The notes beneath the pieces are model-generated. The model made no database searches. It had not been told where the DNA came from and worked only from the letters and a program-made list of their open reading frames with translations. The position numbers and the translations under genes were made by a program. Positions 1 through 64,000 of a DNA stretch of 64,000 bases are shown here, one piece after another; positions within the stretch are counted from its first letter, which is position 1; the number at the start of each line of letters is the position of its first letter. Where the stretch lies: NCBI GenBank assembly GCA_024276825.1, contig JAJRWI010000042.1, positions 1 through 64,000 on the forward strand. Reading direction: 5' to 3'. This stretch comes from an archaeon (GTDB taxonomy: Archaea; Asgardarchaeota; Thorarchaeia; Thorarchaeales; Thorarchaeaceae).

Positions 1-3000
1 AGTCACGGTCTCGGTCCCTACTGCCCATGTGCTCGTGTCGAGATCGAATATCAAGTCCGTGGGGGAGAGGTCACTCTGAGCACTATAGCTTGTTGGGGTG
101 AATGTGAAGCTTGAAACATCTGATGCTGTCAGAGTTGTGTCAGTGTCAGTGTCCGTGATCACAAGGGTCACTGTGGTTGTCATTCCATATGGAGTAGTAA
201 AGTCACCTTGCACTGTCACTGATGTGTAGTGGTTTCGTATGATCACCTGAAAATCAAAGTTGTCTGGATCATAGTAAATTGAACCTGTAAGTGAGGCAGA
301 TAGCGTGACCGATTCAGTTCCAACACTCCATGTGTTTGTTGATAAGATCACATCATAACTTGATGGGGATGGGATGTTCTGTGCAGAGTAACTAGTCGGA
401 GTGAATGTGAATGAAACCACATCTCCTATTGGCACTGATGTTCCAGTATCTGTGTCAATTAACAGAATTGTAACTGGGGTGTCCATTCCATAGGGTGTTG
501 TGAGATCAGCATTTACTGATATACTTGCATAATGTTTTCTCAAAGTGAAAGTGACATTAACACTAGCATCCTCAATATAGGCGCCGGATTTTGTAGCATT
601 GAAAATATACCAATGGTCACCAACACTAAGAGAGCTTGTTGACAATGAGATGTTATACATTCCATTTCCTTGAGCCACAATTGTCACAGGTGTGCCATTT
701 GCAAATGTAATTGTAGCATCGGTGATGGGATTACCGGTATATGTGTCTGTGAATATCAGAGTAGCAGTAAAGTCAAATCCAACAGGTGTAATGTCCACAT
801 TGCGATAACTCAAGTCTGTATCATGATAGAGGTCGATATCGAAAAAGTCGGTAGCATTATTGTAGTATTGATGATAGGATGAAACCGTAATATGCCATCT
901 GCCATTTGTTCCAAGATCGCTTGTATTTAGAGTCTTGCCATATCTACCATCACCATAGTCTTCAAGAGTGATCTCGGTTGGAGTTCCAGAAACGGTCCAA
1001 TTCATCTTCACCATTGCACCAGCAATGCCCTGAGAGTTGACATCATCAGTCAGACTGTATTCAATGTATATCATCTCTCCAGCGACCTTGTATGCAACTT
1101 TATCACCAATTGCATCACCAGGCGCATTTAGGGTCAGTGAACTGTCATGTTTTACAATGAAAGTCCGCTCAAAGAGTCCTGTCTTATTTGTCACTGTGGC
1201 CCCAGTGTCATTGTAATAGACACTGACCGTCCACTCACCAGCATCAAATGTTGTGTCAATTATCTTTTTGATTGAGAGTTCTGGAGAAGTTCTCTGTTGT
1301 TCAGTTCCTACTGTGATGAATGTGCTAGGTGAGTTGATATTATTATACTCAGTAGATATCCAACCAGCAGACCTTTGAGCAGTGGCAATTCTGATTTCAT
1401 CTAGCCTTCCGGTAAGGAATCCTTTTCCACCAGGTATCTGAATGTCTGCCCAGCCACCACCTAGTCCCCAATGACTACTAAATGATAGATTAGCGGCCCC
1501 AGAGGCTCCAACACTGCCAGTGTTAGTATCAATACCGCCATCAATGTATATTGTATCATTAGAAGTTGAAGCACTGTCCAGGAATATTGCGAAGTAGTGC
1601 CAACCAGCAGACCAGAAGGTCCTAGTTGTCCATTTGTAGAAGTAATTCCCTGAGTTTTCAATCTTGAATACCAGTGATCCAGCAGACACTGAGGTCTGGC
1701 CATAATCTGTGCCCACCAGTGCGATATGCATATCGTTGTTATCGTCCAAGTACTTTTCCATGATCAGTTGGGTTGTTGTTGAGGACGAGGAAAATGCCGA
1801 AGGCAGATAGAACCATCCAGAAATCCAGACATCGCCCTCAGGATTTAGATTCTCGGTTTCATTAATGTAAATGAGATCGTCAATACCATCGAAACTCTGT
1901 CCATATCCAGCAATTCCAGTGGCCCTTGAATTCTCAATCTGATTACCATCATGTTGTCCTGATGTGGAGTCATAATGTATTGTGCTGTTAGTCTCATCAA
2001 CCGCATTTTCAGCAAGATGCCAAGTAGCTGAATATCCATTTGACCATACTGCGTCTGGATATTCTTGAGAACCAACAACTGGGTTTCCATAATACATGGT
2101 TAGAATAGTATTAGAAGTACTGGAAAGATTACATTTCACCCATGCAATGAGATGCCCTGTTGACTGATCAAACAACTCAATCTCATGAGGCAGAATATTG
2201 CCATTTGAATCAACAAACAGGATGTCATCACCATCAGCCTGGACCTTGGTCTGTAGGTCAGTATCGGTGATGTCAATCATGACGGGGAAGTTCATCAGAT
2301 CATCATCAACATAAGATGAGTTGATAGTGATTGGCTTTCGATATCTGAAGGAGGGGTATAAGTGAGTAGAGGTGTCGGTTGTAGTATTGTATGTTTCATA
2401 GAACTCGTTTCCTGCAGGATCTGAAAGAATGAATCCCACTCGTGAGTTGGTAACAATTGGAGTGGTTGCCTGAACCTTCAATACATCATTAATATTCAGT
2501 GTCGCGGTGTTTCCTAGAGTCTGACCGGATATCCCAAGCTTTACATCCTCCACATAGTTCCAGCTGGAGAACTTTATCGTCCAAACACCCCATACATCAA
2601 CAGCCGAGGAATAGGCAGTAATGGTGCCACCTTGATAGTCCCAATCAATACCATATGTCTTAGACTGGTTGAGGGGATTATACACTGCATCGGGGCGCCA
2701 TTCAGTCATTGGATATTCAACCTGAAAGCCAATTGAGGATGTAGAGGCAGGCGGGGAAACCAGAATGTTTGCGGTCCATTCAACAATTGAAGCATTGACT
2801 ACATAAAATGAAGTACCATCATTCATGTTCTCGTCTAGGCTCTGGCCCGAACCAGCAATATCTAGGGTCAGAGTTGTATCCAGAGTAAGTGGGTCTACTG
2901 AAGTTGTAGAAAACACTACTCGCGCAGAGTCATCATTAGTCCATGTGTCCTGAAGAGTTTGCTCCGTGCCAACTGAAATAAATGATTTGGGATCATCTTG

Positions 3001-5553
3001 ATTGTTGTATTCAGTGGCAATCCATTCGAGCGGCAGAACCTTATTGAGAAGTCTAATCTCATCAATCATTCCAGCCCAATATCTACTATTTTCAAGATCT
3101 GTGTTTCCAATCGTGAATACCTCAATTGAATCGTATATGCTATCACCTGCATGCGAGATGGTCCTGTCAAGAGTGCCATTGATATACATCTTCAAAGTGC
3201 CCGTAGCCGCACTCCAAGTCCAAGTCAAGAATTGCCAGCGGTTTAGTGATAGGTTTGTAAGAGCATCATAGGAACCACCGCTTCCTGATATACCATCAGT
3301 TCTAATTCTTGCTGTAAATGTGACATTAGATACCCTAATTGTTATTATATGCTCAGTTGGTAGTGTGTTTGGACTTTTTGAGAAGACTCTTGCGTTTCCC
3401 GTGTTGGTATGGTAGACCCATGCACTTACAGTGACTTCAGTCCAGTCGTCTGTGTCAATCTGACCAATGCTCACAACATCATCAGTGCCATCGAATGAGA
3501 GACCACCATCTGAATGGGCATCAACCAAGTCATTAGAGGTCATTCCACCGTAGGCTGTACCCTCATGATTGTTCGCAGTGCTATCATGTATCATACCTGT
3601 GGGATCATCACTAAGATGCTGAACAGTGGCATATTCTGACCACACATCAGGCGAAGAGCCCGAGGGGGCGTAGGGATTCCCATAGACCATTGAGAACACG
3701 GTGTCGACAGTGCTAGATAACTGAGGAATCTTGACCCAAGCAACAAGATGAGCATGTGTAGAGTTGTAATTCTGATCAAAAGACTCAATCTCATAATCAA
3801 GAGCTTGATCACCCATCATGAAAGCAATATCATCACCATCAGGTTGAACTTTGGTCTTGAGGTCAGTGTCATAAATGTCAACAAGCACAGGAAAGTTTGT
3901 CAGATCTGCAGACACTTTTGTATAGTCTATTGTGATGTCTTTCTTGTAACTCATCAAATATACGGTATCACCTTGTTTGGGTATGTAGTATTCAACAAAT
4001 AACCTGGGAAGCTCATCCTGCGCATACTGTGTACCATAGGCCCCTTTGATTAGTGATAGTGCTTGATAGGAACTGGAGTACATATAGTCCAACATGACAC
4101 ATATATAATTGCCAGAGTTCCAGCTTGTGTTGGAAATAATATCTTGAAGGAGCGGTGCCAAATCAGGGCTCCTTTGACGAATTCGTACCTGAGATGTCCA
4201 CGCAGATATCTCCCAGTCAATGCTTGTTTTCGTCCAGTCATACCTATCTTCTAGATGTGGAGTTCCGGATGTCAAGTTTTGCACGGGGCCGCCAGTAGTG
4301 TTGAAGCCACTCAGATATATTCGAGTGGATGGACTGTCCAGATCTGTCAATGGTTCAACTTCAAGATAAGCAGCAGTAATTGCAGCACCCTGTGGAATGC
4401 TCAATGGAAATTGAATTCCAATCTGATATGTTACAACTGTGGACCAATCGCCACCCCAAATTCCAAATACGGGGTCGCCATCTCCAGAACTTGCAGGGTA
4501 TCCATTTAGATCAACTCCATTATTGGGATCATCGTATCCATCACGAGTATCATCATCAGGCTCGTATACGTAGAGATTCATTTTCGTAGCTCCTGAGATG
4601 ATAGTACCATTAGCTTTGAGGTCTACCTGTTCTGGGAAGGGGCGAACTTCCATCTCAAGCTCAACATCATCAATGAATGCATAAGCTGAGAGTGCAGTTG
4701 TTTGGGAGCCAGACAAATCAGTTGCCAGACCCACTTCAAGCAAGATTGAGTCAGGCAGATTGATTGCAGAGATTTGGGTTGAGGGAACCGGGATAGATGC
4801 TTGGAGCCAAGTATCAGTTATGTCGCCTGACTCAAACACATATAGCTTGGATTCCCATCCATTGAACCGCACAAAGAGATGAACTTGGTTGCTAAGGTTC
4901 GAGAGAGAATCCACATAATATCTAAAGCGGATTGTGGCAGAGTATAATTCACGATATGGTGCCAATACATGTTGACTGAGATATATCTCATCATTTGCCG
5001 AGAGGGTTGCGCCTGATCCCCAGGAAGCTTCAAATTGCCATCCCATTGTTCCACCATAGCCCGAGCCACTATAAGTGTTTAATCTGTATATTCCGTGATG
5101 AGGGTGCTGTGATGATGAGATGCTATATTTATAGAGGGTCCAAGAATCAGGAACACCAACATCTTCTGATTGGTATGGGGATATCAACCATTTCTCATTA
5201 TGGTACTGATCCAAATTCCCATTTCTTGTGTTATCAACAGTCATTCGTAGATTGTCTAGTTGCGCCTGGAGGTTCGAACCAGTCCAACCTGTGTCAAGAG
5301 TTACTGAACTCACAGCTAATGATCCAGAATCGATTGTAAATGTAGGGTCATATTTGTTAGTCGCGGTTCCAGTTAATGTTACGGGCAATGGGTCACCTGT
5401 TCCCGTGAGAGAGCCAGACTGCGAAATTATTTTTGGTTGCTCATTCAAGGACTTGGCTGAGGAGTCTGCAGGACTCGCAGAATCTATAGGGCCTTGGATC
5501 GGCATTACAAATAAAATCATAATAACTAAGCTAATGAGATTATACCGTTTCAA
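1..5553 (-). CDS. Giant secreted/cell-surface protein (>=1851 aa, runs off the window start): signal peptide, 2x DUF2341, 2x LamG/concanavalin-like, then ~100-aa Thr-rich Ig-like repeats
   Basis: Absent from the ORF track because there is no stop in the window. TTG at 5553 follows GGAGAGGT. N-terminus MKRYNLISLVIMILFVMP is signal-like. DUF2341-type segments at ~3960-3680 (YKKDITIDYTKVSADLTNFPVLV...AWVKIP...VYGNP) and ~2350-2080 (YRKPITINSSYVDDDLMNFPVMI...MYYGNP). The same frame reads ...FDLDTSTWAVGTETVT at base 1. Frame spot-checked, not every codon. Confidence 0.88.
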   Translation of the reverse strand, partial: MKRYNLISLVIMILFVMPIQGPIDSASPADSSAKSLNEQPKIISQSGSLTGTGDPLPVTLTGTATNKYDPTFTIDSGSLAVSSVTLDTGWTGSNLQAQLDNLRMTVDNTRNGNLDQYHNEKWLISPYQSEDVGVPDSWTLYKYSISSSQHPHHGIYRLNTYSGSGYGGTMGWQFEASWGSGATLSANDEIYLSQHVLAPYRELYSATIRFRYYVDSLSNLSNQVHLFVRFNGWESKLYVFESGDITDTWLQASIPVPSTQISAINLPDSILLEVGLATDLSGSQTTALSAYAFIDDVELEMEVRPFPEQVDLKANGTIISGATKMNLYVYEPDDDTRDGYDDPNNGVDLNGYPASSGDGDPVFGIWGGDWSTVVTYQIGIQFPLSIPQGAAITAAYLEVEPLTDLDSPSTRIYLSGFNTTGGPVQNLTSGTPHLEDRYDWTKTSIDWEISAWTSQVRIRQRSPDLAPLLQDIISNTSWNSGNYICVMLDYMYSSSYQALSLIKGAYGTQYAQDELPRLFVEYYIPKQGDTVYLMSYKKDITIDYTKVSADLTNFPVLVDIYDTDLKTKVQPDGDDIAFMMGDQALDYEIESFDQNYNSTHAHLVAWVKIPQLSSTVDTVFSMVYGNPYAPSGSSPDVWSEYATVQHLSDDPTGMIHDSTANNHEGTAYGGMTSNDLVDAHSDGGLSFDGTDDVVSIGQIDTDDWTEVTVSAWVYHTNTGNARVFSKSPNTLPTEHIITIRVSNVTFTARIRTDGISGSGGSYDALTNLSLNRWQFLTWTWSAATGTLKMYINGTLDRTISHAGDSIYDSIEVFTIGNTDLENSRYWAGMIDEIRLLNKVLPLEWIATEYNNQDDPKSFISVGTEQTLQDTWTNDDSARVVFSTTSVDPLTLDTTLTLDIAGSGQSLDENMNDGTSFYVVNASIVEWTANILVSPPASTSSIGFQVEYPMTEWRPDAVYNPLNQSKTYGIDWDYQGGTITAYSSAVDVWGVWTIKFSSWNYVEDVKLGISGQTLGNTATLNINDVLKVQATTPIVTNSRVGFILSDPAGNEFYETYNTTTDTSTHLYPSFRYRKPITINSSYVDDDLMNFPVMIDITDTDLQTKVQADGDDILFVDSNGNILPHEIELFDQSTGHLIAWVKCNLSSTSNTILTMYYGNPVVGSQEYPDAVWSNGYSATWHLAENAVDETNSTIHYDSTSGQHDGNQIENSRATGIAGYGQSFDGIDDLIYINETENLNPEGDVWISGWFYLPSAFSSSSTTTQLIMEKYLDDNNDMHIALVGTDYGQTSVSAGSLVFKIENSGNYFYKWTTRTFWSAGWHYFAIFLDSASTSNDTIYIDGGIDTNTGSVGASGAANLSFSSHWGLGGGWADIQIPGGKGFLTGRLDEIRIATAQRSAGWISTEYNNINSPSTFITVGTEQQRTSPELSIKKIIDTTFDAGEWTVSVYYNDTGATVTNKTGLFERTFIVKHDSSLTLNAPGDAIGDKVAYKVAGEMIYIEYSLTDDVNSQGIAGAMVKMNWTVSGTPTEITLEDYGDGRYGKTLNTSDLGTNGRWHITVSSYHQYYNNATDFFDIDLYHDTDLSYRNVDITPVGFDFTATLIFTDTYTGNPITDATITFANGTPVTIVAQGNGMYNISLSTSSLSVGDHWYIFNATKSGAYIEDASVNVTFTLRKHYASISVNADLTTPYGMDTPVTILLIDTDTGTSVPIGDVVSFTFTPTSYSAQNIPSPSSYDVILSTNTWSVGTESVTLSASLTGSIYYDPDNFDFQVIIRNHYTSVTVQGDFTTPYGMTTTVTLVITDTDTDTTLTASDVSSFTFTPTSYSAQSDLSPTDLIFDLDTSTWAVGTETVT

Positions 5554-5715
5554 ACTGATACCTCTCCGCATTTTTCTGGATTTGAAATCCTCTCCACTCA
5601 TTAAGACGGACTTCTGTCTATTAATTATATACGGTCGTATGTCATTGCTGATAAAAAATAGATAAATGGTTGATTGCGATGTATCCCATTCAAGTTTTTG
5701 AAAGAAGTCTCCGAA

Positions 5716-6423
5716 TTATTGAAATGACTTTTTAACAAGTCCCCTCAGATAATCCAGATATCCATAGACCTTGTAGTTGAGCCGGTCCATTACATCAAGT
5801 AGAAGGTTATATATCGCATTATTGGAATAGTCCAATGGATGAATGCCCATTTGAACCGGACCATTGAACTCGACCTCCATTAGGAATTTAGGAGGAATAT
5901 TGTCGCGAGTCCCCTGACTTATGAATGACTCCGAAACAATATATTGGTTATCATCAATAAATGAATATATTGAGTTCGAGTTCACACAATACTTCAATTT
6001 GAGTTTCTTTGCGGCCTGCAAAATGCCTGAAGGAGCAACCCATGATGGAGGAACAAAGCCTTCCACATTTATCCCTATCCCTCTTTTGAGAAGAACAATT
6101 CCAGTTTTCAAGCGATGTATCATGCGGTCGTGAGGTAGCCCGTGAAACTCCTTGATTGAACCAGACTTAGAAAAATGGGTTAATCCGTGCAATGCAATCT
6201 CGAGCCCCAAGGAGGTGATATAGCCACTGAATAGTTCGTTTCGCTCAAAAGTATTGGCCCCTTTCATTTCAAACATTGGCGTTGCCAAGAGTGTGAAGCT
6301 CGACACCCCGCATTCCATCAGACGGTCATAGGAATGCAAGATAGCATCCTCATATCTGGGAGACACATCATGTAGTGCAAGCAAGATCACATTGTCATTA
6401 ACGAACATGGGGCTCCCAAACAT
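5716..6423 (-). CDS. DUF2334 / polysaccharide deacetylase family protein
   Basis: LHDVSP, EIALHGLTH, GFVPPSW and IHP motifs. Start moved to ATG 6423, which follows GGTGA. Confidence 0.75.
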   Translation of the reverse strand: MFGSPMFVNDNVILLALHDVSPRYEDAILHSYDRLMECGVSSFTLLATPMFEMKGANTFERNELFSGYITSLGLEIALHGLTHFSKSGSIKEFHGLPHDRMIHRLKTGIVLLKRGIGINVEGFVPPSWVAPSGILQAAKKLKLKYCVNSNSIYSFIDDNQYIVSESFISQGTRDNIPPKFLMEVEFNGPVQMGIHPLDYSNNAIYNLLLDVMDRLNYKVYGYLDYLRGLVKKSFQ

Positions 6424-6495
6424 CGCATCACCTGAGAAGGATATAATAAATGAGAGAACTCCCCGACCACCTATCATCAATAGAATTGTCACTAT

Positions 6496-6732
6496 TCATA
6501 AGGACTTGTTCCACTGCTTGTATGCCAACTCAATGTCTTTGTCTGTTATGGTCTTACGACCTGCATGTTCAGTGATTTCAAAGGCGCGCTTGGCAAGATA
6601 CTCACCCAGCTCTTCCAAGATTTGAGCAAGCTTTTCAGCACCTTTGTCACTGACACGTCCAGCACCAGCTTTGCGGATGAGTCGATCTATTGGTGCAACC
6701 GGTATTATTCTGTCTTTTCTTGATCGCGGCAA
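6496..6732 (-). CDS. Archaeal histone (HMf-type, nucleosomal) with short basic N-terminal extension
   Basis: IPVAPIDRLIRKAGAGRVS...HAGRKTITDKDIELA histone fold. TTG start after GGAGGT. Confidence 0.95.
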   Translation of the reverse strand: MPRSRKDRIIPVAPIDRLIRKAGAGRVSDKGAEKLAQILEELGEYLAKRAFEITEHAGRKTITDKDIELAYKQWNKSL

Positions 6733-6743
6733 GTTATTACCTC

Positions 6744-6800
6744 CAAAGGACGCAAGTCCTAGTCCTTCGCATGAAATATTCAGCCTTTGGTCTATTAAAA
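6744..6800 (-). promoter_or_regulatory. Histone gene promoter (TATA-like TTTTAATA, ~6800-6793) and 5' UTR hairpin next to the SD
   Basis: Stem CGAAGGAC/GTCCTTTG (6769-6762 with 6751-6744) directly before GGAGGT. Confidence 0.45.
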
Positions 6801-6905
6801 GATTCAGTATTGCTATGGGGTTTACTGGATTTTGTAAATTAATTATGCAAATATCATCATTTTGTCAGATGATTAATATAGCAACCATAGAAAACTTTTC
6901 ATGAT

Positions 6906-7242
6906 TTGAATACTAGGAAGTCTGAGGTACTGAGAAGGAAATGTGTTATACTGAGCCATGGTCGAGATGATGCTGAGCCCAATACAAGCAACAATCTGGC
7001 ACCTATAAAGAAGATACTGATCCCTAATGGGCTAGTATTTATTGTATTTCTTGGTCCGATATTGATACTTGCAGCTTTTAACCCATTCTTTGAGCATGTA
7101 TTTGGTCCACCAAGTCCGACCAATGCATACTAGATTGCAATCATGCTTTTATTTGTCATATGTGAGCTGTGGTGGATTCCCAGGCACGTTTTACCCTATT
7201 TATGGAACACTGTTGAGAATCACCTTGATAATCCATTGTAGT
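6906..7242 (+). pseudogene. Probable degraded small two-TM membrane protein gene with an in-frame TAG
   Basis: ORF ends ...PSPTNAY-TAG(7131-7133), and the same frame continues IAIMLLFVICELWWIPRHVLPYLW..., a second hydrophobic helix. True start is uncertain. Confidence 0.4.
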
Positions 7243-7298
7243 TTGCCTTTCCAAATGCCAAGATATTATGTTCTAAGAGAGAGCATTGAGTGGAACAT

Positions 7299-7643
7299 AT
7301 GAGCAACAATGACAAATGACAAGATAGTTGTGATAATATCTTCAGGTATAGGGAAAAAGTCCTAACGGCAATTATGTATGCCAAGAGTACCATTCATTAC
7401 GGTTGGATGAGTGATGTGAAAGTGATCTTTTTTGGACCATCCCAGCGTTTGTTAGCATTAGATGAGCAAGTATCAATGGAAGCGAAATCACTGCTTGAAA
7501 AGACTGAGCCAATAGTCTGCAAATTCATTGCTGATTAGGAAGGCATAGCAGAAACAATTGAGTCGCTGGGACTTAAAGTAGAATATGTGGGAGAAATAAT
7601 AGCGAATCATTTGAAAGCTGGCTATGTTCCGATGGTGTAGTAA
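7299..7643 (+). pseudogene. DsrE-like family pseudogene
   Basis: Reconstructs as ..DKIVVIISSG/DREKVLTAIMYAK...WMSDVKVIFFGPSQRLL...CKFIAD*EGIAETIESLGLKVEYVGEIIANHLKAGYVPMV*. Lesions: 7-bp duplication (AATGACA x2) near the start, 1-bp deletion at ~7347, in-frame TAG at 7536-7538. Confidence 0.75.
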
Positions 7644-7668
7644 ATCAAAAGGCATCTCAATTGGTCAT

Positions 7669-8868
7669 TCATGACAACGATTTCCCCGACCTGAGGATAA
7701 TCACCTCAGCATTCTCAACCTGTTCATTAAGAATTGACAGATCAATGTTCTTCTCTGCATTCTCGACAGTTTCAAGATCAGCGTGAATTGATGGATAATC
7801 AGGAACTAGACCACAACAACCACTGAGCCCCTCCTCTGCAAACTTGTAAGTCCCAATCTTTGCAGCAAAGTGCTCAATCTCCACTTTGTCGTCGCCAGCA
7901 CAAGGGCGGAGAATCGGGTAATCGCAGACCGCGGCATCAGTCACTCTGAGATTGCGACTTGTCTGAGAGGCCTGTTCGCCAATGATCTCGCCAGTCACAA
8001 TGGCATCAGCATTCTCCTTAATTGCAACCAATCTTGCCATTCGCAGCATGTTGCGTCTGCAGAAAATGCATATCAACTTGGCTGGACAACTTTCCTGCAC
8101 ACACATCATACCTTCGCCATGTGGAATGATGTACAGTTTGACCTCATAACCATAGACATATCCTGCAAGATGGCGAACCTGACGTATTGCAAGGTCCTTG
8201 CATTGGCTGCTGCTATAGGGGAACATATCAAAGTGAACAAAGACTGGAATGCATCCGCGTTTCATTACCTTATAGGCCGCAATTGGTGAGTCCAGTCCTG
8301 TCGACACAGTGCAGACGACTTTTCCTTGAGACCCCGTTGGCATCCCTCCGGCGCCTTTCACAGTATCAGTGAAGATGTATGCCAGATTGTTTCTGACTTC
8401 CACATAGATCAATTGTTCAGGATTGCTAAGATTGACTCTTAAGTTTAGATCTGCAAGTTCCTTAAGGATACGGGCCCCCAAGATTTCACGGACTTCTTGA
8501 CTTGTAAAATCATGGGTGCCAACCCTACGAGCGCCAACTGCAAAAGTGAGCCCTTCCTTGAAGTTGGCACGTGCCAGAGCAAGACCCTGTTCAACAATGA
8601 TGTCAAGATTTGCATCAGTGACCACAACAGGAGATGTGGATACAACCCCGAAGACCTGAGATGTGACTTCAGCGGCCCTCTCAGCCTGGTCCGAGTCCAC
8701 AAAAATACGTCCATATTCAACTCTAACTTTCTTGAAAGTGACCGAGTGCTCTCTGAGAGCGCCCCTTATGCTTCTGGTCAATAGACTTGTCATTCGTCTG
8801 CGGGTTCTGTCAGACTTGATTGCAATCTCGCCATACCGTACCAAGACTGAAGAATATTGCACTGCCAT
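7669..8868 (-). CDS. thiI: tRNA 4-thiouridine synthase ThiI (THUMP + PP-loop, CxxC type)
   Basis: LVRYGEIAIKS N-terminus, GxGGMPxG, PP-loop STGLDS, CIFC, TGEIIGEQASQT. Confidence 0.93.
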   Translation of the reverse strand: MAVQYSSVLVRYGEIAIKSDRTRRRMTSLLTRSIRGALREHSVTFKKVRVEYGRIFVDSDQAERAAEVTSQVFGVVSTSPVVVTDANLDIIVEQGLALARANFKEGLTFAVGARRVGTHDFTSQEVREILGARILKELADLNLRVNLSNPEQLIYVEVRNNLAYIFTDTVKGAGGMPTGSQGKVVCTVSTGLDSPIAAYKVMKRGCIPVFVHFDMFPYSSSQCKDLAIRQVRHLAGYVYGYEVKLYIIPHGEGMMCVQESCPAKLICIFCRRNMLRMARLVAIKENADAIVTGEIIGEQASQTSRNLRVTDAAVCDYPILRPCAGDDKVEIEHFAAKIGTYKFAEEGLSGCCGLVPDYPSIHADLETVENAEKNIDLSILNEQVENAEVIILRSGKSLS

Positions 8869-8924
8869 TTGATTTCGTTGAATTCGAAACCTATTCACTG
8901 TTAATTGTTTCGAAGTGTGATTAT

Positions 8925-9488
8925 TTAGTCGCTACTATCTTTCTTTTCATTTTCAGAGAGTAATCCTACGGTCCACTCACGAATCTTATCCCAATCACGA
9001 TAATCAATCCTTTCAGGAACTTCTTCACCAGAAGGCATTTGACTTTTAACTATACGTTTTACCAAGGCTCTGACAATACGGTTGTATTTCTTAAAGTCAA
9101 AGACTCCACCAAATAGGCCAGTAGAAACGCATTTGAGTTCAGGATATTTTGCAGCAATTTTGTCAAGAAACTCTCTCTGTGCAAATTCGCACTTGGACTC
9201 TGAAGCCGCAAAGCCACAAACTACAAAGATTGCAGTTTTTATTTCTGCGAGTGAGTCAAGATTCTTCTCAATGAATTGAATTGGTTCTTTGGTCCACTGA
9301 CCAGCCTGAATGCCGCTACCAATTATGACCAGATCATAGTCAGAGAGGGGACCGTCTAGATGCTCCTTAGTCAGATTCACGGCTTTTGTGATGACTTCAT
9401 AATCATTCAATATTGAGGCCATAAAATCAGCCACTTCTGCTGTCGAACCATACCTTGTTCCAAAACAAATCAAAGCATTGCGTATCAA
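8925..9488 (-). CDS. Flavodoxin-domain protein (HemG-like)
   Basis: FGTRYGSTAEVA, YDLVIIGSGI, DYRDWDKIREW. Confidence 0.85.
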   Translation of the reverse strand: MIRNALICFGTRYGSTAEVADFMASILNDYEVITKAVNLTKEHLDGPLSDYDLVIIGSGIQAGQWTKEPIQFIEKNLDSLAEIKTAIFVVCGFAASESKCEFAQREFLDKIAAKYPELKCVSTGLFGGVFDFKKYNRIVRALVKRIVKSQMPSGEEVPERIDYRDWDKIREWTVGLLSENEKKDSSD

Positions 9489-9669
9489 TACAGGTTGTCC
9501 TCCGAGATATCATCATTCAACAAGTGGTTAGATGGGGATGCAGTGCGACCTAATTTAGGCAATACACTATTAATAGTTTTGAATCAGATATATAAATAAA
9601 GCTATATTTCAAAAGTTTTAATATAAAGGCAAGCCTTCTTATCCTATTGGGTCATTAGAAAAACCGAGA

Positions 9670-11703
9670 ATGATGATAGTTGTTGGAGTAGATGTTGGCG
9701 GCACGTTTACTGATATTATCGCGGTCAACACAAGGACTGGTAGGCAAGTAGTCCACAAGGTCCCCTCCACGCCCAATGAACAGGACAGAGCTGTAATCAA
9801 AGGGCTTATGGAGATTCTGAAGAGTGAGAGAATTGATGGCTCGGAAGTTGAAATGGTGGTTCATGGAACAACAGTGGCTACAAATGCATTGATTCAACGG
9901 AAAGGCGCGGAGGTCTGCCTAATTACCACAAGAGGGCTTGAGGACATAATTGAGATTGGAAGGCAGAACAGACTAGATATCTATGACCTCACAGCCCAAC
10001 GTCCTGAGCCACTGGTCAGAAGAAACCATAGAATTGGAGTCAGAGAGAGAGTGGACTACCAGGGAAACATAATAGAGGATATTGAAGAAACGGAGATAGC
10101 AAGAGCAGCTGAAAGGATTGAGAGGATAAATCCAGACTCTGTTGCTGTATCACTGCTTTACTCGTTCAAAAACCCAAAACATGAACAGTTGTTGAAGCAG
10201 GCTTTGGAGAAGCTTGGCAAATACTATGTAGTCATCTCATCCGAGGTCCTTCCTGAATTTCGAGAGTATGAGCGTACATCGACCACAGTCCTTGAAGCCT
10301 ATCTGGGGCCGCTCATGACAGAGTATCTCTCAAGATTGGAGAGGTCTGTTTCAGAGATCTTGCCAAAGTCAAAGGTCACCGTCATGCAGTCTAATGGAGG
10401 AACCATGCTTGCGTCAAAGGCAAAGGGACATGTTATCAGTCTCGCAGTTTCGGGACTGGCGGGAGGTGTGATAGGAGCTTGGACGATTGCAAATGCAAGA
10501 GGTCTGAAGAATGTCATCACCCTTGACATGGGCGGCACGAGCTGTGATATCAGTTCAATCATGGAGAGGATAGTCATTAAACCTGATAATGAAGTCGAAG
10601 GGCAACCTCTTCGAGCGCCATCAATTGATGTGACAACAATTGGTGCGGGAGGAGGCAGTATCGCTTGGATTGATGACATGAATGTGCTGCACGTGGGGCC
10701 CCAGAGTGCAGGAGCAGTTCCCGGGCCTGCCAGCTATGATCTGGGAGGGATGGATGCCACAGTCACTGATGCAAATCTCATTATTGGAAGAATAAATCCT
10801 AATTACTTTCTTGGTGGCAAAAAGAGGATTGAGATGAGACTCGCTAGAAAAGCCATTGGTAGAATTGCAGAGCATCTTGGCATGACAGTTGAAGAGGCCG
10901 CCTTGGGAATCATCAGGATTTCCACTTCAAACATGGTGGAAGCCATTCGAGATGTGACAATTGAGAGAGGACATGACCCACGAGATTTTGTCTTGGTCGC
11001 ATTTGGAGGCGCCGGACCAACGCAAGCAGTGGACATTGCAGAGATGCTTGAGATAGACTCGATTCTCATTCCGCCATATCCAGGAATTACTTCAGCATTC
11101 GGACTGTTGTGCGCAGACTTGAGGACGGATTTAGTGCAAACAGTTCTGTTTGAAGAGTTGGAAGATGACAATAGACTAAGATCTGTCTTTGAAGAGTTGA
11201 GCATGCAGGCCAAAGAACGGCTTGTTGAACAAGGGGCAAGAGAGGACGAGGTTCATTTTGAATGGAGCATGGACATGAGATACAAGGGACAATCACATGA
11301 GCTTGAGATCGAGGTTGCACAGGATTCAGAGAACTTGTTTAGAACAACCAAAGCAGACTTTGAAAGAGTACACGAAAGCCGCTTTGGCTATTCATTGCCA
11401 GAGAGAGAAGTGGAGTGGGTTTCTGCGAGAGTCGCAGCAATATCCGAACAGCAGAGTCTCATTAAGAAGCCAGTCATCAGTATCAATCATGGAACACCTA
11501 TAGAAGAGCGAACAACCATAATCGAAAATGCGGAGTCGGTATTGGCCCAGGTATATAGAAGAGAGATGCTTGGTATCAATCAAGAGGTCCAAGGCCCTGC
11601 AATAATCGAACAAGTCGATACAACCATCTATATCGCCAAGAATTGGACAGGCATTCAACAAGAGGATGGCACGCTTTTACTAAGGAGGGAGAAAAATGAT
11701 TGA
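9670..11703 (+). CDS. Hydantoinase A / 5-oxoprolinase ATP-binding subunit
   Basis: GVDVGGTFTD, HGTTVATNA, DMGGTSCD, IGAGGGSIA, FGGAGP. Confidence 0.93.
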   Translation: MMIVVGVDVGGTFTDIIAVNTRTGRQVVHKVPSTPNEQDRAVIKGLMEILKSERIDGSEVEMVVHGTTVATNALIQRKGAEVCLITTRGLEDIIEIGRQNRLDIYDLTAQRPEPLVRRNHRIGVRERVDYQGNIIEDIEETEIARAAERIERINPDSVAVSLLYSFKNPKHEQLLKQALEKLGKYYVVISSEVLPEFREYERTSTTVLEAYLGPLMTEYLSRLERSVSEILPKSKVTVMQSNGGTMLASKAKGHVISLAVSGLAGGVIGAWTIANARGLKNVITLDMGGTSCDISSIMERIVIKPDNEVEGQPLRAPSIDVTTIGAGGGSIAWIDDMNVLHVGPQSAGAVPGPASYDLGGMDATVTDANLIIGRINPNYFLGGKKRIEMRLARKAIGRIAEHLGMTVEEAALGIIRISTSNMVEAIRDVTIERGHDPRDFVLVAFGGAGPTQAVDIAEMLEIDSILIPPYPGITSAFGLLCADLRTDLVQTVLFEELEDDNRLRSVFEELSMQAKERLVEQGAREDEVHFEWSMDMRYKGQSHELEIEVAQDSENLFRTTKADFERVHESRFGYSLPEREVEWVSARVAAISEQQSLIKKPVISINHGTPIEERTTIIENAESVLAQVYRREMLGINQEVQGPAIIEQVDTTIYIAKNWTGIQQEDGTLLLRREKND

Positions 11704-13285
11704 TGATCCAATTCGATTTGAAGTTATCAAGAACAGTCTGGTCTCCGTTGCTAGAGAGATGAGCATAGCACTTAGAATGAGTGCCTTCAGTCCGAATATT
11801 AAGGAAAGGCGGGATTGCAGTTGTGCTGTATTTGACAAGGAGGGTAACCTTGTCACTCAGTCCGAGGATATTCCTGTTCATTTAGGGGCCATGCCACTTT
11901 CAGTAAAGGCATGCATTGAAGCAATCGGTAATGAGATGAAACTTGGCGTAATGGCACTGCTTAATGACCCGTTCTCAGGGGGTTCGCATCTACCTGATCT
12001 CACTCTTGTCGCGCCTATATTCAATGACAATGATTGCATTGGTTATGTGGCAAATAGGGCACATCATGCGGACATCGGCGGGACAAGTCCAGGTTCAATG
12101 CCAGGACTGGCAGTGACTATTCATGAGGAGGGCGTATTGATTAAGCCACGGATAGTGGTGCGAAATGGAAGACTTGTCAGAGAGAGTATAAAAGACCTGA
12201 TGCTGCAGACAAGGACTCCTGATGAAAGGCATGGTGATTTCTCAGCACAGATTGCTGCCAACACAGTAGGCATCAGGAGAGTCATTGAATGTGCGGAACG
12301 TTATGGTTGGAATGAGATTATTAAGACAATGAAGGATCTTCAAGAATACTCCGCTGGGAGAATGAGAATTGCACTAATGAAGTATGATGGTTTGCAGGCC
12401 AGTTTTGAGGACCTGATGGACAGTGACGGAGCAGGAACTTGGGATATTCCAATCCGTGTATCAATCAGGTTCAAAAATGGAGAAGCTTACTTGGACTTTA
12501 GCGGGACTATGCAACAGGTCAGAGGGAACATAAACTGCCCGCTGGCATCTACATTGTCCGCGGTATATTATGTATTCATTGCTCTATTTGCCAAAGACAT
12601 CCCGGTAAACCAAGGTTGTTGGAACCGCATTCACATCTATGCGCCCGAAGGCTCACTCCTCAATCCGCATTATCCTGCGGCTGTATCTGCAGGCAATGTG
12701 GAAACAACACAGAGGATTGTTGATGTCATTCTCGGAGCGCTGGCACAGATTATGCCTGATTCCATCCCTGCGGCAAGTCAGGGGACAATGAACAACCTTT
12801 CAATTGGGGGGATTGACCCAAGAACACAAAAGGCATTCTCATTCTATGAGACCATTGGTGGTGGAGTTGGTGCTTCGAAGGGCATGCATGGTACAAGTGG
12901 AATCCATTCTCATATGACAAACACATTAAACACACCTATTGAGGTTTTAGAAACCGACTACCCTCTTCGAGTACTGAGATATTCAATCCGCAGAGGCAGT
13001 GGTGGAGATGGAAAGTGGCAAGGCGGAGATGGACTCGTTCGTGAGATTCAGATACTTGCTGATGAATGCACAATCTCAGTGCAGTCAGAACGTAGACATA
13101 GGGGACCATGGGGGTTAACTGGCGGGGGTAAGGGGATGGCTGGAAAGAACACGCTGGTAGTGTTTGACACTGAATATATATTGCAGGCCAAGTCCACCGT
13201 AGATGTGTTCAAAGACACGGTGATAAGAATTGAAACACCTGGTGGTGGCGGATGGGGAAAAAGTTCCCCCAGCCAACAGATATGA
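11696..13285 (+). CDS. Hydantoinase B / 5-oxoprolinase subunit
   Basis: SPNIKERRDCSCA, PVHLG, NDPFSGGSHLPD, HHADIGG, ETPGGGGWG. Overlaps the upstream gene (operon). Confidence 0.93.
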   Translation: MIDDPIRFEVIKNSLVSVAREMSIALRMSAFSPNIKERRDCSCAVFDKEGNLVTQSEDIPVHLGAMPLSVKACIEAIGNEMKLGVMALLNDPFSGGSHLPDLTLVAPIFNDNDCIGYVANRAHHADIGGTSPGSMPGLAVTIHEEGVLIKPRIVVRNGRLVRESIKDLMLQTRTPDERHGDFSAQIAANTVGIRRVIECAERYGWNEIIKTMKDLQEYSAGRMRIALMKYDGLQASFEDLMDSDGAGTWDIPIRVSIRFKNGEAYLDFSGTMQQVRGNINCPLASTLSAVYYVFIALFAKDIPVNQGCWNRIHIYAPEGSLLNPHYPAAVSAGNVETTQRIVDVILGALAQIMPDSIPAASQGTMNNLSIGGIDPRTQKAFSFYETIGGGVGASKGMHGTSGIHSHMTNTLNTPIEVLETDYPLRVLRYSIRRGSGGDGKWQGGDGLVREIQILADECTISVQSERRHRGPWGLTGGGKGMAGKNTLVVFDTEYILQAKSTVDVFKDTVIRIETPGGGGWGKSSPSQQI

Positions 13286-13290
13286 TCAGC

Positions 13291-14034
13291 TTATCCCAAG
13301 AAAGTGGTTCCATTGACAGCATTGACTCGGATAACTTTGCTCTGGGAGCCTGAACCAACCTTTACATAATAAGTGGGAATATAAACACCTTCAAGTTTCT
13401 TGAATGTCAATGTCTGAGAGGCCACACGCTTGATATTCTTTGGTTTCACAGACGCGCGCTTTTGATATGCCTTGAGAAACTTGTCAAGAGAATTGTATTT
13501 ACCAGGTGCCACCTTGACCTTCTTCAACCAAGCCGAGGATGCAGGCTTTCTTCCAGCTCCTTTAACGACTTTGGCCAGAGTCCTCGCAGGATAGCCTGTT
13601 CGCCCATCAAAGACTTCGGTTTCTGTTCTCTTTATCTCATATAACTCAACCATGTCAAGCTCGACGCGTCTTGTTGGAGGTTCCTTGCTCCTTTTAGGAG
13701 GGAGAACATCCTTTCCAACGAGAACGCCAGCGACTTCTTCTTGAAGTCCAATTTCCTGCTTCCGAACAACAAGAAGCTTCCTTTCCAGTAAGGCATCACA
13801 GTTGATATAGAACTCGTATTTCAAGGAGGGCTTGCCAATGGACAGGTCACTGGCCGAAACACCGAGAGCCTCACTGCCAAGTTCTGCAGCCAGTTTCTTC
13901 GCTTTTTCTGGTTTGACCTTCTCCTTGAGGTAGAACAATTTTTTTTGTGCTTTCACTTTTAGCTTAGCATCAGGTCCTGTTATTTTAAACAGAGCGGTTG
14001 ATAGTTTGGATTTGGATGACTTTTTCTTTGCCAT
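13291..14034 (-). CDS. Hypothetical Lys-rich basic protein
   Basis: Long ORF downstream of gltX. ATG 14034 after GAGGTG. C-terminal VYIPTYYV...VNAVNG motif. Confidence 0.65.
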   Translation of the reverse strand: MAKKKSSKSKLSTALFKITGPDAKLKVKAQKKLFYLKEKVKPEKAKKLAAELGSEALGVSASDLSIGKPSLKYEFYINCDALLERKLLVVRKQEIGLQEEVAGVLVGKDVLPPKRSKEPPTRRVELDMVELYEIKRTETEVFDGRTGYPARTLAKVVKGAGRKPASSAWLKKVKVAPGKYNSLDKFLKAYQKRASVKPKNIKRVASQTLTFKKLEGVYIPTYYVKVGSGSQSKVIRVNAVNGTTFLG

Positions 14035-14071
14035 AAAGACACACCTCATAATTGAGGACATGAACAGCTCT

Positions 14072-15802
14072 TTACTTATGAGCAAATGCCACTTTAATCT
14101 TCTCATCTATTGAGTACACTCGTCCAAAACCAACACGTTCGAATTGGACAAAGTCATCAACCTTCAAACTCCTTGCAGATGGCTCCGCAAGACCTGTCAG
14201 CAGAGACCCGTCAACCATGGACACCTCAATCTCGACGTTTGTCTTGTGCGGCACCCAGTGAAGAATGCGACCACCCTTCTCGCGAATGACATCTACATCC
14301 TTACTATGAAACTCGGCAGAGTATGGTTCATTCTTATGTAAGATGAAATTGGCCAAGTCTTTCATTCGAAACAGCGTACCATCGCCCATGCTTTCAAAGT
14401 CTTTCTTTGGAATCCCGAGGGTGAGTGAACCATTCTCACGTTCAAGGGGAATCTCACGAACACCGCGGTCTGGAAAATCTGGATGAACTGGAGCCTTCGC
14501 TTTTGTGATATCATCTGGAAGGCCATTAATGTTAAGCCAGACAGGCGAGAAGACCAAGAACAGGCGAGGGCTCTCAGCATCACGAATCTTGCGGTTTTCT
14601 GAATACACGGGCTTCATCGATATTGAGATATCAACAATGCTTAGTCCAAGATCAAGCATGGCCTTCCTCAATGCATCAGGATGAATTCCCCGTTTGGCCA
14701 ATGATTGCAGGCTCCAAGTGCGAGGATCGTCCCAGCCGGTGTATATTCCATCTTTCACTTCTTGTCGCGATTTGCTCTTACTGAGCGAGGCATCTTGAAA
14801 TCTCAGTCTGCCATAGTAGATCAGTTCAGGATGTTTCCACCCATATATGTCCCAAATATGTTGCTCAATCTTTCCCTCTTTAACAAGATCCTTTCCGCGT
14901 ATTATATGGGAGATTCCAAGTTCATGATCATCAATTCCCCATGAGAATTCAAGCAGAGGCCAGACACGATATTTTGAACCTACACGAGGATGTTCGGACT
15001 CCGAGATTCTTAGAATTACATGATCTCGCATGGCAGGATCGGGGTCATCCATGCCAGTTTTCAAACGAACAGCAGCACCCCGCTCGGGATATGTTCCGTC
15101 AAGCATTTTCTCCCAACGTGCAAGATTCTCTTCAACAGACAGGGAACGGCAGGGACACGCCTTTTTTTGAATCTTGTATTCATTCCGCCAGATTTCAGCA
15201 TCACAATCACAGACATAGGCCTTCTGACGCTTAATTAGGTCCACAGCATATTTGTAGAATATCTCTAATCTGTCGGATTTGTAAACGGTCTTGTGAACAT
15301 TCACACCAAGATAGTCTAGACCCTCTTTAATCAGGTCATAGGCTTCAGGTTCTACTACTTTAATATCAGAACCTATAGTATCATCATAGACCAGAATAAG
15401 TTCACCATTGTATCGCTTCACATAATAATCATTGAGTATCACCATTCTGGCATTTCCTATGTGCAAGGGGCCTGATGGGAATGGAGCCAGTCTCATGACG
15501 ATATGGTCCCATTTATCCAGATTTGGAAGTTCTGGGAGACCCTTCTCATCTGGCACTTCATTCTCAGTATCAAGCAGTTCTGGAGCAATTCGCCTCAATT
15601 CTTCAATCTGTTCTTCCAGAGATATCTGCTCTACTTCCTTCACTATTCTCTCGACAAGCGCCTTAACTTCTTTCGCTCTAGGCCGTAGATCTGCTCTACT
15701 CCCCATTAGAGCACTCATCACAGATTTCACATTGGGCTTGCCTTCATATTTAACTGCATTATCAAGCACAACCTTACGAATCTCAAGTTCAATATCTTCC
15801 AC
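14072..15802 (-). CDS. gltX: Glutamate--tRNA ligase (archaeal type)
   Basis: RLAPFPSGPLHIGNAR (HIGH-like), LSKSK (KMSKS-like), GWDDPR, QFERVGF. Probable GTG start at 15802. Confidence 0.95.
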   Translation of the reverse strand: MEDIELEIRKVVLDNAVKYEGKPNVKSVMSALMGSRADLRPRAKEVKALVERIVKEVEQISLEEQIEELRRIAPELLDTENEVPDEKGLPELPNLDKWDHIVMRLAPFPSGPLHIGNARMVILNDYYVKRYNGELILVYDDTIGSDIKVVEPEAYDLIKEGLDYLGVNVHKTVYKSDRLEIFYKYAVDLIKRQKAYVCDCDAEIWRNEYKIQKKACPCRSLSVEENLARWEKMLDGTYPERGAAVRLKTGMDDPDPAMRDHVILRISESEHPRVGSKYRVWPLLEFSWGIDDHELGISHIIRGKDLVKEGKIEQHIWDIYGWKHPELIYYGRLRFQDASLSKSKSRQEVKDGIYTGWDDPRTWSLQSLAKRGIHPDALRKAMLDLGLSIVDISISMKPVYSENRKIRDAESPRLFLVFSPVWLNINGLPDDITKAKAPVHPDFPDRGVREIPLERENGSLTLGIPKKDFESMGDGTLFRMKDLANFILHKNEPYSAEFHSKDVDVIREKGGRILHWVPHKTNVEIEVSMVDGSLLTGLAEPSARSLKVDDFVQFERVGFGRVYSIDEKIKVAFAHK

Positions 15803-15958
15803 AAGGACCAACCCGAGTATAATGCTATTTGGTAATGTTTTAATGTTAATGGGTAAGGCACGGAACAACCCCCAGAAAGGTTCCACCATATCAAGGAGAC
15901 GCTTATTTAGTCAGATGTGGGGGTATTATGAGTAAGATTAGATTCAGGGTGTTTACAA

Positions 15959-16228
15959 TTGTCCGAGCAATTGAAATGTTGTAAGCGATGCGGCGCGTTC
16001 TATACTTGCACACATAAGGGTGAGTGCTGTCCCGAATGTGAGTATTTCGACCCAATCGATCAGGTGTGCTTAGCAGTTGATGAGCCAAAGCCTGTTGAAA
16101 AAGTCGAAGTACGAAACGAAGTGGATGATGTAGACCCCGAAACTTTCTTGTTCGAAGATGATGAGGAAGATGAGGACTTTGTCGTCGAAGATCACAATGC
16201 TAATGACTTTGATGATGACTGGGACTAG
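15959..16228 (+). CDS. Small Cys-rich (zinc-finger) protein with highly acidic C-terminal tail
   Basis: CKRC...CPEC plus an Asp/Glu-rich tail. Confidence 0.7.
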   Translation: MSEQLKCCKRCGAFYTCTHKGECCPECEYFDPIDQVCLAVDEPKPVEKVEVRNEVDDVDPETFLFEDDEEDEDFVVEDHNANDFDDDWD

Positions 16229-17013
16229 GGAGTAAATGCAGGCAGGTTGTAGAAATACAGACCCAATAGTAGAAATGCAAAGAACAATAATATCAATGAG
16301 TTTGATACTAACCAACCCTTTGCACTCTTCTTTGTTATCTTTATTGGACCCAAAGGCTTCAGACCGGTAGGAGCCTTGTCATGCGGATCAACAACACGCC
16401 AGAGTATTTCGAGAGGACTTGCATCACTTGGAAAAATATCAAGAATCAAGTGAGATGCATAGCCAAACAAGAATAGTGATGTGATGTAATACTCCACATG
16501 GGCGCCAGTGTTTTGAAGACCATATTCTGTTATTGAAAAGAACACATTGGCAAGAGTACCAATGATAACTAGAAGGGGCAATATGAATGAATGAAATATC
16601 AGATTGCGATGGCGAGATATGCCCAAGAAAGTGATATCCCAGTCTGGCATTAATGCACCAGACAGCATGATCAGCATTCCGATGAATATTGAGATATTGC
16701 CAATGATAGGAATTCCCGTGGTGAACTGATAAACTACCGATCCAACTAAAGAACCAATGCAAAAAGTGATGAAGGCCAGAGCACTGATAGCACTCTTATT
16801 GCTTGTTGTTCGATCCTCTTCTTCCTTATGTGGTGCCTTCCAATATAATATGGGAACAGCGATGATGGTAAGAGCTATGCCACCAGCGAGATAGAACCAG
16901 AGCAGATCAAGAAGATGACCAATATCTGACCGCCACACGCTGAAGGCATAGATCAGTGAATATATTGCAACAAACAGTGAAATTGCAAACATCATGTGAG
17001 ATAGCTTATTCAT
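16225..17013 (-). CDS. Membrane-bound metal-dependent hydrolase (YdjM-like)
   Basis: Multiple TM segments with PDWD, HRNLIFHS and SHLILD motifs. Confidence 0.7.
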   Translation of the reverse strand: MNKLSHMMFAISLFVAIYSLIYAFSVWRSDIGHLLDLLWFYLAGGIALTIIAVPILYWKAPHKEEEDRTTSNKSAISALAFITFCIGSLVGSVVYQFTTGIPIIGNISIFIGMLIMLSGALMPDWDITFLGISRHRNLIFHSFILPLLVIIGTLANVFFSITEYGLQNTGAHVEYYITSLFLFGYASHLILDIFPSDASPLEILWRVVDPHDKAPTGLKPLGPIKITKKSAKGWLVSNSLILLFFAFLLLGLYFYNLPAFTP

Positions 17014-17108
17014 TCTAATAGCCCCTTGATAGTGAACCAATAGGTTGCTAAATGAACACAAAAGGCAATCTTATCTTTTTCTACTGGGTGTTATACCAAC
17101 ACTAATAG

Positions 17109-17531
17109 TTGCCAGATCAACAGATATTGCGATCGACCATGACATATCAAGACCGCAAGTTTAATAGTAATGATCTGCTCACACCATTCTGTGATGGTTG
17201 TGGCAATTACAAGGGGGTAGGGCAATGTAGTAGATGCAACGAAGGCGTGGGAGATAGAAACGAGCATATGCACGCCAGATCATGCATTATATGTGAAGGA
17301 AGAGCGCTGGTATCTTGTCATATGTGCGGGACAGCATATTGTGGGCAGCACGGAAAGCGGTACAAGGAGAGGATATTGCAGGGGATTGATCATCACATTG
17401 GCACCTGCACTCTATGCGGTTTGATAATCTGCGAGAACTGCTGGATAGTAATCAATGGTGCTATTCAGTGCATGAAACACCTCAAGGAAACGAGAAACGA
17501 TAGCTCGAATTTAACTTGGAAACATTTATGA
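17109..17531 (+). CDS. Cys/His-rich multi-zinc-finger protein (B-box-like)
   Basis: Repeated CxxC and CxxH motifs (CDGC, CSRC, CIIC, CHMC, CGQH, CTLC, CENC, CMKH). Confidence 0.65.
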   Translation: MPDQQILRSTMTYQDRKFNSNDLLTPFCDGCGNYKGVGQCSRCNEGVGDRNEHMHARSCIICEGRALVSCHMCGTAYCGQHGKRYKERILQGIDHHIGTCTLCGLIICENCWIVINGAIQCMKHLKETRNDSSNLTWKHL

Positions 17532-17562
17532 TAGTGTGAACAAAACAAATGTAGGAGATAAC

Positions 17563-18675
17563 ATGCCTGAAGCGGTCTTTATTGTGAACCTAGATGAGTT
17601 TCAAGGGTTCATAGTGAGTCAGAAGTATCCACCAAGCATAGTTCTAAACGAGCGTGTGCTTAATCTGATATTCTATGAGCTTCAAAAGAAAAAGAAAGAA
17701 CAGGCAAATGTTATTGAGATTGACGGAATGAGGATTGTCCCATATACTGATGAGAAACATCCTATGTGGTTTGTTTGCTTTATTCTTGGTGAGAATGAGC
17801 AGTATAACGAAATTGTTGAAGAGATAGAAGGAATGTCCAGACTGATTCTGATGTTAATGGAGGATATTACGGAAAGAATCGATCTTGAGTACATTTTTAC
17901 AAACCGTCTAAAACTGGAGAAACCAAATGATGAGCAGATTTGTGCAGCCATCTTTAGTACACCATCCAGTGCACTATTGCTAGAAAAAATCGAAGATGAA
18001 TGTCTTGAAAGATCTGCTAGACTCGCCCTCTGGTTAAAAAGTCAGATTCAGAGTGATGATGTGGATCTCAGAGAGGCAATAATGCCCCTTATGAAGGCGG
18101 GCATTGTAAATGTAGAAATGGTGGCCAAGACTGCTGAGATGGTATTTCTTGTGAAAGACATCTTCACTTACAGGGCGCCACCTACTAGGGCCTTACAAGC
18201 TGCAAAAGAAAGTCATCCGCAAATCTCGGATTGGTATGAGGAACAGATAAGGAACTTTTTCTCACCACCACCGCCCAATAAGGGATATAATCCAACAATT
18301 CAGACAGATAATCCGAACTCACCCATCATGGAGGACCGAGCAAAAATCGCTAAATTTCTTGCTGAGAGCAAGTACTATGAGATCATCAAGTGCTTGAGAG
18401 AGGGACCATGCAGTCTGGACACTCTTGTTCGACGAATTCCGTTCCCCAAGCAATTGATTGAAAAGGCCTTGTTCAAAATGATGACTGAGAGAATCATAGC
18501 AAATAATGAGGAAGAGGGCTTATGGATGCTGATTACTGATCCACGAGTGGATATATTTCTTCCAGAGTTTGCTTTGAAGTTGATAGTAAGAAAATATAAA
18601 GAAAAAGATGTGAGTAAGGAGATTGCCTTGCGTCACCTTGACAACTTGATAGAGGTGTGGAGGGAGGCTGGTTGA
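17563..18675 (+). CDS. Putative longin/uDENN (NPRL2-like) domain protein with C-terminal winged helix
   Basis: N-terminus AVFIVNLDEFQGFIVSQKYP resembles the hhhhxF(D/H)xxxGPxhxxxxP start of NPRL2/DENN longins. C-terminal IIKCLREGPCSLDTLVRRIPFPKQLIEKALFKM is wHTH-like. AGGAG SD. Confidence 0.55.
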   Translation: MPEAVFIVNLDEFQGFIVSQKYPPSIVLNERVLNLIFYELQKKKKEQANVIEIDGMRIVPYTDEKHPMWFVCFILGENEQYNEIVEEIEGMSRLILMLMEDITERIDLEYIFTNRLKLEKPNDEQICAAIFSTPSSALLLEKIEDECLERSARLALWLKSQIQSDDVDLREAIMPLMKAGIVNVEMVAKTAEMVFLVKDIFTYRAPPTRALQAAKESHPQISDWYEEQIRNFFSPPPPNKGYNPTIQTDNPNSPIMEDRAKIAKFLAESKYYEIIKCLREGPCSLDTLVRRIPFPKQLIEKALFKMMTERIIANNEEEGLWMLITDPRVDIFLPEFALKLIVRKYKEKDVSKEIALRHLDNLIEVWREAG

Positions 18676-19520
18676 TTAGAAGCATTTACATCCTTGGAGA
18701 ACACAACCATATTATCTACTCTAAAGAATATGCAAAGGTCGAATCAAAAGAGGCATTAATTGAGTTTCTCATCAATCTGTCACAATTCATCAGAACTATG
18801 GATCTTAACAGCAAGACTGAATACATGAACATAGCCATGATGAGACTGTTCTATACAGTACGAAACAAATATGCATTCGTGTTTATTGCCGATAAATCAG
18901 ATGACACCTCACAACTTGAAGAAAAGATGACTCAACTTGTTGATGTCTTCATGAGAGAGTATGCTGTACTTCCAGACCCAAGCCTGAAAATGGATGGCTT
19001 TGATGCAAAGGTCGATGAGATTGCTGTCACCATGGTTAAAGTAGCAATCCTTGGCTATGCAGGGGTTGGAAAGACCACCACTCTACACCTTCTACGAGGA
19101 GAAACATTGCCCCTTGTTCATGATCCGACGATTGGCGTTTCTATCAAGAAATTGCCGGAGGAGATTAGTAATGCAAACATCGTTCTTTGGGACCTCGCAG
19201 GACAGCAGAGATTTAGCATTCTTTGGGGCAAGATGCTGGCAAATGCTCAAGTCGTTGTAATTGTCACTGACAGTACCCTCGAAAATGTTCTAAAGAGCAA
19301 GAAGCTGGTCCAACTGGTTCATGAGGAGGTCCCTGATGCCAAGGTCATTGGAATTGCAAACAAGCAGGACTTGCCAACTGCATTGACCCCGGAGAGAGTT
19401 GGTCAAATTCTGGGTGTTCCCACGTATGAACTTGTCGCAATCGATATCAGTTATAGAGATAGACTCATTCAAATAATCAGAAAGGCAATCCTTGAGGGCA
19501 AGGGCGACGCAGGGAACTAA
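18672..19520 (+). CDS. Longin domain + Ras-superfamily (Arf/Rab-like) small GTPase fusion
   Basis: MIRSIYILGEHNHIIYSKEY longin-type start. G1 GYAGVGKT, G2 PTIG, G3 WDLAGQ, G4 NKQD. TTGA overlap with the upstream stop. Confidence 0.88.
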   Translation: MIRSIYILGEHNHIIYSKEYAKVESKEALIEFLINLSQFIRTMDLNSKTEYMNIAMMRLFYTVRNKYAFVFIADKSDDTSQLEEKMTQLVDVFMREYAVLPDPSLKMDGFDAKVDEIAVTMVKVAILGYAGVGKTTTLHLLRGETLPLVHDPTIGVSIKKLPEEISNANIVLWDLAGQQRFSILWGKMLANAQVVVIVTDSTLENVLKSKKLVQLVHEEVPDAKVIGIANKQDLPTALTPERVGQILGVPTYELVAIDISYRDRLIQIIRKAILEGKGDAGN

Positions 19521-19638
19521 GAGGAAGCATGCACATAATCAAGTAACATGTAAACATTCATTGCTTTGTATATCATGACAAAGTTAATTATGGATACCTT
19601 CAGTGAGATAAGTAGATGGGACAAAAAGGTGACAAAAT

Positions 19639-20250
19639 ATGTCCTTTGATATTGGAGAGATCTTGGAGAAACTTAAGGCAATCGAGTCATTCGCAAACAA
19701 GGTTGCAGAAACAAAGAAATTGGCTGACCAGTTAGCAGAGAATTTTGCTAAGATAAAGCTGGAAATCAATGAGATATTGAATGCTCGTTTTACTGATATT
19801 GCTAATCAGATTGATACACTTCGAAAGAATATGGAACAGATGGAGTCTGTGCAACCAAGCGGTTCATCAGCAGCATCATCAACTCCTGAACCTGCGGCAC
19901 AACCAGCGCCGGCTCCACAACCAGCACCCCAACCTGCGCATGAACCCGCTCCTGCTCCACAGCCCGCCCCCGAGCCTGCAGCAACGCCTGAACCGATTCC
20001 TGAGCCTGCGGCAACACCGCCTGCAGCACCAGCAGTTGAAACATCTGTGGCAACTGAAGCAGCGCCTAGTGCAGAATCAGATCAGTTGGATTTTCTAATT
20101 CAGCAGAAAGATAGATTGAAAGCTCAGCTAACTGACCTTCGTTTTGACTATATGAGGGGATACATTCCAGAAGAAGAGTATAAGGCAAAAGAGGCAGAAT
20201 TGGATGCTCAGCTGGAAGAGTTAGACAAGCAGATTGCGGCTCTAAAATAG
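19639..20250 (+). CDS. Coiled-coil protein with Pro/Ala-rich linker and C-terminal SHOCT-like helical hairpin
   Basis: Heptad-rich N-terminus, PAPQPAP repeats, YMRGYIPEEEYKAKEAEL. Confidence 0.75.
   Translation: MSFDIGEILEKLKAIESFANKVAETKKLADQLAENFAKIKLEINEILNARFTDIANQIDTLRKNMEQMESVQPSGSSAASSTPEPAAQPAPAPQPAPQPAHEPAPAPQPAPEPAATPEPIPEPAATPPAAPAVETSVATEAAPSAESDQLDFLIQQKDRLKAQLTDLRFDYMRGYIPEEEYKAKEAELDAQLEELDKQIAALK
19882..20030 (+). repeat. Degenerate Pro/Ala coding repeats (PAPQ/PEPAA)
   Basis: PEPAAQPAPAPQPAPQPAHEPAPAPQPAPEPAATPEPIPEPAATPP. Confidence 0.7.
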
Positions 20251-20285
20251 TTTGGGGGATATTTCCCCAAACTTTCTTTGTTTTC
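20251..20285 (+). terminator. Hairpin plus T-rich tract between convergent genes
   Basis: TTTGGGG-gatattt-CCCCAAA followed by CTTTCTTTGTTTT. Confidence 0.55.
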
Positions 20286-20367
20286 TACTTGATATATTAC
20301 AGAATAGACCTCTTACAAGTATAAGGTGACCATTAAATCAGGAGTTAAAAAGGAGTGAAGAAGAGGA

Positions 20368-21108
20368 TCACTCAGTCTTCTTCTTTGTAGCCTTTTTCTT
20401 TGGCTTCTCTTCGGCCTCTTCAGTCTTCTTCTTTGTAGCCTTTTTCTTTGGCTTCTCTTCAGCCTCTTCAGTCTTCTTCTTTGTAGCCTTTTTCTTCGGC
20501 TTCTCTTCAGCCTCTTCAGTCTTCTTCTTTGTAGCCTTTTTCTTTGGCTTCTCTTCAGCCTCTTCAGTCTTCTTCTTTGTAGCCTTTTTCTTTGGCTTCT
20601 CTTCAGCCTCTTCGGGAGCCTCAATTGGTTCAACTACAACTTCGGGACGTGTATCCTTGCGTTCTTTCTTTGCTCCCGCCGCTCTTCGTCTTCTTGCAGC
20701 CTTGCTTGGCTTTTCAATACCAATAATTGAAGCTGCTGCAAGTGCCTCTTCCATCTCCTCATCAATAACGGGAGTTTCAGGAACAGTAGAGGCGATCTCT
20801 TCCAGCACATCAGAAATCATGATGGGGCATTCAGCTTTTCTATCTTCCATTGCAGAAGGAGTAGTATAAACTGCAAACCCTGACTCTCTGATATAGGGGA
20901 TAATAACGCCGGCTTGCTCTTTCTCTCTCAAAATCCTCTTTGCCACGCTGATTCTTATTCCAAAGCGCTTTGCAAGATCATAGGCAGTGACAGACCTTGC
21001 TTTGGCAAGATACTCATTAATCTCTTCGATAGTTTCGGGTTTTGGAACAGCATCTCGAATTATTCTCTCAGTCTTTGTTGTCGATTTGCCCCATTTCTTT
21101 CTAGACAA
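20368..21108 (-). CDS. rps25e: Ribosomal protein eS25 with long C-terminal acidic and Lys-rich repeat extension
   Basis: RKKWGK N-terminus and wHTH core VTAYDLAKRFGIRISVAKRILRE typical of eS25, plus ~160 extra residues. Confidence 0.8.
   Translation of the reverse strand: MSRKKWGKSTTKTERIIRDAVPKPETIEEINEYLAKARSVTAYDLAKRFGIRISVAKRILREKEQAGVIIPYIRESGFAVYTTPSAMEDRKAECPIMISDVLEEIASTVPETPVIDEEMEEALAAASIIGIEKPSKAARRRRAAGAKKERKDTRPEVVVEPIEAPEEAEEKPKKKATKKKTEEAEEKPKKKATKKKTEEAEEKPKKKATKKKTEEAEEKPKKKATKKKTEEAEEKPKKKATKKKTE
20372..20611 (-). repeat. Five near-perfect 48-bp tandem repeats encoding EEAEEKPKKKATKKKT
   Basis: Unit tcagtcttcttctttgtagcctttttctttggcttctcttcagcctct x5 with isolated substitutions. 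Confidence 0.95.
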
Positions 21109-21193
21109 TTATATTACACTCCTTTATCATACTAATGAGGACTCACAGCGAAAAACTAGAGTTTGTCTTTTAAACATGCTCATAGGTTGATAA

Positions 21194-21880
21194 TTGGCGT
21201 TGACCGGTAATAAATACCTTGACAGAATTACAAATGTTGCCAAGAGGCTGGTTAATCATGCCTATTTAGAGCTGAGTAAATATAAAATCAATGCAGTGAT
21301 AAAATGCACAAGTGCGTTTGCATTGGTAAGATGGAGTAGGCATGAAACAAACATAAGACTGACTCTTGACAAGCAGGTCTTAAAGTGGCATGATGCACAG
21401 CTCACAGGTCTTATCGCTCATGAGCTAAGTCATGTGGCTCTGGGTGCTAAAAGTTCAGAAGAGTCGGTTGATAGAGATGTGATAGAAAGAGGGCTTGGTG
21501 TGTATCTTGCAATCGAGCGAGTCATGAGTGGAAGACATGAGGATCAGATGATTGCACGAGGAGTGGACAGGTATCTTGGATATAGGACCATTAGAAATCA
21601 CCTTGATGAAAGAGAACTTGAGCAACTTGAAAAATTGCTCGTTCATCTACGTGTCTATCCACAGTCTAAAACCGTTGCGCTTGAACACGATGCAGTGATA
21701 TATGACTGTGATCCCGAAACATATTTGACTATTAATGGCCACATATTCACTGTTGGTCTTATTCCTCCTGATGCAAGTGTCCATTTAATCCAGAGAAATA
21801 ATGAAATATGTCTGGTTGTCAATAAGAATATCAAATCGTGTAGTAGTAATACTAATCAGATTCGGAACGGTCTTCAATAA
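21194..21880 (+). CDS. Hypothetical protein with HExxH zincin-like motif
   Basis: LIAHELSHVALG...EESVD. Confidence 0.6.
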   Translation: MALTGNKYLDRITNVAKRLVNHAYLELSKYKINAVIKCTSAFALVRWSRHETNIRLTLDKQVLKWHDAQLTGLIAHELSHVALGAKSSEESVDRDVIERGLGVYLAIERVMSGRHEDQMIARGVDRYLGYRTIRNHLDERELEQLEKLLVHLRVYPQSKTVALEHDAVIYDCDPETYLTINGHIFTVGLIPPDASVHLIQRNNEICLVVNKNIKSCSSNTNQIRNGLQ

Positions 21881-23147
21881 TCAGGTCTTGCTTTGCTTTG
21901 ACCATTTTGCCTGCAGGAATGTCTTGATTGATGACACAACCTGGAGATATAAGCGACCCACAGCCTATTCGCACAGCAGGGAAGATTGAAGAGTTTACCC
22001 CAATAACAACATCATTACCTATTATTGCACCAAACTTGTCAAGAGGTATCTGAACCTCATGTGAGTCAAAGGTAATGTAAAGGGGTCTGTTGCCAGGCCT
22101 CCAATTCCAAAGCTGAGCACCTGCTTCAATGCAAGAGTTTGAACCAATTATCGAGTCTGCCACATATGTCATTCGGCCAATATTCACATTTTCGAAGATC
22201 ATACTATTCCGTATTTCAACAGCGTATCCCAGATGAACATCATCGCAAATGCTAGTATAGTCTCTAATGAGTGAGTTATTGCCAATATACACATTCTTGC
22301 CAATGTAGAGCGGTCCCTTCAGAGTTGTGCCTGGACGAATAATGGTGCCTTCTTCAATGTACACAGGTCCTTCTAATACAACATTCTTATGCAGTTCAAC
22401 AGATTCTGCAATGAAGCTCCCCCTTCCTTTGAGTAGATGATCCATGACAATTCTGTTAGCATTTAGAATATCCCAGGGATAAGTGAATTCAGCCCATTCT
22501 TTCTCCCAAACTGCTGCTGCCACCCTTTGGCCATTGGAGATCATGAATTCAATTGTGTTTTCCATTGTTTCATGTTTCTCAAGAATATCAAGAGTTGAAG
22601 TCTTGAAGTATGAAACTCCAGCAACAGCATAATTGCTCACATATCTATCAGGTCCCGCCTTCTCTACGAGCTTTTCAACAACACCATCTAGCCCAATCTT
22701 CACCGTTCCAAAGCGTTCAGGCGTTGACACAAGAGTGACGAGCATTGAAACATCAGAGTTCATGGTGTGATGATTTTCCAAAGTGCGTGAGATCATCTCA
22801 GGCTGAACGAGTACATCGCCGTTAATAAGTAGGAACTCGTCTTCATCTTCAATCTCATCACGAGCAGTCAGAATTGCATGCTCTACGCCTTTCTGCTCAT
22901 GTTGAATAACATATCTGATTTTCAGACCATATTTGTCACCATGTTTGAAATAGTTGATAATCTCATCACGGCCATGGCCTACAACAATCACCACATCTTT
23001 TACATTGTTTTCGGAAAGACTCTCAAGGATGTAATGAAGAACTGGATGACCAGCGATCATGAGCATGGCTTTGGATCTATTTACAGTTAATGGTCTTAAT
23101 CTACGACCCACTCCGGCAGTAAGGACTAGAGCTTTCATTACGTTCAC
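21852..23147 (-). CDS. Bifunctional sugar-1-phosphate nucleotidylyltransferase/acetyltransferase (archaeal GlmU-like)
   Basis: LTAGVGRRLRPLT...K, NGD, and C-terminal hexapeptide repeats. Confidence 0.88.
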   Translation of the reverse strand: MNVMKALVLTAGVGRRLRPLTVNRSKAMLMIAGHPVLHYILESLSENNVKDVVIVVGHGRDEIINYFKHGDKYGLKIRYVIQHEQKGVEHAILTARDEIEDEDEFLLINGDVLVQPEMISRTLENHHTMNSDVSMLVTLVSTPERFGTVKIGLDGVVEKLVEKAGPDRYVSNYAVAGVSYFKTSTLDILEKHETMENTIEFMISNGQRVAAAVWEKEWAEFTYPWDILNANRIVMDHLLKGRGSFIAESVELHKNVVLEGPVYIEEGTIIRPGTTLKGPLYIGKNVYIGNNSLIRDYTSICDDVHLGYAVEIRNSMIFENVNIGRMTYVADSIIGSNSCIEAGAQLWNWRPGNRPLYITFDSHEVQIPLDKFGAIIGNDVVIGVNSSIFPAVRIGCGSLISPGCVINQDIPAGKMVKAKQDLIIEDRSESD

Positions 23148-23195
23148 TCATCTCCTTATTAATCACTGTTCTCATAAAACTGTTGGGAATGTAGT

Positions 23196-23930
23196 CTATG
23201 TCTGAGGAGGTAAAAGGCTGAAATAGATTCTTCGTTTTCCAGCTCCGACATTTTTTGTCTTTCCGATTTTTATTCCACCAATCTCTCCTGTATTTGCAAC
23301 ATGCGTTCCTGCACAGGAGGAGGCATCATAATCACCTATGATAATGACCCTGAATATCTTTACTGATTTTGGAACCATCTCCAGATAACGAGTTTGATAC
23401 CCACGTTCATTGAGGTAGGCAATTGCTTCTTCTCGAGGCATGAATCTTATCTCAACATCGATATTTCGCGAGATAATCTCATTCACACCTGCTTCAACTT
23501 CGCGTTTCATGTCCTCATCAAAACTCTCTAGGGGATGATAGTCAGCCCGACTCTTTCCAGGGGTGATGTTGTTTCCAACAGTTTCAAGACCGTAATTATG
23601 CTGTAAATACCGAGATAGAATATGTTGGGCCGTATGAAATCTCATGCATTCATATCTAAAATCCCAGTCCAGCCGTCCATGAACTGGTTGGCCCACTTGG
23701 AATGGATTCATATCCCCAAGGAGATGTCTCACTTGGCCTTCAGCCTTAATGGTCTTTAAAACAACCACTTCTTCAGAACCATCAGTCAACCAGCCCCTAT
23801 CCCCAGTCTGTCCACCACCTTCAGGATAGAATGCGGTCTGATCGAGGACCACATAGTCATCATCAACTTCAACCACTTTGGCATCAAACTCTTTGATGTA
23901 ATTATCTTTCATATGTAACAATTCTGTCAT
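23196..23930 (-). CDS. alaX: Alanyl-tRNA editing protein AlaX-M
   Basis: LDQTAFYPEGGGQ, HTAQH, CAGTH zinc motifs. Confidence 0.92.
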   Translation of the reverse strand: MTELLHMKDNYIKEFDAKVVEVDDDYVVLDQTAFYPEGGGQTGDRGWLTDGSEEVVVLKTIKAEGQVRHLLGDMNPFQVGQPVHGRLDWDFRYECMRFHTAQHILSRYLQHNYGLETVGNNITPGKSRADYHPLESFDEDMKREVEAGVNEIISRNIDVEIRFMPREEAIAYLNERGYQTRYLEMVPKSVKIFRVIIIGDYDASSCAGTHVANTGEIGGIKIGKTKNVGAGKRRIYFSLLPPQT

Positions 23931-23962
23931 CGCAAACCACCTTGTCAGATTGGAAACCGTAG

Positions 23963-24373
23963 CTATGTTCTCATTCGAATCCATTCGTCAAGTGCCAATT
24001 GTTTTGCCATCTGAATGTCATCACTACGAAGATGAATTCCAGGAATCTCAGCAACAGCCTCAATTATGCTTTCAACTTCGGCTTTGGTTGAGATGTCTTT
24101 CAGTTCAGAAATAATAGTATTGACTGTGTCTTCATCTACTCGGTGTTTAAGCAGAAATGTCGCCAATGGCGTTCGTGCAGTTGGCATGTAATCAGAGTCA
24201 TGAGAGGGTTCAAGACCAAGTTCTTTCAGTTTTCGCTCAAATAGAGAAACAATGATCTCCTGTCTGCTCCGGACATCAACCGAGTCAATCTTTTTGCCCT
24301 TCTGAATCCTTGACCGGAGTTTCTCAATCTTCTTCATAATAGAAGACTTTGAGCGTTTACTAAACCATCCCAT
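23963..24373 (-). CDS. Hypothetical protein
   Basis: 136-aa ORF after GAGGTG, co-oriented with alaX. Confidence 0.7.
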   Translation of the reverse strand: MGWFSKRSKSSIMKKIEKLRSRIQKGKKIDSVDVRSRQEIIVSLFERKLKELGLEPSHDSDYMPTARTPLATFLLKHRVDEDTVNTIISELKDISTKAEVESIIEAVAEIPGIHLRSDDIQMAKQLALDEWIRMRT

Positions 24374-24553
24374 GAATCAAAGCACCTCATAAGCCCTAAC
24401 AAAAGTCACTTATCTACATTGTTTAATCTTTTGATTAACTAGTACATATATGCTATGCTTTAGTAGACTGCGATGTTCATAACTTAAAAGGACAATTTCG
24501 GCAACAGGAACCTTAAGATGCAAATTGGCAAAGAAAAATGAGAGGCTATAATA

Positions 24554-25330
24554 ATGCCAACAGTTCGAGAAATACTGCAAGACCTGATCAGTGGAAAAAT
24601 CGACGTTGACATGGCCATGAAGAAGCTTCAGGGATTGACAAGTATTGAGGACCTTGCAGTTATTGATCTCAACAGAGAGAGTAGGTCAGGCGTTCCAGAG
24701 GTAATATTTGCAGAATCAAAGCATCCAGAAACTCTCATTCATATAATCAAAGAGATGGTCGATAAGAATGGGTATGCATTATTAACGAGGATGAATAGTG
24801 AAAAGGTCAAATTCATCGAAACAAGCATAAAGAATTATGTTGTTGAAGTTTCGGGCCAGGGCGATCATCTAACGGTCCTTGTCAAAGCAGAGCAGTGGAC
24901 ACCTCCAGAAGCTGGTGGAAAAGTAGCAGTAATAACTGCTGGGACTTCTGACATCCCTTATGCAAGAGAGGCTGAGGCAATATGCCATGTTATGGGCATT
25001 GAAGTAATCTCATTCTATGATGTTGGCGTTGCAGGGATTCACAGACTAGTAGAGCCCATGAAGAAAATTAGAGAGAAAAATATTGATGCGGTAATTGTGT
25101 TCGCAGGAATGGAAGGTGCTCTTCCCACTGTTGTTGCTTCACTTGTCGATATTCCAGTAATAGGGGTACCGATTCCAACAGGATATGGTTTTGGTGGAAA
25201 GGGTGAAACCGCATTGAAGTCAATGCTTCAGTCTTGTGCCCCTGGTCTTGCTGTTGTTAATATAGGTAATGGGTTAGGAGCGGGTGCATTTGCGGCATTG
25301 ATTGCTAGAAGATGCCATATTCGTGAGTGA
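24554..25330 (+). CDS. larB: Nickel-pincer cofactor biosynthesis carboxylase LarB (PurE-like)
   Basis: GVPEVIFAESK, AGTSDIP, DVGVAGIHRL, AGMEGALP, GYG, SCAPG, VNIGNG. Confidence 0.9.
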   Translation: MPTVREILQDLISGKIDVDMAMKKLQGLTSIEDLAVIDLNRESRSGVPEVIFAESKHPETLIHIIKEMVDKNGYALLTRMNSEKVKFIETSIKNYVVEVSGQGDHLTVLVKAEQWTPPEAGGKVAVITAGTSDIPYAREAEAICHVMGIEVISFYDVGVAGIHRLVEPMKKIREKNIDAVIVFAGMEGALPTVVASLVDIPVIGVPIPTGYGFGGKGETALKSMLQSCAPGLAVVNIGNGLGAGAFAALIARRCHIRE

Positions 25331-25335
25331 TTCGG

Positions 25336-26475
25336 TCATTTAGCAATACGACGTGCTATACTTAGATAGACATCAACAGACTTGTAGAACTCGTCCAGAC
25401 TTAGAAACTCATTGGGCTGGTGAGCCTGCTCAATTGATCCGGGGCCACAAATGACATTTTGAATTCCAATCTTCGGTTGGAGAACTGAACAGTCAGTACC
25501 ATAAGTGGCACAAGAAGGTATACACTGACGACCCGTGATTGCTTCAACAGTATCAATTGCAACATTCACTATCTCGGAGTCAAGGGGTGTGATCACAGCG
25601 GGCTTGCCATGAATGTATTCAATTCTAACCCTATCGCCAAAGCCTGCCTTATACAGCAACTGGTTCATGTACTGTTGAAGACTTTCTGGAGTCTGACCCT
25701 TCACTGTTCGCATGTCAATCTGTGCCTCACAGTAATCAGGAACAACATTGATCTTTATTCCACCCTTGATCTTCCCAATATTCAGAGAGTAAGTTCCTAG
25801 AGTCGCATCATCTTCAAACGGGTATTCGGCTGTAGTTAGGATGTCAAGTGCCCTCATACAGAGCTGAATGGCATTAATACCCTCAGAGGGTCTTGAGCCA
25901 TGTGCTGCCTTTCCTCGCGCGACCACCCTTGACCAAAACATGCCCTTCTCGCTCACTAGGACCTCAAGACTAGTAGGCTCAGCACAGACACCATACCTTA
26001 CACCATGTAGACGCCCACTCCTTGCAACTTCTTCAGCGCCTGAACAACCACTCTCTTCATCGGATGTGTTCAAAATGACCAATGGACTGTCATGACCCTC
26101 TTCGATATACAGGACTAAGGTCTCAGCAAGTGCTGCCAAAGCGCCTTTCATATCACATGACCCTCTGCCATAGATTTTGCCATTAACGATTTCACCACCA
26201 AATGGGTCATGCGTCCAGTTCTCCAAGGGTCCAACGGGCACTGTGTCCATATGGCCATGAAGAACAAGTGGTCCCGTTTCACCTTCATGACTGAAGAATA
26301 GAAGGTTTGGTCGATCGGAATGACCAATACTCTCATGGGATATGCCATAATCACTCATGTGGTCAACAAGCACTTTTGCAACCTCTGCCTCACATCCAGG
26401 AGGGTTTTCAGAGTTGATAGCAATAAGTTCTTTGAGTAGCCTGAGCATCCTTGATTTATTGGGTCCTTTCACCAT
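25336..26475 (-). CDS. M20 family metallopeptidase (ArgE/DapE-like)
   Basis: HGHMDTVP, GRGSCDMKG, DEE, AEP, GPGSIEQAHQPNE. Confidence 0.9.
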   Translation of the reverse strand: MVKGPNKSRMLRLLKELIAINSENPPGCEAEVAKVLVDHMSDYGISHESIGHSDRPNLLFFSHEGETGPLVLHGHMDTVPVGPLENWTHDPFGGEIVNGKIYGRGSCDMKGALAALAETLVLYIEEGHDSPLVILNTSDEESGCSGAEEVARSGRLHGVRYGVCAEPTSLEVLVSEKGMFWSRVVARGKAAHGSRPSEGINAIQLCMRALDILTTAEYPFEDDATLGTYSLNIGKIKGGIKINVVPDYCEAQIDMRTVKGQTPESLQQYMNQLLYKAGFGDRVRIEYIHGKPAVITPLDSEIVNVAIDTVEAITGRQCIPSCATYGTDCSVLQPKIGIQNVICGPGSIEQAHQPNEFLSLDEFYKSVDVYLSIARRIAK

Positions 26476-26626
26476 TATTGTTCGTCAATCAGGGGAGAGT
26501 CATATTCATAAGCGTAATTGTTTATCAAAGTCTTGGTCGATGATGCAGTTACTCCTAAATGAGCCCTGGCGATGATTAACCAAGAGCAGGCAGAGACCAC
26601 TTTTGCTTTTCTTCAAAAATAGGGGA

Positions 26627-26876
26627 AAGGCTGAAACCTGTATATCCCTAGGGTGGGGACTATCTAAGAAGACTTACAGGGCCCCCTTGCTATGATCTCC
26701 GATGGATTATCACAACAAAAAGTAAGAACCAGAATTTTTCCTTTCATTGTGACTTCGAAAATATGTCCTGCCTCGTCTTCAATATAGACAGATTCCCCAT
26801 TAAGGAATTCCTTCGCCCGTTTTCGAAGTGACCGAGAGGGGACATCATATTGCAGAATGAAACAGGTTTCAGCCTT
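26627..26876. repeat. Perfect 15-bp inverted repeat AAGGCTGAAACCTGT (26627-26641) / ACAGGTTTCAGCCTT (26862-26876)
   Basis: Exact reverse complements, read directly from the sequence. Confidence 0.9.
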
Positions 26877-26879
26877 CAG
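26664..26879 (-). CDS. Unannotated 71-aa protein with CTG start (MKAETCFILQYDVPSRSLRKRAKEFLNGESVYIEDEAGHIFEVTMKGKILVLTFCCDNPSEIIARGPCKSS)
   Basis: GGAGGT (26892-26887) 7 nt before CTG, 72 open codons to TAG, weak similarity to the neighbouring ORF. Confidence 0.6.
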   Translation of the reverse strand: MKAETCFILQYDVPSRSLRKRAKEFLNGESVYIEDEAGHIFEVTMKGKILVLTFCCDNPSEIIARGPCKSS

Positions 26880-27096
26880 TTATTAGACCTCCGACGGATG
26901 CGGATTGTTTGCTATATCTTTTAGCAATGTGAAATCATAGTCATTATTGCATATAATATGGGACATGCCCTAATTCTTCATTATTTGCATTCTGCAGGCG
27001 TTTTTGGATTAGTTGAGAAAGCAAATTGCACTAAGTTAATTGTTCTGCAACCTTTTGATTACTGTTTCAAAATGAAACTTAACAATTGGCCACATC

Positions 27097-27306
27097 TTAA
27101 CCATCACAATACATGAATTCGGACTTGCAAGAATTGAGCGGATGAATAATGATATTATTATGGCGTTTTGAGAGAATAACGGGACCGATTTCACATTCAA
27201 TCAGAACATTTTCTCCCTCTTCAACAAGACGAGCCGCATTTTGAAGATTAACTAGATCGAGGATTTCTGAAACCCAGCAATGGTATTCTTCGGACATTAT
27301 TATCAA
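27097..27306 (-). CDS. Small hypothetical protein, possible paralog of 26664..26879
   Basis: GENVLIECEIG versus GESVYIEDEAG at a similar position; similar length. Confidence 0.5.
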   Translation of the reverse strand: MIIMSEEYHCWVSEILDLVNLQNAARLVEEGENVLIECEIGPVILSKRHNNIIIHPLNSCKSEFMYCDG

Positions 27307-27426
27307 CTATCAGTATATTGATAGCGTGCACATGTAGTTGAGTGAAAATCAAGGAATTAATAACTCTGTGTTACGTTGAAAAGGAGAGGAAACTGAGTGA
27401 GTAGAATCACTCAGTCATTTTGAAGA

Positions 27427-28899
27427 TCATGGGTTGTATGCGAATGGATGTCTTGCGGACTCGCGTCGTGCGATGATCTCTTCAATGGGCTGTCGTTTCT
27501 CCAATGCCCTGCGAATTGCATGTCGGGTTGCCCTGAAATTGTTAATATGAACCCGTTTTGGATTGTTGGCATTAGGATGAACAAAGACATTAACTGCAAT
27601 AACTAAATCAGGTATAAGTTCCTCGGGAATGATCATATCAGTGATTGTTCTCCTCACTGCATCAGACACTGCCCTTTGGGCCACATCATAGACCAGTCTT
27701 TTATGATTCTCGTTCACTATATTCACTGTGGGAGCGAATATAGTGACAATATCACTACCTTCAATCACAATGCTTGAATGAAAGCCATCGATCATCTTTC
27801 CAGCGTTCTCCACGGCTTCGCTCAATGGGCCTGTTCGCAATCCCATGATTAGGTCAACATGTGCCACTTCTTGACCTTCTCCTGCAAGGGCCTCTCCATG
27901 AAGCAGGGTCAGGTCTGCGATCTCATCAGGAACCATACCCACAGCCTTCGGGTAGTTTTCAGCAACAATCGTTCGTTCTCCTGCTTTGAAAGTCACGGGT
28001 CCACGAGGAATCAGTTGAAGGTCCTCAAGGCAGGTTCGAAGTTCATCAATGTCCTCATAGCGTAAGACATCACCTGCGAGCAGGGGTCTGCGAGCAAGAC
28101 CTACTGGGACGCCCATCATATTTAAAGCGGCCTTGACAGCAAGACCACCACCCTTGTTGACTATCAGACGAACAGTCTTCTGAATACTCCTTTGAATGAT
28201 CATGGCATTATTGATATCGCCATTTGTAAGATGGGACATCATCTTGATGTATCTATCAGGGAATATATTGGCGCTTGCAAGAATGGCACCATCACAACCT
28301 GCCGCAAGTGCGGGCATGGCAATCTCATCATGACCAATCACAACTTGAAAGCCGCTGGGGCGTCTTACGAGTATTGTGGTCAGGTGAATCAGATTGCCCC
28401 CAGAGTCCTTCATTCCTATGATGCCATCTATCTCTCGAAGACCATCAACAAGCCACCAATCAATATTGACACCCGTCACCTGTGGAATGTTATAGACGAA
28501 GATGGGAATGTCACTATTGTTTGCTATTTTCTCAAAGTGCTCGTAGATCTCTTTTGTGGATGGTTTGAGGAAGTATGGAGAAACAACAAGTGCTGCTTGA
28601 GCACCAAACTCTGCAGCCCGCTTTGTGAGCTTGATGGCATCATTTGTATAAGCAGCCCCAGTCCCGGCAATCACTGGCACACGACCCTTGGCCGCCTCAC
28701 AAGCGATTCGAATAGCATCCACCTTCTCATCAAAACGCATGCTTGTAAACTCGCCAGTTGTGCCGCAGGGCACTATTCCTGTTGCCCCGGATTTTATCAC
28801 AAAGTCAATGAGACCGCGATAATGCTCTTCGTTTACTCCATTTTTATCGAATGGTGTCACCAATGCAGGATATACCCCTTTGAAAGTAAAATCTGTCAT
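27427..28899 (-). CDS. DapA-family class I aldolase fused to formaldehyde-activating enzyme (Fae) domain, copy A
   Basis: GTTGEF, YNIP, Schiff-base K in GMKDS. C-terminal HGEALAGEGQEVAHVDLIMG...VFVHP...NFRATRHAIRRA...SARHPF matches Fae. Confidence 0.9.
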   Translation of the reverse strand: MTDFTFKGVYPALVTPFDKNGVNEEHYRGLIDFVIKSGATGIVPCGTTGEFTSMRFDEKVDAIRIACEAAKGRVPVIAGTGAAYTNDAIKLTKRAAEFGAQAALVVSPYFLKPSTKEIYEHFEKIANNSDIPIFVYNIPQVTGVNIDWWLVDGLREIDGIIGMKDSGGNLIHLTTILVRRPSGFQVVIGHDEIAMPALAAGCDGAILASANIFPDRYIKMMSHLTNGDINNAMIIQRSIQKTVRLIVNKGGGLAVKAALNMMGVPVGLARRPLLAGDVLRYEDIDELRTCLEDLQLIPRGPVTFKAGERTIVAENYPKAVGMVPDEIADLTLLHGEALAGEGQEVAHVDLIMGLRTGPLSEAVENAGKMIDGFHSSIVIEGSDIVTIFAPTVNIVNENHKRLVYDVAQRAVSDAVRRTITDMIIPEELIPDLVIAVNVFVHPNANNPKRVHINNFRATRHAIRRALEKRQPIEEIIARRESARHPFAYNP

Positions 28900-28904
28900 G
28901 CTTT

Positions 28905-30305
28905 TCACCTCCAGATTTTTCCAAGTGCGGTCTCAACGACCTCTTCAGTGGCCCTTGTCACAGCACGCCGGTCGCGATAGTTTAGATCAACATCCATTAC
29001 AAGAATCATCACTGAATTCTCAATCTCATCTTCAGGGATCTTGCCATCTCCAAGTGCCTTGGTAATTGCCTTTGCAGCACCTGATTGCACTGGACCGTAT
29101 ATTAGAGATGCTTGACGCATAGACTTGATTCTTCTGGCTGGTAAGAGTATACTACTTGGCCTGACTGCAAGGTTCGGCTCAAGAATGACTGTGAGACCCT
29201 CATGTCCAATCTTGGGTGTGGTCAAGAGACGCACAAAGACCCGGCCAAGGGGGCTATCTTTGGGCCCTTTGATTATACCTGCAGCGACAACATTATTTGA
29301 TGCAGAGGCTGTTGGCATGCCACTCAGGTTCTTCTTATCAATACCGAATTTGGCCAGTACCTCCTTGATCTCAAGGTCCTTCTTTACCGCTGGACGAGCA
29401 ATCTCGTCAATCAAGCCGAGCTTTTCAAGTTCCAATCGAATCTCTTCACGCAGCTCACGGGTGAGGGTACCTCCAGTATCAAGCGGTAGACGTGCCTTGC
29501 CAGCTTTGATCCCCATCATTTTGAGTGCAGCTTTGACAGGAGGCGCTCCCCCATTTCTGGTTATTATTCTACTGAGGGTTTGAACCGAGTGCTGAAGGTT
29601 CATGGCCTTCTCAAGATTACCCATCTTGACATCCTCCATTATCTCAAGCCAGATGTGTGGAATGATATTTGCTGATGCAAGAATTGCCGCCTTTGCACCA
29701 GCAGCCACTGCTGATAGAAAACACTCATCATGGCCAATAATAACAGGAATCTTGTCCCTCAGTTTCTCAATGAGTTCAAGTGTGTGAGGAATATTCCCGC
29801 TGCTGTCCTTGATTGCTACAATATTGTCCAGCTCTGCCAGGTCTTCTACGATGTTGGCCTGCAGAACACCAAGCGTACATTGTGGAATATTGTACATGAT
29901 CAATGGAAGATCCGCTTTCAGGGCCACTGTCTCATAATGCTCATAGTAGCCTTTATCGGTGGGGCGTAAGTAGAATGGTGAAATAACTAGCGCAGCATCA
30001 CAACCAATGTCAGCTGCGTACCTTGTCAGTTCAACAGTGGCTCTGGTGCTGTTCTGACCGGTTCCAGCCACAACTGGTACACGACCATCAACAATCTCAA
30101 CAGTCAGCTTCAGCAGCTTTTTCCGCTCCTCGGTTCGCATATATACAAACTCACCCGTTGTGCCTGCAGGGACAACACCAGTGGCACCCTTACTTATTGT
30201 ATAATCAATTATCTGCCTAAAGCCCTCTTCCATTATATCACCGTCTTTATTGAACGGCGTGACGAGAGCAGGCATGACTCCTGTGGGAACAAACCTCTTT
30301 GTCAT
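28905..30305 (-). CDS. DapA-family class I aldolase fused to degenerate Fae domain, copy B
   Basis: GTTGEF, YNIP, AIKDSSG. C-terminal IKGPKDSP...GHEGLTVILEPNLAVRP...QASLIYGPVQSGAAKAI matches the Fae core. Confidence 0.88.
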   Translation of the reverse strand: MTKRFVPTGVMPALVTPFNKDGDIMEEGFRQIIDYTISKGATGVVPAGTTGEFVYMRTEERKKLLKLTVEIVDGRVPVVAGTGQNSTRATVELTRYAADIGCDAALVISPFYLRPTDKGYYEHYETVALKADLPLIMYNIPQCTLGVLQANIVEDLAELDNIVAIKDSSGNIPHTLELIEKLRDKIPVIIGHDECFLSAVAAGAKAAILASANIIPHIWLEIMEDVKMGNLEKAMNLQHSVQTLSRIITRNGGAPPVKAALKMMGIKAGKARLPLDTGGTLTRELREEIRLELEKLGLIDEIARPAVKKDLEIKEVLAKFGIDKKNLSGMPTASASNNVVAAGIIKGPKDSPLGRVFVRLLTTPKIGHEGLTVILEPNLAVRPSSILLPARRIKSMRQASLIYGPVQSGAAKAITKALGDGKIPEDEIENSVMILVMDVDLNYRDRRAVTRATEEVVETALGKIWR

Positions 30306-30421
30306 GAGAATCAGCCAGCAAGGGCGCTCTGAACGCATGCTCTATAAAACCTTATCGAGAGATCGTTTTTCATCATGGAAGAGAATAGTGCTAGTGAAGG
30401 GATTATAATCAAGAGATATGA

Positions 30422-30757
30422 ATGAACTATACGAGGTTGAGCATAGTGAAGTATGTCTTGGCAATAACAACTTGCCCAGAGGACAAGGCCAATGATCTTG
30501 CAATGCGTCTGGTTGAAAGTCAGGCGTGTGCATGTGTGAACATCATTCGGGGAGTGGTTAGTGTCTATAGATGGAAAGGATCAATTGAAGTGGATCCAGA
30601 GTGCCTACTGTTGATCAAAACAACCAGCGAGATGAAGGACTTTCTATTCAATGTCATCAAGGATAATCATCCATACGAGGTCCCAGAATTCATCACTCTG
30701 GATATAACTGGTGGTTCAACAAGCTATCTCGAATGGATTAGTTCTTGTGTTGGCTAA
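30422..30757 (+). CDS. cutA: Divalent-cation tolerance protein CutA
   Basis: ACVNII, SVYRWKG, LIKT, HPYEVPE. Confidence 0.93.
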   Translation: MNYTRLSIVKYVLAITTCPEDKANDLAMRLVESQACACVNIIRGVVSVYRWKGSIEVDPECLLLIKTTSEMKDFLFNVIKDNHPYEVPEFITLDITGGSTSYLEWISSCVG

Positions 30758-33198
30758 GCAAGATCTGACCTTCGAGCAGCGTACTCTAATGACTCATTGA
30801 AGTATCGACCAAGAACCTTTGCAATGGCTGGGCCCACAATCTGATTCAACTCGCCAGGGAGCAGTTCATTCAGGTTTGTCTTTGATGTCAGTTTCCCTCG
30901 GCGTTTCAGCTCACCAATCACTCGCTGAACAATTGCCCTTGCCTGATCCCAGCTCAAGGGCTCAGCCTTGGAGCCCACAAGATTTGTCTTGATAGCAGTA
31001 ATTGCTCTTATCACCAGTACAACAAGATTCTCCATGTCCCCAGCTGTAGTTATTCCGCTCTTACCATGATTTTTGCATTTACCATCCGTTGCATAAGAAC
31101 CGCAGATTGTGCAGACCTGAAGTCCCCGATGCTGTTTGACAAAATATGCAAGAAGGTTTGCACACTTCATTTCATCATTGGGAGTCCATTCGAGACCTCG
31201 TGTGCCAACACGACTGATCGCCCTGAACACTGTCTTGCTCTTTGTGTCAATCCATGAAATCATGTCAATCTTTGCTCTCTTGCCTTCGATAACACGTTTT
31301 CTTTCCATCTCAACTTCTAATGCATACTCCTCCTTTGCCAACTTGGCCAGGCGCTCCTTGGCAAGGAATCTATGCATGAGATCATAGGCAATGGCATAAT
31401 TGTCAAACTCGAGACCATCCAGTTTAAGGGGAGCATCCTTCACTCCCGAAAAGACCGGACTTGCAGTTGATTCCAGCTCGTCACGAGCAGTGGTGAGATT
31501 CTGGCTTGATAGGCGGGCATGCATCCAAGCGCAAATGGTTGTTGCATCTAGCTCAGGATGGACACACTTCAGCTCGTATATTCTCTTCATGGTCAAATCA
31601 ATCAGAATTTCCTCTCTCAGTGAGGCAACATCAGACTCAGAGTCCTCATATATACTCTTAAGCAGCGCCTTGATACGTAACAGGTCCTGTTTGGATCGGA
31701 TGTAGGTTTCCACAACTCGCGTCAAGTTAGTCAATAGATTGATTGTCATATGCCAGACCAAGTCCAATTTCAACGACTCAATTATTTCACCATATTTCCG
31801 TTTTTGGATCATCTCAGATGAGGTCTTCATTCCGATAGACTTCAGAGAGCCACTTTCAACCTGCCGGCGTATAAGAAGCAGTTCTCTCATCTCAGAAGGG
31901 CTCGGGACCCTGATCTTCTTCATCAAGGCCTCCAAGACTTTGCTCTCGATTCCTATGAGTTCCTTGGGGTCTTTGGTCAGAAATTCGATTGTGATCTTGT
32001 CGAGCTCGGATGCCCTCAGACCCTGAGCCTTTAACATACCCTTGACTGACTTTTCAAGGGTGGTTTCTATCTTTTCAAGACGACGCAGTGACCTTTCGAG
32101 TTCCTCCATCTCTTCTTGACTAATCTGAGGTCCTTCAGTAGACTCCTCAGGAGGTTCCGCTGCAGATGTTAGACCTTCTGCCAGCACTTCCGGCTCTCTA
32201 ATGCCTTTGGACCTCATAGTGGTTTCTATATCGGAGGCGGGAAGTCCAGTGATGATTGATAGCAAGTCATAGGTTGCAGATGGTGACTCCTTGATGGTGT
32301 CACCAATTAGCTTCGCAATATTGTTTCCAAGATTGATCTCATAGTCATCAATTGTAGTGGGCGAGTCAAACTCAATCTCAAAGAGTTCGAGTATTTGAAT
32401 TCGTAATTCATGAGCCCTAGACAGGGTCCGTGGATTCTTACATATCTGTGAAACATTTTCTAAAATGGCTTGAGCAATTGTCTTCCAAGTGGCATCTGGA
32501 ATATCAGCCTCGATCAATCTAGACTTCATATATTCATCCGATCCAAAGATCTTCATGATGCCTCTTCGAAGGATTGTGATCTCAATCACTTCAGTGGGAT
32601 GTTCACGCATGAGTTCATCCCGAAGCGATAGGGCGGATTCTTTGAGACCTGATGCTTTGGTATAGAGTTCGTTGCGCCACTTTTGGCCCCAGCCAGTCAC
32701 ATTATTAATGAAGTCAATGTCTTGGTTCAGACTATACTCATGCGGAATCTTTTGAAGGTGCTCCTTCAGAAGACTGACACATCTATCTATTGATTTCAGA
32801 TCCAAGGGATTAATGAACTTCGGCTCTTCACAGATGGAGATGAAAAATTCACTCTCAAGACGAAGTATGTCAATCTCCTCTCTGTGCTTGTCGCCGAGGA
32901 GTTGACGTATTTCCAGTTCTAGTTGACGAGACTCTTCGCGCGTCATCTCGTCCTTGCGTTCAATGGTCAACTCCTGTGCATCATCAAAGCTCAAAAGTCT
33001 GACTCCCTGATAATGATATAACCAGAATGCTGCAAAGAATGAATAGATATCTTCAATGGGACGCGGCGTTTCCAACATGGTCATTAGTTGTTGACGGTCT
33101 CTGGTACTTCTCATGTGAGTGGCAAGGCCTTCTCGCAGAATGATCTCTTTGCCAGCCTCACTCATTTGACGGGTCTTGATTATCCATGAACTTGACAT
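30754..33198 (-). CDS. Large helical/coiled-coil hypothetical protein with C-terminal CxxC...CxxH zinc site
   Basis: 814-aa ORF, CTICG...CKNH, 1-nt overlap with the upstream gene. Confidence 0.8.
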   Translation of the reverse strand: MSSSWIIKTRQMSEAGKEIILREGLATHMRSTRDRQQLMTMLETPRPIEDIYSFFAAFWLYHYQGVRLLSFDDAQELTIERKDEMTREESRQLELEIRQLLGDKHREEIDILRLESEFFISICEEPKFINPLDLKSIDRCVSLLKEHLQKIPHEYSLNQDIDFINNVTGWGQKWRNELYTKASGLKESALSLRDELMREHPTEVIEITILRRGIMKIFGSDEYMKSRLIEADIPDATWKTIAQAILENVSQICKNPRTLSRAHELRIQILELFEIEFDSPTTIDDYEINLGNNIAKLIGDTIKESPSATYDLLSIITGLPASDIETTMRSKGIREPEVLAEGLTSAAEPPEESTEGPQISQEEMEELERSLRRLEKIETTLEKSVKGMLKAQGLRASELDKITIEFLTKDPKELIGIESKVLEALMKKIRVPSPSEMRELLLIRRQVESGSLKSIGMKTSSEMIQKRKYGEIIESLKLDLVWHMTINLLTNLTRVVETYIRSKQDLLRIKALLKSIYEDSESDVASLREEILIDLTMKRIYELKCVHPELDATTICAWMHARLSSQNLTTARDELESTASPVFSGVKDAPLKLDGLEFDNYAIAYDLMHRFLAKERLAKLAKEEYALEVEMERKRVIEGKRAKIDMISWIDTKSKTVFRAISRVGTRGLEWTPNDEMKCANLLAYFVKQHRGLQVCTICGSYATDGKCKNHGKSGITTAGDMENLVVLVIRAITAIKTNLVGSKAEPLSWDQARAIVQRVIGELKRRGKLTSKTNLNELLPGELNQIVGPAIAKVLGRYFNESLEYAARRSDLA

Positions 33199-35756
33199 CA
33201 GGCCTCACCTCTCAGAAAGTTGTTTCCAATAATTATTCGTAGTTCTCCGGGTTTGCGTTCGTAGGACACAAGGTACATAACATTCAAGTCGTTGGGGTCT
33301 CGTAAGTAGACCCTTGTAATGTATGGGAATATGTGACTCAGCCCTCGAATTACATCCTCGATCAGGTAGTTGTAGAAGGCATCGCCAAGCTCGATTTTTG
33401 CATCAGGGGCGGATTCAATACCCCGAGTCTTTAGTGTGACAAGGAGGTTTGTAAAAGTGCTCTCAAGTGCCTTGTGTTGCTCACCCATCTTCTCAATTTT
33501 CTCTGTCAAAATCTGTCTTAGACGGCGATATATCAACATCTCTTTGGGGGGCTCCGGTCTTGGAGGAAGTTGCTGCATTGGCCTTTCGGGATATTGAGAA
33601 TTAATCCGTTGAAGCCTGCTCTCCCAAGCCTCGGGAGGTGATGGAGATAGCCCTTCGGACAGGCGGGCCTGGTAAATCTGTTGCTCATTCTCGAGTTTTT
33701 CGCGTTCAGCCCGTATCATCTCGGTTCGCCTGGTATTGTGTGCAAAGGCCTGCTCGTTTTCTGCTTCTATTCTGCTATACTTCTTCTGCCATTGCTCTAT
33801 TCTCTGGGCATATTCTTGTTCTAGCTCTTCGGCAACAGAACTCACTTTCTCAATTACCGCTAGAGCACCACGAGCAGTATTGAGTTTTTCATGAACAAAG
33901 GTGACAAAATCAAGGAGTTGTTTGGAAAGGGGGTCATCAACATTCAGTTTGTTTTGAAATTCCTTAAGCCAACTCTTGGCCTCACTGAGCCAAAGCTCTG
34001 ACCTCTCATCAATGCCTTCCACAACTCTGGCGAACTCATCTATAAGTGGGACTGGTTCGTAGTACATCTTATCAATTATCTTGTTGATCGTTGTTCGTGA
34101 CAGCAGGGTCTGAGCAACATCAGGTATCACTTCTTGAACAAGTTGTTCGAACTTTACCAATCTTGCAGATAGTTCATCAGGCGATACGCCTATCAGGTCT
34201 GCGGATTCGTCCAATCTTTGAATTTCATTTCTTGCAATCTCAGCAATATCTATGAAGTCAACTAAAGACCAGACATCAATCTTGCGGAAGACTCTGATCA
34301 TCTCATCAGCAATTTCATTCAGCAGAGATCTAGTGTCCTTGTTTATGTCACCCTTGAATGCATGCTTATCAAAGAGCGCGTTTAGCTGTGAGAAGAGTTC
34401 ATCATAGATCTTTTCAAACAGCATCTTATCAATCGAGTCGAGTTCTCTCTGAAACATTTCATTCTTGAACTCGCGAAGAGCAGAAACAAGAACTTCTCTT
34501 GAAGCACTCACTGTGAGAAAGCGTGTTAGTTCATCAGTGAAGTTCTGAATTGCCCGCTTCGAGTAAGCGACAAAATAGCGGATGGCGCTTTTCAACTGCC
34601 ATGCGCGAATCTCAGTTTCAGTTGGAAATTCGCGTTGTAGGGAATCGCCCATTGCTGTCAAAAGACCCTTGATAATGGTTCCCTTAATACCATATAGTTC
34701 ATCAGTCTTGAGTTCTGCCAACGAGTTAAGTTCCACTAGATGTTCATTTAGTTTCATGGTCTTCCCTGAACCAATGTGTTGTTCAGTCATCTCCTCAAAA
34801 ATACCAATTGCATTCTCGGCAAGCTGCATAAACTCTGAACCTTTTGCAATCACATTGTCAATATCGCTGGGACTGATTATAGAAGAGCCCATGAAACTGA
34901 TTAGGCCATCAACTAGGACGCGTGTTGCACGGGCCTCCTCAAAACTATAGGAATATGTATTGAGTTCAGAAAGTATCGCCCTCCCAGCCTCAGGTATTCT
35001 TTCGGCAAGTGCTTCGATGCCCGCGGGTGTGAGCACCCTGTGCTTGAAATGTTCAAGCAGATGCGACTCGTCATACTCTGGCATAAGAAAGCGAACCTTG
35101 GGTGTCCCAACGGGTCTAAGGCCTGGGGGCCTTATTGTAAAACTTTCAACTACAGGAACCACAATTTCACATTCAGGGTCTACCTGATCAATCTTGAGCT
35201 GCATCGAGTCCCATGAACCCTGAAAGCGCTTGTCCATCATCTCTACGAAGGTCACTCGGTTTAAGCGATCACTGAACTTTTTTATTACTCGTAGCCCTTC
35301 CTGTTCATAGTCAAGTTGATTGTTCTCTACCGCATTTTCTATATCTGCAAGCTTCTTAGACACTGTAGTGATATGTTTGTCAATCTTGAATGTGTCAACA
35401 ATTCCTCTTTCCCAAGCAAGTATGCATGCATTAGACATCACACCTGCAGAGGACCCTCCAGTAATCAATAGTTGTTCGGGTAAAACCCGAGGACTAGGGG
35501 GCTTTTCTAGATTCCACTCCATTGATAGGATCTCAAGTTGTTCTTCAGATGACAATATGTCTTGAAGACTGATGATAATTGGAGCAATGTTCATGGCAAC
35601 CAGTTCAGAGTTTTCTTCCATCATACTCCCCAGACCAATTGCACTTCCAACAGGAACTCCGCGTTTCGTTGTTGTTGTTAGTACTGAAACCGAGGCCATT
35701 CTAATTGATTCTGCTGTGCTGGGAGCGTGTGTTCTTCCCCTTGCTGTTCTACTCAT
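33198..35756 (-). CDS. Large helical/coiled-coil hypothetical protein
   Basis: 852-aa ORF with long E/Q/R-rich heptads and a Pro-rich kink; GAGGAG SD. Confidence 0.8.
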   Translation of the reverse strand: MSRTARGRTHAPSTAESIRMASVSVLTTTTKRGVPVGSAIGLGSMMEENSELVAMNIAPIIISLQDILSSEEQLEILSMEWNLEKPPSPRVLPEQLLITGGSSAGVMSNACILAWERGIVDTFKIDKHITTVSKKLADIENAVENNQLDYEQEGLRVIKKFSDRLNRVTFVEMMDKRFQGSWDSMQLKIDQVDPECEIVVPVVESFTIRPPGLRPVGTPKVRFLMPEYDESHLLEHFKHRVLTPAGIEALAERIPEAGRAILSELNTYSYSFEEARATRVLVDGLISFMGSSIISPSDIDNVIAKGSEFMQLAENAIGIFEEMTEQHIGSGKTMKLNEHLVELNSLAELKTDELYGIKGTIIKGLLTAMGDSLQREFPTETEIRAWQLKSAIRYFVAYSKRAIQNFTDELTRFLTVSASREVLVSALREFKNEMFQRELDSIDKMLFEKIYDELFSQLNALFDKHAFKGDINKDTRSLLNEIADEMIRVFRKIDVWSLVDFIDIAEIARNEIQRLDESADLIGVSPDELSARLVKFEQLVQEVIPDVAQTLLSRTTINKIIDKMYYEPVPLIDEFARVVEGIDERSELWLSEAKSWLKEFQNKLNVDDPLSKQLLDFVTFVHEKLNTARGALAVIEKVSSVAEELEQEYAQRIEQWQKKYSRIEAENEQAFAHNTRRTEMIRAEREKLENEQQIYQARLSEGLSPSPPEAWESRLQRINSQYPERPMQQLPPRPEPPKEMLIYRRLRQILTEKIEKMGEQHKALESTFTNLLVTLKTRGIESAPDAKIELGDAFYNYLIEDVIRGLSHIFPYITRVYLRDPNDLNVMYLVSYERKPGELRIIIGNNFLRGEA

Positions 35757-35862
35757 AGTGGGTTCTCCTCTTGTCAGGTGTCCAATCTATCTATAATAGG
35801 ATATGAATTTGCAGACTCGCTTTTGAATTATTCTGGTCGATAGCAGAAATCCTTCTGGAATG

Positions 35863-36813
35863 TCAAGAGTCGTGAACGGACCAGATTGATTTTGATTGTT
35901 CAATAATGCCGTTTCTTTTCAGAGTCATCAAAGCTGAATAAATAGTGGCCCTAAGTAAGATGGGGCTGTCAAAGGGTATTGGAATATTATGCATTCTCGT
36001 TAGATCAAAGGCAATCTGTTCTATGTCCGCCTTACCACGTGCTTTGAGCAGACATAGGACATTGCCCAGAAATTCTTGTGTGCTATCGTGTGCTTGCTGA
36101 ATCTGTGGAATGACATCCTCAAATATATGGGGTGAGTCATGAGTAGGAAGCAGATAATCTGGATGAAGAGATTTAATCTTATCAAGTGCAAGGACACGTG
36201 CTGCCAAGTCGCCGCTGCAGTCAGTAAAAAACATTCTAGGTTCGTTGGGAAAATTATTGATTTCGTCTCCAGAAAAGAGGATTTTTCTGGAGGGCTCAAA
36301 AAATACGCAGTGTCCTGCTGAATGGCCGCCAGTAAAAATCACTCTTAGCCTTGTTGAGCCGAACGAGATTGTATCATTATTATGTAGAATTTCATTCACT
36401 TTGACGCCAGGATAATTCACTCGCAAAGGCCCTTTCTCCAGTCTTGCAGTTATCTTTTCGATCATGTTGAGCCGTAGTCGCTCACTTAGGAAGAGAGAGG
36501 GGTTTTCAAGCAGCCGGACATCATTCTCATGGACCATCACTCTTGCTTTTGACAACTTCATAATTCGATGGAGTCCACCCACATGATCAGGATGAGCATG
36601 AGTACAGAGGACAGCAACAAGGTCGGTCCGGCTATTAAGACCAATCTTGTCCATTACTTTTTCTATCATGCCGCCTGGTGAGCCCGCAGTGCCAGAATCA
36701 ATCAAGACAGCCTTGCCATCACTGACCACCAAATAGACTGAGATGGGTCCAAGCTTATCAGTGAATCTTCCTTGAATATGAAACACACCGGGTATGATCT
36801 CTGTAGATGACAT
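35863..36813 (-). CDS. MBL-fold metallo-hydrolase
   Basis: LIDSG, THAHPDHVGG, GHSAGH, FSGD, PTH. Confidence 0.9.
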   Translation of the reverse strand: MSSTEIIPGVFHIQGRFTDKLGPISVYLVVSDGKAVLIDSGTAGSPGGMIEKVMDKIGLNSRTDLVAVLCTHAHPDHVGGLHRIMKLSKARVMVHENDVRLLENPSLFLSERLRLNMIEKITARLEKGPLRVNYPGVKVNEILHNNDTISFGSTRLRVIFTGGHSAGHCVFFEPSRKILFSGDEINNFPNEPRMFFTDCSGDLAARVLALDKIKSLHPDYLLPTHDSPHIFEDVIPQIQQAHDSTQEFLGNVLCLLKARGKADIEQIAFDLTRMHNIPIPFDSPILLRATIYSALMTLKRNGIIEQSKSIWSVHDS

Positions 36814-36914
36814 TAATGAAAAAATCATGGAGACCTTACTTATGATACTATCGTGTAATTGCTACCATAGGGAAATTATTAGTTGGATTCGCGTTCTTGG
36901 GATATTGACTTGCG

Positions 36915-37952
36915 ATGGAGTCTACAGAATTCCTTGAACTGATTGAGAGCATTCGACGTGGGATAGGTCTCGTTCGTGGGATTGAACCTAAGATACTCGA
37001 CATCCTTGAAGATGATACTGGATGTATTCATGTGCTTACCACCGACCGGTCTGAGAAACACATGATCCTTGGGCCAGCAGGAAGAGTGGTAACCGAGGCA
37101 GTAAAGAGAACGGGGAGGAATGTGAAGATCTATAGCAGGGATGATGTCATACTTCGTGAGTTCAGACTAAAACTTGTTCTTAGTAGAATCAACGAAATTC
37201 TCGAACATGTTAATGATATGCAGGGTGCGTTTCTTGAAAGACTGAAACTCATGATCAACGCCCGACTTAAGATACCAATAGTAAATCACCCAGTTGCGGA
37301 TTTAAAAGAGACCAACATCGAGGCAGGAGTTGCACTCTCAGGAGGAGCAGATAGCAGTGCATCAATGATAATAATCAAAAGATGGGGAATAACACCAAGA
37401 CCGCTGATTGTTGACAGAGGTGTTGAGTTTCTGCACCCGAAAGCTCGTCAAGACATAGTAGAGTTTTGTCGAAAACTGGGAGTGACTCCTGAGTTCATTC
37501 CTGTTGATGATGGCTTTTCAGAAGTCCTTGAAAAAACACGAGAGGGGCGCATTCACCCGTGTGGGCCATGCCACGAAATCGTGATGCGTACAGTCCACAG
37601 GTTTTCCAAGAAAAAAGGGATTCAGATAATTGTGACAGGAGAGTCATTACCAAGTGGTAGACAGTCACTTGTTCTAGATGATGGCATTCTCCATGTCCAC
37701 ATCCCAGCGGCTCTGGTCTTGACAAAATATGAAACTAGAAAGACCAGTGAAGAGTACCATGTCATTCACAGTAAATCAAAGTTTGGCTGCTCATTGCTTC
37801 ATGAAACATATCAATTAGGTTGGCAGGCAATTGGGCCTTCAATCTACAGAGTACTGAGAGAAGTGGATGCAGGATTCCTCTCAACTGCCAAGGCGTTATC
37901 ATTGATAAGGGGAATTGTCAAGGATCATCTAAAGCAAGAGGGAAATCAATGA
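36915..37952 (+). CDS. KH-domain + PP-loop ATPase (uncharacterised archaeal family)
   Basis: DRSEKHMILGPAGRVV (KH GxxG), ALSGGADS (PP-loop), HPCGPCH, FGC. Confidence 0.75.
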   Translation: MESTEFLELIESIRRGIGLVRGIEPKILDILEDDTGCIHVLTTDRSEKHMILGPAGRVVTEAVKRTGRNVKIYSRDDVILREFRLKLVLSRINEILEHVNDMQGAFLERLKLMINARLKIPIVNHPVADLKETNIEAGVALSGGADSSASMIIIKRWGITPRPLIVDRGVEFLHPKARQDIVEFCRKLGVTPEFIPVDDGFSEVLEKTREGRIHPCGPCHEIVMRTVHRFSKKKGIQIIVTGESLPSGRQSLVLDDGILHVHIPAALVLTKYETRKTSEEYHVIHSKSKFGCSLLHETYQLGWQAIGPSIYRVLREVDAGFLSTAKALSLIRGIVKDHLKQEGNQ

Positions 37953-38416
37953 CAAAAGGGATATACGCATTAATATTGCAAAACGACAATGATAAGGAGA
38001 TTGCCATTGGTTCGCTCGGATTGGTCAGGTTTCACATGGGGTTCTATGTATATGTTGGTTCAGCAATGGGCCGAGGACCAACTAGTGTTGAGAACCGTGT
38101 GAGAAGACATTTTTCAGGGTCGAAGAAGAAACACTGGCATATTGATTATCTACTTGAGCATGTTGAGATTTATGATGTCCTATGGGCAAAGAGTGATGTG
38201 AGGCTAGAATGCAGCCTTGTTCAAGAGATAGTGAATATGAATGAGTTTGAATATGGCCCGAAATCATTTGGAAACTCCGACTGCAAATCTTTCTGTCAAG
38301 CTCACATCCTGAAATACAAGGGATTCAATACGCCTATGAATTATCTAATTGATGCCTTTTCAAAACTAGGCCTTGTTCCACATGATCATGATGACATGGA
38401 GCTTCGCAACGATTAA
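37949..38416 (+). CDS. DUF123 / GIY-YIG (Uri superfamily) endonuclease
   Basis: KGIYAL, YVYVGSA, RVRRH, HWHIDYL, EC, FGNSDC..C.AH. Confidence 0.88.
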   Translation: MTKGIYALILQNDNDKEIAIGSLGLVRFHMGFYVYVGSAMGRGPTSVENRVRRHFSGSKKKHWHIDYLLEHVEIYDVLWAKSDVRLECSLVQEIVNMNEFEYGPKSFGNSDCKSFCQAHILKYKGFNTPMNYLIDAFSKLGLVPHDHDDMELRND

Positions 38417-38457
38417 ATGTCTTTGATAACTCTAAGTAAAAACAGCGGAGGAACCGA

Positions 38458-38679
38458 TTGATGAATTGGAAGGCGGTTTTTGAACAATTACGAACCACCA
38501 ATCAGACATTCACAGTATACCTGAGATATACTCAGAGAGACTCGCTAGCAAAAGTTCCGAATGTCAGGGTGAGTGAAGTGCATGAGGACTATGTCATGCT
38601 GGAAAACCCATCAGGCTATGGGGTAGTGGGATATGAGGACATTCTCTATGTTTCCATTCCCAGAGCAAAAGGCTTCTAA
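38458..38679 (+). CDS. Small protein, possible Sm/Hfq-like beta-barrel
   Basis: Helix followed by five short beta-like segments (TVYL, VSEVHEDYVMLE, VVGYEDILYVSI); GGAGG SD. Confidence 0.55.
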   Translation: MMNWKAVFEQLRTTNQTFTVYLRYTQRDSLAKVPNVRVSEVHEDYVMLENPSGYGVVGYEDILYVSIPRAKGF

Positions 38680-38753
38680 GCAATTCCAATTGCATGATAT
38701 GCAGAATCATTTTTTTAATGATGGTGAATAGTAAGACAGTGTTGGTGAGAAAA

Positions 38754-39716
38754 ATGTCACCGGTATCATATATCCCCTTAGAGGGAGAACGGATCCTAGC
38801 ACAAGGTCCTGAGTATTATGTGACGAATTATAGACTGGTTCAATATGATCATGGATCCAAGTCTACAGTCAGTCTACCATGGCACTTGGTGAAGGAGTAC
38901 AAGCTACTGCCAAGAACCGCCATGTTCAAAGTAGTAAATGGAATTGTAAACCTGATTGGTTCCATGCCCAAACGGGAAGAGGTCAGGGCTGCAATTGCAT
39001 TCAGAGAATTTGAGAATTTGACTGTAGGTGAACAAAGAAAACTATGTGATATTTCTGGTGTTCCCTTCATCCACCCCGATCATCCATACAACCTATGGAT
39101 AACTGTAGGATTTCATCAAAAATTGCAGTATGAGTTCTATAGAAGATTCGCATGGATTAAGGGAGAAGAGGTGTTTACATACTATCCGGATGCATTCATT
39201 CTGACTAACTATAGACTGTATCAGTATGACAGAAGGAAGAGAAAATTATACCTGTTTCCATTATACATGATACACACATTTGAGGCGAGAAGGGATAGAC
39301 TGAAAATACAAGCAACAACGGGCAATTTTGATATTCGTGGAATTGTTGTCAGACAAGATCATCTACTCAGAATGTGGCAGCAGCGTGCATGGGACTCCAT
39401 CCCCTCAGAACATCTGGAGTGGCTGTTATTAGAGTATACTACACTAGCCACAAGACATCCACTATCGCAGTATGCTGTAAGTGATGCATCTCATGTTAAG
39501 CCAACACATCAGGTTGTTGAACAGGACCAAATGCAAATGGAAGCCAGTTCTTCGACCCCAAGTAGTGGAACTGTTCTTGTGAAGCCGCAGATCAAGGCAA
39601 AGTGTGACAATTGTGGTGCCCCGTTATCATGGGAGTCGATTGATTGGGTTGGCCCTGATCAATACGCTTGTCCTAGTTGTGGACACGCCCACAATGTGGA
39701 CTACATAAGAATCTGA
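38754..39716 (+). CDS. Tandem PH/GRAM-like domain protein with C-terminal zinc ribbon
   Basis: Internal repeat GE.I/V....(V/L)TNYRL.QYD x2; CDNCG...CPSCG. Confidence 0.7.
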   Translation: MSPVSYIPLEGERILAQGPEYYVTNYRLVQYDHGSKSTVSLPWHLVKEYKLLPRTAMFKVVNGIVNLIGSMPKREEVRAAIAFREFENLTVGEQRKLCDISGVPFIHPDHPYNLWITVGFHQKLQYEFYRRFAWIKGEEVFTYYPDAFILTNYRLYQYDRRKRKLYLFPLYMIHTFEARRDRLKIQATTGNFDIRGIVVRQDHLLRMWQQRAWDSIPSEHLEWLLLEYTTLATRHPLSQYAVSDASHVKPTHQVVEQDQMQMEASSSTPSSGTVLVKPQIKAKCDNCGAPLSWESIDWVGPDQYACPSCGHAHNVDYIRI

Positions 39717-39739
39717 ACGTTTCAAGAATTGAATGGGAG

Positions 39740-39766
39740 TCCAGTGCCTTCCTGAAGAGTACTGGA
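39740..39766. terminator. Hairpin between convergent genes
   Basis: TCCAGTGC-CTTC-CT-GAAG-A-GTACTGGA. Confidence 0.4.
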
Positions 39767-39803
39767 ATGCAATACTGAAGGCAGTCTAACTTGCAATGAA
39801 CGA

Positions 39804-41687
39804 TTACAATGCCCATTCAAGGGACAACCTCTTGATTGTTTCCTTGGTGGGCAATCCTGTTTCCAAGTCCCATCCTCTTAATCGATAATAATCATTAAGC
39901 ATTGGTTCAAGGTTGACAACTTGTCCCTTGCCTGGGCCTTCAGGCATAGGTTCTTTTGTGAAACGATCAGGAAGTCTATCATCTGCACGTGTGATTCCTT
40001 CACGAGCATTGAACATTCGCTTTAGAGTGATTTGTCGCTCTGCAATCGTAATCAGGTTCTCCACTTTTCCGAGATATTGCTCGCCAGTAGCAAGAGGCAG
40101 CATCTCTGCAAAGTCCTTCATCCAGAAGATTGGAGGCCATGAAACCGAGTACCAGCAGACAATCAGGGTATCACGTATTGCATAGGCATTTTCAGTTTCG
40201 AAGACTGCTGTTGCCTTGTACTTCTCAGTATAGGGGTTGATTATCTCGGGCAGCTTGTCAGCGCCCCATCTCTCTGCGGCCACCTCCTCATAACCTAATT
40301 GATCAACCACAACCAGACTTCTTAGATGATCGGCACCGCGCGCCCCAGTAGCATGACCAAGACCTATACTTCGATGAGTACGACCATCTTGGCCAGATAT
40401 CTCCATTCCCTTTACATGCAGGGCAAACTTCTCAGTACCTCGACCTAGAAACTCTGCGGCCCTCTTGCTCCCCTCGGCAAGAACATCGCCAAATCCCTCT
40501 CTACGACCAATCATTTTCAGCAGCTTGATCACTGTTTTGCTATCGTCCCATTTGAGAGTAATTCCACTAGTATCGTTCTCATTAATCAGACCCTCAACAA
40601 ATGACTCAATTGCAAATCCAATTGTCGCACCTGCTGAGATTATGTCCATCCCAAATTTATTGCAGATCTGGTTTGCCTTCAGAGTTGTCGGGTAATCGGC
40701 AATTCCCAGAGAACTACCTATTGCCATAAGACCCTCATATTCGGGCCCTTCTTCCAATGTTCCTGCAAATGGCCCATCGGGAATATAGTTGACCTTTTTG
40801 CATCCCAGACTGCAGCCAAAGCATGCCCTGTCAGATATTGTATATCTTGGACGAATGAAATCACCGCTAAGTTTCTCCCAGCCCGAGAAGACACCAGTCT
40901 TGTGATTATAAGTGGGCAACTCACCAATCTCTTGCTTAACAGCAGTGAGAATCCAAGTGCCCCATTTGCCCATTTCCTTGGCCTGCGGATTCTCTCTGAC
41001 TCTTCTGTGGGCATCTTTTGCAAGTTCTACAAATCCCTCATGATCTGCCACTTCAACAGCTCCAGTCCCCCGAATGGCAATTGCTTTCAGGTTCTTAGAA
41101 CCCATCACTGCACCCATTCCAGTGCGTCCTGCCGCACGAGCATGGTTAATCATAATTGATGCAAATCTGACCCTATTCTCCCCAGCAGGACCTATCGCGG
41201 CCACCTGTATGTCGGGGTCATGGTGTTTCTTTTGAATGGAAACTGTGGTATGATCGGTGGTCGAGCCCCAGAGATCGTCAGCACTGATAATCTGGAGGTC
41301 AGAGTCCTGAATCAGGATATAGACAGGCTCTTCAGACTTCCCCTCAACAACCAGCATGTCATAGCCTGCATATTTTAATTCGGGCCCGAGAAAGCCACCA
41401 ACATGACTCTCACCCCAGATGCCCGTGAGGGGCGCTTTGGAAACAAAAACAGTTCTCCCACTCATTGGCCAAAGCGTGCCAGTAATGGGCCCAGTTGAAA
41501 CCATCAGCTTGTTGTTTTCGCTCAAAGGATCGGTGCCTGCTTTAACCTCAGTGTACAAAACATGAGCAGCAAACCCGTCGCCGCCGATATACTCCTTAAT
41601 CCATTCGGAAGGCAAGGGGTCAATATGAAAAGTGCCATCACTGAGATTTACACGGAGAATCCTGCCCATGTAGCCCTTTGATGACAT
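39804..41687 (-). CDS. aor: Tungsten-dependent aldehyde:ferredoxin oxidoreductase family protein
   Basis: ILRVNLS, KAPLTG, GPAGEN, AGRTGMGAVMGSKNLKAI, CFGCSLGC, EYE, RGADH, YYRLRGWD. Confidence 0.93.
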   Translation of the reverse strand: MSSKGYMGRILRVNLSDGTFHIDPLPSEWIKEYIGGDGFAAHVLYTEVKAGTDPLSENNKLMVSTGPITGTLWPMSGRTVFVSKAPLTGIWGESHVGGFLGPELKYAGYDMLVVEGKSEEPVYILIQDSDLQIISADDLWGSTTDHTTVSIQKKHHDPDIQVAAIGPAGENRVRFASIMINHARAAGRTGMGAVMGSKNLKAIAIRGTGAVEVADHEGFVELAKDAHRRVRENPQAKEMGKWGTWILTAVKQEIGELPTYNHKTGVFSGWEKLSGDFIRPRYTISDRACFGCSLGCKKVNYIPDGPFAGTLEEGPEYEGLMAIGSSLGIADYPTTLKANQICNKFGMDIISAGATIGFAIESFVEGLINENDTSGITLKWDDSKTVIKLLKMIGRREGFGDVLAEGSKRAAEFLGRGTEKFALHVKGMEISGQDGRTHRSIGLGHATGARGADHLRSLVVVDQLGYEEVAAERWGADKLPEIINPYTEKYKATAVFETENAYAIRDTLIVCWYSVSWPPIFWMKDFAEMLPLATGEQYLGKVENLITIAERQITLKRMFNAREGITRADDRLPDRFTKEPMPEGPGKGQVVNLEPMLNDYYRLRGWDLETGLPTKETIKRLSLEWAL

Positions 41688-42202
41688 TATACATCCCCAC
41701 CAGCCTCTTCAACACTGGCTACTCTCTTGACCTCTCTCAAATACCTGTCAACTTTGCCATGTCTGTCCACAGTTGAAATAGAGGAAACGGGCCCATATGT
41801 AATGGCGCCTGTTGGACATATCTTTGCACACTCTGGGTCGCCATCGCAATGATTGCATTTGATAATCTTCATGGCGTATGTGTCAAGACGAATCACGCCA
41901 TTCACACAAGCGCCAACGCAAGACTTGCATAGAATACATTTGTCATGAACAACATAGACCATGTTTGAAACAGGATCCCTGCGCATCGCATAGACAGGAC
42001 ACACCTCGATACACGGGGCCTCTTCGCAGGGCGGACACACATTGGGAATGTCTAGTCCCAATGAGTCATACTTTACAATCTTGAGTCTTGCAAGACTTGG
42101 TTGAAACTTGCCTTCGTGCTTTGCAGAACACGCCAGTTCACAGAGTCTGCAACCTGTGCACTTGGAGTAATCAATGATGAGTTGATTTGCCAGTGTGGAC
42201 AC
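41687..42202 (-). CDS. 4Fe-4S dicluster ferredoxin-like subunit partnering AOR
   Basis: CTGCRLCELAC, CPPC...CIEVCP, CILCKSCVGAC, KCNHC...CAKICP. Confidence 0.9.
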   Translation of the reverse strand: MSTLANQLIIDYSKCTGCRLCELACSAKHEGKFQPSLARLKIVKYDSLGLDIPNVCPPCEEAPCIEVCPVYAMRRDPVSNMVYVVHDKCILCKSCVGACVNGVIRLDTYAMKIIKCNHCDGDPECAKICPTGAITYGPVSSISTVDRHGKVDRYLREVKRVASVEEAGGDV

Positions 42203-42240
42203 CTCTCTCTGTTCGATGCGTGATCTTCGAAAAAAGGTTT

Positions 42241-43308
42241 CTAATAGACCTGAATCACCCAGCCTCTAGTATCTTCAATCTCACCACATTGGATTCCCAT
42301 CAGTTCTGTTAATACTCTCTTTGCAGTATCTCCAGTCTTGTTTCCATTTATAATGTACTCATTGCCCTTGTATAGAAGGGAACCCACGGGAGCAACAACA
42401 GCAGCGGTGCCAACACCAAAGATCTCTTTGAGTCGTCCATTATTGATTCCCTCTATGACCTCATCGATGGACACCATTCGTTCTGAAACCTTCATTCCCC
42501 AGTCTCTGGTAATCTGAATGACGGAGTCACGAGTTATGCCCGGGAGTATAGTGCCCGTCAGTGGTGGTGTCACAAGCTCGTCCTCAAACAGAAGAAACAG
42601 GTTCATGGTCCCTGCCTCTTCAATATACTTGTGTTCAACTGCATCCAGCCACATGACTTGGGAACAACCCGCCTTAGCTGCAATCTCTCCTGCCAGAAGG
42701 CTTGCAGCATAATTTCCAAGTGTCTTTGCAAAGCCCACTCCGCCCTTTGCTGCTCGGGAGTATTTATCGCTCACGTAGATTTTTACTGGATTGAAGCCCT
42801 CTTTGAAATAGGGTCCAACAGGGCTGAGAATGATATAGAACAGATACTCCGTACTGGGCCTTAGACCAAGCTTTGGTTCCGATGCAATCATTGTGGGCCG
42901 AATATAGAGTGCCGTTCCTGGCTCTTGTGGGATCCAATCCTTATCAATCCGAACCAGTTTCTTCAAGGCCTCAACACAAAAATCAACATCGACCTGAGGC
43001 ATCACCATTCTTTTGGCAGAGTTGTTCAGTCGGCTAAAATTGTCCCGTGGTCTGAACAGGAAGACCTTGTCGCCCCGACGATAACCCTTCATCCCCTCAA
43101 ATATTCCCTGACCATAATGGAATATCAGAGCAGAAGGATCGAGTGATATGCTTTGATATGGCTGTATTCGTGGCGAGTGCCAGTGTTCATCAGAGTATTC
43201 CATGATAAACATGTGATCAGTATATACAGACCCAAAGGCCAGATTGACTGGGTCCTTGGGCTTTTCTTTGCGTTTATGTTCAGGAACCAAGTCGACCTCA
43301 ATTTCCAT
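42241..43308 (-). CDS. ilvE: Branched-chain amino acid aminotransferase
   Basis: HYGQGIFEGMKG, LYIRP, K..GNYA, EEAGTMN, ILPGITRDS, GTAAVV. Confidence 0.95.
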   Translation of the reverse strand: MEIEVDLVPEHKRKEKPKDPVNLAFGSVYTDHMFIMEYSDEHWHSPRIQPYQSISLDPSALIFHYGQGIFEGMKGYRRGDKVFLFRPRDNFSRLNNSAKRMVMPQVDVDFCVEALKKLVRIDKDWIPQEPGTALYIRPTMIASEPKLGLRPSTEYLFYIILSPVGPYFKEGFNPVKIYVSDKYSRAAKGGVGFAKTLGNYAASLLAGEIAAKAGCSQVMWLDAVEHKYIEEAGTMNLFLLFEDELVTPPLTGTILPGITRDSVIQITRDWGMKVSERMVSIDEVIEGINNGRLKEIFGVGTAAVVAPVGSLLYKGNEYIINGNKTGDTAKRVLTELMGIQCGEIEDTRGWVIQVY

Positions 43309-43405
43309 TTCGATTACCGACCTGTAGATAACATTCAACCATAAAAAGATAGGTTATGGTACAAATGCCTTATCTTTATTAGAAAATAAAATGTGAAACC
43401 TAGTA

Positions 43406-43804
43406 GTGATTATCATGTCTGATGAGCAAGGCAACGATAAGCCAATTGGAACCGTGGAACTTGAGTTTGAAGTTGGAGACCTAGAACTTGAGATAAAGGG
43501 GCCTGCTGATGTGGTCGAGCGTATCTTCAAAGTGCTTATTGACAAGTTGGAGATTGCAAAAATCGAGATCACCCCAAAGGAGGAGTTTGATGAGTTCGAA
43601 TATGAGGGTGAAGAGGGGGAGGAAACACCTTTTGAACTTCATCAGAGAGAAGAGGAGTCATCACTCACAGAAGAACCTGAATCATCAACCGACAGCTTTG
43701 AGAGAACTCCATCCTTTGAGCCCACAAGACAGTCAGATGACTTTGACGAGCCAGGTTCTGACAAGCCCCCAAGCTGGGATGATCTCGACTTTGAGAGACC
43801 ATAA
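43406..43804 (+). CDS. Hypothetical protein with acidic disordered C-terminus
   Basis: Short beta-beta-alpha N-terminal segment followed by an E/D/S/P-rich tail. Confidence 0.65.
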   Translation: MIIMSDEQGNDKPIGTVELEFEVGDLELEIKGPADVVERIFKVLIDKLEIAKIEITPKEEFDEFEYEGEEGEETPFELHQREEESSLTEEPESSTDSFERTPSFEPTRQSDDFDEPGSDKPPSWDDLDFERP

Positions 43805-43879
43805 TCGGTCATTTCTAAGAACTAGGCCTTAGAAAATCACTTAAGTTTGAAACCATGTAGATGGAGTGAGGACTGAACC

Positions 43880-44482
43880 ATGAGTCATTGGGAAGGCACT
43901 GAAGCAGATCCATACGATTTGGATCCAAAAGAGGTCCTGAGCCAATATAGCGTTGAATGGGTCGCCCTTCGAAAGTCCTATGAGGAACTCAAAAAGCAAC
44001 TCAATGAGATTCAACAAGAACTTGCTGAGCTTGACAGGAAACTTCATGATGGCGAAATCTCTGAACAGGAACATATGCGGCTTTACAAGGAAACATGGCT
44101 CAAGTCGACTCAGATGGTTCAAGTGAAGAGGGAGGTCGAGTCGAGGCTCTATGAGATTCAAAGAAAGATTCGTGCTGCCAATCAAGTTCTAAAGGAACAA
44201 GAAGCAGAACGCGAGCGGCGCGAGAGGATAGAGCAAGAGAAAACAAATGCCATGGTTGAATGGATGTCATTGAAGCAGGGATTCGACCTTGTCATCAACA
44301 GGAGGAAAGAGATCAACAGAGAGATGGACCTGCTCGAGATCCTTAGAAGAGAGGGTAAGATCTCCAATGAGGAATATAGAAGAAGACACCTTGAGCAGAT
44401 AAAGAGACTCGCAGAACTCAGGACTCTTGAAACAGACATCAGAAGAAGACTGGGAGAACTGCTTGAAATAATCAGAAGCTAA
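43880..44482 (+). CDS. Coiled-coil protein with two GxISxxE(Y/H) hairpins (CdvA coiled-coil-like)
   Basis: LHDGEISEQEH and RREGKISNEEY within continuous heptads. Confidence 0.7.
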   Translation: MSHWEGTEADPYDLDPKEVLSQYSVEWVALRKSYEELKKQLNEIQQELAELDRKLHDGEISEQEHMRLYKETWLKSTQMVQVKREVESRLYEIQRKIRAANQVLKEQEAERERRERIEQEKTNAMVEWMSLKQGFDLVINRRKEINREMDLLEILRREGKISNEEYRRRHLEQIKRLAELRTLETDIRRRLGELLEIIRS

Positions 44483-44510
44483 ATAACTTTTAGGAATAGA
44501 AAAAGTGGAA

Positions 44511-44527
44511 GACCCCCAAGGGGGTCA
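44511..44527. terminator. Hairpin between convergent genes
   Basis: GACCCCC-AAG-GGGGTC, with a T-rich flank on the minus strand downstream of gdhA. Confidence 0.5.
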
Positions 44528-44537
44528 TATTCTGTTT

Positions 44538-46025
<1,488 letters not shown>

Positions 46026-46085
46026 TTAATATATAAGCTGAACAAGATTAATTAAAATGGCACATTGAAGAGGTGCAGACAAAGA

Positions 46086-46748
46086 ATGGAACCAATCGTC
46101 GATATGAACAAGATCACTGTTGCTTTCAGTTCTCCATTCCCAATTGAGTTCGGTCAACTGCAAGAGAGATTGTCTGAACATGGTTACAGTCAACCAACAG
46201 ATAAAGCACAGCGATTCAGATTTCTGGAGTCAGGTCAAGCAATTCCAATCAGCGTCTTGTCAAAAGATTCTTTTGAGCTTGCATATGACGAGCAACGAGG
46301 GTTTTTGTCAATAGAGTCAGAAGAGTTTAGCGATGAACTGGGTGCTGAACTTGAAAATGTAATAGAATCAGTGAATGATCTTCCAAACCTTGCCGCTGAA
46401 TTGAACTGGTACGAACTACACCTTGTTTGTCGAGTGCTTGGCAGCAAGCATCCTCTGGATAATATTGTTGCACCTTCAAAAGCACATTCATTATTTAAGA
46501 AGATCAGTGGACTGGATCCACGCTATTTCTCTAGGAGTTATTGCTCATTTTCAGGTGATTTGCCCAGCAAGCCACTCAATCAAGTAGTTGATTGGATACA
46601 TATCACAATGGGTGTCTTTGTGCCAAATCCAAAATACTATCAAATGCGATTCATCTGTCGGCGGGGAGATTTAGCAAAAGTAATAGAATTCTACAAAGCC
46701 CTTCCAAATATGATTAGGGAATTTTCCGCATCAGACGTCTGGGAGTGA
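46086..46748 (+). CDS. Hypothetical protein, first gene of an AT-rich three-gene module (possibly TIGR04255-like)
   Basis: ~220-aa alpha/beta ORF with GTGA overlap to the next gene. Family guess rests on size and pattern only. Confidence 0.6.
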   Translation: MEPIVDMNKITVAFSSPFPIEFGQLQERLSEHGYSQPTDKAQRFRFLESGQAIPISVLSKDSFELAYDEQRGFLSIESEEFSDELGAELENVIESVNDLPNLAAELNWYELHLVCRVLGSKHPLDNIVAPSKAHSLFKKISGLDPRYFSRSYCSFSGDLPSKPLNQVVDWIHITMGVFVPNPKYYQMRFICRRGDLAKVIEFYKALPNMIREFSASDVWE

Positions 46749-47575
46749 TACTAATGGCGAGCGCAATTCAGCATAGTAGTTCAACCTGTGCTGCTTGCCC
46801 AATTGGTAATAGTCTTGAATACAGCACATCTGGTGTAGAGAGTCAAGCTGATATTGGGACTGAATTAATAGATTCTGCAGAATTGGACCATCAGTTATCA
46901 TCAATTGACAATTATGAGTTCAATGTCGGAAGAATCCCCCATCCAATATTCAATAGAAACAATAACATGATTTTCATGAGATACTTATTACAAAACCAAA
47001 TAATGTCATTATTCACTCCATTTGAGTTTGATACAGATGCTGATTTTTCCCTCAGTCTGCCGCATCTTATTTCAGTTTCCATGATGACATTCAGCCCTAA
47101 CCAGGTCGAAGAGTTATTTCATAAGATTTTCTTTCGTACATTGCTTAATACTAGATTTTTGCCTCTCGAATTTCAAACATTAGAAATGCACTGGAAGAGT
47201 ACTACGAGTGACCAAAAAATATCGATTGATCTCACAACTAAAGAGTATTTGAGAAATCACCCGGTAATAGAAAGAACAACAAGGGCGATCATTCGGAAAC
47301 TGCAGGACCACCTCTATCTGAATCTCGAGGATTATGATTTCAAAGTGATGATGACTCAAGATCCTGAGTGTGATCAACCAGATGTAAGAATAATTGTTTC
47401 TACTGCTAAACTTGATTTCCAAGAGATGTTTGATATATGGGATGTATTAAGTGATATTGCTTTGAAAACGGTGCAGATGATAGGAGAATCCTTGAAACTT
47501 GGTAATGAGGAGATTGAAGAATTACTGGATATCATTACTGTTTCAATACAACCAAAGAGGTTCAGCGATGAGTAA
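46745..47575 (+). CDS. Hypothetical acidic protein, putative HEPN partner/antitoxin
   Basis: Overlaps both neighbours. C-terminal QDPECDQPDVRIIV...FDIWD domain. Confidence 0.6.
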   Translation: MILMASAIQHSSSTCAACPIGNSLEYSTSGVESQADIGTELIDSAELDHQLSSIDNYEFNVGRIPHPIFNRNNNMIFMRYLLQNQIMSLFTPFEFDTDADFSLSLPHLISVSMMTFSPNQVEELFHKIFFRTLLNTRFLPLEFQTLEMHWKSTTSDQKISIDLTTKEYLRNHPVIERTTRAIIRKLQDHLYLNLEDYDFKVMMTQDPECDQPDVRIIVSTAKLDFQEMFDIWDVLSDIALKTVQMIGESLKLGNEEIEELLDIITVSIQPKRFSDE

Positions 47576-47945
47576 CTTGGAGTTCTTGCCAGAGGCTTTC
47601 CTCGACTTCTGCCAAAGACTATTGGAGAATAAGGATACTTTCGAGAATGAACCACTTTTTAGAACAATAATCAACAGATGCTATGTTGCTGTATATGTCA
47701 CTCTGAAGACAGAGTTATTAAAGAGGGGATATCAGTATTCTGATAATTATAAAGATTACAAGAAAGTTGAACGTGATGTCCGACGCGAATTCAAACGAAA
47801 TGGAAAGTGTATTCAAGATCAATTATCAACTCTTAGAGAGGCCAGAAAAAAAGTAGATTATGATTACCCATTTCCAGACCACCTTGATAGAATATATGTA
47901 GACTATTGCTTAAGTATTTCCCAAAAAATCTTGGCCAAAATCTAA
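47568..47945 (+). CDS. HEPN domain protein
   Basis: FRTIINRCYVAVY and LSTLREARKKVDYD (RxxxxY variant of the HEPN Rx4-6H motif). Confidence 0.8.
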   Translation: MSNLEFLPEAFLDFCQRLLENKDTFENEPLFRTIINRCYVAVYVTLKTELLKRGYQYSDNYKDYKKVERDVRREFKRNGKCIQDQLSTLREARKKVDYDYPFPDHLDRIYVDYCLSISQKILAKI

Positions 47946-48098
47946 TTCTTGTGAGTTCTATTATTGAAAATGCTCCTGTTGTTCAATAATAAATTGCATG
48001 GGACTAATTTGGTGTTTTGCCACTTTCTTTTTGAGTCAGTTTGATGTGAAGCGAAAAGTCATTAGACTAGACCCTATCATATTTGCGCGCTGATAATC

Positions 48099-48740
48099 AT
48101 GCCGACATTTGAGAATGAGTGGATCAGTCCTATTCTTGAGGTATTCAAGAGAGAGAAGATAACAGGTCAATATACGATAGTTCTTGGGCTGAACCCCTTG
48201 GGGCAGGCGGTGTGCAGAAGCATCTATGATGAGAGGACCTTTGAAACTGTGCTAGTCTTCAACTCACCATCATTCTCCACATGGAACAGATATCCAGCGG
48301 GACTAAAGGCGCCTGTCATACCAGTCCATGGAATGGTGAATGATGACTTAATGATGATCTGGGGAGACATCTTTGTGAAAGATTATGAGTGGGTGACGGA
48401 TTTATTATTCTATATTCGAGGCAATGTTCCAACGAGGTTCATTCTTGCATTCATGAGCCATGATGGCCCCACATGTGGCGTTGCGATATCAAAGAAGGGG
48501 AACAGGTTGCTAGACAGAATGGGCGTGCAGCCAGGATATTCTGACTTTTATGATGGCCTTATAGCACCATTGATGAGTGTGGGACAAGTGGCAGGCCTTG
48601 ACCCAGTTGTGATATTTCTGGAACAATATCCAGGACAAGAGATCATATATCAAATCGACGATATAGCGGTGGGAAATGTCGATATCGAGAGAATCAGAGA
48701 ATATCTCAATAGCGGCTTGGATTTAAAGCTTGATGACTGA
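48099..48740 (+). CDS. Hypothetical protein, possibly PAC2/proteasome assembly chaperone-like fold
   Basis: IVLGLNPLGQAVCRSI...FNSPSF...DGLIAPLM pattern (weak). Confidence 0.45.
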   Translation: MPTFENEWISPILEVFKREKITGQYTIVLGLNPLGQAVCRSIYDERTFETVLVFNSPSFSTWNRYPAGLKAPVIPVHGMVNDDLMMIWGDIFVKDYEWVTDLLFYIRGNVPTRFILAFMSHDGPTCGVAISKKGNRLLDRMGVQPGYSDFYDGLIAPLMSVGQVAGLDPVVIFLEQYPGQEIIYQIDDIAVGNVDIERIREYLNSGLDLKLDD

Positions 48741-48745
48741 TAGGA

Positions 48746-49534
48746 TCATTTAGATGGAGAAGTCTGACCGTATCCAGTTCGGTCAAAAGTGGTCTCATCG
48801 CACTTCTCACAAAAATGATCTGATTCGTGTTCATGAGCAAGTTGTTGGTCGCATTCTGGGCACATCAGAGCGCGGGTTGTCTTTACATTAACAATTTTGC
48901 CACAGGAAATACAGGCCCACAGACCTGCCTGCAATAGCCGAATCTTGCGATAGATGGTTCGTGCCATTTCTTTTAGTGAAACAGGACAATCATCAGCGAC
49001 ACCTACAATACCATCTCTTGACCATTTACATATCAGCGAGACCAGAGTAGTGAGCAACTCAATCATTCGAGTGGTCGCAAGATCAATGTCATCAGATGTT
49101 TCACACTTGGTGTCCTTAATTGGCTGCTCGACTTCATTTAGTAGTTCAAGAAAGGACAGAAAGGCAGGGACTGGGAGCCTGTCCTTACCTTTGGCTTCGA
49201 CCATTCGTGCCATTACAGCAGACATCATCAGAGTCTGCGTGTAGTCCTCACGGAGAATGCGTTTTGCCTCCGCCACTATCTTTGTCGCGCTAAGCCTGTA
49301 TTCATCTGGGTCAAGTTTAAACTCTTCAGCAATTGCTCTTATTGCCTGTCGCAGGTCTTTACCCTCAAGCATTGCATCATTGACTTTGATTGCAATGTTT
49401 CTATAGGGCACACCTGTTTCATTAGAGATCAACTGCAGTATTTCACGAGCAGTAAGAGCCAATTGTATCATCATGTCCCGTGGTGGCATGTTCTTCTTGG
49501 GCACGAGGCATTTTAGGTTTATTGCAAATAACAT
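48746..49534 (-). CDS. Hypothetical helical protein with C-terminal zinc ribbon
   Basis: CISCG...CPEC, CEKC. Start uncertain. Confidence 0.7.
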   Translation of the reverse strand: MLFAINLKCLVPKKNMPPRDMMIQLALTAREILQLISNETGVPYRNIAIKVNDAMLEGKDLRQAIRAIAEEFKLDPDEYRLSATKIVAEAKRILREDYTQTLMMSAVMARMVEAKGKDRLPVPAFLSFLELLNEVEQPIKDTKCETSDDIDLATTRMIELLTTLVSLICKWSRDGIVGVADDCPVSLKEMARTIYRKIRLLQAGLWACISCGKIVNVKTTRALMCPECDQQLAHEHESDHFCEKCDETTFDRTGYGQTSPSK

Positions 49535-49585
49535 TCAGAGGGAAACACCAATTAGGAACAGTGTTATTCTCTACTTGGTGGCAAT

Positions 49586-50131
49586 ATGTTCCTCTCCGAT
49601 AATGATATGAAGAAAGCCATGGATAGCGGTGAGATAAAGATAGACCCATTCATTCCTGAGGCCATAGGGCCATGCAGCATCGATCTCAGACTAGACAGCG
49701 TATTTCGAGTCTATGATCCGGGACCACCAGTGGACTTAAGGAATGAGAAAGATCTTACGAGGGGAACACGTTTGGTAGATACCGAGGGAGATCCATTTCT
49801 GATTCTCCCAGGTCAATTCATCCTCGGACAGACTATAGAGAAGATCTCGGTGGCACCCTCTTATGCGGGTCTACTTGAGGGAAAGTCAAGCGTGGCGCGT
49901 CTAGGAATAATCGTTCACTCAGCAGGACTTGTTAATCCAGGGACGGGAATGAAAAAGCCGGGTAAGTTGACTTTGGAAATCTATTGTATGAATCTCAGTC
50001 CTGTCTACTTGTATCCAGAAATGCAGATTGTGCAGATCATGTTTGTCCCGCTTTCCAGCCCATCGGGCATGGGATATGATGAGAGAGAAAGCAGTCTTTA
50101 TGTCGGTCAGGAGAGGCCAGAGGTTCGCTAG
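49586..50131 (+). CDS. dcd: dCTP deaminase
   Basis: LSD, SIDLRL, EGKSSVARLG, TLE, QIMF, YVGQ. Confidence 0.9.
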   Translation: MFLSDNDMKKAMDSGEIKIDPFIPEAIGPCSIDLRLDSVFRVYDPGPPVDLRNEKDLTRGTRLVDTEGDPFLILPGQFILGQTIEKISVAPSYAGLLEGKSSVARLGIIVHSAGLVNPGTGMKKPGKLTLEIYCMNLSPVYLYPEMQIVQIMFVPLSSPSGMGYDERESSLYVGQERPEVR

Positions 50132-50224
50132 AAAAATATGTGCGATACGGAGATTATTTAAACAAGTGACTTGTCAGCGGGCTTGTTCACCATTAGCTCC
50201 TTCCCAGTCCAGGCGGTCACATGA

Positions 50225-51232
50225 ATGAAAGAGTATGATGTTATACTTGCAAGTGGTGCTGAGCAGCTGAAAAAAAGATTTGAAAAACTTGGCTATCGCG
50301 TATTCACCTGTGAGATGAACTATGATGGGCGTCGAATGTTCCCCAATGCAGACATTTACGTTAGAATTGCAGATGTGGAAAAACTCTCAGGAAGAAAAGT
50401 CATTGTAGTCCAAAGCTGCACGGGGTCTGGTCCTTCGGAGAGCGAGTTCTACACAACATCTGACAGAGTTGTGGAACTGCTGCTTATACTGAGTATTCTT
50501 AATGATCCAAAAGGTGTCAATGAGGTTGGACATAAGCAATACGAGAGTTTTGATATTGAACCGCCCAAGCAAGTTGATGTTGTTCTCACATTCCAGCCAT
50601 TTGCCCTGCAAGACAAGGCGTTCAAGACCGGTGAAGCGGTTTCCAGTAGGTGGGCACTTTATGCAATTGCTGATCAATGTGATAAAATATGGATTGTCAA
50701 TCCTCACGCTCCTGAGAGTATAGATTGGGTGAGGGAGCTGATAAAGAAGGACGAGCTTGAGATAATTGATGTCACCCCAGACTTGATTAAATTTGGTGCG
50801 GAGAAGTTCTGCTATGATGATTATGTTGTGGTCACCCCTGATGAGGGTGGTCAGGAGCGCTTTTCATGTGAGGGGTTTGGAAAGAAGAGAAGCAACTCAT
50901 ATGCGGTTGAGCTCTCTGGCGAACTGGATGTCAAGGGCAAGAATGTCATTGTGATCGATGATCTTACAAAGAGCGGAAGCACACTTCTCGAAACCAAGGA
51001 GAGGCTCCTTAATCTTGGAGCCAAGAGCGTAGGAATGGCAGTAGTTCATGTATTGCCACTCATTGAGAAGGGAGAACAGCTATTGGTCAATCTGATTGCA
51101 AAGAGTAAGGCCAGAATAGTCACCACCAACACTATCTATACACATGTGTTCTGTCAGGCATATCCCCATCTCTCATACAACATTGTTGACTCATTAGTCA
51201 AGATATTCAATGGCCAAAAGCAGGAGTCATGA
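50225..51232 (+). CDS. Divergent ribose-phosphate pyrophosphokinase-like phosphoribosyltransferase
   Basis: FPNADIYVRI, QDKAFKTGEAVS, VVTPDEGG, VIDDLTKSGSTL. Confidence 0.8.
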   Translation: MKEYDVILASGAEQLKKRFEKLGYRVFTCEMNYDGRRMFPNADIYVRIADVEKLSGRKVIVVQSCTGSGPSESEFYTTSDRVVELLLILSILNDPKGVNEVGHKQYESFDIEPPKQVDVVLTFQPFALQDKAFKTGEAVSSRWALYAIADQCDKIWIVNPHAPESIDWVRELIKKDELEIIDVTPDLIKFGAEKFCYDDYVVVTPDEGGQERFSCEGFGKKRSNSYAVELSGELDVKGKNVIVIDDLTKSGSTLLETKERLLNLGAKSVGMAVVHVLPLIEKGEQLLVNLIAKSKARIVTTNTIYTHVFCQAYPHLSYNIVDSLVKIFNGQKQES

Positions 51233-51308
51233 TCGATCGGATAGCCAGTGAAAAGACATAATTGCATACTGGCCAGTCAATATTCATTGGAGAGAGTGGT
51301 GATTTATA

Positions 51309-52907
51309 GTGGTCAGACAATTAGCTCTAAAGTTCTTGTATCGGAATACTTCTTCTGGGATAAAGACTGCAAGCGATAACATGTCGCTTGCGATTGCATT
51401 TGCTCTTGTCGAGTCAAAGCGTGAAAGCAAGAAAATAACGGGAATGAGTTTCATCTCTCTACCATTCTGGGCAGTTCAGGTTTCTGAAGCAAGTTCCATT
51501 ATTTTGAATGCTTTTGGTGAAACTCAGAAACCATTCGAACTCACTGAGAACACAGCATTGGGATCAGTAAAGCGTTTGCTGAGTTCTGAAACAACAGATG
51601 CAAAGGCCATTCCTGAAGTTGTCAATAAGGCACTTCCACTTCTGGGCAAGATTGAGAAGAATGTGAAGTACATTAGAAATCTCGAGTCCCCGCACGAGCT
51701 TGCAGCATTGGGTTCAAACTTTGTTGAGATAGAGCCGGGTGTCTTTCCAAATCGCCTGGACACAAAACTCACATCGCAGGACGCATTGCAAATAAGTGAG
51801 GGATTTCAATCAATGGTGCAGACGGCCATTACAAAGATTGGAAGTCTGGAGGAGATTCAAAAGATTGCAAAAGACCAGTTAGAGGAAAGGCTTGTGACTC
51901 TTGAGAATGTGATTTTGTCAGAAAAGCAAAGGTGGGAGAAGAGGGCACGAACTCAAGAGGAGATTGAGGGATTAGAGATAGCTGAATTGACAGAAAAAAA
52001 GAGGGATCAACAGTACAAGATTGAAGAGAACTACAGGATTGCCAAACGTGTATTGACATCTGAATTTGCAAGAGATACGAGTGATCTAGAGATGTTTTTC
52101 TCGGGAATACTTGGAAGGATTCAAGAGGCTAGACTAGAAATAGGCCACAAGGCTGATGATTTCAAGGGTGCTGTTGAACTGTTCAAGCAACTGATCGAAG
52201 AACTCAACTCGCGAGTTCCCGAGTATAAGAAAGCAGTAGAGAAGATTCTTGAGAAGAGCGAGGAGATGCTTAACAAGTATCGTGAACTTGAACAAAATAT
52301 GGTGGCAGAGATGGAAGAGATTGCACGGTCGTTTGATTCTCAAATACGAGATAAGAAGCATAAACTTGTAGAGTTTAATATGGAGCGAAATAAGACTGAG
52401 ATAGAATTGGACGAGTTGCATGAACGAGTTGTTTCTGCAGTTAGGGGTATCCAAAGAGAATTACAGCGGCGATTGGATGAATTGCAGATGGAACTTAAAA
52501 GCATCAAAGAGTTCACATTCAGCAATGACCTAATCCCAAAGCTAGCACCTTTGACGATGGTAGATATTGAGATTGTAACGGTTGTCTTCAATAATGGTGA
52601 AGTTACTACATTCCCACCAATGTTAGCACCAAATGATCGCTTTGGAATACCACTAGAAACCAAGAGCCTGTCTGATGGTTTTAGCCAATATCTCAAGGAG
52701 TTAATCACCAGTATGAAGGGGAGCAGTCCAACATTCGAGAGGTCCTTGAAAATGGCAGTTGATTCTGCAAACCTGCTGAAGAAGGAAACTGGACTTGAAG
52801 AGCTAGCGAGTGGTCTTAATGAACTTCAGATGAGTCAACTATTGAAGGAGGGCGTGAGGGAGATGCTGATTGCAAGGTGGGAGGAATATGGAAAGATGGA
52901 GGAATAA
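51309..52907 (+). CDS. Long coiled-coil hypothetical protein
   Basis: 532 aa. Central ~250-aa heptad region flanked by small alpha/beta segments. No Walker motifs seen. Confidence 0.8.
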   Translation: MVRQLALKFLYRNTSSGIKTASDNMSLAIAFALVESKRESKKITGMSFISLPFWAVQVSEASSIILNAFGETQKPFELTENTALGSVKRLLSSETTDAKAIPEVVNKALPLLGKIEKNVKYIRNLESPHELAALGSNFVEIEPGVFPNRLDTKLTSQDALQISEGFQSMVQTAITKIGSLEEIQKIAKDQLEERLVTLENVILSEKQRWEKRARTQEEIEGLEIAELTEKKRDQQYKIEENYRIAKRVLTSEFARDTSDLEMFFSGILGRIQEARLEIGHKADDFKGAVELFKQLIEELNSRVPEYKKAVEKILEKSEEMLNKYRELEQNMVAEMEEIARSFDSQIRDKKHKLVEFNMERNKTEIELDELHERVVSAVRGIQRELQRRLDELQMELKSIKEFTFSNDLIPKLAPLTMVDIEIVTVVFNNGEVTTFPPMLAPNDRFGIPLETKSLSDGFSQYLKELITSMKGSSPTFERSLKMAVDSANLLKKETGLEELASGLNELQMSQLLKEGVREMLIARWEEYGKMEE

Positions 52908-52926
52908 GCTTGAAACGTTATGCTTC

Positions 52927-53235
52927 CTATTCAGTAATGTAGGGCTCTGCCTTGGATGTTGCAATCCAAGCCTTCTTTGAATGGCGCTCCACAAGTTTCT
53001 CCTTTTCCAGTCTGACCAGTGCAGAAACAACAGTATTCTGATCACATTCAATGCCTTTGTTCTTCAAGATCCTGGTCAGAGCTGAAGGTCTATGACTGTC
53101 CTTGATTATTAATTTCAGGACCTCGAGCTCAATCGATGAGAGTGATTCGACCATATTTACCACTTTGTGAGGTTCCTCGAGAGATTCTTTTAAGCATATC
53201 TCTCTGGATAAAGCAATGTATGGCCTAATGCACAA
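52927..53235 (-). CDS. Small winged-helix DNA-binding protein
   Basis: LSSIELEVLKLI...RPSALTRIL...VVSALVRLEKEKLVE...WIAT. Confidence 0.7.
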   Translation of the reverse strand: MCIRPYIALSREICLKESLEEPHKVVNMVESLSSIELEVLKLIIKDSHRPSALTRILKNKGIECDQNTVVSALVRLEKEKLVERHSKKAWIATSKAEPYITE

Positions 53236-53280
53236 GCAATTTATTCAGACCTTAGCGTAATCAAATGGGATGCAAGACTT

Positions 53281-54024
53281 ATGAGCGAAGAAAGAGAATA
53301 TCATATTGGAATTGCATTGGGTGAGATCCCACCGCTTGTTCTTCTTCCAGGCGATCCGGACAGGGCGCGAAAGATTGCCGAGAGTTTTTTTGAAAATGCC
53401 AGAGAGATCGCTAAGAACAGGGAATATTGGAGTTTCAAGGGCGAGTATAATGGAGTTCCAGTTGCAGTATGCTCTACGGGCATAGGATGTCCATCAGCAG
53501 CAATTGCGATTGAAGAGCTGATACATGTAGGATGCAAGGTCTTCATCCGTGTAGGAACAGCAGGTGCTATCAACAGCTCGATTCAAGCAGGCGACCTGGT
53601 CATATTCACGGGTTCGGTCCGGGAGGATGGCACATCTAAACAATATGTGCCGATCAACTTTCCAGCAGTGGCAGACTTCGAGGTAGTGGAGGCTCTGAGA
53701 AAAGCGGCAGAAGACAGAGGTCTCAAGCATCATGTGGGCATTGGGCACAGCAAGGATGCATTCTACAGTGAGCACTCGGATTATACGACCGATCCATCTG
53801 GCACAAAGAAAAGATGGAACATCCTCAAAAGGAGTGGTGTATTAGCAACTGAAATGGAAGCGGCATCACTCTTCATAATTGGTCAGCTTAGAGGAGTCAA
53901 GGTGGGCACTGTATGTACTGTCATTGGTGAGCCTGTTGAGAAAGAGGCCAAGATCACCTTCAAGCCACCGATTGACAACATGATTCTGACGGCTCTTGAT
54001 GCATTGATATCATTTAAAGTGTGA
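53281..54024 (+). CDS. udp: Uridine phosphorylase family nucleoside phosphorylase
   Basis: YHI, PGDPDRA, NREY, STGIGCPSAAI, RVGTAG, EMEAA. Confidence 0.9.
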   Translation: MSEEREYHIGIALGEIPPLVLLPGDPDRARKIAESFFENAREIAKNREYWSFKGEYNGVPVAVCSTGIGCPSAAIAIEELIHVGCKVFIRVGTAGAINSSIQAGDLVIFTGSVREDGTSKQYVPINFPAVADFEVVEALRKAAEDRGLKHHVGIGHSKDAFYSEHSDYTTDPSGTKKRWNILKRSGVLATEMEAASLFIIGQLRGVKVGTVCTVIGEPVEKEAKITFKPPIDNMILTALDALISFKV

Positions 54025-54029
54025 GGAGG

Positions 54030-54839
54030 TCAGCTGATGCCTCCAAAGAACACCTTCTTTTGTACCTCCACTAGAATGCCTTCAGCCTCTGATGCTGAAA
54101 TGCCAAGCATCTGTGCCAGTTGATCTGAACTTGTTGCAACGAGCTCGGTCTCCGATGTGAAGCCAGCCTGAATGATCTTTTGAATTGTTGGTCCAGGTAT
54201 CCCAATCTCATTCAAAAAGTTCATGAGCTTCTGTTTGGCTGCCTCAGTGCTTGCAGGACGTGGCGGTGCTGGCGTGGTTGGTGGAGGAGTTGCGGGCTCA
54301 GCAGGTCTTTCAGTCTCAGGTTTGCCAGCTGGTTTCAGACCTTCCAATGCGGACTTCGTAGTAGTTTTCATGATACCATAGACAAATGATGGTCTGAGAA
54401 TAAATGCCCCAAATATCATGAATACTAGAATCATGGGGATTAGTATTATTGAATTGATAGTGACTCCGACGATTGTTCCACCAAGACCAGGACTTGGAAG
54501 AGCATTTTCAACGCCCACAGTAAACAGCTTGATAATGGAGTATCCGGTCATCTCTGCTGCGAAGAAAAGCCATAGCGGAGCGAAAAAGGCAAATCCACCA
54601 ACCTCAAAGAGAAGAAGCTCTCTGAGCATTTCGCGTTTCATGAACCTGACGATTATCAATGGGGCCACAAAGATAACTGCTGAAACTAGAAACCATAGAA
54701 CGTAGAGATTCCAAAGAGTGCCAAGAATCAGCGGGTCAGTCACACCAAAACCCAGTACGTTAATCACTGCAGCACCAATGAACATTATTCCCGGAATTAT
54801 TGCACCGAGCAGAACACCAAGACCGTATCTCAACCTCAT
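54030..54839 (-). CDS. Multi-pass membrane protein with Pro-rich linker and C-terminal helix-hairpin-helix domain
   Basis: About four hydrophobic segments. GIPGPTIQKIIQAGFTSETELVATSSDQLAQMLGISASEAEGIL resembles the RadA/Rad51 N-terminal HhH. Confidence 0.7.
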   Translation of the reverse strand: MRLRYGLGVLLGAIIPGIMFIGAAVINVLGFGVTDPLILGTLWNLYVLWFLVSAVIFVAPLIIVRFMKREMLRELLLFEVGGFAFFAPLWLFFAAEMTGYSIIKLFTVGVENALPSPGLGGTIVGVTINSIILIPMILVFMIFGAFILRPSFVYGIMKTTTKSALEGLKPAGKPETERPAEPATPPPTTPAPPRPASTEAAKQKLMNFLNEIGIPGPTIQKIIQAGFTSETELVATSSDQLAQMLGISASEAEGILVEVQKKVFFGGIS

Positions 54840-54948
54840 CTCACCTTTGCGAATATGACATGAAACAATTGCATTACGGTCTTTTAGGTGTTTTCGATAC
54901 ATGAGAAAACAGTCATAAGAGTGAGCAAGATGAGTCATCAAGAAGAAA

Positions 54949-56031
54949 ATGAGACCTTTCTTTGTGATTGGCACCAGGCCCGAGATAATCAAGATGGCAC
55001 CACTTCTATGGTATTGCGATAAGATGGAGATAGACTACTTCTTTCTTCATACTGGACAACATTACTCGCAATTCATGAGTGATTCGTTCTTCAAGGACAT
55101 GAGTATTAGGAGCCCCGATAAGAATCTCAGTATAGGCTCAGGCACACAGGCAGAACAGACTGCCAGGGCCATGATTGGTATTGAGAAGGAGTTGATGGAA
55201 GATCAACCAGATGTGGTGCTTGTTCAGGGAGATACAAACGCTGTTCTTTCAGCCGCAATAGCCGCAGCAAAATTGCACATTCCAGTGGGGCATGTAGAAG
55301 CAGGTCTACGAAGTTATGATATCAGAATGCCAGAGGAACACAATCGACGGCTGACGGATCATGTATCCCAGTTTCTATTTGCCCCCACTAAGAAGTCAGC
55401 GGAAATCTTGAGGTCTGAAAATGTCTGGGGCGAGATTCATATCACAGGCAATACGATTATTGATGCCATGGAAGACAGACTGAAAATCGCTAAGAAACGA
55501 CCCCTCCCATATATCATCAAAGACCTGAAGAGCTTTGTTCTTTTGACCATGCATCGTGCTGAGAATGTGGATGACAAAGAAACGCTTACTGGGATTGTTG
55601 AGGGAGTATTATCATTAGATAGAAACATTGTCTTTCCAATCCATCCAAGAACAATCAAAAGGTTGAATGAGTTCAATCTGATAGACAGGTTCACTTCAAG
55701 AGGTTCTGTGCATCTTATTGAGCCTATAGGATATCTCGATTTTCTAAACATAATGTCAAGAAGCGAGTTCATCCTTACTGATTCAGGGGGGATTCAAGAA
55801 GAGGCCACTGCCCCATCCATGAATAAGAAGGTGTTCGTCATGAGAACCTCTACCGAGAGACCAGAGGCTGTTGACTCGGGCCATGCGACAGTTGTGGGGG
55901 TGGATCCCAATAGATTTCCAAGAATTATACTGGAAGAGGTTAAGAAAGGACTAGTTAGTGAACGTAAATGCCCTTATGGCAATGGCAGAGCTGCCGAACG
56001 AATTATGCAGATTCTTCTAAATAGATTATGA
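54949..56031 (+). CDS. wecB: UDP-N-acetylglucosamine 2-epimerase (non-hydrolysing)
   Basis: GTRPEIIKMAP, HTGQHY, VQGDT, HVEAGLRS, PEEHNR, HRAEN, TDSGGIQEE. Confidence 0.95.
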   Translation: MRPFFVIGTRPEIIKMAPLLWYCDKMEIDYFFLHTGQHYSQFMSDSFFKDMSIRSPDKNLSIGSGTQAEQTARAMIGIEKELMEDQPDVVLVQGDTNAVLSAAIAAAKLHIPVGHVEAGLRSYDIRMPEEHNRRLTDHVSQFLFAPTKKSAEILRSENVWGEIHITGNTIIDAMEDRLKIAKKRPLPYIIKDLKSFVLLTMHRAENVDDKETLTGIVEGVLSLDRNIVFPIHPRTIKRLNEFNLIDRFTSRGSVHLIEPIGYLDFLNIMSRSEFILTDSGGIQEEATAPSMNKKVFVMRTSTERPEAVDSGHATVVGVDPNRFPRIILEEVKKGLVSERKCPYGNGRAAERIMQILLNRL

Positions 56032-56126
56032 ATTCGGGTCAAGTATTGTAATTTTGATGAAATCTTATTAGGTGGAGTCACAAGGGGAACATCAAGCAAT
56101 TCACATTGAACTAGGAGTACACACTG

Positions 56127-56297
56127 ATGTCATTCATTGTTAAGAAGAGTGTTCAAGAGTTTGCGAAAAAAAACAACATCAAAGTAAGTAAGGAGTTCTA
56201 CAAGGCATTGGACAAGGAGGTCGAATTGTTGCTAAGGAGAGCGAATAAGCGATGCCTTGAGAACAAAAGAAAGACATTGATGGCATACGATGTATAA
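56127..56297 (+). CDS. Unannotated 56-aa alpha3-truncated histone-fold protein (MSFIVKKSVQEFAKKNNIKVSKEFYKALDKEVELLLRRANKRCLENKRKTLMAYDV)
   Basis: Below the track size cut-off. AGGAG SD. Histone L1 KVS, long alpha2, terminal RKTxxxxD motif. Confidence 0.85.
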   Translation: MSFIVKKSVQEFAKKNNIKVSKEFYKALDKEVELLLRRANKRCLENKRKTLMAYDV

Positions 56298-56321
56298 CAA
56301 TATAGCCCCCAGCTATGATCC

Positions 56322-56357
56322 CCGGAGACCGCATTTAGCTGCAGTCTCCGGTTTTTT
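56322..56357 (+). terminator. Strong hairpin plus T-tract after the small histone gene
   Basis: CCGGAGAC...GTCTCCGG stem followed by TTTTTT. Confidence 0.7.
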
Positions 56358-56396
56358 CAATTGTTTTCTGGCATTTCGTGAGATTGCTCGTTGGTC

Positions 56397-57299
56397 TTAT
56401 TCTTCTTTTGGAATAAAAGTGACTGAATTGAACATCTCATTTAATTCATTCTTAAGATGTTGCTTGGCAATGCCTGTAAAGAGGACTACTTCTTTGAGTT
56501 GTGTCACATAACCCAGGGCGTCAAATTTAAAGAGTTCAGGATTTTTAGGAGCAAGTCCAGAACGATATTCGAATTCATTTCCCTCAAGATTCAATGATTC
56601 CACCGTATCAGATTCAATCATCATAGATCTCATGATATTGGCAAATTGTTCTCTTTCCGAGTCATCTTTTACTGAAACTGATCTAATAATTAGTATTGAA
56701 TCATTAGTAGGATGTCTATATTCACCATGAGTATATGTTGATATCATAATTATCGATGGAAAGAAAGACCGTTGATTCTTGAAGTCAATGTGAACCATAT
56801 GAGGAAACCATCTGAGTGAGTCAGGTTTTGCGAGTCTATCTTCAACCTTCATTTGGAAGTAGTACCTCTTTGAAAAAGAGCCAATTGTGAGCGCCAAGGC
56901 AATTTTAGCAATTTTCTTGATAGTAGCCTTTGCACTCGGTTCTTCTTTCACTTTGAGCCCAAATTCAATCTCATAGTCACCCGCGTCTGTAGTTGTATGT
57001 GTGACTATTGGAAGAAGCATCATTGCCTGTGCATTTGGCTTAATAGTGGACTGTAATGTTTTGCTTGGTCCTACCCAGAAGTTGTTTGGAGCTGCATCCA
57101 TACACTCGAAGATCCTCCCTCCAATGAGTCCCTTCTTTTTTATGGCAGTTATGCCAATGGTAGGAGTGAGATTCTTTTGTGTGGGATTAAAGAACTCGAA
57201 TATCAGCACAGATTCTTGGCCCTTATTGACCTTCCAAGGCAATATGCTAGCTTTGTAGCGTATTCCTTCAGGTCCCTTCTTATATTCTCTTAAATTCAT
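56397..57299 (-). CDS. Hypothetical protein (AT-rich gene; Ig-like N-terminal half)
   Basis: 300-aa ORF, GGGGGA SD, beta-rich N-terminus ending AGDYEIEF. Confidence 0.65.
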   Translation of the reverse strand: MNLREYKKGPEGIRYKASILPWKVNKGQESVLIFEFFNPTQKNLTPTIGITAIKKKGLIGGRIFECMDAAPNNFWVGPSKTLQSTIKPNAQAMMLLPIVTHTTTDAGDYEIEFGLKVKEEPSAKATIKKIAKIALALTIGSFSKRYYFQMKVEDRLAKPDSLRWFPHMVHIDFKNQRSFFPSIIMISTYTHGEYRHPTNDSILIIRSVSVKDDSEREQFANIMRSMMIESDTVESLNLEGNEFEYRSGLAPKNPELFKFDALGYVTQLKEVVLFTGIAKQHLKNELNEMFNSVTFIPKEE

Positions 57300-57516
57300 A
57301 AATATCCCCCGCTTATTTTGTTGTTTTTATTTTATAATAGTTATAGAAAAAATATCCAGAATAATTATTAAGGATGATAAGAACCAGTGCTCAGAATGGA
57401 TTATTGCTATTATCATCGAGTTGCTAGAGTTACTAGATTCAAAAAGTGGTTTTCACTATATCGTCATTCTTATTATTGCTTCATCTGGATTATCAGTTAA
57501 TAATGGGGTCATATTA

Positions 57517-58296
57517 ATGAAGCAAATTGTAATGACTAATGACGATGGGCATTCAAGTAAGGGACTCACGGCACTTGCTAAACAGCTCGCGAAAAAGTAT
57601 AGGGTGACCATTGTGGTTCCAAATAGTCAAAGAAGCGCAACTGGTAAGGCCCTAACACTTAATCAACCACTTCGCATTTATGATCGTGGCAAGGTAGATG
57701 GTTATCAGTTGATCACTCATGATGGCACTCCAGCAGACTCTGTGATTCTGGCAAAGGAGTTTGTTGACAGCATTGACTTTTTTGTGTCAGGAATCAACAT
57801 GGGAGCTAATCTCGGTTATCAAAGTATGGCAACCAGTGGTACAGTAGGTGCAATAGTAGAGGCAGCAATCATGGGATATCGGGGAATTGCAGTATCCCGC
57901 GTAGTAAATACACATCAGTGGTTTCATTATTCAGACTCAAACAGAGATTACAGTCGTGAGATTGAGGTGACAACTGAAATAATTGACAAAATAATTGAGT
58001 TCGGACTGCCGGCTGGTATTGATGCCTTGAATATCAACTTCCCATGTGATGTGTTGGATACAAGTAGGATCGTTGTCACTAGGCCAATACGTGCAAGAAT
58101 GCATAACACGTTAGACAAGCGGATTGACCCCAATGGTAGTCCCTATTACTGGATTGAAGGTCATGAGAATGATCCAGAACCCGGAACAGATGCCTTTGAA
58201 GTATTGAAAAATGGAAATATAGCTGTTTCTCCAATAGTCATTGACTATGTAAGCGATGCCATTCTTGAGTCATTAGGAGCCTTTATTGATAGATAA
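57517..58296 (+). CDS. surE: 5'/3'-nucleotidase SurE
   Basis: MTNDDG, QRSATG, DGTPAD, SGINMGANLG, SGTVGA, NINFP, YYWI. Confidence 0.93.
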   Translation: MKQIVMTNDDGHSSKGLTALAKQLAKKYRVTIVVPNSQRSATGKALTLNQPLRIYDRGKVDGYQLITHDGTPADSVILAKEFVDSIDFFVSGINMGANLGYQSMATSGTVGAIVEAAIMGYRGIAVSRVVNTHQWFHYSDSNRDYSREIEVTTEIIDKIIEFGLPAGIDALNINFPCDVLDTSRIVVTRPIRARMHNTLDKRIDPNGSPYYWIEGHENDPEPGTDAFEVLKNGNIAVSPIVIDYVSDAILESLGAFIDR

Positions 58297-58317
58297 TCAA
58301 GGAATTCATTAGCACCA

Positions 58318-58455
58318 TCAATGATAATGTGATTCCTTGCCATTCAAAGGCGTCATTCTTCCGAAAACGCGCTGAACCAATTCATTTAGTGTGGGATGAG
58401 TGTGGATTGTCTTAAACATTGGAATGAATGTCCTATCGCCAGCATACAAGAGGTC
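58318..58455 (-). pseudogene. 3' remnant of a pyridine nucleotide-disulfide oxidoreductase (dihydrolipoamide dehydrogenase-like dimerisation domain)
   Basis: Reads LYAGDRTFIPMFKTIHTHPTLNELVQRVFGRM... (HPTxxE motif). Similarity ends upstream and the frame is closed by TAA near 58515. Confidence 0.65.
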
Positions 58456-58710
58456 GGGTTGAGATAGATGGGCAGAGCTTGAATAAAGTTGGACACTTGT
58501 AAAACAAATAGCTGATTAAAAGTCTGAATTAATGCAAGTTTGGTAGTTCTCATGTAAGATTCGCTCTTAAAATGTGCCCAGTGCCATTTTGTGGGGGGAC
58601 AGGACTCAAATGTTCAAGCTCGCCCAATTAATAATAAACAGTAGACTAAGTTATATTGATAAATCCAGATATGGATATATAGGGGATATTAAACTGATGC
58701 TTTCATATCA

Positions 58711-59727
58711 TCACTTGTGTTTGAGACCTGTCCACAATGCATCAGTTTCTGGTCGTGGCAGTAATGAAGATTGTGAGTCCTTGATGAGTAGTCGTCTTGC
58801 TGGGTCATTAATGGTCTTCCCAATCACAGTTGCATCAACGCCTGACCTTGTGATGGCATCAATCACCTCATCAACCTTGGAATGACTACAAGTCAGTAGC
58901 ATAGTCCCACTTGATATCAGACTATAGACATCTACTTCAAGAGCATCACATATCTTGCTAGTCACAGGATGAATAGGTATCATATCATGATTAATCTTGC
59001 AACCCACATTGCTTGCATCACAAATCTCATGAATGCCCCCAAATACTCCTCCCTCAGTAGGATCATGCATCGCAGTCACATAGCCTGTTTCAAAAGCGGC
59101 AATGCCTTCAGCAACGACACTGATTTGAAACCGCATCTGCTGGGCTTGATAGAGAACATCATCAGGCACCTTTCCATGAAGATAGGAACTACATTCGGTG
59201 GCCAAGATTGAAGTCCCCTCAATAGCAGCAGTTTTTGTCATGATTATTGCATCACCTGGCTGTGCTCCAGAAGAGGTGACATATTTGCCATGTTTGGTCA
59301 ACCCATGCATGATTCCAACAATTATCGGGTGTGAAACCGCCTCAGTTATCTCAGTATGGCCTCCCACTACAGCGATGCCAAGTGATCTTGCAGCCTCATC
59401 TATCTGCAACATTATTCTTTCAAGGTCTTTAGAGGTAGAGCCATCAGGGAGAAGTATTGATGCAAGAAACCATCGAGGGCGTACGCCAAAGGTAGCAATA
59501 TCATTGGCATTGATATGAACTGCAAGCCAGCCAACATCCTCAATTGACCCCGTGATTGGATCGGTGCTTGCAATGAGATCCTTATCGCCAATCCTGATGA
59601 CAGATGCATCCTGACCTATTTCTGGACCGATGATCACATCCGAGTCGCTAGCACCAAGGTTCTTGAAGACTATCCGTGTCAATATTTCTGGAGGGACTTT
59701 TCCTGGCTTCAATTGAACATGCTCCAT
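58711..59727 (-). CDS. AIR synthase-related / HypE-like protein
   Basis: GKVP, IGQDA, STDPITG, NANDIAT, GGHTE, MHDPTEGG, LISSG. Confidence 0.85.
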   Translation of the reverse strand: MEHVQLKPGKVPPEILTRIVFKNLGASDSDVIIGPEIGQDASVIRIGDKDLIASTDPITGSIEDVGWLAVHINANDIATFGVRPRWFLASILLPDGSTSKDLERIMLQIDEAARSLGIAVVGGHTEITEAVSHPIIVGIMHGLTKHGKYVTSSGAQPGDAIIMTKTAAIEGTSILATECSSYLHGKVPDDVLYQAQQMRFQISVVAEGIAAFETGYVTAMHDPTEGGVFGGIHEICDASNVGCKINHDMIPIHPVTSKICDALEVDVYSLISSGTMLLTCSHSKVDEVIDAITRSGVDATVIGKTINDPARRLLIKDSQSSLLPRPETDALWTGLKHK

Positions 59728-59879
59728 TGGTTTGGTGCGCATGGGTCCTGTTGCTGATGCATGAAAAGACAATTCATTGACACCCAGACTGGGCTCTCCT
59801 TGCTCACTATGACACCAGCCATTTGTTCCCATGCGCCGCTGGATTAAGAACAGTATCCGCATATAACGGATTTCATGAG

Positions 59880-61367
59880 TCACCTTGCAAGATATTCTTC
59901 TGCGGCCTTTAGGGTTGCAGGATCGATTTTTCTGACTGCTTGTGTCGAAGCGATAAACTCTGACAGGACCGAGTTCATCTTCATGACCTCATTGGCAAGA
60001 TAGGTTCTTCCACCGGCAATTGAAGCAATGAGATAGGAAGAGAATGACTCACGAAACTTTGGAACAGAGAGTATTGTTTCTACAACTGATGAGAAACCAT
60101 CCTTTTTCATTCTTAGAAATGTTGCAAGCTCTAGCGCATCATGGTAGGGCCTCTTGAGAAGCTTTACCCAATGAATCTGTCCAGTGTTTACATTTATCGT
60201 CACTAGTCTTATTCCATTCTTCTTAACAAGACGAGCAGCTTTGACAAGGTCTCGCACGGGTGTGAATTGAGCATGGCCTGGACCCACAGACTGAGCAAGA
60301 GGTATGTTTGGTGCAAAGTCGGAAACCATAATTAACAAGGGTTCAATATTCTTGTTTCTCATCCTCTCACGACGAACAGTTTCTATTGCCTTCATAATGC
60401 CCTCTGCAAGAGGTGTGAGACCAGAAATCCGCAGTCGAGCCAAACCCCTATAGAGCTTGTTCCAGTTAGTCGTTGGAGTCTGAACTTCAATCGCACCACT
60501 GTCCTTGAATGCAATAATCCCTACACGATCCTTTGTTCCACGGGTTTCGTGCTCGATGCGGCCAATTATCTTTCGGACCTCTTTCATATAGCCCTTCATT
60601 GACAAGCTGACATCTATTATCAGAATGATTGTGAGCGGTGTCTTTCCTGCAAACACTTTCTCACGTATATCGCTTGGCTTAATCTGAATCCTGCTACCGG
60701 GAACAAACTTTCCAGATCTTGCCACTGCCGCCATAACAGTTGCGTGAACATCAATACTTGAGGCCTCGCCAGTCGGTTGACGAGATCTGAATGGCCGCCC
60801 ATGTGTACTATCGGTTGATACCATTGAACCTAGGGATCTCGAACTTGTGCTTCTGTCGATCCAGCCGCCAGATGAAACTCGAGACTTGACCATTGCTCGA
60901 ACCCGCAGCTCATCTAAGTCGAATAGTTCCTCACCAGAATCGAGGTCAGGAAGCTTTACAAAGAATCCAGAGTCGATAGTCAGAGGATCACGAATGTCAG
61001 ACTTGGAGCCATAGAGCTTAGACTCGGGCTTGGACTCGTATCTTCGAGTAGCAGTGCCCCATTCGTCCCCAGGCTCTGGTTTAGCACGGCCAGAATCCAC
61101 AGTATCGATACCGGCAGCGGGTCCAGAAACCCGTTTCATCATTATGCGAAGCCAGTACTTGATGAGTTTATAGATAAATGGAATATATACTATCGTATTG
61201 ATTATTAGAATTGGCAATGGAGGCAAAATTCCTATAGAAGCACCAAGCAACACATTGAGGGGAGAGAAGAATATCCATGAGATATATGTAAATGCCACAA
61301 TCAACATGATTGAGATTATTGTCCCTTTTATGGGATTGCCACGGGGCTTTCTGACATTACTTACCTT
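59880..61367 (-). CDS. ChlD-like C-terminal part: transmembrane hairpin + vWA domain, probably reached by -1 frameshift from the upstream ATPase
   Basis: IDVHATV...IREKV linker, [22 protein letters not shown]. Frame open from 61373; first ATG at 61307 has no clear SD. Confidence 0.8.
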
Positions 61368-62575
61368 TTTTTTTTACCCTTCTGATCTCCCCACTGGGCA
61401 AAAGTGTCCTGTCGACCAAACGAACCACCACTATAACGAGTCCCACTGCCCGCCTCTTCAGATTCGTCATCCTTGTCTTTCGGAACCTCTGTGGGCGACT
61501 TTCGCTTGGTCTTCTTCTTCGAGAGTTCAGCAGCCTTCACAATAGCTGTCTCAATCTCACTGGGGGCAGGAGGTTCCAATAGTCCACCACGTCGTGTTCG
61601 ATGACTGAGAGTCAACTGGGCGGCCAGCTTCATGTCCTCCAGAGAGACCTCAGTCCTGCCCTCAAAAGCAGCCATTGTGATTGAGGTCTTGCTGATTATT
61701 ATATCGGGCCTTACGCCATCCACCTCAAGAGCATCACATGCCATAGCAATCGCATGCAACTTGTCTTCTGGAAGCATCACATTGGGCAATATCTCACGAG
61801 CTTTGACTATTCTGTTCCGAAGATGTTCCTGTTCTTCAGCCCATTTCTCCCTGAACTCTAGTGGGTTCTGTTCAAAGTTCAAGTTGCGTCTGACAAGTTC
61901 CATCCTATCCTCAATCGTGAGGTTTCTGCCAACAGCGACATGAAGTGGAAACCTATCCAGCAATTGTGGTCTGAGCTCCCCCTCTTCAGGATTCATTGTA
62001 CCAATCAGAATGAAGTCGGAGGGATGCGAAATTGAGATACCCTCACGTTCGATAACATTGAACTTTGTAGCAGCAGCATCCAGAAGGTCATCAACCAAGT
62101 GATCGGGTAAAAGGTTCACCTCATCCACATATAGAACATTCTGATGGGCCTCAGCCAGAATGCCAGGCTTTAAGGCTTGAATACCTTCTTGCAAGACACG
62201 TTCAATATCAATCGACCCAATGAGCCGGTCCTCAGTTGTCGACAGGGGAAGATTAACAACACGCATCTTCCTTCTGACAACTTTCAGTTCCTCACCCGCA
62301 TGCTTGCGTCTCTTGCAGTCCTCACACATCATCTCTTCATGATAGGGATTGCATCCAAACTTGCACCCCTCGACAACATCGACCTCAGGAAGCAGATCAG
62401 CAAGGGCACGCACTACGGTTGTCTTTCCAGTCCCTTTGGGTCCGGATATCAGCACGCCACCAATTCGGGGATTTATCCCATTCAGAATCAGGGCAAGTTT
62501 GAGCCGTTCAAGGTCAACCACAGCACTAAAGGGCAAGACAACACGTGACGCTTCAGTCAAGTTCATTCGTCCCAT
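61361..62575 (-). CDS. ChlI/BchI-like chelatase AAA+ ATPase
   Basis: [49 protein letters not shown]. Confidence 0.93.
61364..61375 (-). other. Candidate programmed -1 frameshift (slippery A10 run)
   Basis: GGT AAA AAA AAA AGG TAA. The -1 frame has TAA at 61376-61374 and is then open into the vWA ORF. Confidence 0.75.
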
Positions 62576-62716
62576 CGCAATTATTGACTAAATTACACAT
62601 AATTTCACAAATAAACATGAGGTTCTTCGCGATTATTATATAAACAATTAAACAAAACGGCTTATTATGAATAATACATAAGGGAGTGATGCATCTAATA
62701 CTATGGAGATAATCAA

Positions 62717-63883
62717 ATGCTCTCGTATCTCACTCATATTGAATGCCCACGCTGCAGCAGAAAATTCACCCATAATCAAAAAGTGTCAGTGTGCCTGTGT
62801 GGTTCGCCGCTATTGGCCCGATATGACCTGAATAGTGTAAGAGAGGTTGTGGACGCGGGCGAGTTTCCATCAAATGTGAACTCAATGTGGAGATATTCGC
62901 AATTGCTCCCTGTCAAGTCGCCTTCATACGTGTTTAGTTTGGGAGAAGGATGGACACCATTAATAATGGCCAGAAGGTTGGGAAAGCATTTGGGACTAAA
63001 GCTCTTACGGATAAAGGATGAGGGAAGAAATCCCACACTATCATTCAAAGATCGCGGTCTTTGCGTTGCAGTTTCGAAACATGTAGAGAGCGGCTCAACA
63101 TCATTCGCCATTCCTTCTGCTGGCAATGCTGCAGTTTCGATGAGCGCTTACTGTGCAACAGCTGGGACTGATGTACATGTGTTCATGCCTGCTGACACCC
63201 CGCTAGGCTTTATCGAGGGTTGTAAGTTCTATGGTGCAAACATCACCCTCGTCGAAGGAAACATTGCTGATGCTGCAAGAATGATGAAAGCACAAAATGG
63301 ATCGTGGACTGATCTCAGTACAACCAAGGAGCCCTACAGAGTTGAGGGAAAAAAGACAATGGCCTTTGAGATTGCTGAGCAGTTGAATTGGAAGGTTCCT
63401 GATGTTATTATATGCCCAACTGGGGGAGGCACATCAATAATCGGCCTTTGGAAGGGCTTTAATGAGCTGGAAGCGATTGGTCTGATTGATGATAAGAAAC
63501 CAAGACTGTATGCTGCACAGTCCGAAGGATGCGCACCTGTAGTGAGAGCATACGAGAAAGACACAGATACAATCGAGCCGTGGCTAAATGGCCAAACAAG
63601 AGCATATGGCCTTAGAGTTCCGAGACCCTTTGCCGACCGTCTTATTATGATTGCAATGAGAAAATCGCACGGGGGAGCTGTGGGTGTTGCAGAGAGTGAG
63701 ATTGACTCATGCAGGCTACTTGCTGCGAGAATGGAAGGCATTGATCTCTGCCCAGAGGGTGCCGTGGGACTAGGAGGATTACGGAATCTAATTGAATCGG
63801 GTCAGATTGATTATAATGAGGATGTGCTCTTGCTCAATACAGGGTCAAGCTGCAGATATGGATTTCCATTAGTTGATGCGTAA
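62717..63883 (+). CDS. thrC: Threonine synthase
   Basis: SLGEGWTPL, KDEGRNPTLSFKDRG, PSAGNA, RVEGKKT, PTGGG, LNTG. Confidence 0.85.
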   Translation: MLSYLTHIECPRCSRKFTHNQKVSVCLCGSPLLARYDLNSVREVVDAGEFPSNVNSMWRYSQLLPVKSPSYVFSLGEGWTPLIMARRLGKHLGLKLLRIKDEGRNPTLSFKDRGLCVAVSKHVESGSTSFAIPSAGNAAVSMSAYCATAGTDVHVFMPADTPLGFIEGCKFYGANITLVEGNIADAARMMKAQNGSWTDLSTTKEPYRVEGKKTMAFEIAEQLNWKVPDVIICPTGGGTSIIGLWKGFNELEAIGLIDDKKPRLYAAQSEGCAPVVRAYEKDTDTIEPWLNGQTRAYGLRVPRPFADRLIMIAMRKSHGGAVGVAESEIDSCRLLAARMEGIDLCPEGAVGLGGLRNLIESGQIDYNEDVLLLNTGSSCRYGFPLVDA

Positions 63884-64000
63884 TCACAATGCCCGAATTG
63901 ACCCAATCCAGATTACAAATTGTAATTCTTTAAAACAATTAGTGATTGAATTACAATATGGAATAACAGAGGGGTTTATTATTTTAGCTTGTAATTATTT

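Follow-up and report, generated by a model that had tools for sequence, protein, structure and literature searches.

Paired aldolase-Fae fusions in Thorarchaeota: a probable two-part enzyme for cleavage of 4-hydroxy-2-oxobutanoate with C1 capture

Class I pyruvate aldolases of the DHDPS/NAL family (PF00701; DapA, NanA, KDG aldolase, HOGA) are barrels that carry a GTTGE motif, a Tyr and a Schiff-base Lys. A different, formaldehyde-handling aldolase barrel is fused to Fae in the archaeal bifunctional Fae-Hps (NF009833, EC 4.2.1.147 / 4.1.2.43), and a 2-oxoacid and methylene-pterin are the substrates of PanB (PF02548, EC 2.1.2.11). The active sites of Fae lie between subunits; we take His22 to be the catalytic His and the inter-subunit cleft to be the site. 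4-Hydroxy-2-oxobutanoate (HOB) is at once the keto acid of homoserine, a PanB-type product from pyruvate, and the aldol of pyruvate and formaldehyde. It is an intermediate of the engineered homoserine cycle, where RhmA serves as HOB aldolase together with endogenous aminotransferases, and has been called a non-native metabolite in a review (PMC8879981).

Here we describe two adjoining genes, A and B, in a window of 64,000 nucleotides from a Thorarchaeota genome, each of which joins a DapA-family barrel to part of a Fae domain. From sequence and genomic context, the pair is probably one two-part enzyme that splits HOB to pyruvate and a captured C1 unit, and this cleavage would complete a pathway that is widespread among sediment microbes and so far undescribed.

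Two aldolase-Fae fusions that carry the name DapA

The two genes are adjoining minus-strand open reading frames, B at 28905-30305 (466 aa) and A at 27427-28899 (490 aa), whose proteins are 36% identical. Both match Pfam DHDPS (E 1.9e-78 for B, 1.8e-73 for A) and, C-terminal to it, Pfam Fae (PF08714; E 8e-25 for B, 1.6e-30 for A), in each case above the curated cut-offs, which confirms the original prediction of two adjacent DapA-aldolase::Fae fusions. The barrel of B spans 29442-30284, with Schiff-base Lys166 encoded at 29808-29810, and that of A spans 28075-28884, with Lys164 encoded at 28408-28410 (all on the minus strand); GTTGE and the Tyr of YNIP are also present in both, as had been read from the sequence. 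A ribosome-binding motif read from the sequence, GGAGGTGA (28905-28912, minus strand), overlaps the stop of B and lies 5 nt before the ATG of A, from which we infer that translation of the two genes is coupled. Together they are the sole Fae and the sole DHDPS-family matches in the host genome, which is 98% complete.

Downstream of A, beyond a gap of about 950 bp that holds no long open reading frame, the window encodes LarB (nickel-pincer cofactor) and an ArgE/DapE-family deacylase (24554-26475), and M20 hydrolases also adjoin the module at three other loci (L080, L081, L193). Further along, at 20368-21108, is a gene judged by eye to be ribosomal eS25-like, with a long Lys/Glu-rich tandem-repeat tail.

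Close homologues of the pair, from named Thorarchaeota, are annotated as DHDPS or DapA in both NCBI and JGI, as the original prediction had expected of automated annotation. A true DHDPS for lysine synthesis would also agree with the scores of both proteins, which exceed the TIGR00674 cut-off, and with their closest solved relatives, which are DHDPS. Several observations nevertheless leave this reading barely tenable. The predicted loss of the DHDPS substrate arginine proved general: Arg138 is replaced by Val or Cys in the pair and is carried by none of 107 A and none of 120 B orthologues (all 227 lack it), and the alignment to 2YXG also shows its absence. Asd had no match in the host genome, and DapB was found in 0 of 58 genomes of the family, against 11 of 14 in the control. 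In phylogeny the fusion barrels and one unfused relative form their own clade (support 100/99), apart from the DHDPS-like outgroup and marked by an invariant Arg244. Given the missing Arg138, the lack of Asd in the host genome and the lack of DapB in the 58 family genomes, A and B are not DapA.

Division of the Fae motifs between A and B

The Fae domain foreseen in each gene is present, but neither domain is complete alone, a point that the original prediction missed. Compared with the Fae of Methylobacterium extorquens (PDB 1Y5Y/1Y60), the domain of A (27442-27897, minus strand) retains the His22 motif and the C-terminal arm, that is, the AHxD His face, FVHP, NN[YF] and the RHP tail, and lacks the central loop and GPxQ; its His347, encoded at 27859-27861, aligns with His22. 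The domain of B (28920-29300, minus strand; profile positions 9-135 of 159) retains the central loop and GPxQ face and lacks the His face and C-terminal arm. This division is kept across phyla, where the His-face motifs occur in 53-56 of 56 A and 0-3 of 52 B proteins, and the loop-face motifs in 47-51 of 52 B and 0-1 of 56 A proteins. Single-gene fusions from Loki- and Bathyarchaeia have the motifs of both faces in 39-42 of 42 cases and the tail motif in 26 of 42, so that single-gene relatives carry all the Fae site motifs, whereas no single chain of the pair does.

Since Fae sites lie between subunits and the two halves are complementary, the simplest reading places a site at each A-B contact. 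The complementarity, together with the retention of both halves in the single-gene versions, makes it very likely that A and B form a heteromer. The two genes had been thought to encode an aldolase-Fae enzyme each; the fusions stand, but their products fit better as the halves of a single enzyme, which the product of a third gene precedes in the pathway. Of 40 loci from several phyla, 33 have B upstream of A (a contig end cuts 5 of the other 7), although these neighbourhood counts take in many related genomes and are not independent events; the order is seen in Anaerolineae, Thermoplasmata, some Bathyarchaeia, a Korarchaeota-named record, Myxococcales and Spirochaetota. The barrel tree gave no firm branching order for single-gene, A and B barrels and would suit one split of the gene or several.

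Structure prediction gave the A-B complex a score of 0.72 (best of three controls, 0.01), a mark attained by 58 of 80 solved complexes and by 2 of 110 mismatched pairs. Contact agreement between runs was at least 95% and partner pLDDT at least 89. The predicted interface consists of the tight dimer typical of DapA together with the tail of A, and the passing score may therefore stem from likeness to solved structures; as the interface includes no Fae-Fae contact, it carries no information on the split Fae site. At the position of Tyr107, which completes the neighbour's triad (residues A110 and B112), Thorarchaeota have Phe in A and Tyr in B. The A barrel may therefore be the more active of the two, although the pattern is not kept in other lineages.

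Two variants of the module were also observed. In a soda-lake Thermoplasmata lineage (L038:8544-11449 and L083:5638-8540) the pair has lost GTTGE and the two Schiff-base lysines but retains intact Fae halves, and may possibly act as a formaldehyde scavenger only; the L083 genome has no match to the linked protein X described below. One short Logan contig (L041:63-2336) joins a fusion-type barrel to a transglutaminase-like protein and is probably a chimeric assembly.

Fae matches were found in 78 of 85 other genomes of the host's family, nearly always as two weak ones. Other Asgards have a strong Fae match, and the 30 best loci are the canonical N-terminal-Fae fusion of the Fae-Hps type. The Hps domain had no match in the host genome, and NF009833 matched only the Fae part of the pair.

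A linked barrel, X, and its alternative neighbours

Clustering of the gene neighbourhoods yielded two protein families without a name, X1 (426 aa) and X2 (316 aa). A weak profile alignment shows that they share collinear motifs, and each is modelled as a TIM barrel; that of X1 matches a U32-like Atlas cluster of X2 type (313 aa) with a TM of 0.75. In the host genome X1 is encoded away from the pair (G000:C42:26737-28014). X1 was present in 20 of 20 Thorarchaeota genomes tested, and the module is nearly universal in that group; X1 also occurs in 40 of 45 single-gene loci. Among non-Asgard carriers, X1 or a close X2 was found in 29 of 36, both close forms together in none, and the 7 of 36 without X include incomplete genomes. 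A Lokiarchaeia gene upstream of the fusion, considered as a decayed B subunit, was ruled out, as it is X1.

Assigning X by family or by fold failed: X had no Pfam or NCBIfam match and no sequence relative in the PDB, the fold search returned generic barrel matches only (best Z 14.5 and 12.2), and a feature search called X2 U32-like and gave nothing useful for X1. Distant relatives were more informative. A split X2 relative lies upstream of DmpF and DmpG on a Mycobacterium plasmid, a place that is normally held by a keto-enoate hydratase, and others follow acid-sugar dehydratases or lie in acid-sugar clusters. These positions fit an addition or elimination at C4 of a 2-oxoacid. X could thus catalyse elimination or hydration at C4 of a 2-oxobutanoate, with the methionine keto acid or 2-oxo-3-butenoate as examples, an assignment that we regard as possible though on the doubtful side.

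Several other neighbours of X and of the module were recorded. In Thorarchaeota, X1 is preceded by an ECF transporter S-component gene and, in five loci, by the gene of a divergent PLP enzyme that resembles ThrC and has a PadR-like tail (G000:C42:26128-28014; L263, L265-L268), in genomes mostly without Hom. Threonine-related PLP enzymes (ThrC-like, low-specificity Thr aldolase, IlvA-like and D-Thr-aldolase-like) occur singly beside the module at L050, L074, L114 and L251. On an Enterobacter plasmid (L130:7901-16864) an X2 relative is accompanied by a kinase, a dehydrogenase, an aminotransferase, a haem-oxygenase-like enzyme and an MFS transporter, in what looks like a cluster for biosynthesis of an unusual amino acid.

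The fusion is one of three alternative neighbours of X. Within the fetched flanks of X2 the fusion was found in 31 loci, PanB in 9, and both in none; as with the order of A and B, related genomes recur in these and the other neighbourhood counts for X, so that the loci are not independent of one another. The X2-linked PanBs form one clade (95/93), which also holds one unlinked Chloroflexota PanB, and their loci (L140, L163, L165, L172, L193, L207, L212, L214, L216) have no PanC in view; they are likely misannotated as enzymes of pantothenate synthesis. Each of the nine carries Leu at position 212 and Ile at 214 (E. coli PanB numbering), where the other 14 PanBs have Val or Ile at 212 and, in 13 of 14, Val at 214. 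These residues set the keto-acid pocket, and shrinking them widens the keto-acid range of the E. coli enzyme (PMC7610986). The bulkier residues, two conservative substitutions, suggest that the X2-linked PanBs take a smaller keto acid. The third neighbour is seen in three Heimdallarchaeia families without any Fae, where X1 is present in 45 of 54 genomes and heads an operon (L237:6166-12756, L277-L296) with an aminotransferase in 19 of 21 loci, Hom in 14 and AOR in 11; Asd was found in none of five Heimdallarchaeia genomes tested.

The fusion, the X-type PanB, and the aminotransferase with Hom and AOR are all compatible with HOB, and no other compound that fits all three is evident to us. HOB is thus a reasonably probable substrate of the pair. 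The original prediction, pyruvate + HCHO <-> HOB, gains in this way from independent genomic context, with the activity itself a prediction and cleavage the likely direction.

Reaction, direction and C1 carrier

Under the mechanism that we propose, A and B would make up one heteromeric 2-oxoacid hydroxymethyltransferase. The class I barrel would form a Schiff base with HOB, supplied by X, and cleave it to pyruvate and formaldehyde, and the Fae site between the A and B half-domains would condense the formaldehyde with a tetrahydropterin, either tetrahydrofolate or of the H4MPT type. Taken as a whole, from A/B heteromer through HOB cleavage to capture by the pterin, this is the account towards which we lean.

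Two alternatives concern what the Fae halves and the barrel act on. The halves might no longer condense formaldehyde with a pterin but bind a ligand or build the oligomer, the barrel being an ordinary 2-keto-acid aldolase or hydratase-aldolase. Most bacterial carriers do lack the H4MPT pathway, and both domains fall below the cut-off of the Fae equivalog TIGR03126 (113.7 and 79.9 bits against 118.05); across phyla, however, the pair retains the catalytic His motif and both faces in exactly complementary form, and the same slot alternates with the folate-dependent PanB, which makes a loss of Fae function improbable. A rather better candidate, still an unlikely one, keeps the heteromer and its chemistry and changes the hydroxymethyl keto acid to ketopantoate, 4-hydroxy-3-methyl-2-oxobutanoate or 2-oxo-tetronate (giving hydroxypyruvate and formaldehyde). 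It would suit the PanB homology of the swapped partner, the distant X2 relatives in acid-sugar clusters, and one X2-PanB locus with an SDR whose best match, below cut-off, is D-erythronate dehydrogenase. Against it, the Hom operon is compatible only with an unbranched C4 skeleton and the X-linked PanBs have the bulkier pocket. Moreover, Thorarchaeota (10 of 10) and Lokiarchaeia (3 of 3) keep PanB, the host has PPS, and Chloroflexota carriers lack PanC, on which grounds we also rejected replacement of PanB in CoA synthesis as the main role, although these findings speak against that role more than against the activity itself.

The remaining alternative reverses the reaction. The pair would make HOB from pyruvate and methylene-pterin, and X would convert it to a needed product (the homocysteine or methionine keto acid, or 2-oxobutanoate) in place of the aspartate pathway. 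The near-universal presence of the module in Thorarchaeota, the ThrC-like gene beside X1 in five of their loci, the absence of Asd from the host and that of Hom from most archaeal carriers would all agree with such a role. However, most Anaerolineae carriers keep Hom, so that a strict anti-correlation of the module with Hom, which roughly holds in archaea, fails there; moreover, ThrB above cut-off was found in none of five genomes, and MetE was absent from four of the five. Capture should also be favoured over release, since little formaldehyde is free in methylene-pterin. Synthesis of HOB by the pair is therefore unlikely, slightly more so than a change of keto acid. In the host genome neither Hom, nor ThrB above cut-off, nor MetE was found, which would leave HOB without an obvious anabolic outlet and makes cleavage to pyruvate and methylene-pterin likelier. 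If HOB is the substrate, cleavage is likely the net direction, and the system, proposed in the original prediction as a natural counterpart of the designed homoserine cycle, does not look like an assimilatory cycle of that kind.

The original prediction had also tied the pair to the H4MPT C1 pathway. Several of its genes are present in the host genome, namely Mtd, two Mch paralogues (G000:C29:436-1482 and G000:C35:84190-85146) and Ftr, but the carrier need not be H4MPT. The host also has Fhs and FolD, as do the four bacterial or Thermoplasmata-like carriers tested (5 of 5 genomes in all), and RFAP synthase (TIGR00144) had no match in the 98%-complete host genome; given this and the two Mch, the host may use as C1 carrier a pterin that is modified or taken up from outside. 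Mch was found in only 2 of 34 sampled bacterial and Thermoplasmata-like genomes with the pair, and a complete Thermoplasmata chromosome with the pair has neither Mch nor Ftr. If the pair is active in such hosts, the family is not strictly H4MPT-dependent. As most of these carriers lack Mch and those tested have folate C1 enzymes, tetrahydrofolate is at least as likely a carrier; we regard folate as about as likely as H4MPT in the host organism and as more likely in bacteria.

We found no published description of the fusion or of X in the literature outside subscription journals; known parts are combined here in an architecture and a proposed pathway that are both undescribed. More broadly, HOB could be a natural hub of anaerobic sediment archaea and bacteria, made by X, possibly from the keto acid of methionine, and disposed of by three unrelated modules, of which the split-Fae aldolase is one, having in many hosts moved from H4MPT to folate; we give this wider picture close to an even chance. 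Models of Thorarchaeota, Lokiarchaeia or Bathyarchaeia that count the pair as dapA (lysine) or as ordinary fae (methylotrophy) would be wrong. If the proposal is correct, synthetic methylotrophy, which at present relies on promiscuous enzymes for this step, could draw on a natural aldolase that is dedicated to HOB and captures the formaldehyde itself, and a Fae that works with folate would extend the family beyond H4MPT, the carrier for which it has been described. The pair further illustrates clearly how a single active site can be shared out between duplicated genes, while its undivided form still exists in Loki- and Bathyarchaeia.

In design the proposed enzyme resembles Fae-Hps, and in net reaction PanB, but it belongs to neither family. 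It shares with Fae-Hps the fusion of Fae to a formaldehyde-handling aldolase barrel, and differs in barrel family, in the reversed domain order and in the division of Fae between two genes. The Fae of M. extorquens is a homologous domain, but its site is whole in no chain of the pair, and the pair is found in many genomes without Mch. PanB occupies the same slot beside X2 and would carry out the same type of net reaction; its fold is unrelated (PF02548 has no Pfam match in A or B), and the pair would use a class I mechanism and a smaller keto acid and is probably not tied to CoA synthesis. From other DHDPS/NAL aldolases, whose barrel and catalytic residues it retains, the pair is set apart by the lack of Arg138, its own clade with invariant Arg244, the C-terminal Fae and a putatively heteromeric state. 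With the engineered homoserine cycle it would have in common the reactions HOB <-> pyruvate + formaldehyde and HOB <-> homoserine; in contrast to that cycle, the system described here would be natural, class I and C1-carrier-coupled, lacks ThrB and is probably directed towards cleavage.

Follow-up and report, generated by a model that had tools for sequence, protein, structure and literature searches.

We propose, with a probability of about 0.87, that a minus-strand locus in the 64,000-nucleotide stretch of DNA analysed here (the window) represents a single recoded gene belonging to the published class of frameshifted chlD (fs-chlD) genes, specifying both a short ATPase and a long ATPase–vWA protein. 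The two halves meet at a run of ten A's, where a ChlI-type AAA+ reading frame ends and a vWA reading frame opens in the −1 frame. The mechanism itself is not new here and has already been published for chlD-type genes. Frameshifted chlD genes are reportedly also the subject of a further study by Antonov in Mol Biol Evol in 2020. Gene callers annotate two proteins here, a "magnesium chelatase" and a vWA protein starting at a Met inside a membrane helix, and so miss the predicted 898-aa long product in about 60 Thorarchaeota genomes.

Slip site and predicted products

The minus strand reads ...CAG AAG GGT AAA AAA AAA AGG TAA GTA ATG... at the junction, and the stop positions show that the ORF1 frame and the vWA (−1) frame overlap at the A10 run only (Table 1). 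Since the 0-frame and −1-frame stops bracket the run, the shift is confined to about 10 nt, the run plus GG, and owing to the +1-frame TAA only the −1 frame continues past it. The initial annotation had described this bracketing and the single place of overlap correctly to the base. Its predicted products of 404 aa and about 898 aa are likewise borne out by the ORF coordinates: fusion by a −1 slip in the run gives 403 + 495 = 898 aa, which matches the length of naturally in-frame homologues (893–913 aa). The run goes beyond what chance would place there: just 27 A or T runs of at least nine occur in the 2.94-Mb genome, and only the A10 site sits between two long ORFs. Elsewhere in the gene, Lys is encoded 15 times by AAA and 43 times by AAG (genome-wide AAA share, 38%). 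As AAA is the minority Lys codon, yet the A run is kept, we count the run in favour of recoding.

Table 1. Features of the recoded locus and of the gene that follows it (positions in the window)
Feature	Position	Strand	Remarks
ORF1, 0 frame, 404-aa ChlI-type AAA+ ATPase (predicted short product)	61361..62575, stop included	minus	Profile matches
−1-frame stop TAA just upstream	61376-61374	minus	Overlaps first two A's of A10 run
A10 slippery run	61375-61366	minus	−1 transition site: A_AAA_AAA in 0 frame, or RNA-polymerase slippage tract
0-frame stop TAA	61363-61361	minus	One codon (AGG) past A10; ends short product
+1-frame stop TAA	61359-61357	minus	f+1 distance 7
−1-frame ORF2, 497 codons plus stop	61373..59880	minus	C-terminal 495 residues of predicted 898-aa long product
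Membrane hairpin, ORF2 residues ~14-80	61134..61334	minus	Hydrophobic stretch; Lys/Arg-rich segments on both flanks
vWA domain with intact MIDAS (D254-x-S256-x-S258, T320, D352)	60159..60635	minus	Pfam
C-terminal helical domain, residues 410-496	59886..60146	minus	Family-conserved; AF2 pLDDT 84-92
AIR-synthase-family (HypE/ThiL-like) gene downstream	58711..59883	minus	Pfam AIRS, AIRS_C

ORF1 is the sole ChlI-type gene in the genome, with no separate chlI. Its Pfam domains are AAA_5 (52 bits), Mg_chelatase and AAA_lid_2, and the BchI–ChlI model TIGR02030 matched positions 2–332 of 337 at 398 bits, short of the equivalog cut-off of 467. Walker A is GPKGTGKT and Walker B is DEVN. The whole AAA+ module aligns with the solved ChlI/BchI structures 6l8d, 8osf and 1g8p at 294–344 bits, the ChlI structure 6l8d matching at 344 bits. 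The ChlI-type models score far higher than the MoxR models (bpMoxR 23 bits, AAA_3 18 bits), both of which stayed under cut-off.

ORF2 matches VWA_2 and VWA in Pfam, and its alignment in 29 genomes has a mean column identity of 71% from the first residue on, with MIDAS columns that are invariant or nearly so. In an AlphaFold2 (AF2) model of ORF2 alone, helices are predicted at residues 14–36, 38–42 and 53–80 (pLDDT 82–91), and residues 247–405 adopt a Rossmann-like beta/alpha fold. Foldseek searches with the vWA domain returned vWA matches at E 1e-6, among them NorD in NorQD complexes; a Pfam search of the C-terminal helical domain gave no match. The shifted part begins with the membrane hairpin, a feature that the initial annotation of this site does not mention. 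The hairpin also occurs in in-frame homologues of other Asgard lineages and of some Bathyarchaeia and Thermoproteales. Together the two ORFs cover the ChlD-type model TIGR02442, with ORF1 on positions 2–350 and ORF2 on positions 409–616 (463 + 103 bits, under the cut-off of 779, a shortfall that speaks against the proposed reading). ORF2 also matches positions 345–575 of TIGR02031 (251 + 76 bits for the two halves, under the cut-off of 500).

Conservation of the frame offset and of −1-frame coding

The gene was found in 68 of the 79 genomes of the Thorarchaeaceae family, and junctions were compared at the nucleotide level in 43 family genomes. A run of A7–A11 stands at the junction position in all 43 and is at least nine long in 41; a −1 shift at the run is required in 37. 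Both genomes of the same genus need −1, and one of them is a single 3.2-Mb contig in which run plus spacer have the same total length as here. The 0-frame stop follows 1–14 nt past the run in most relatives and 59 nt past it in one genus. Five genomes need no shift: each carries one A more than its sibling species, yet retains stops within 8–29 nt in both other frames. A +1 shift is needed in a single genome (L120, A8, one A fewer); the other three genomes of its genus are all A9 and −1, and we rejected +1 as a second conserved signal. Assemblies are known to be unreliable in homopolymer length, and some A8, A10 and A11 outliers may have arisen in this way.

Outside the family, distant bacterial chlD genes likewise combine a poly-A run and a −1 shift, and the (G)TAAAAAAAAA layout, with TAA at the run start, is common to five bacterial fs-chlD genes (L021, L058, L062, L069, L076). 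In another Asgard family, which has no separate chlI, the gene (about 880 aa) is in frame and lacks the A run. This gene and the in-frame family genomes, which count against the proposed reading, indicate that the long form alone can suffice and that a short form may not be needed.

The variation in run length bears on a DNA-level explanation, phase variation, in which replication would add or lose an A and so switch the long membrane-anchored form on or off between cells. DNA polymerase, too, is prone to slip on poly-A tracts (PMC3711429), and in-frame alleles exactly one A longer than their siblings in four genera, together with one genome an A shorter, fit such a switch. We nevertheless regard it as very unlikely to explain the locus, as free switching would scatter the frames more evenly than is seen across the consensus assemblies (16 genera), where 37 of 43 share one out-of-frame state, and a lasting "off" state would let the vWA ORF decay, whereas it retains 71% column identity and an invariant MIDAS. 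Phase variation may operate on top of recoding.

Coding constraint is visible directly after the run, where the residues are conserved as K-K-x-P-x-x-[VI]-R-N-P-R-G-D-P-I-K-G-T with variation at third positions. In the −1 frame, the 12 codons that end at the IKGT motif have a codon-position entropy of 0.56/0.33/1.49, and in 27 of 35 shifted loci the first ATG, GTG or TTG of the −1 frame lies downstream of this stretch. In the locus studied here, 22 codons without any start codon separate the A10 run from the first ATG of the −1 frame (61307). We conclude from the alignments that purifying selection in the −1 frame acts on the codons from the run up to the first possible start.

These codons also tell against two separate genes, in which no fusion is made and the vWA protein initiates on its own, at ATG 61307 or through re-initiation past the ORF1 stop. 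In favour of this reading, the locus would be called as two ORFs, the ATG lies 54 nt past the ORF1 stop, and split chlI and chlD pairs do occur in other archaea (L010, L027). However, the start-less codons are protein-conserved, in-frame relatives read straight through the residues concerned, the ATG falls inside hairpin helix 1 of the AlphaFold2 model, and the −1 frame opens exactly at the A10 run; we hold this reading to be even less probable than phase variation. Least probable of all is an assembly or sequencing error, or a recent pseudogene, hiding a continuous 898-aa ORF with A11: homopolymers are error-prone and an additional A puts five relatives in frame, but 37 independently assembled genomes, both same-genus genomes included, need the same shift, both ORFs are intact and conserved, and both non-productive frames close no more than 7 nt from the run. 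Judged by these comparisons, the out-of-frame junction is real and not an assembly error.

Conservation of the A run and frame offset in orthologs, which the initial annotation had named as a check, thus held. So did its core claim that a poly-A −1 transition joins the ChlI-like ATPase to the vWA ORF, which is supported by the two TIGR02442 halves, the layout shared within the family and the selection in the −1 frame.

RNA structure and the slipping machine

In the recoded gene, standard decoding would stop one codon past the A10 run and yield a soluble 404-aa ChlI-type AAA+ ATPase, and a fraction of expression events would enter the −1 frame within the run. This could happen by either of two routes: RNA polymerase may insert one extra A into the transcript (transcriptional slippage), or the ribosome may slip one base back on A_AAA_AAA. 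RNAalifold detected 0 conserved pairs downstream in 28 homologous junctions, and 90 nt of this locus, folded alone, do no better than shuffled sequences (z −1.18). The short downstream stems that had been described for this site are thus unsupported. Downstream structure at fs-chlD slippery sites is described as usual, not as obligatory (PMC9227772); unlike the published sites with such structures, the junction here has no conserved one.

Slippage without a stimulator is favoured by the lack of conserved structure and by the run length: the ribosome would need no more than a heptamer, yet 41 of 43 genomes keep at least nine A's. On A9–A11, transcriptional slippage appears at least as likely as ribosomal slippage, and we lean slightly towards it. 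The "programmed −1 frameshift" that was first proposed therefore stands as a −1 frame transition but not as a specifically ribosomal event. In E. coli reporters of chelatase fs-genes, shifting reached 63%, 40% and 10% for A11, A9 and A7, respectively (PMC3711429).

Both routes are known from dnaX, whose tau and gamma forms likewise arise as long and short AAA+ proteins from a poly-A tract and enter one complex: E. coli uses ribosomal −1 frameshifting on A_AAA_AAG, and Thermus thermophilus transcriptional slippage on A9 (PMC3711429). Unlike here, where the shift extends the product, the dnaX shift truncates it, and the protein families are unrelated. For Archaea, fucA1 is reported as the sole experimentally established −1 frameshift so far (PMC8037382; PMC8211752), and a review of archaeal recoding lists the chelatase case merely as "suggested" (PMC8211752). 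A conserved, structure-free A9–A11 site would offer a clean test of whether the archaeal RNA polymerase or the ribosome slips.

Related systems, function and neighbouring genes

The Mg-chelatase cluster of fs-genes described by Antonov 2013 NAR includes archaea (PMC3711429), and the fs-chlD class is known in bacteria and in archaea such as Methanocaldococcus and Methanococcus (PMC3711429; PMC9227772). Like its members, the locus has a poly-A run at the domain boundary, where a −1 shift would fuse the ChlI-type AAA+ half to the vWA half; it is predicted to give a small and a medium subunit from one gene, and has naturally fused in-frame relatives. It differs from them in its lineage, Asgard (Thorarchaeota), and in carrying a membrane hairpin of two helices in place of the acidic, Pro-rich linker of ChlD. 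The 898-aa form would comprise, in order, the AAA+ module, the hairpin, a disordered linker, the vWA/MIDAS domain and a small helical end domain, which retains the ChlD order of AAA+, linker and vWA/MIDAS. Unlike ChlD/BchD, this D-like subunit is predicted to be membrane-anchored and to contain the very AAA+ module of the I-like subunit, not a diverged paralogue of it.

Class I Mg and Co chelatases (ChlIDH, CobNST) possess a porphyrin-binding ChlH/CobN subunit that has no counterpart here. Searches for the large subunit (PF02514) gave 0 matches in the genome itself, which is 98.3% complete, and 0 in all 61 family genomes searched (this one and 60 relatives), while five control genomes were detected. 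For lack of CobN/ChlH in the genome and its relatives, the products probably do not function as chelatase subunits, and porphyrin chelation or metalation is probably not their role, to judge from gene content. Accordingly, the "small (I) and medium (D) chelatase subunits" of the initial annotation hold for the ChlI/ChlD-type layout, as mapped on TIGR02442, and not for chelatase function. The absence of chlH/cobN places the locus alongside the fs-chlD genes that Kuznetsov 2022 assigned to "stage 1", whose function is unknown, and ChlI/ChlD-type motors without a ChlH/CobN partner are an acknowledged open question (PMC9227772).

MoxR–vWA pairs (NorQ/NorD, CbbQ/CbbO, RavA/ViaA) offer a working analogy, by which we do not mean membership. 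They pair an AAA+ ring with a MIDAS-bearing vWA protein, an arrangement also predicted for the present locus, and their vWA adaptor docks a client, often for metal-site maturation. In contrast to this locus, they are encoded by two separate genes without recoding, and the sequence of ORF1 is of the ChlI type. That two proteins are made is suggested indirectly by the −1-frame coding selection ahead of any start codon. If ChlI/ChlD and pairs such as NorQ/NorD are a guide, both forms would enter a single AAA+ ring assembly, which the long form would tether to the membrane while its MIDAS site holds a client. The membrane hairpin suggests a client located at the membrane, not a porphyrin. We tentatively put forward, as a possibility that we consider less likely than not, a non-chelatase, membrane-tethered AAA+/vWA machine with its own client, in which RNA-polymerase slippage sets the ratio of soluble to anchored protein. 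If true, Archaea would thereby provide a natural example of programmed transcriptional slippage.

Neighbouring genes were considered as possible partners. A CDC48-type ATPase is the only recurrent neighbour of membrane-type chlD loci elsewhere (one Thermoproteales locus, one Asgard family), and because this is a ubiquitous multi-copy archaeal gene we rejected the recurrence as uninformative. The AIR-synthase gene comes next downstream of the chlD-like gene at each of 17 family loci, but synteny at these loci extends to the whole neighbourhood (thrC, surE, epimerase) and the gene was absent beside chlD-like genes at the loci examined outside the family; it was rejected as a functional partner. 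Its protein scores 116 bits with HypE and 109 bits with ThiL, both under cut-off. As the genome also encodes HypE separately, along with a SelD and an sll0787-like paralogue, the neighbour may be a ThiL-like housekeeping gene. There is a 4-nt overlap between its listed GTG start and the stop of ORF2, and the true start probably lies further in.

The frame break and the domains on either side of it

The chlD-like gene lies on the minus strand and consists of ORF1, a run of ten A's (A10) and a second reading, ORF2, that continues in the -1 frame. When the minus strand was re-read across the junction (...CAG AAG GGT AAA AAA AAA AGG TAA GTA ATG TCA...), all coordinates of the initial annotation proved correct. 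Given the positions of the stops and of the -1-frame opening, the 0 and -1 frames overlap over only ~10 nt, the A10 run and the two G's 3' of it. The product sizes that had been predicted, 404 and ~898 aa, were also right, since a -1 slip inside the run joins 403 to 495 residues (898 aa). In most relatives a purine-rich GGAAGG-like stretch lies immediately 5' of the run; it encodes Q/E-E/D-G, and its conservation may be at the protein level.

Features of the chlD-like gene and its downstream neighbour in the window
Feature	Position	Strand	Detail
ORF1	61361-62575	(-)	404 aa, C-terminus ...QKGKKKR
Four-cysteine motif	62300-62370	(-)	ORF1 residues ~71-88
GGAAGG-like stretch	61376-61384	(-)	CAGAAGGGT
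-1-frame TAA	61376-61374	(-)	sequence read; its two A's common with the A10 run
A10 run	61375-61366	(-)	sequence read
0-frame TAA	61363-61361	(-)	sequence read
+1-frame TAA	61359-61357	(-)	sequence read
-1-frame open reading (ORF2)	61373 to 59880	(-)	ORF reading
Earliest ATG/GTG/TTG in the -1 frame	61307	(-)	ATG
AIR-synthase-family gene	58711-59883	(-)	directly downstream, same strand

ORF1 matches the Pfam families AAA_5, Mg_chelatase and AAA_lid_2, covers the whole of the BchI-ChlI model TIGR02030 (398 bits) and scores 294-344 bits against solved ChlI and BchI structures. By these matches ORF1 is a ChlI-type AAA+ ATPase, and the window genome has no other gene of this type. Pfam places a vWA domain in the -1 frame, and its MIDAS is intact: D254-x-S-x-S, T320 and D352 are invariant or nearly so in the family alignment. 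Since ORF1 covers positions 2-350 and ORF2 positions 409-616 of the ChlD-type model TIGR02442 (641 positions), the locus is a ChlD-like gene split exactly at the linker. Between Walker A and Walker B, ORF1 also carries a C-x3-C ... C-x2-C motif, possibly a small metal-binding insert.

Conservation of the frame break and selection in the -1 frame

The window belongs to a 2.94-Mb Thorarchaeota (Asgard) assembly with a completeness of 98.3%, and the gene was present in 68 of the 79 Thorarchaeaceae genomes sampled. We inspected the junction at the nucleotide level in 43 distinct genomes, and the A run and frame offset noted in the window recurred across the family: 37 genomes need a -1 shift (A9 in 27, A10 in 7, A11 in 2, A7 in 1), five are in frame with A10 or A11, and one, with A8, needs +1. 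Every in-frame genome has exactly one extra A compared with a sibling species with identical flanks (for example L111 versus L103, L101 versus L109, and G072 versus L093), and stops occur in both other frames within 2-29 nt in each in-frame genome with tabulated frames. The A8 genome is one A short of its three congeners, all A9 and -1. Both other genomes of the window genus need the -1 shift as well, and within this genus run plus spacer keep the same total (A9 + 29 nt versus A10 + 28 nt in the window). Such a family-wide pattern cannot arise from an assembly error in one genome. In one relative (L001 / L098) the frame seems to change a second time after an N run within the linker region (about 2020-2029 in L001); this was rejected as a recoding site, the N run being a scaffolding gap.

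The peptide directly 3' of the run, KK-x-P-x-x-[VI]-R-N-P-[RQ]-G-[DN]-P-I-K-G-T-I-C-A-I-M..., is kept in all 38 loci compared and in a 29-sequence alignment. Across the 12 -1-frame codons up to and including the I-K-G-T motif, the first, second and third codon positions have column entropies of 0.56, 0.33 and 1.49, the pattern that purifying selection leaves on a protein read in that frame. In 27 of 35 out-of-frame loci this stretch precedes the earliest possible -1-frame start codon, which in the window falls within the first membrane helix of the AlphaFold2 model. Independent initiation of ORF2 cannot explain the conserved peptide; translation entering from ORF1 can.

Elsewhere in the gene, lysine is encoded by 15 AAA and 43 AAG codons (genome-wide AAA usage is 38%). 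A/T runs of at least 9 number only 27 in the genome, fewer than the ~47 of a simple random expectation; the remaining ones are found close to gene starts, in short or non-coding frames, or within ORFs in frame. Given this codon bias and the scarcity of long runs, the homopolymer is kept at the nucleotide level.

The joining of a ChlI-like ATPase to a vWA domain by a -1 shift at A10 is thus borne out by the TIGR02442 halves, by 37 of 43 genomes and by selection in the -1 frame, and we put the probability that a programmed shift at this run makes two products at about 0.87. The locus is well supported as a member of the published kind of poly-A recoded chlD genes. Antonov 2020 is said to have developed chlD recoding further. 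Both the prediction and the first tests of recoding in these 'magnesium chelatase' genes date from 2013 (PMC3711429); a 2022 paper took the subject further (PMC9227772), and a review of archaeal recoding mentions it (PMC8211752). The mechanism is thus already published; our literature search found no paper tying chlD recoding to Thorarchaeota.

Ribosome or RNA polymerase

The small downstream stems of the initial annotation were not supported as signals of the shift, since RNAalifold found no conserved pairs 3' of the run in 28 aligned junctions and the window's own 90 nt folded no better than shuffles (z -1.18). The shift would occur either by ribosomal tandem -1 slippage on A_AAA_AAA, a heptamer present in the 0 frame, or by RNA polymerase inserting one extra A. 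The run is at least 9 long in 41 of 43 genomes, where seven A's would suffice for the ribosome; this favours polymerase, as does the lack of a stimulator in the junction folds. The in-frame alleles favour it too, being exact DNA copies of a '+1 A' transcript in which the two other frames still close early; because of those stops, any slippage on an in-frame template would again yield a short form. However, we make no firm call, because efficiency also grew with run length in E. coli reporters (A7 10%, A9 40%, A11 63% shifting) that left ribosomal and transcriptional mechanisms unseparated (PMC3711429), and L086 manages with A7 directly abutting TAA. We lean slightly towards transcriptional slippage, with the ribosome nearly as probable; both may contribute.

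Of the congeners L091 (G019) and L086 (G077), one has A9 followed, in the overlap window, by A7 immediately before the 0-frame TAA; in the other the first run is lost and A7-TAA alone remains. This natural 'minimal' site could help tell the two mechanisms apart.

Predicted membrane hairpin, possible function and neighbours

The short form would be soluble, a ChlI-like ATPase ending in a charged tail, and the long form would add to it a hydrophobic segment, a linker, a vWA fold and a helical end domain. AlphaFold2 modelled ORF2 with helices at 14-36, 38-42 and 53-80 in the hydrophobic segment (pLDDT 82-91), a low-confidence linker at 82-206, the vWA fold at 247-405 and a confident helical end domain at 410-496. 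Lys/Arg-rich flanks of membrane segments stay cytoplasmic (the positive-inside rule). Because both flanks of this segment are Lys/Arg-rich, we infer that the AAA+ and vWA domains are both cytoplasmic and that the segment is therefore a hairpin anchor.

Unlike the Thorarchaeota long form, classical ChlD proteins among 80 comparison loci have acidic, Pro-rich, non-hydrophobic linkers; comparable hydrophobic ones were found there only in two Bathyarchaeia loci and one Thermoproteales locus, and likewise in in-frame proteins of 860-1000 aa from other Asgard families. One such family (L129-L133, from G145, G134, G160, G090 and G184) encodes its AAA+ - membrane hairpin - vWA proteins, 873-892 aa long, in frame and lacks the A run; a check of four of its genomes (G145, G134, G160 and G090) turned up no separate chlI. 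In that family the long form apparently functions without a short partner, and this puts the necessity of the short form in question.

PF02514 (CobN/ChlH) was detected in control genomes, yet neither the window genome nor any of the 61 family genomes searched had a match; on this defining test the locus does not qualify as a class I chelatase. Both unusual traits, the hairpin and the missing large subunit, are common to the whole family. Frameshifted chlD genes in genomes without a large subunit have been termed 'stage 1', of unknown function (PMC9227772). The best working model would be a membrane-tethered AAA+ ring with a MIDAS adaptor, on the pattern of ChlI/ChlD or NorQ/NorD; NorD is among the fold matches of the ORF2 vWA domain.

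The membrane-type chlD-like gene of the L129-L133 family is closely followed by genes for a DUF4350/GIFT-domain protein and a CDC48-type double AAA ATPase (L129:2726-3616 (+) and L129:487-2637 (-)), and on a Thermoproteales contig a CDC48-type gene (L050:6487-8706 (+)) directly follows a membrane-type chlD. As CDC48 is multi-copy, this recurrence could be coincidence.

The AIR-synthase-family neighbour in the window gave no reliable clue to function. It scores 116 bits against HypE and 109 against ThiL, both below cut-off. Elsewhere the genome encodes a true HypE, a SelD and an sll0787/methanogenesis-marker-2-like paralogue; with HypE already present and no ThiL above cut-off, the neighbour may be the organism's divergent ThiL. 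Alignment with relatives starts only at about residue 25-58, and the GTG listed as its start therefore probably lies too far upstream.

Follow-up and report, generated by a model that had tools for sequence, protein, structure and literature searches.

The locus at 59880–62575 (minus strand) lies in a window comprising positions 1–64,000 (64,000 nucleotides) of contig JAJRWI010000042.1 from a Thorarchaeaceae archaeon (GCA_024276825.1). It encodes an AAA+ domain and a vWA domain that are split by a frameshift and separated by a hydrophobic hairpin, and this arrangement is a real feature of the locus. We consider it likely that slippage on a run of A's at the junction yields both a soluble ChlI-type and a membrane-anchored ChlD-type motor component, and that the motor serves a membrane client other than a tetrapyrrole. 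Poly-A -1 recoding of chlD is already known; what appears to be new here is that a membrane hairpin is involved and that the organism lacks tetrapyrrole synthesis.

The upstream half, ORF1 (61361..62575, with all features described here on the minus strand), encodes the 404-aa 0-frame product, a ChlI/BchI-type AAA+ small subunit that aligns full length with ChlI structures (PDB 6l8d, E 1e-101, residues 9–343) and matches TIGR02442 over positions 2–350. Its translation contains Walker A (GPKGTGKT, 62420..62443), Walker B (62108–62134), sensor 1 (61979–62002) and the Arg-finger motif (61949–61972). The TIGR02030 score of 398 bits falls below the equivalog cut-off of 467 and, judged by such scores, ORF1 is a relative and not an equivalog. 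Nor does it group with the MoxR clade, as its match to bpMoxR reaches 23 bits where the cut-off is 27, and the ChlI families score far higher. The downstream half, ORF2, carries a conserved acidic and Gly-Pro linker (60792..61121, residues 85–194), which is predicted to be disordered (pLDDT <50 over most of it) and yet has many invariant residues. The linker is followed by an integrin I-like vWA domain (60162..60629; Pfam VWA/VWA_2) that is closest to the integrin I domain of BchD (2x31_A) and has an intact MIDAS, comprising DxSxS (60600–60614), Thr (60411–60425) and Asp (60306–60323) motifs, with the MIDAS residues invariant in 63 sequences. A conserved C-terminal helical domain (residues 405–497, helices at pLDDT ~90) and the stop codon complete the frame (59880..60161). 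Foldseek comparison of the ORF2 model with the PDB returned generic vWA domains only, the NorD vWA structure among them.

Between the AAA+ module and the vWA/MIDAS domain lies the hairpin. The original prediction had placed a hydrophobic hairpin of about 60 residues with basic flanks at this point, and it is indeed there: residues 17–67 of P0002 (61173–61325) form a 51-residue stretch with zero charged residues and Kyte-Doolittle 19-residue peaks of 2.2 and 2.0. Seven of the 17 residues that precede this stretch are K/R, as are five of the 23–28 residues that follow. No second such segment occurs in ORF1 or ORF2. An AlphaFold2 model built with 63 homologues folds the region into two long helices at pLDDT 83–92. 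The first (residues 14–42, 61248..61334) holds the 2.2 peak and a conserved W and S-P-x-N, and the second (residues 53–80, 61134..61217) contains a conserved D/N-T and leaves through a K/R-rich exit. The segment is conserved in 57 aligned orthologous sequences and in the in-frame fused homologues, one of which, L047 (P0124), we used to stand for the fused protein; a survey of Asgard orthologues, proposed with the original prediction, thus finds the insert well beyond this one assembly. We assign the segment as transmembrane (TM) from its hydropathy, its distribution of charges, its conservation and the AlphaFold model. Because the number of helices is even and their flanks are basic, both globular domains should lie on the same side of the membrane, probably the cytoplasmic one.

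The original prediction also held the architecture to be undescribed, and as something peculiar to this locus it does not stand, as uninterrupted AAA+-TM-vWA proteins of 850–1060 aa are common in Bathyarchaeota and other Asgard lineages. Such proteins (for example RJS84095.1, UCH02519.1 and MFX0094582.1, from Bathyarchaeota, Hodarchaeota and Hermod-type Asgard archaea) have the same three parts, with at least two predicted membrane segments between Walker A and MIDAS, and are named 'VWA domain-containing protein' or 'Mg-chelatase subunit ChlD' in the databases. They differ from the Thorarchaeota locus in being encoded in one frame, and their hairpins cannot be aligned with the Thorarchaeota hairpin except in the Hermod-type group, where these distant homologues are single ORFs of 852–862 aa with the hairpin inside; in other Asgard families, forms of 876–900 aa carry a hydrophobic segment. 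At two Bathyarchaeota-type loci a separate chlI-like gene lies directly upstream of the TM-bearing fused gene, which, going by gene content, is the same two-subunit logic conventionally encoded. On four other archaeal contigs with TM-type genes we found neither CobN nor any conserved neighbouring partner, apart from a separate chlI-like gene on two of the four. In a poorly resolved tree of the AAA+ domains of 46 proteins, TM and soluble forms interleave, and we therefore do not argue that the hairpin arose only once. Weak membrane segments lying below threshold in the 'soluble' long forms were considered and ruled out, as the hydropathy maximum of their linkers is at most 1.36.

On the contigs examined, the gene neighbourhood is not conserved outside the Thorarchaeota loci. 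Abutting the ORF2 stop codon is a co-directional AIR-synthase-related gene of the PurM superfamily (58711..59883; Pfam AIRS/AIRS_C), and the same gene order recurs at 61 loci, making this gene a possible operon partner. It scores below the cut-offs for HypE, ThiL and SelD, and its identity as ThiL or HypE is ruled out by better-scoring copies of both elsewhere in the genome.

The partners expected of a chelatase are missing. The original prediction noted no large chelatase subunit in the window, and this holds well beyond it: the search for cobN/chlH that it called for gave no PF02514 match in the window or in the 98.3%-complete genome, and CobN was found in none of 24 same-family genomes, in searches where the positive controls were recovered. 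HemB (ALAD), HemC (porphobilinogen deaminase) and CbiX are likewise absent from the genome, and HemC from all 24 relatives, while ORF2 is present in 22 of the 24. Because CobN, HemB, HemC and CbiX are all lacking, chelation of free tetrapyrroles by the locus, which the original prediction had doubted, appears unlikely from gene content. It could still be argued that this is a Co or Mg tetrapyrrole chelatase motor after all, acting on salvaged or partner-supplied macrocycles with an unrecognised and possibly membrane-bound large subunit: ORF1 is very close to ChlI, the best family match of the locus is TIGR02442, 'putative cobaltochelatase', and some other Asgard genomes have CobN without HemC, so that salvage-type arrangements may exist. 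However, the genome lacks all of the proteins listed above and the family lacks CobN and HemC, and in other Asgard families the ChlD-like ORFs that adjoin CobN lack the hydrophobic segment, with one genome (G031) holding both the CobN-adjacent soluble type and the TM-bearing type on different contigs. We therefore consider a tetrapyrrole chelatase very improbable here, and favour a motor with some other client.

The two halves of the locus meet in the -1 relation at an A-rich slip run. An A10 run (61366..61375) is followed after 2 nt by the 0-frame stop codon TAA (61361..61363) that ends the short product, the junction reading GGT AAA AAA AAA AGG TAA in the 0 frame. In the -1 frame, which opens at 61373, no ATG, GTG or TTG occurs before the annotated Met at 61307, giving a 22-codon extension (61308..61373) with the conserved residues R-N-P-R-G-D-P-I-K-G-T-I-C-A-I, after which the frame runs on through the 51-residue uncharged stretch and the MIDAS vWA to 59880. 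A run of 7–11 A's sits at the same place in 58 species-level sequences, which are nearly all Thorarchaeota and come from many independent projects and assemblers, and 51 of the 58 have the -1 layout. In orthologues the 0-frame stop lies 10–13 nt after the run. In one (L005) the long run is broken, an A7 run immediately ahead of the stop stands in for it, and the -1 layout is kept; three others (L003, L037 and L047) are in-frame fusions, each with one A more than similar sequences.

Several features of the junction point to translation of the extension and selection on the slip site. Entropy by codon phase is 0.64/0.37/1.46, with the third position of the ORF2 frame the most variable, and 58% of differing codons are synonymous in the ORF2 frame compared with 10% and 5% in the other two. 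The 18 codons upstream of the annotated Met are better conserved than those downstream of it; they wobble at the third position of the ORF2 frame, and stops occur in 0/57 sequences, with no conserved start codon, and this stretch is therefore read as coding. Within the overlap, Ile is encoded by ATA in 26/30 cases (background 21%) and Arg by AGR in 51/55 (background 42%), a biased choice of codons which, as far as codon usage can tell, keeps the 0-frame stop. The run is kept as pure A, although AAA makes up only 41% of Lys codons. Across the family this comparison of sequences indicates that the -1 extension is translated and the slip site under selection. RNAalifold, applied to 26 junctions from the slip site to +100 nt, predicted no pairs, and this lends no support to a conserved stimulatory hairpin or pseudoknot or to frameshifting of the classical stimulated type.

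The spread of run length from A7 to A11 and the few sequences in other frames are also compatible with DNA-level variation or with homopolymer noise in assembly. The former could amount to phase variation, in which replication slippage toggles cells heritably between a split gene (soluble product only) and a fused one (anchored product), and it is true that poly-A tracts are slippery for DNA polymerases (PMC3711429) and that both in-frame and other-frame variants occur among species. Toggling would, however, give a mixture of states, whereas the -1 state dominates across deep divergence. A chelatase-type motor, moreover, needs both subunit types together, and in an in-frame A10 sequence slippage in either direction would still yield the short form, which fits mixing at the RNA level. 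Heritable toggling thus strikes us as very unlikely. Slightly less probable again is that these are two ordinary adjacent genes, with ORF2 starting at the conserved Met as a stand-alone TM-vWA protein that pairs with the ChlI-like ATPase, and the A-run encoding a Lys-rich tail with no recoding. In favour of this, the annotated start has a conserved Met-Met (52/57 and 45/57), over 100 database entries begin at that Met with a length of ~475 aa, and it is common for AAA+ and vWA partners to be encoded separately (NorQ/NorD, CobS/CobT). Set against this are the upstream codons described above, better conserved than those after the Met and with ORF2-frame wobble, no stops and no conserved start, together with a pure-A run held against Lys codon usage and the existence of in-frame fused homologues. 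Independent initiation of a TM-vWA protein at the Met may nevertheless occur, perhaps alongside recoding. A miscounted homopolymer or a recent pseudogene concealing an uninterrupted fusion is scarcely credible: homopolymers are error-prone, a single A separates the three in-frame sequences from those similar to them and the frame is open over 893 aa in one further relative, but the same -1 state appears in 51/58 assemblies from independent projects and assemblers, biased codons keep the 0-frame stop just downstream, and the ORFs are otherwise intact at 50–75% identity.

The preferred reading, recoding on the A-run, is of a published kind (Antonov 2013, PMC3711429; Kuznetsov 2022, PMC9227772) and any claim that the recoding itself is new falls away. 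In these fs-chlD genes a -1 shift on poly-A between AAA+ and vWA gives a small subunit in the 0 frame and a medium subunit in the shifted frame, annotation treats the halves as two adjacent genes, fused homologues occur elsewhere, and archaeal cases are included. Efficiencies of 10–63% were measured in E. coli for poly-A -1 frameshifting in Mg-chelatase genes, Methanocaldococcus and Methanococcus among them, these being reporter values for other species (PMC3711429). Judged by its layout, its selected slip site and frames and its in-frame fused homologues, the Thorarchaeota locus is probably an fs-chlD gene. In the published cases the products are discussed as subunits of a cobaltochelatase that works with CobN, whereas here there is no CobN and no tetrapyrrole trunk, in an Asgard clade, and a two-helix hairpin follows the slip site, while PMC3711429 and PMC9227772 make no mention of a membrane segment. 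By the count of a 2021 review (PMC8211752), one programmed frameshift had been proven in archaea. Our literature search, whose coverage did not extend to Antonov 2020 (doi 10.1093/molbev/msaa081), found no account of the membrane hairpin or of a setting without tetrapyrrole synthesis. That work by Antonov reportedly deals with frameshifted chlD genes, archaeal ones included.

The linker of canonical ChlD is soluble and acidic/Pro-rich. As in ChlI/ChlD (BchI/BchD), the order here is AAA+, linker, vWA with MIDAS, but it would come together in one polypeptide through recoding, and the linker holds the TM hairpin and is ~150 residues longer. The locus differs further in that its NCBIfam scores all lie below curated cut-offs (463 and 103 against 779 for the ChlD-type families TIGR02031/TIGR02442), that the long form shares its entire AAA+ part, unchanged, with the active small subunit, and that no ChlH/CobN partner is present. 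We hypothesize that standard decoding would give the soluble 404-aa ChlI-type ATPase, stopping just after A10, and that some rounds of expression would instead run on into ORF2, either because RNA polymerase slips and adds one A to the mRNA or because the ribosome slips by -1 on A AAA AAA. The shifted product would be a ChlD-type protein of ~898 aa, running from an active AAA+ through a basic junction, two TM helices, the acidic disordered linker and the MIDAS vWA to the helical C-terminus, with both globular parts on the cytoplasmic face given the two helices and their K/R-rich flanks. If the assembly resembles the double rings of ChlI/ChlD, the long form could make a ring anchored in the membrane, to which a ring made of the short form would be recruited. 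If hexameric, the anchored ring would hold 12 hairpin helices. Of the original prediction that recoding sets the ratio of soluble to anchored forms, what stands is that two products are encoded, a soluble AAA+ and an anchored AAA+-TM-vWA, and that the slip site is selected; the ratio, and with it the stoichiometry of the motor, would follow slippage efficiency.

With no CobN/ChlH and no tetrapyrrole trunk, the motor would most likely serve some other client at the membrane, much as the AAA+/vWA metallochaperones NorQ/NorD or CoxD/CoxE do. Along with CbbQ/CbbO, these MoxR-class systems resemble the locus in pairing an AAA+ ring with a MIDAS vWA adaptor to work on a client protein; the client of NorQD is a membrane enzyme, and CoxD is reportedly membrane-associated. 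The likeness is in possible working and not in membership, as ORF1 belongs to the ChlI clade and not to MoxR. By this analogy the most likely role is that of a membrane-tethered AAA+/vWA remodeller or metallochaperone, probably a known motor put to a non-chelatase job at the membrane. More tentatively, and with rather less than even confidence, we suggest that uncultivated archaea use a tetrapyrrole-independent ChlI/ChlD motor in which a hairpin-anchored ChlD-like ring, together with a ChlI-like ATPase, inserts metal into a client embedded in the membrane, or remodels that client, or itself gates ion delivery, with Thorarchaeota tuning the soluble-to-anchored ratio by conserved A-run slippage. 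If this is true, 'Mg-chelatase' genes cited for chlorophyll or cobalamin synthesis in such archaea have been misread.

Many archaeal 'Mg-chelatase ChlI/ChlD' annotations denote the membrane-anchored form, which in the genomes examined is found where the large chelatase subunit is absent and, in Thorarchaeota, where the tetrapyrrole pathway is absent too. Genes of this kind should therefore not serve as markers of chlorophyll or B12 synthesis. In one paper the chlI/chlD genes of Bathyarchaeota are taken as hints of chlorophyll synthesis (PMC7110647). For the Asgard archaea, the locus makes a family-wide comparative case for programmed frameshifting, with the slip site clearly under selection. 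Of 24 related genomes, 22 have the family, which is therefore probably important there, and through it one can ask, in a defined system, what other tasks class I chelatase motors can perform.

On the minus strand of the window, ORF1 (61361–62575) encodes a 404-aa ChlI/BchI-type AAA+ ATPase that carries the Pfam domains Mg_chelatase, AAA_5 and AAA_lid_2, matches the NCBIfam models TIGR02030 (398 bits) and TIGR02442 (‘putative cobaltochelatase’, positions 2–350) and, among solved structures, has Synechocystis ChlI (6l8d, E 1e-101) as its top match. Its Walker A, Walker B, sensor 1 and Arg-finger motifs can all be read from the sequence, and it has no paralogue in the same genome. ORF1 ends in GGT AAA AAA AAA AGG TAA, a run of ten A's (A10; 61366–61375, minus strand), and a −1-frame ORF (ORF2) spans 61373 to 59880 on the same strand. 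The first ATG, GTG or TTG of that frame is a Met at 61307, where gene callers begin a 475-aa ‘VWA domain-containing protein’; the frame matches TIGR02442 positions 409–616 and contains a vWA domain (Pfam/NCBIfam) whose nearest solved relative is the BchD integrin I domain (2x31_A). As computed, one added A or a −1 slip yields an 898-aa AAA+–linker–vWA protein.

This layout is widely retained. Scanning one genome per species gave 70 related loci, nearly all from Thorarchaeota, and the junction is readable in 58 sequences, the window counted. The AAA+ ORF lies one base ahead of ORF2 in 51 of them, with a run of A9 (40 sequences), A10 (seven, including the window), A11 (three) or A7 (one); the run ends 56–62 nt before the Met, and in most the 0-frame stop follows it by 10–13 nt. 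The exception in spacing is locus L005, whose long run is interrupted (AAAAAGAAA; junction at L005:3935–3960) and whose A7 run, ending 47 nt upstream of the Met, abuts the 0-frame stop (CCA AAA AAA TAA) with the layout retained. A −1 slip at this A7 yields the same conserved peptide, and the slip site appears to have been relocated with its function kept. Three loci are in-frame fusions (L003, L037, L047), each with a run one A longer than in similar sequences; where the in-frame run is A10, slippage either way meets a stop within 2–3 codons, so that both genomic states would give both proteins in differing ratios. Separately, L024, L029 and L052 have the AAA+ ORF in a +1 relation to ORF2, the run of L052 being A8 rather than A9 and the AAA+ match of L029 being truncated too; true variation in run length, additional indels and assembly noise are all possible causes.

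Substitution patterns show the 18 codons from the A-run to the Met to be coding in the frame of ORF2: per-phase codon entropy is 0.64/0.37/1.46, 58% of differing codons are synonymous (in the two alternative frames, 10% and 5%), and none of 57 sequences has a stop, whereas the alternative frames are interrupted in 53 and 46 of them. Conservation is higher in the encoded peptide, R-N-P-R-G-D-P-I-K-G-T-I-C-A-I, than past the Met, and the peptide contains no conserved start codon, its I/V position being ATA or GTA. Codon choice is strongly skewed, with ATA at 26 of 30 Ile codons (background 21%), GTA or GTG at 26 of 27 Val codons (42%) and AGR at 51 of 55 Arg codons (42%), and the run is pure A, yet ORF2 encodes just 41% of its Lys residues with AAA. 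The 0-frame stop is thus preserved by codon choice, and selection acts on both the end of the short product and the junction of the long one, the signature of programmed recoding rather than of error or decay. RNAalifold found no conserved RNA structure 3′ of the slip site, and given runs of 9–11, either RNA-polymerase slippage or unstimulated ribosomal slippage fits better than a classical stimulated frameshift. This comparative evidence supports the core of the original prediction, that recoding would set the ratio of soluble to membrane-anchored forms from one locus.

Immediately after the junction come 51 uncharged residues with Kyte–Doolittle peaks of 2.2 and 2.0, preceded by seven K/R in 17 residues and followed by five just beyond; hydropathy reveals no second such segment in ORF1 or ORF2. 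For ORF2, AlphaFold2 (63-sequence alignment) predicts helices at residues 14–42 and 53–80 (pLDDT 83–92), then a low-confidence linker (85–194), followed by a vWA fold modelled with confidence and a helical domain at the C-terminus. Across 57 orthologues the K/R-free stretch has a median length of 55, with mean flanks of 3.6 and 4.6 K/R per 15 residues. The hydrophobic hairpin noted between the AAA+ and vWA domains is confirmed, and we read it as a predicted membrane hairpin of two helices that would leave the globular parts before and after it both in the cytoplasm. Within it (61134–61334, minus strand; orthologue alignment), a Trp, an S-P-x-N at the end of helix 1, a D/N-T in helix 2 and several Pro are near-invariant in Thorarchaeota, which would be unusual in a mere anchor and suggests that the hairpin is more than a passive one.

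Beyond the 57 orthologues, predicted membrane inserts are present in Hermod-type, Hodarchaeota and other Asgard sequences and in Bathyarchaeota. Against 1.84 billion cluster representatives, HMMER placed the Thorarchaeota family in a single cluster; the next match, an 862-aa single-ORF protein of the Hermod-type group, aligned from the hairpin onwards, and all further matches had the vWA alone in common. About twenty of the 150 best matches are fused proteins of 735–1060 aa with at least two membrane segments by hydropathy at approximately residues 340–660, the named ones coming from Bathyarchaeota and Hodarchaeota, whereas other fused matches of 600–800 aa lack a hydrophobic linker (peaks ≤1.36). 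Two contigs of Bathyarchaeota type carry, directly 5′ of the membrane-type fused gene, a chlI-like gene in its own right (346–354 aa; L071:6901–7965, L073:5958–6998), with no CobN within 7–8 kb; this amounts to the same small-plus-anchored-medium pair, conventionally encoded. On two other contigs the fused gene stands alone, with no such pair. An AAA+-domain tree joins the window to the Thorarchaeota fusion (support 100) in a supported ten-member group that includes eight membrane-type proteins, but is poorly resolved overall, and we therefore make no claim on the number of hairpin origins. The Hermod-type group has an uninterrupted AAA+–hairpin–linker–vWA gene, and its in-frame genes carry an A6 or A7 run just past the AAA+ lid domain (L064:3830–3845, L066:3830–3845; approximately aa 348–358 of the fused ORFs) with a −1-frame stop 8–10 codons on. 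These runs could represent the reverse arrangement, slippage on a fused gene giving a short subunit, or chance within a Lys-rich stretch.

The motor is probably not a tetrapyrrole chelatase. The window's genome (98.3% complete, 1.8% contamination) has zero matches to CobN/ChlH, the large subunit that the original prediction had noted as absent from the window, or to ALAD, porphobilinogen deaminase (HemC) or CbiX, all searches in which control genomes matched. CobN and HemC are each found in 0 of 24 same-family genomes, and the ORF2 family is present as a single copy in 22 of the 24. CobN occurs in four other Asgard families of the sample, where each CobN-bearing genome checked has a ChlD-like ORF within a few kb of it; the two such ORFs examined (639 and 722 aa) are without a hydrophobic segment. 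In the 876–900-aa ORFs examined from other Asgard genomes, membrane segments lie between the Walker A and MIDAS motifs, and none of these ORFs shares a contig with a CobN match; one genome (G031) has both kinds on separate contigs. Four same-phylum genomes (G029, G030, G031, G040) combine CobN and an adjacent soluble ChlD-like gene with no HemC match. This may mean that cobaltochelatase is used where the tetrapyrrole trunk is not made de novo, or that the genomes are incomplete.

The gene order thrC (divergent), AAA+, TM-vWA, AIRS-like, SurE (convergent) is found in nearly all Thorarchaeota loci, these genomes being close kin. The AIR-synthase-related (PurM-superfamily) gene (58711–59883, minus strand) abuts the ORF2 stop and keeps its place in 61 related loci, but is not conserved beside distant homologues; its HypE, ThiL and SelD scores are under cut-offs, and a proper ThiL (contig C45) and HypE (C52) are located elsewhere in the genome. 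It may be a functional or operon partner, as a lead only. A function for the motor itself is suggested solely by analogy with AAA+/vWA metallochaperones serving membrane or metalloenzyme clients.

The original prediction knew of no description of this architecture. A membrane segment goes unmentioned in two papers on frameshifted chlD (PMC3711429, PMC9227772). The recoding is of a known kind: a published cluster of 23 Mg-chelatase genes, each annotated as an adjacent pair and found in Pseudomonas, Burkholderia, Delftia, Herpetosiphon, Methanocaldococcus and Methanococcus, has a −1 frameshift on poly-A runs of 7–11 A's, with 10–63% frameshifting in E. coli reporters (Antonov et al., 2013; PMC3711429). 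In a 2021 review (PMC8211752), a single −1 frameshift is listed as demonstrated in archaea and chelatase comes up once, and full-text literature searches gave nothing relevant on a Thorarchaeota or Asgard chelatase or on ChlD with transmembrane helices. What is new is the hairpin right past the slip site, the spread among uncultivated archaea and the occurrence in a lineage without a large chelatase subunit or tetrapyrrole pathway. One study treated chlI/chlD genes in Bathyarchaeota MAGs lacking cobalamin genes as potentially supporting chlorophyll synthesis (PMC7110647), and such published Mg-chelatase readings of Bathyarchaeota-type gene pairs may need revisiting.
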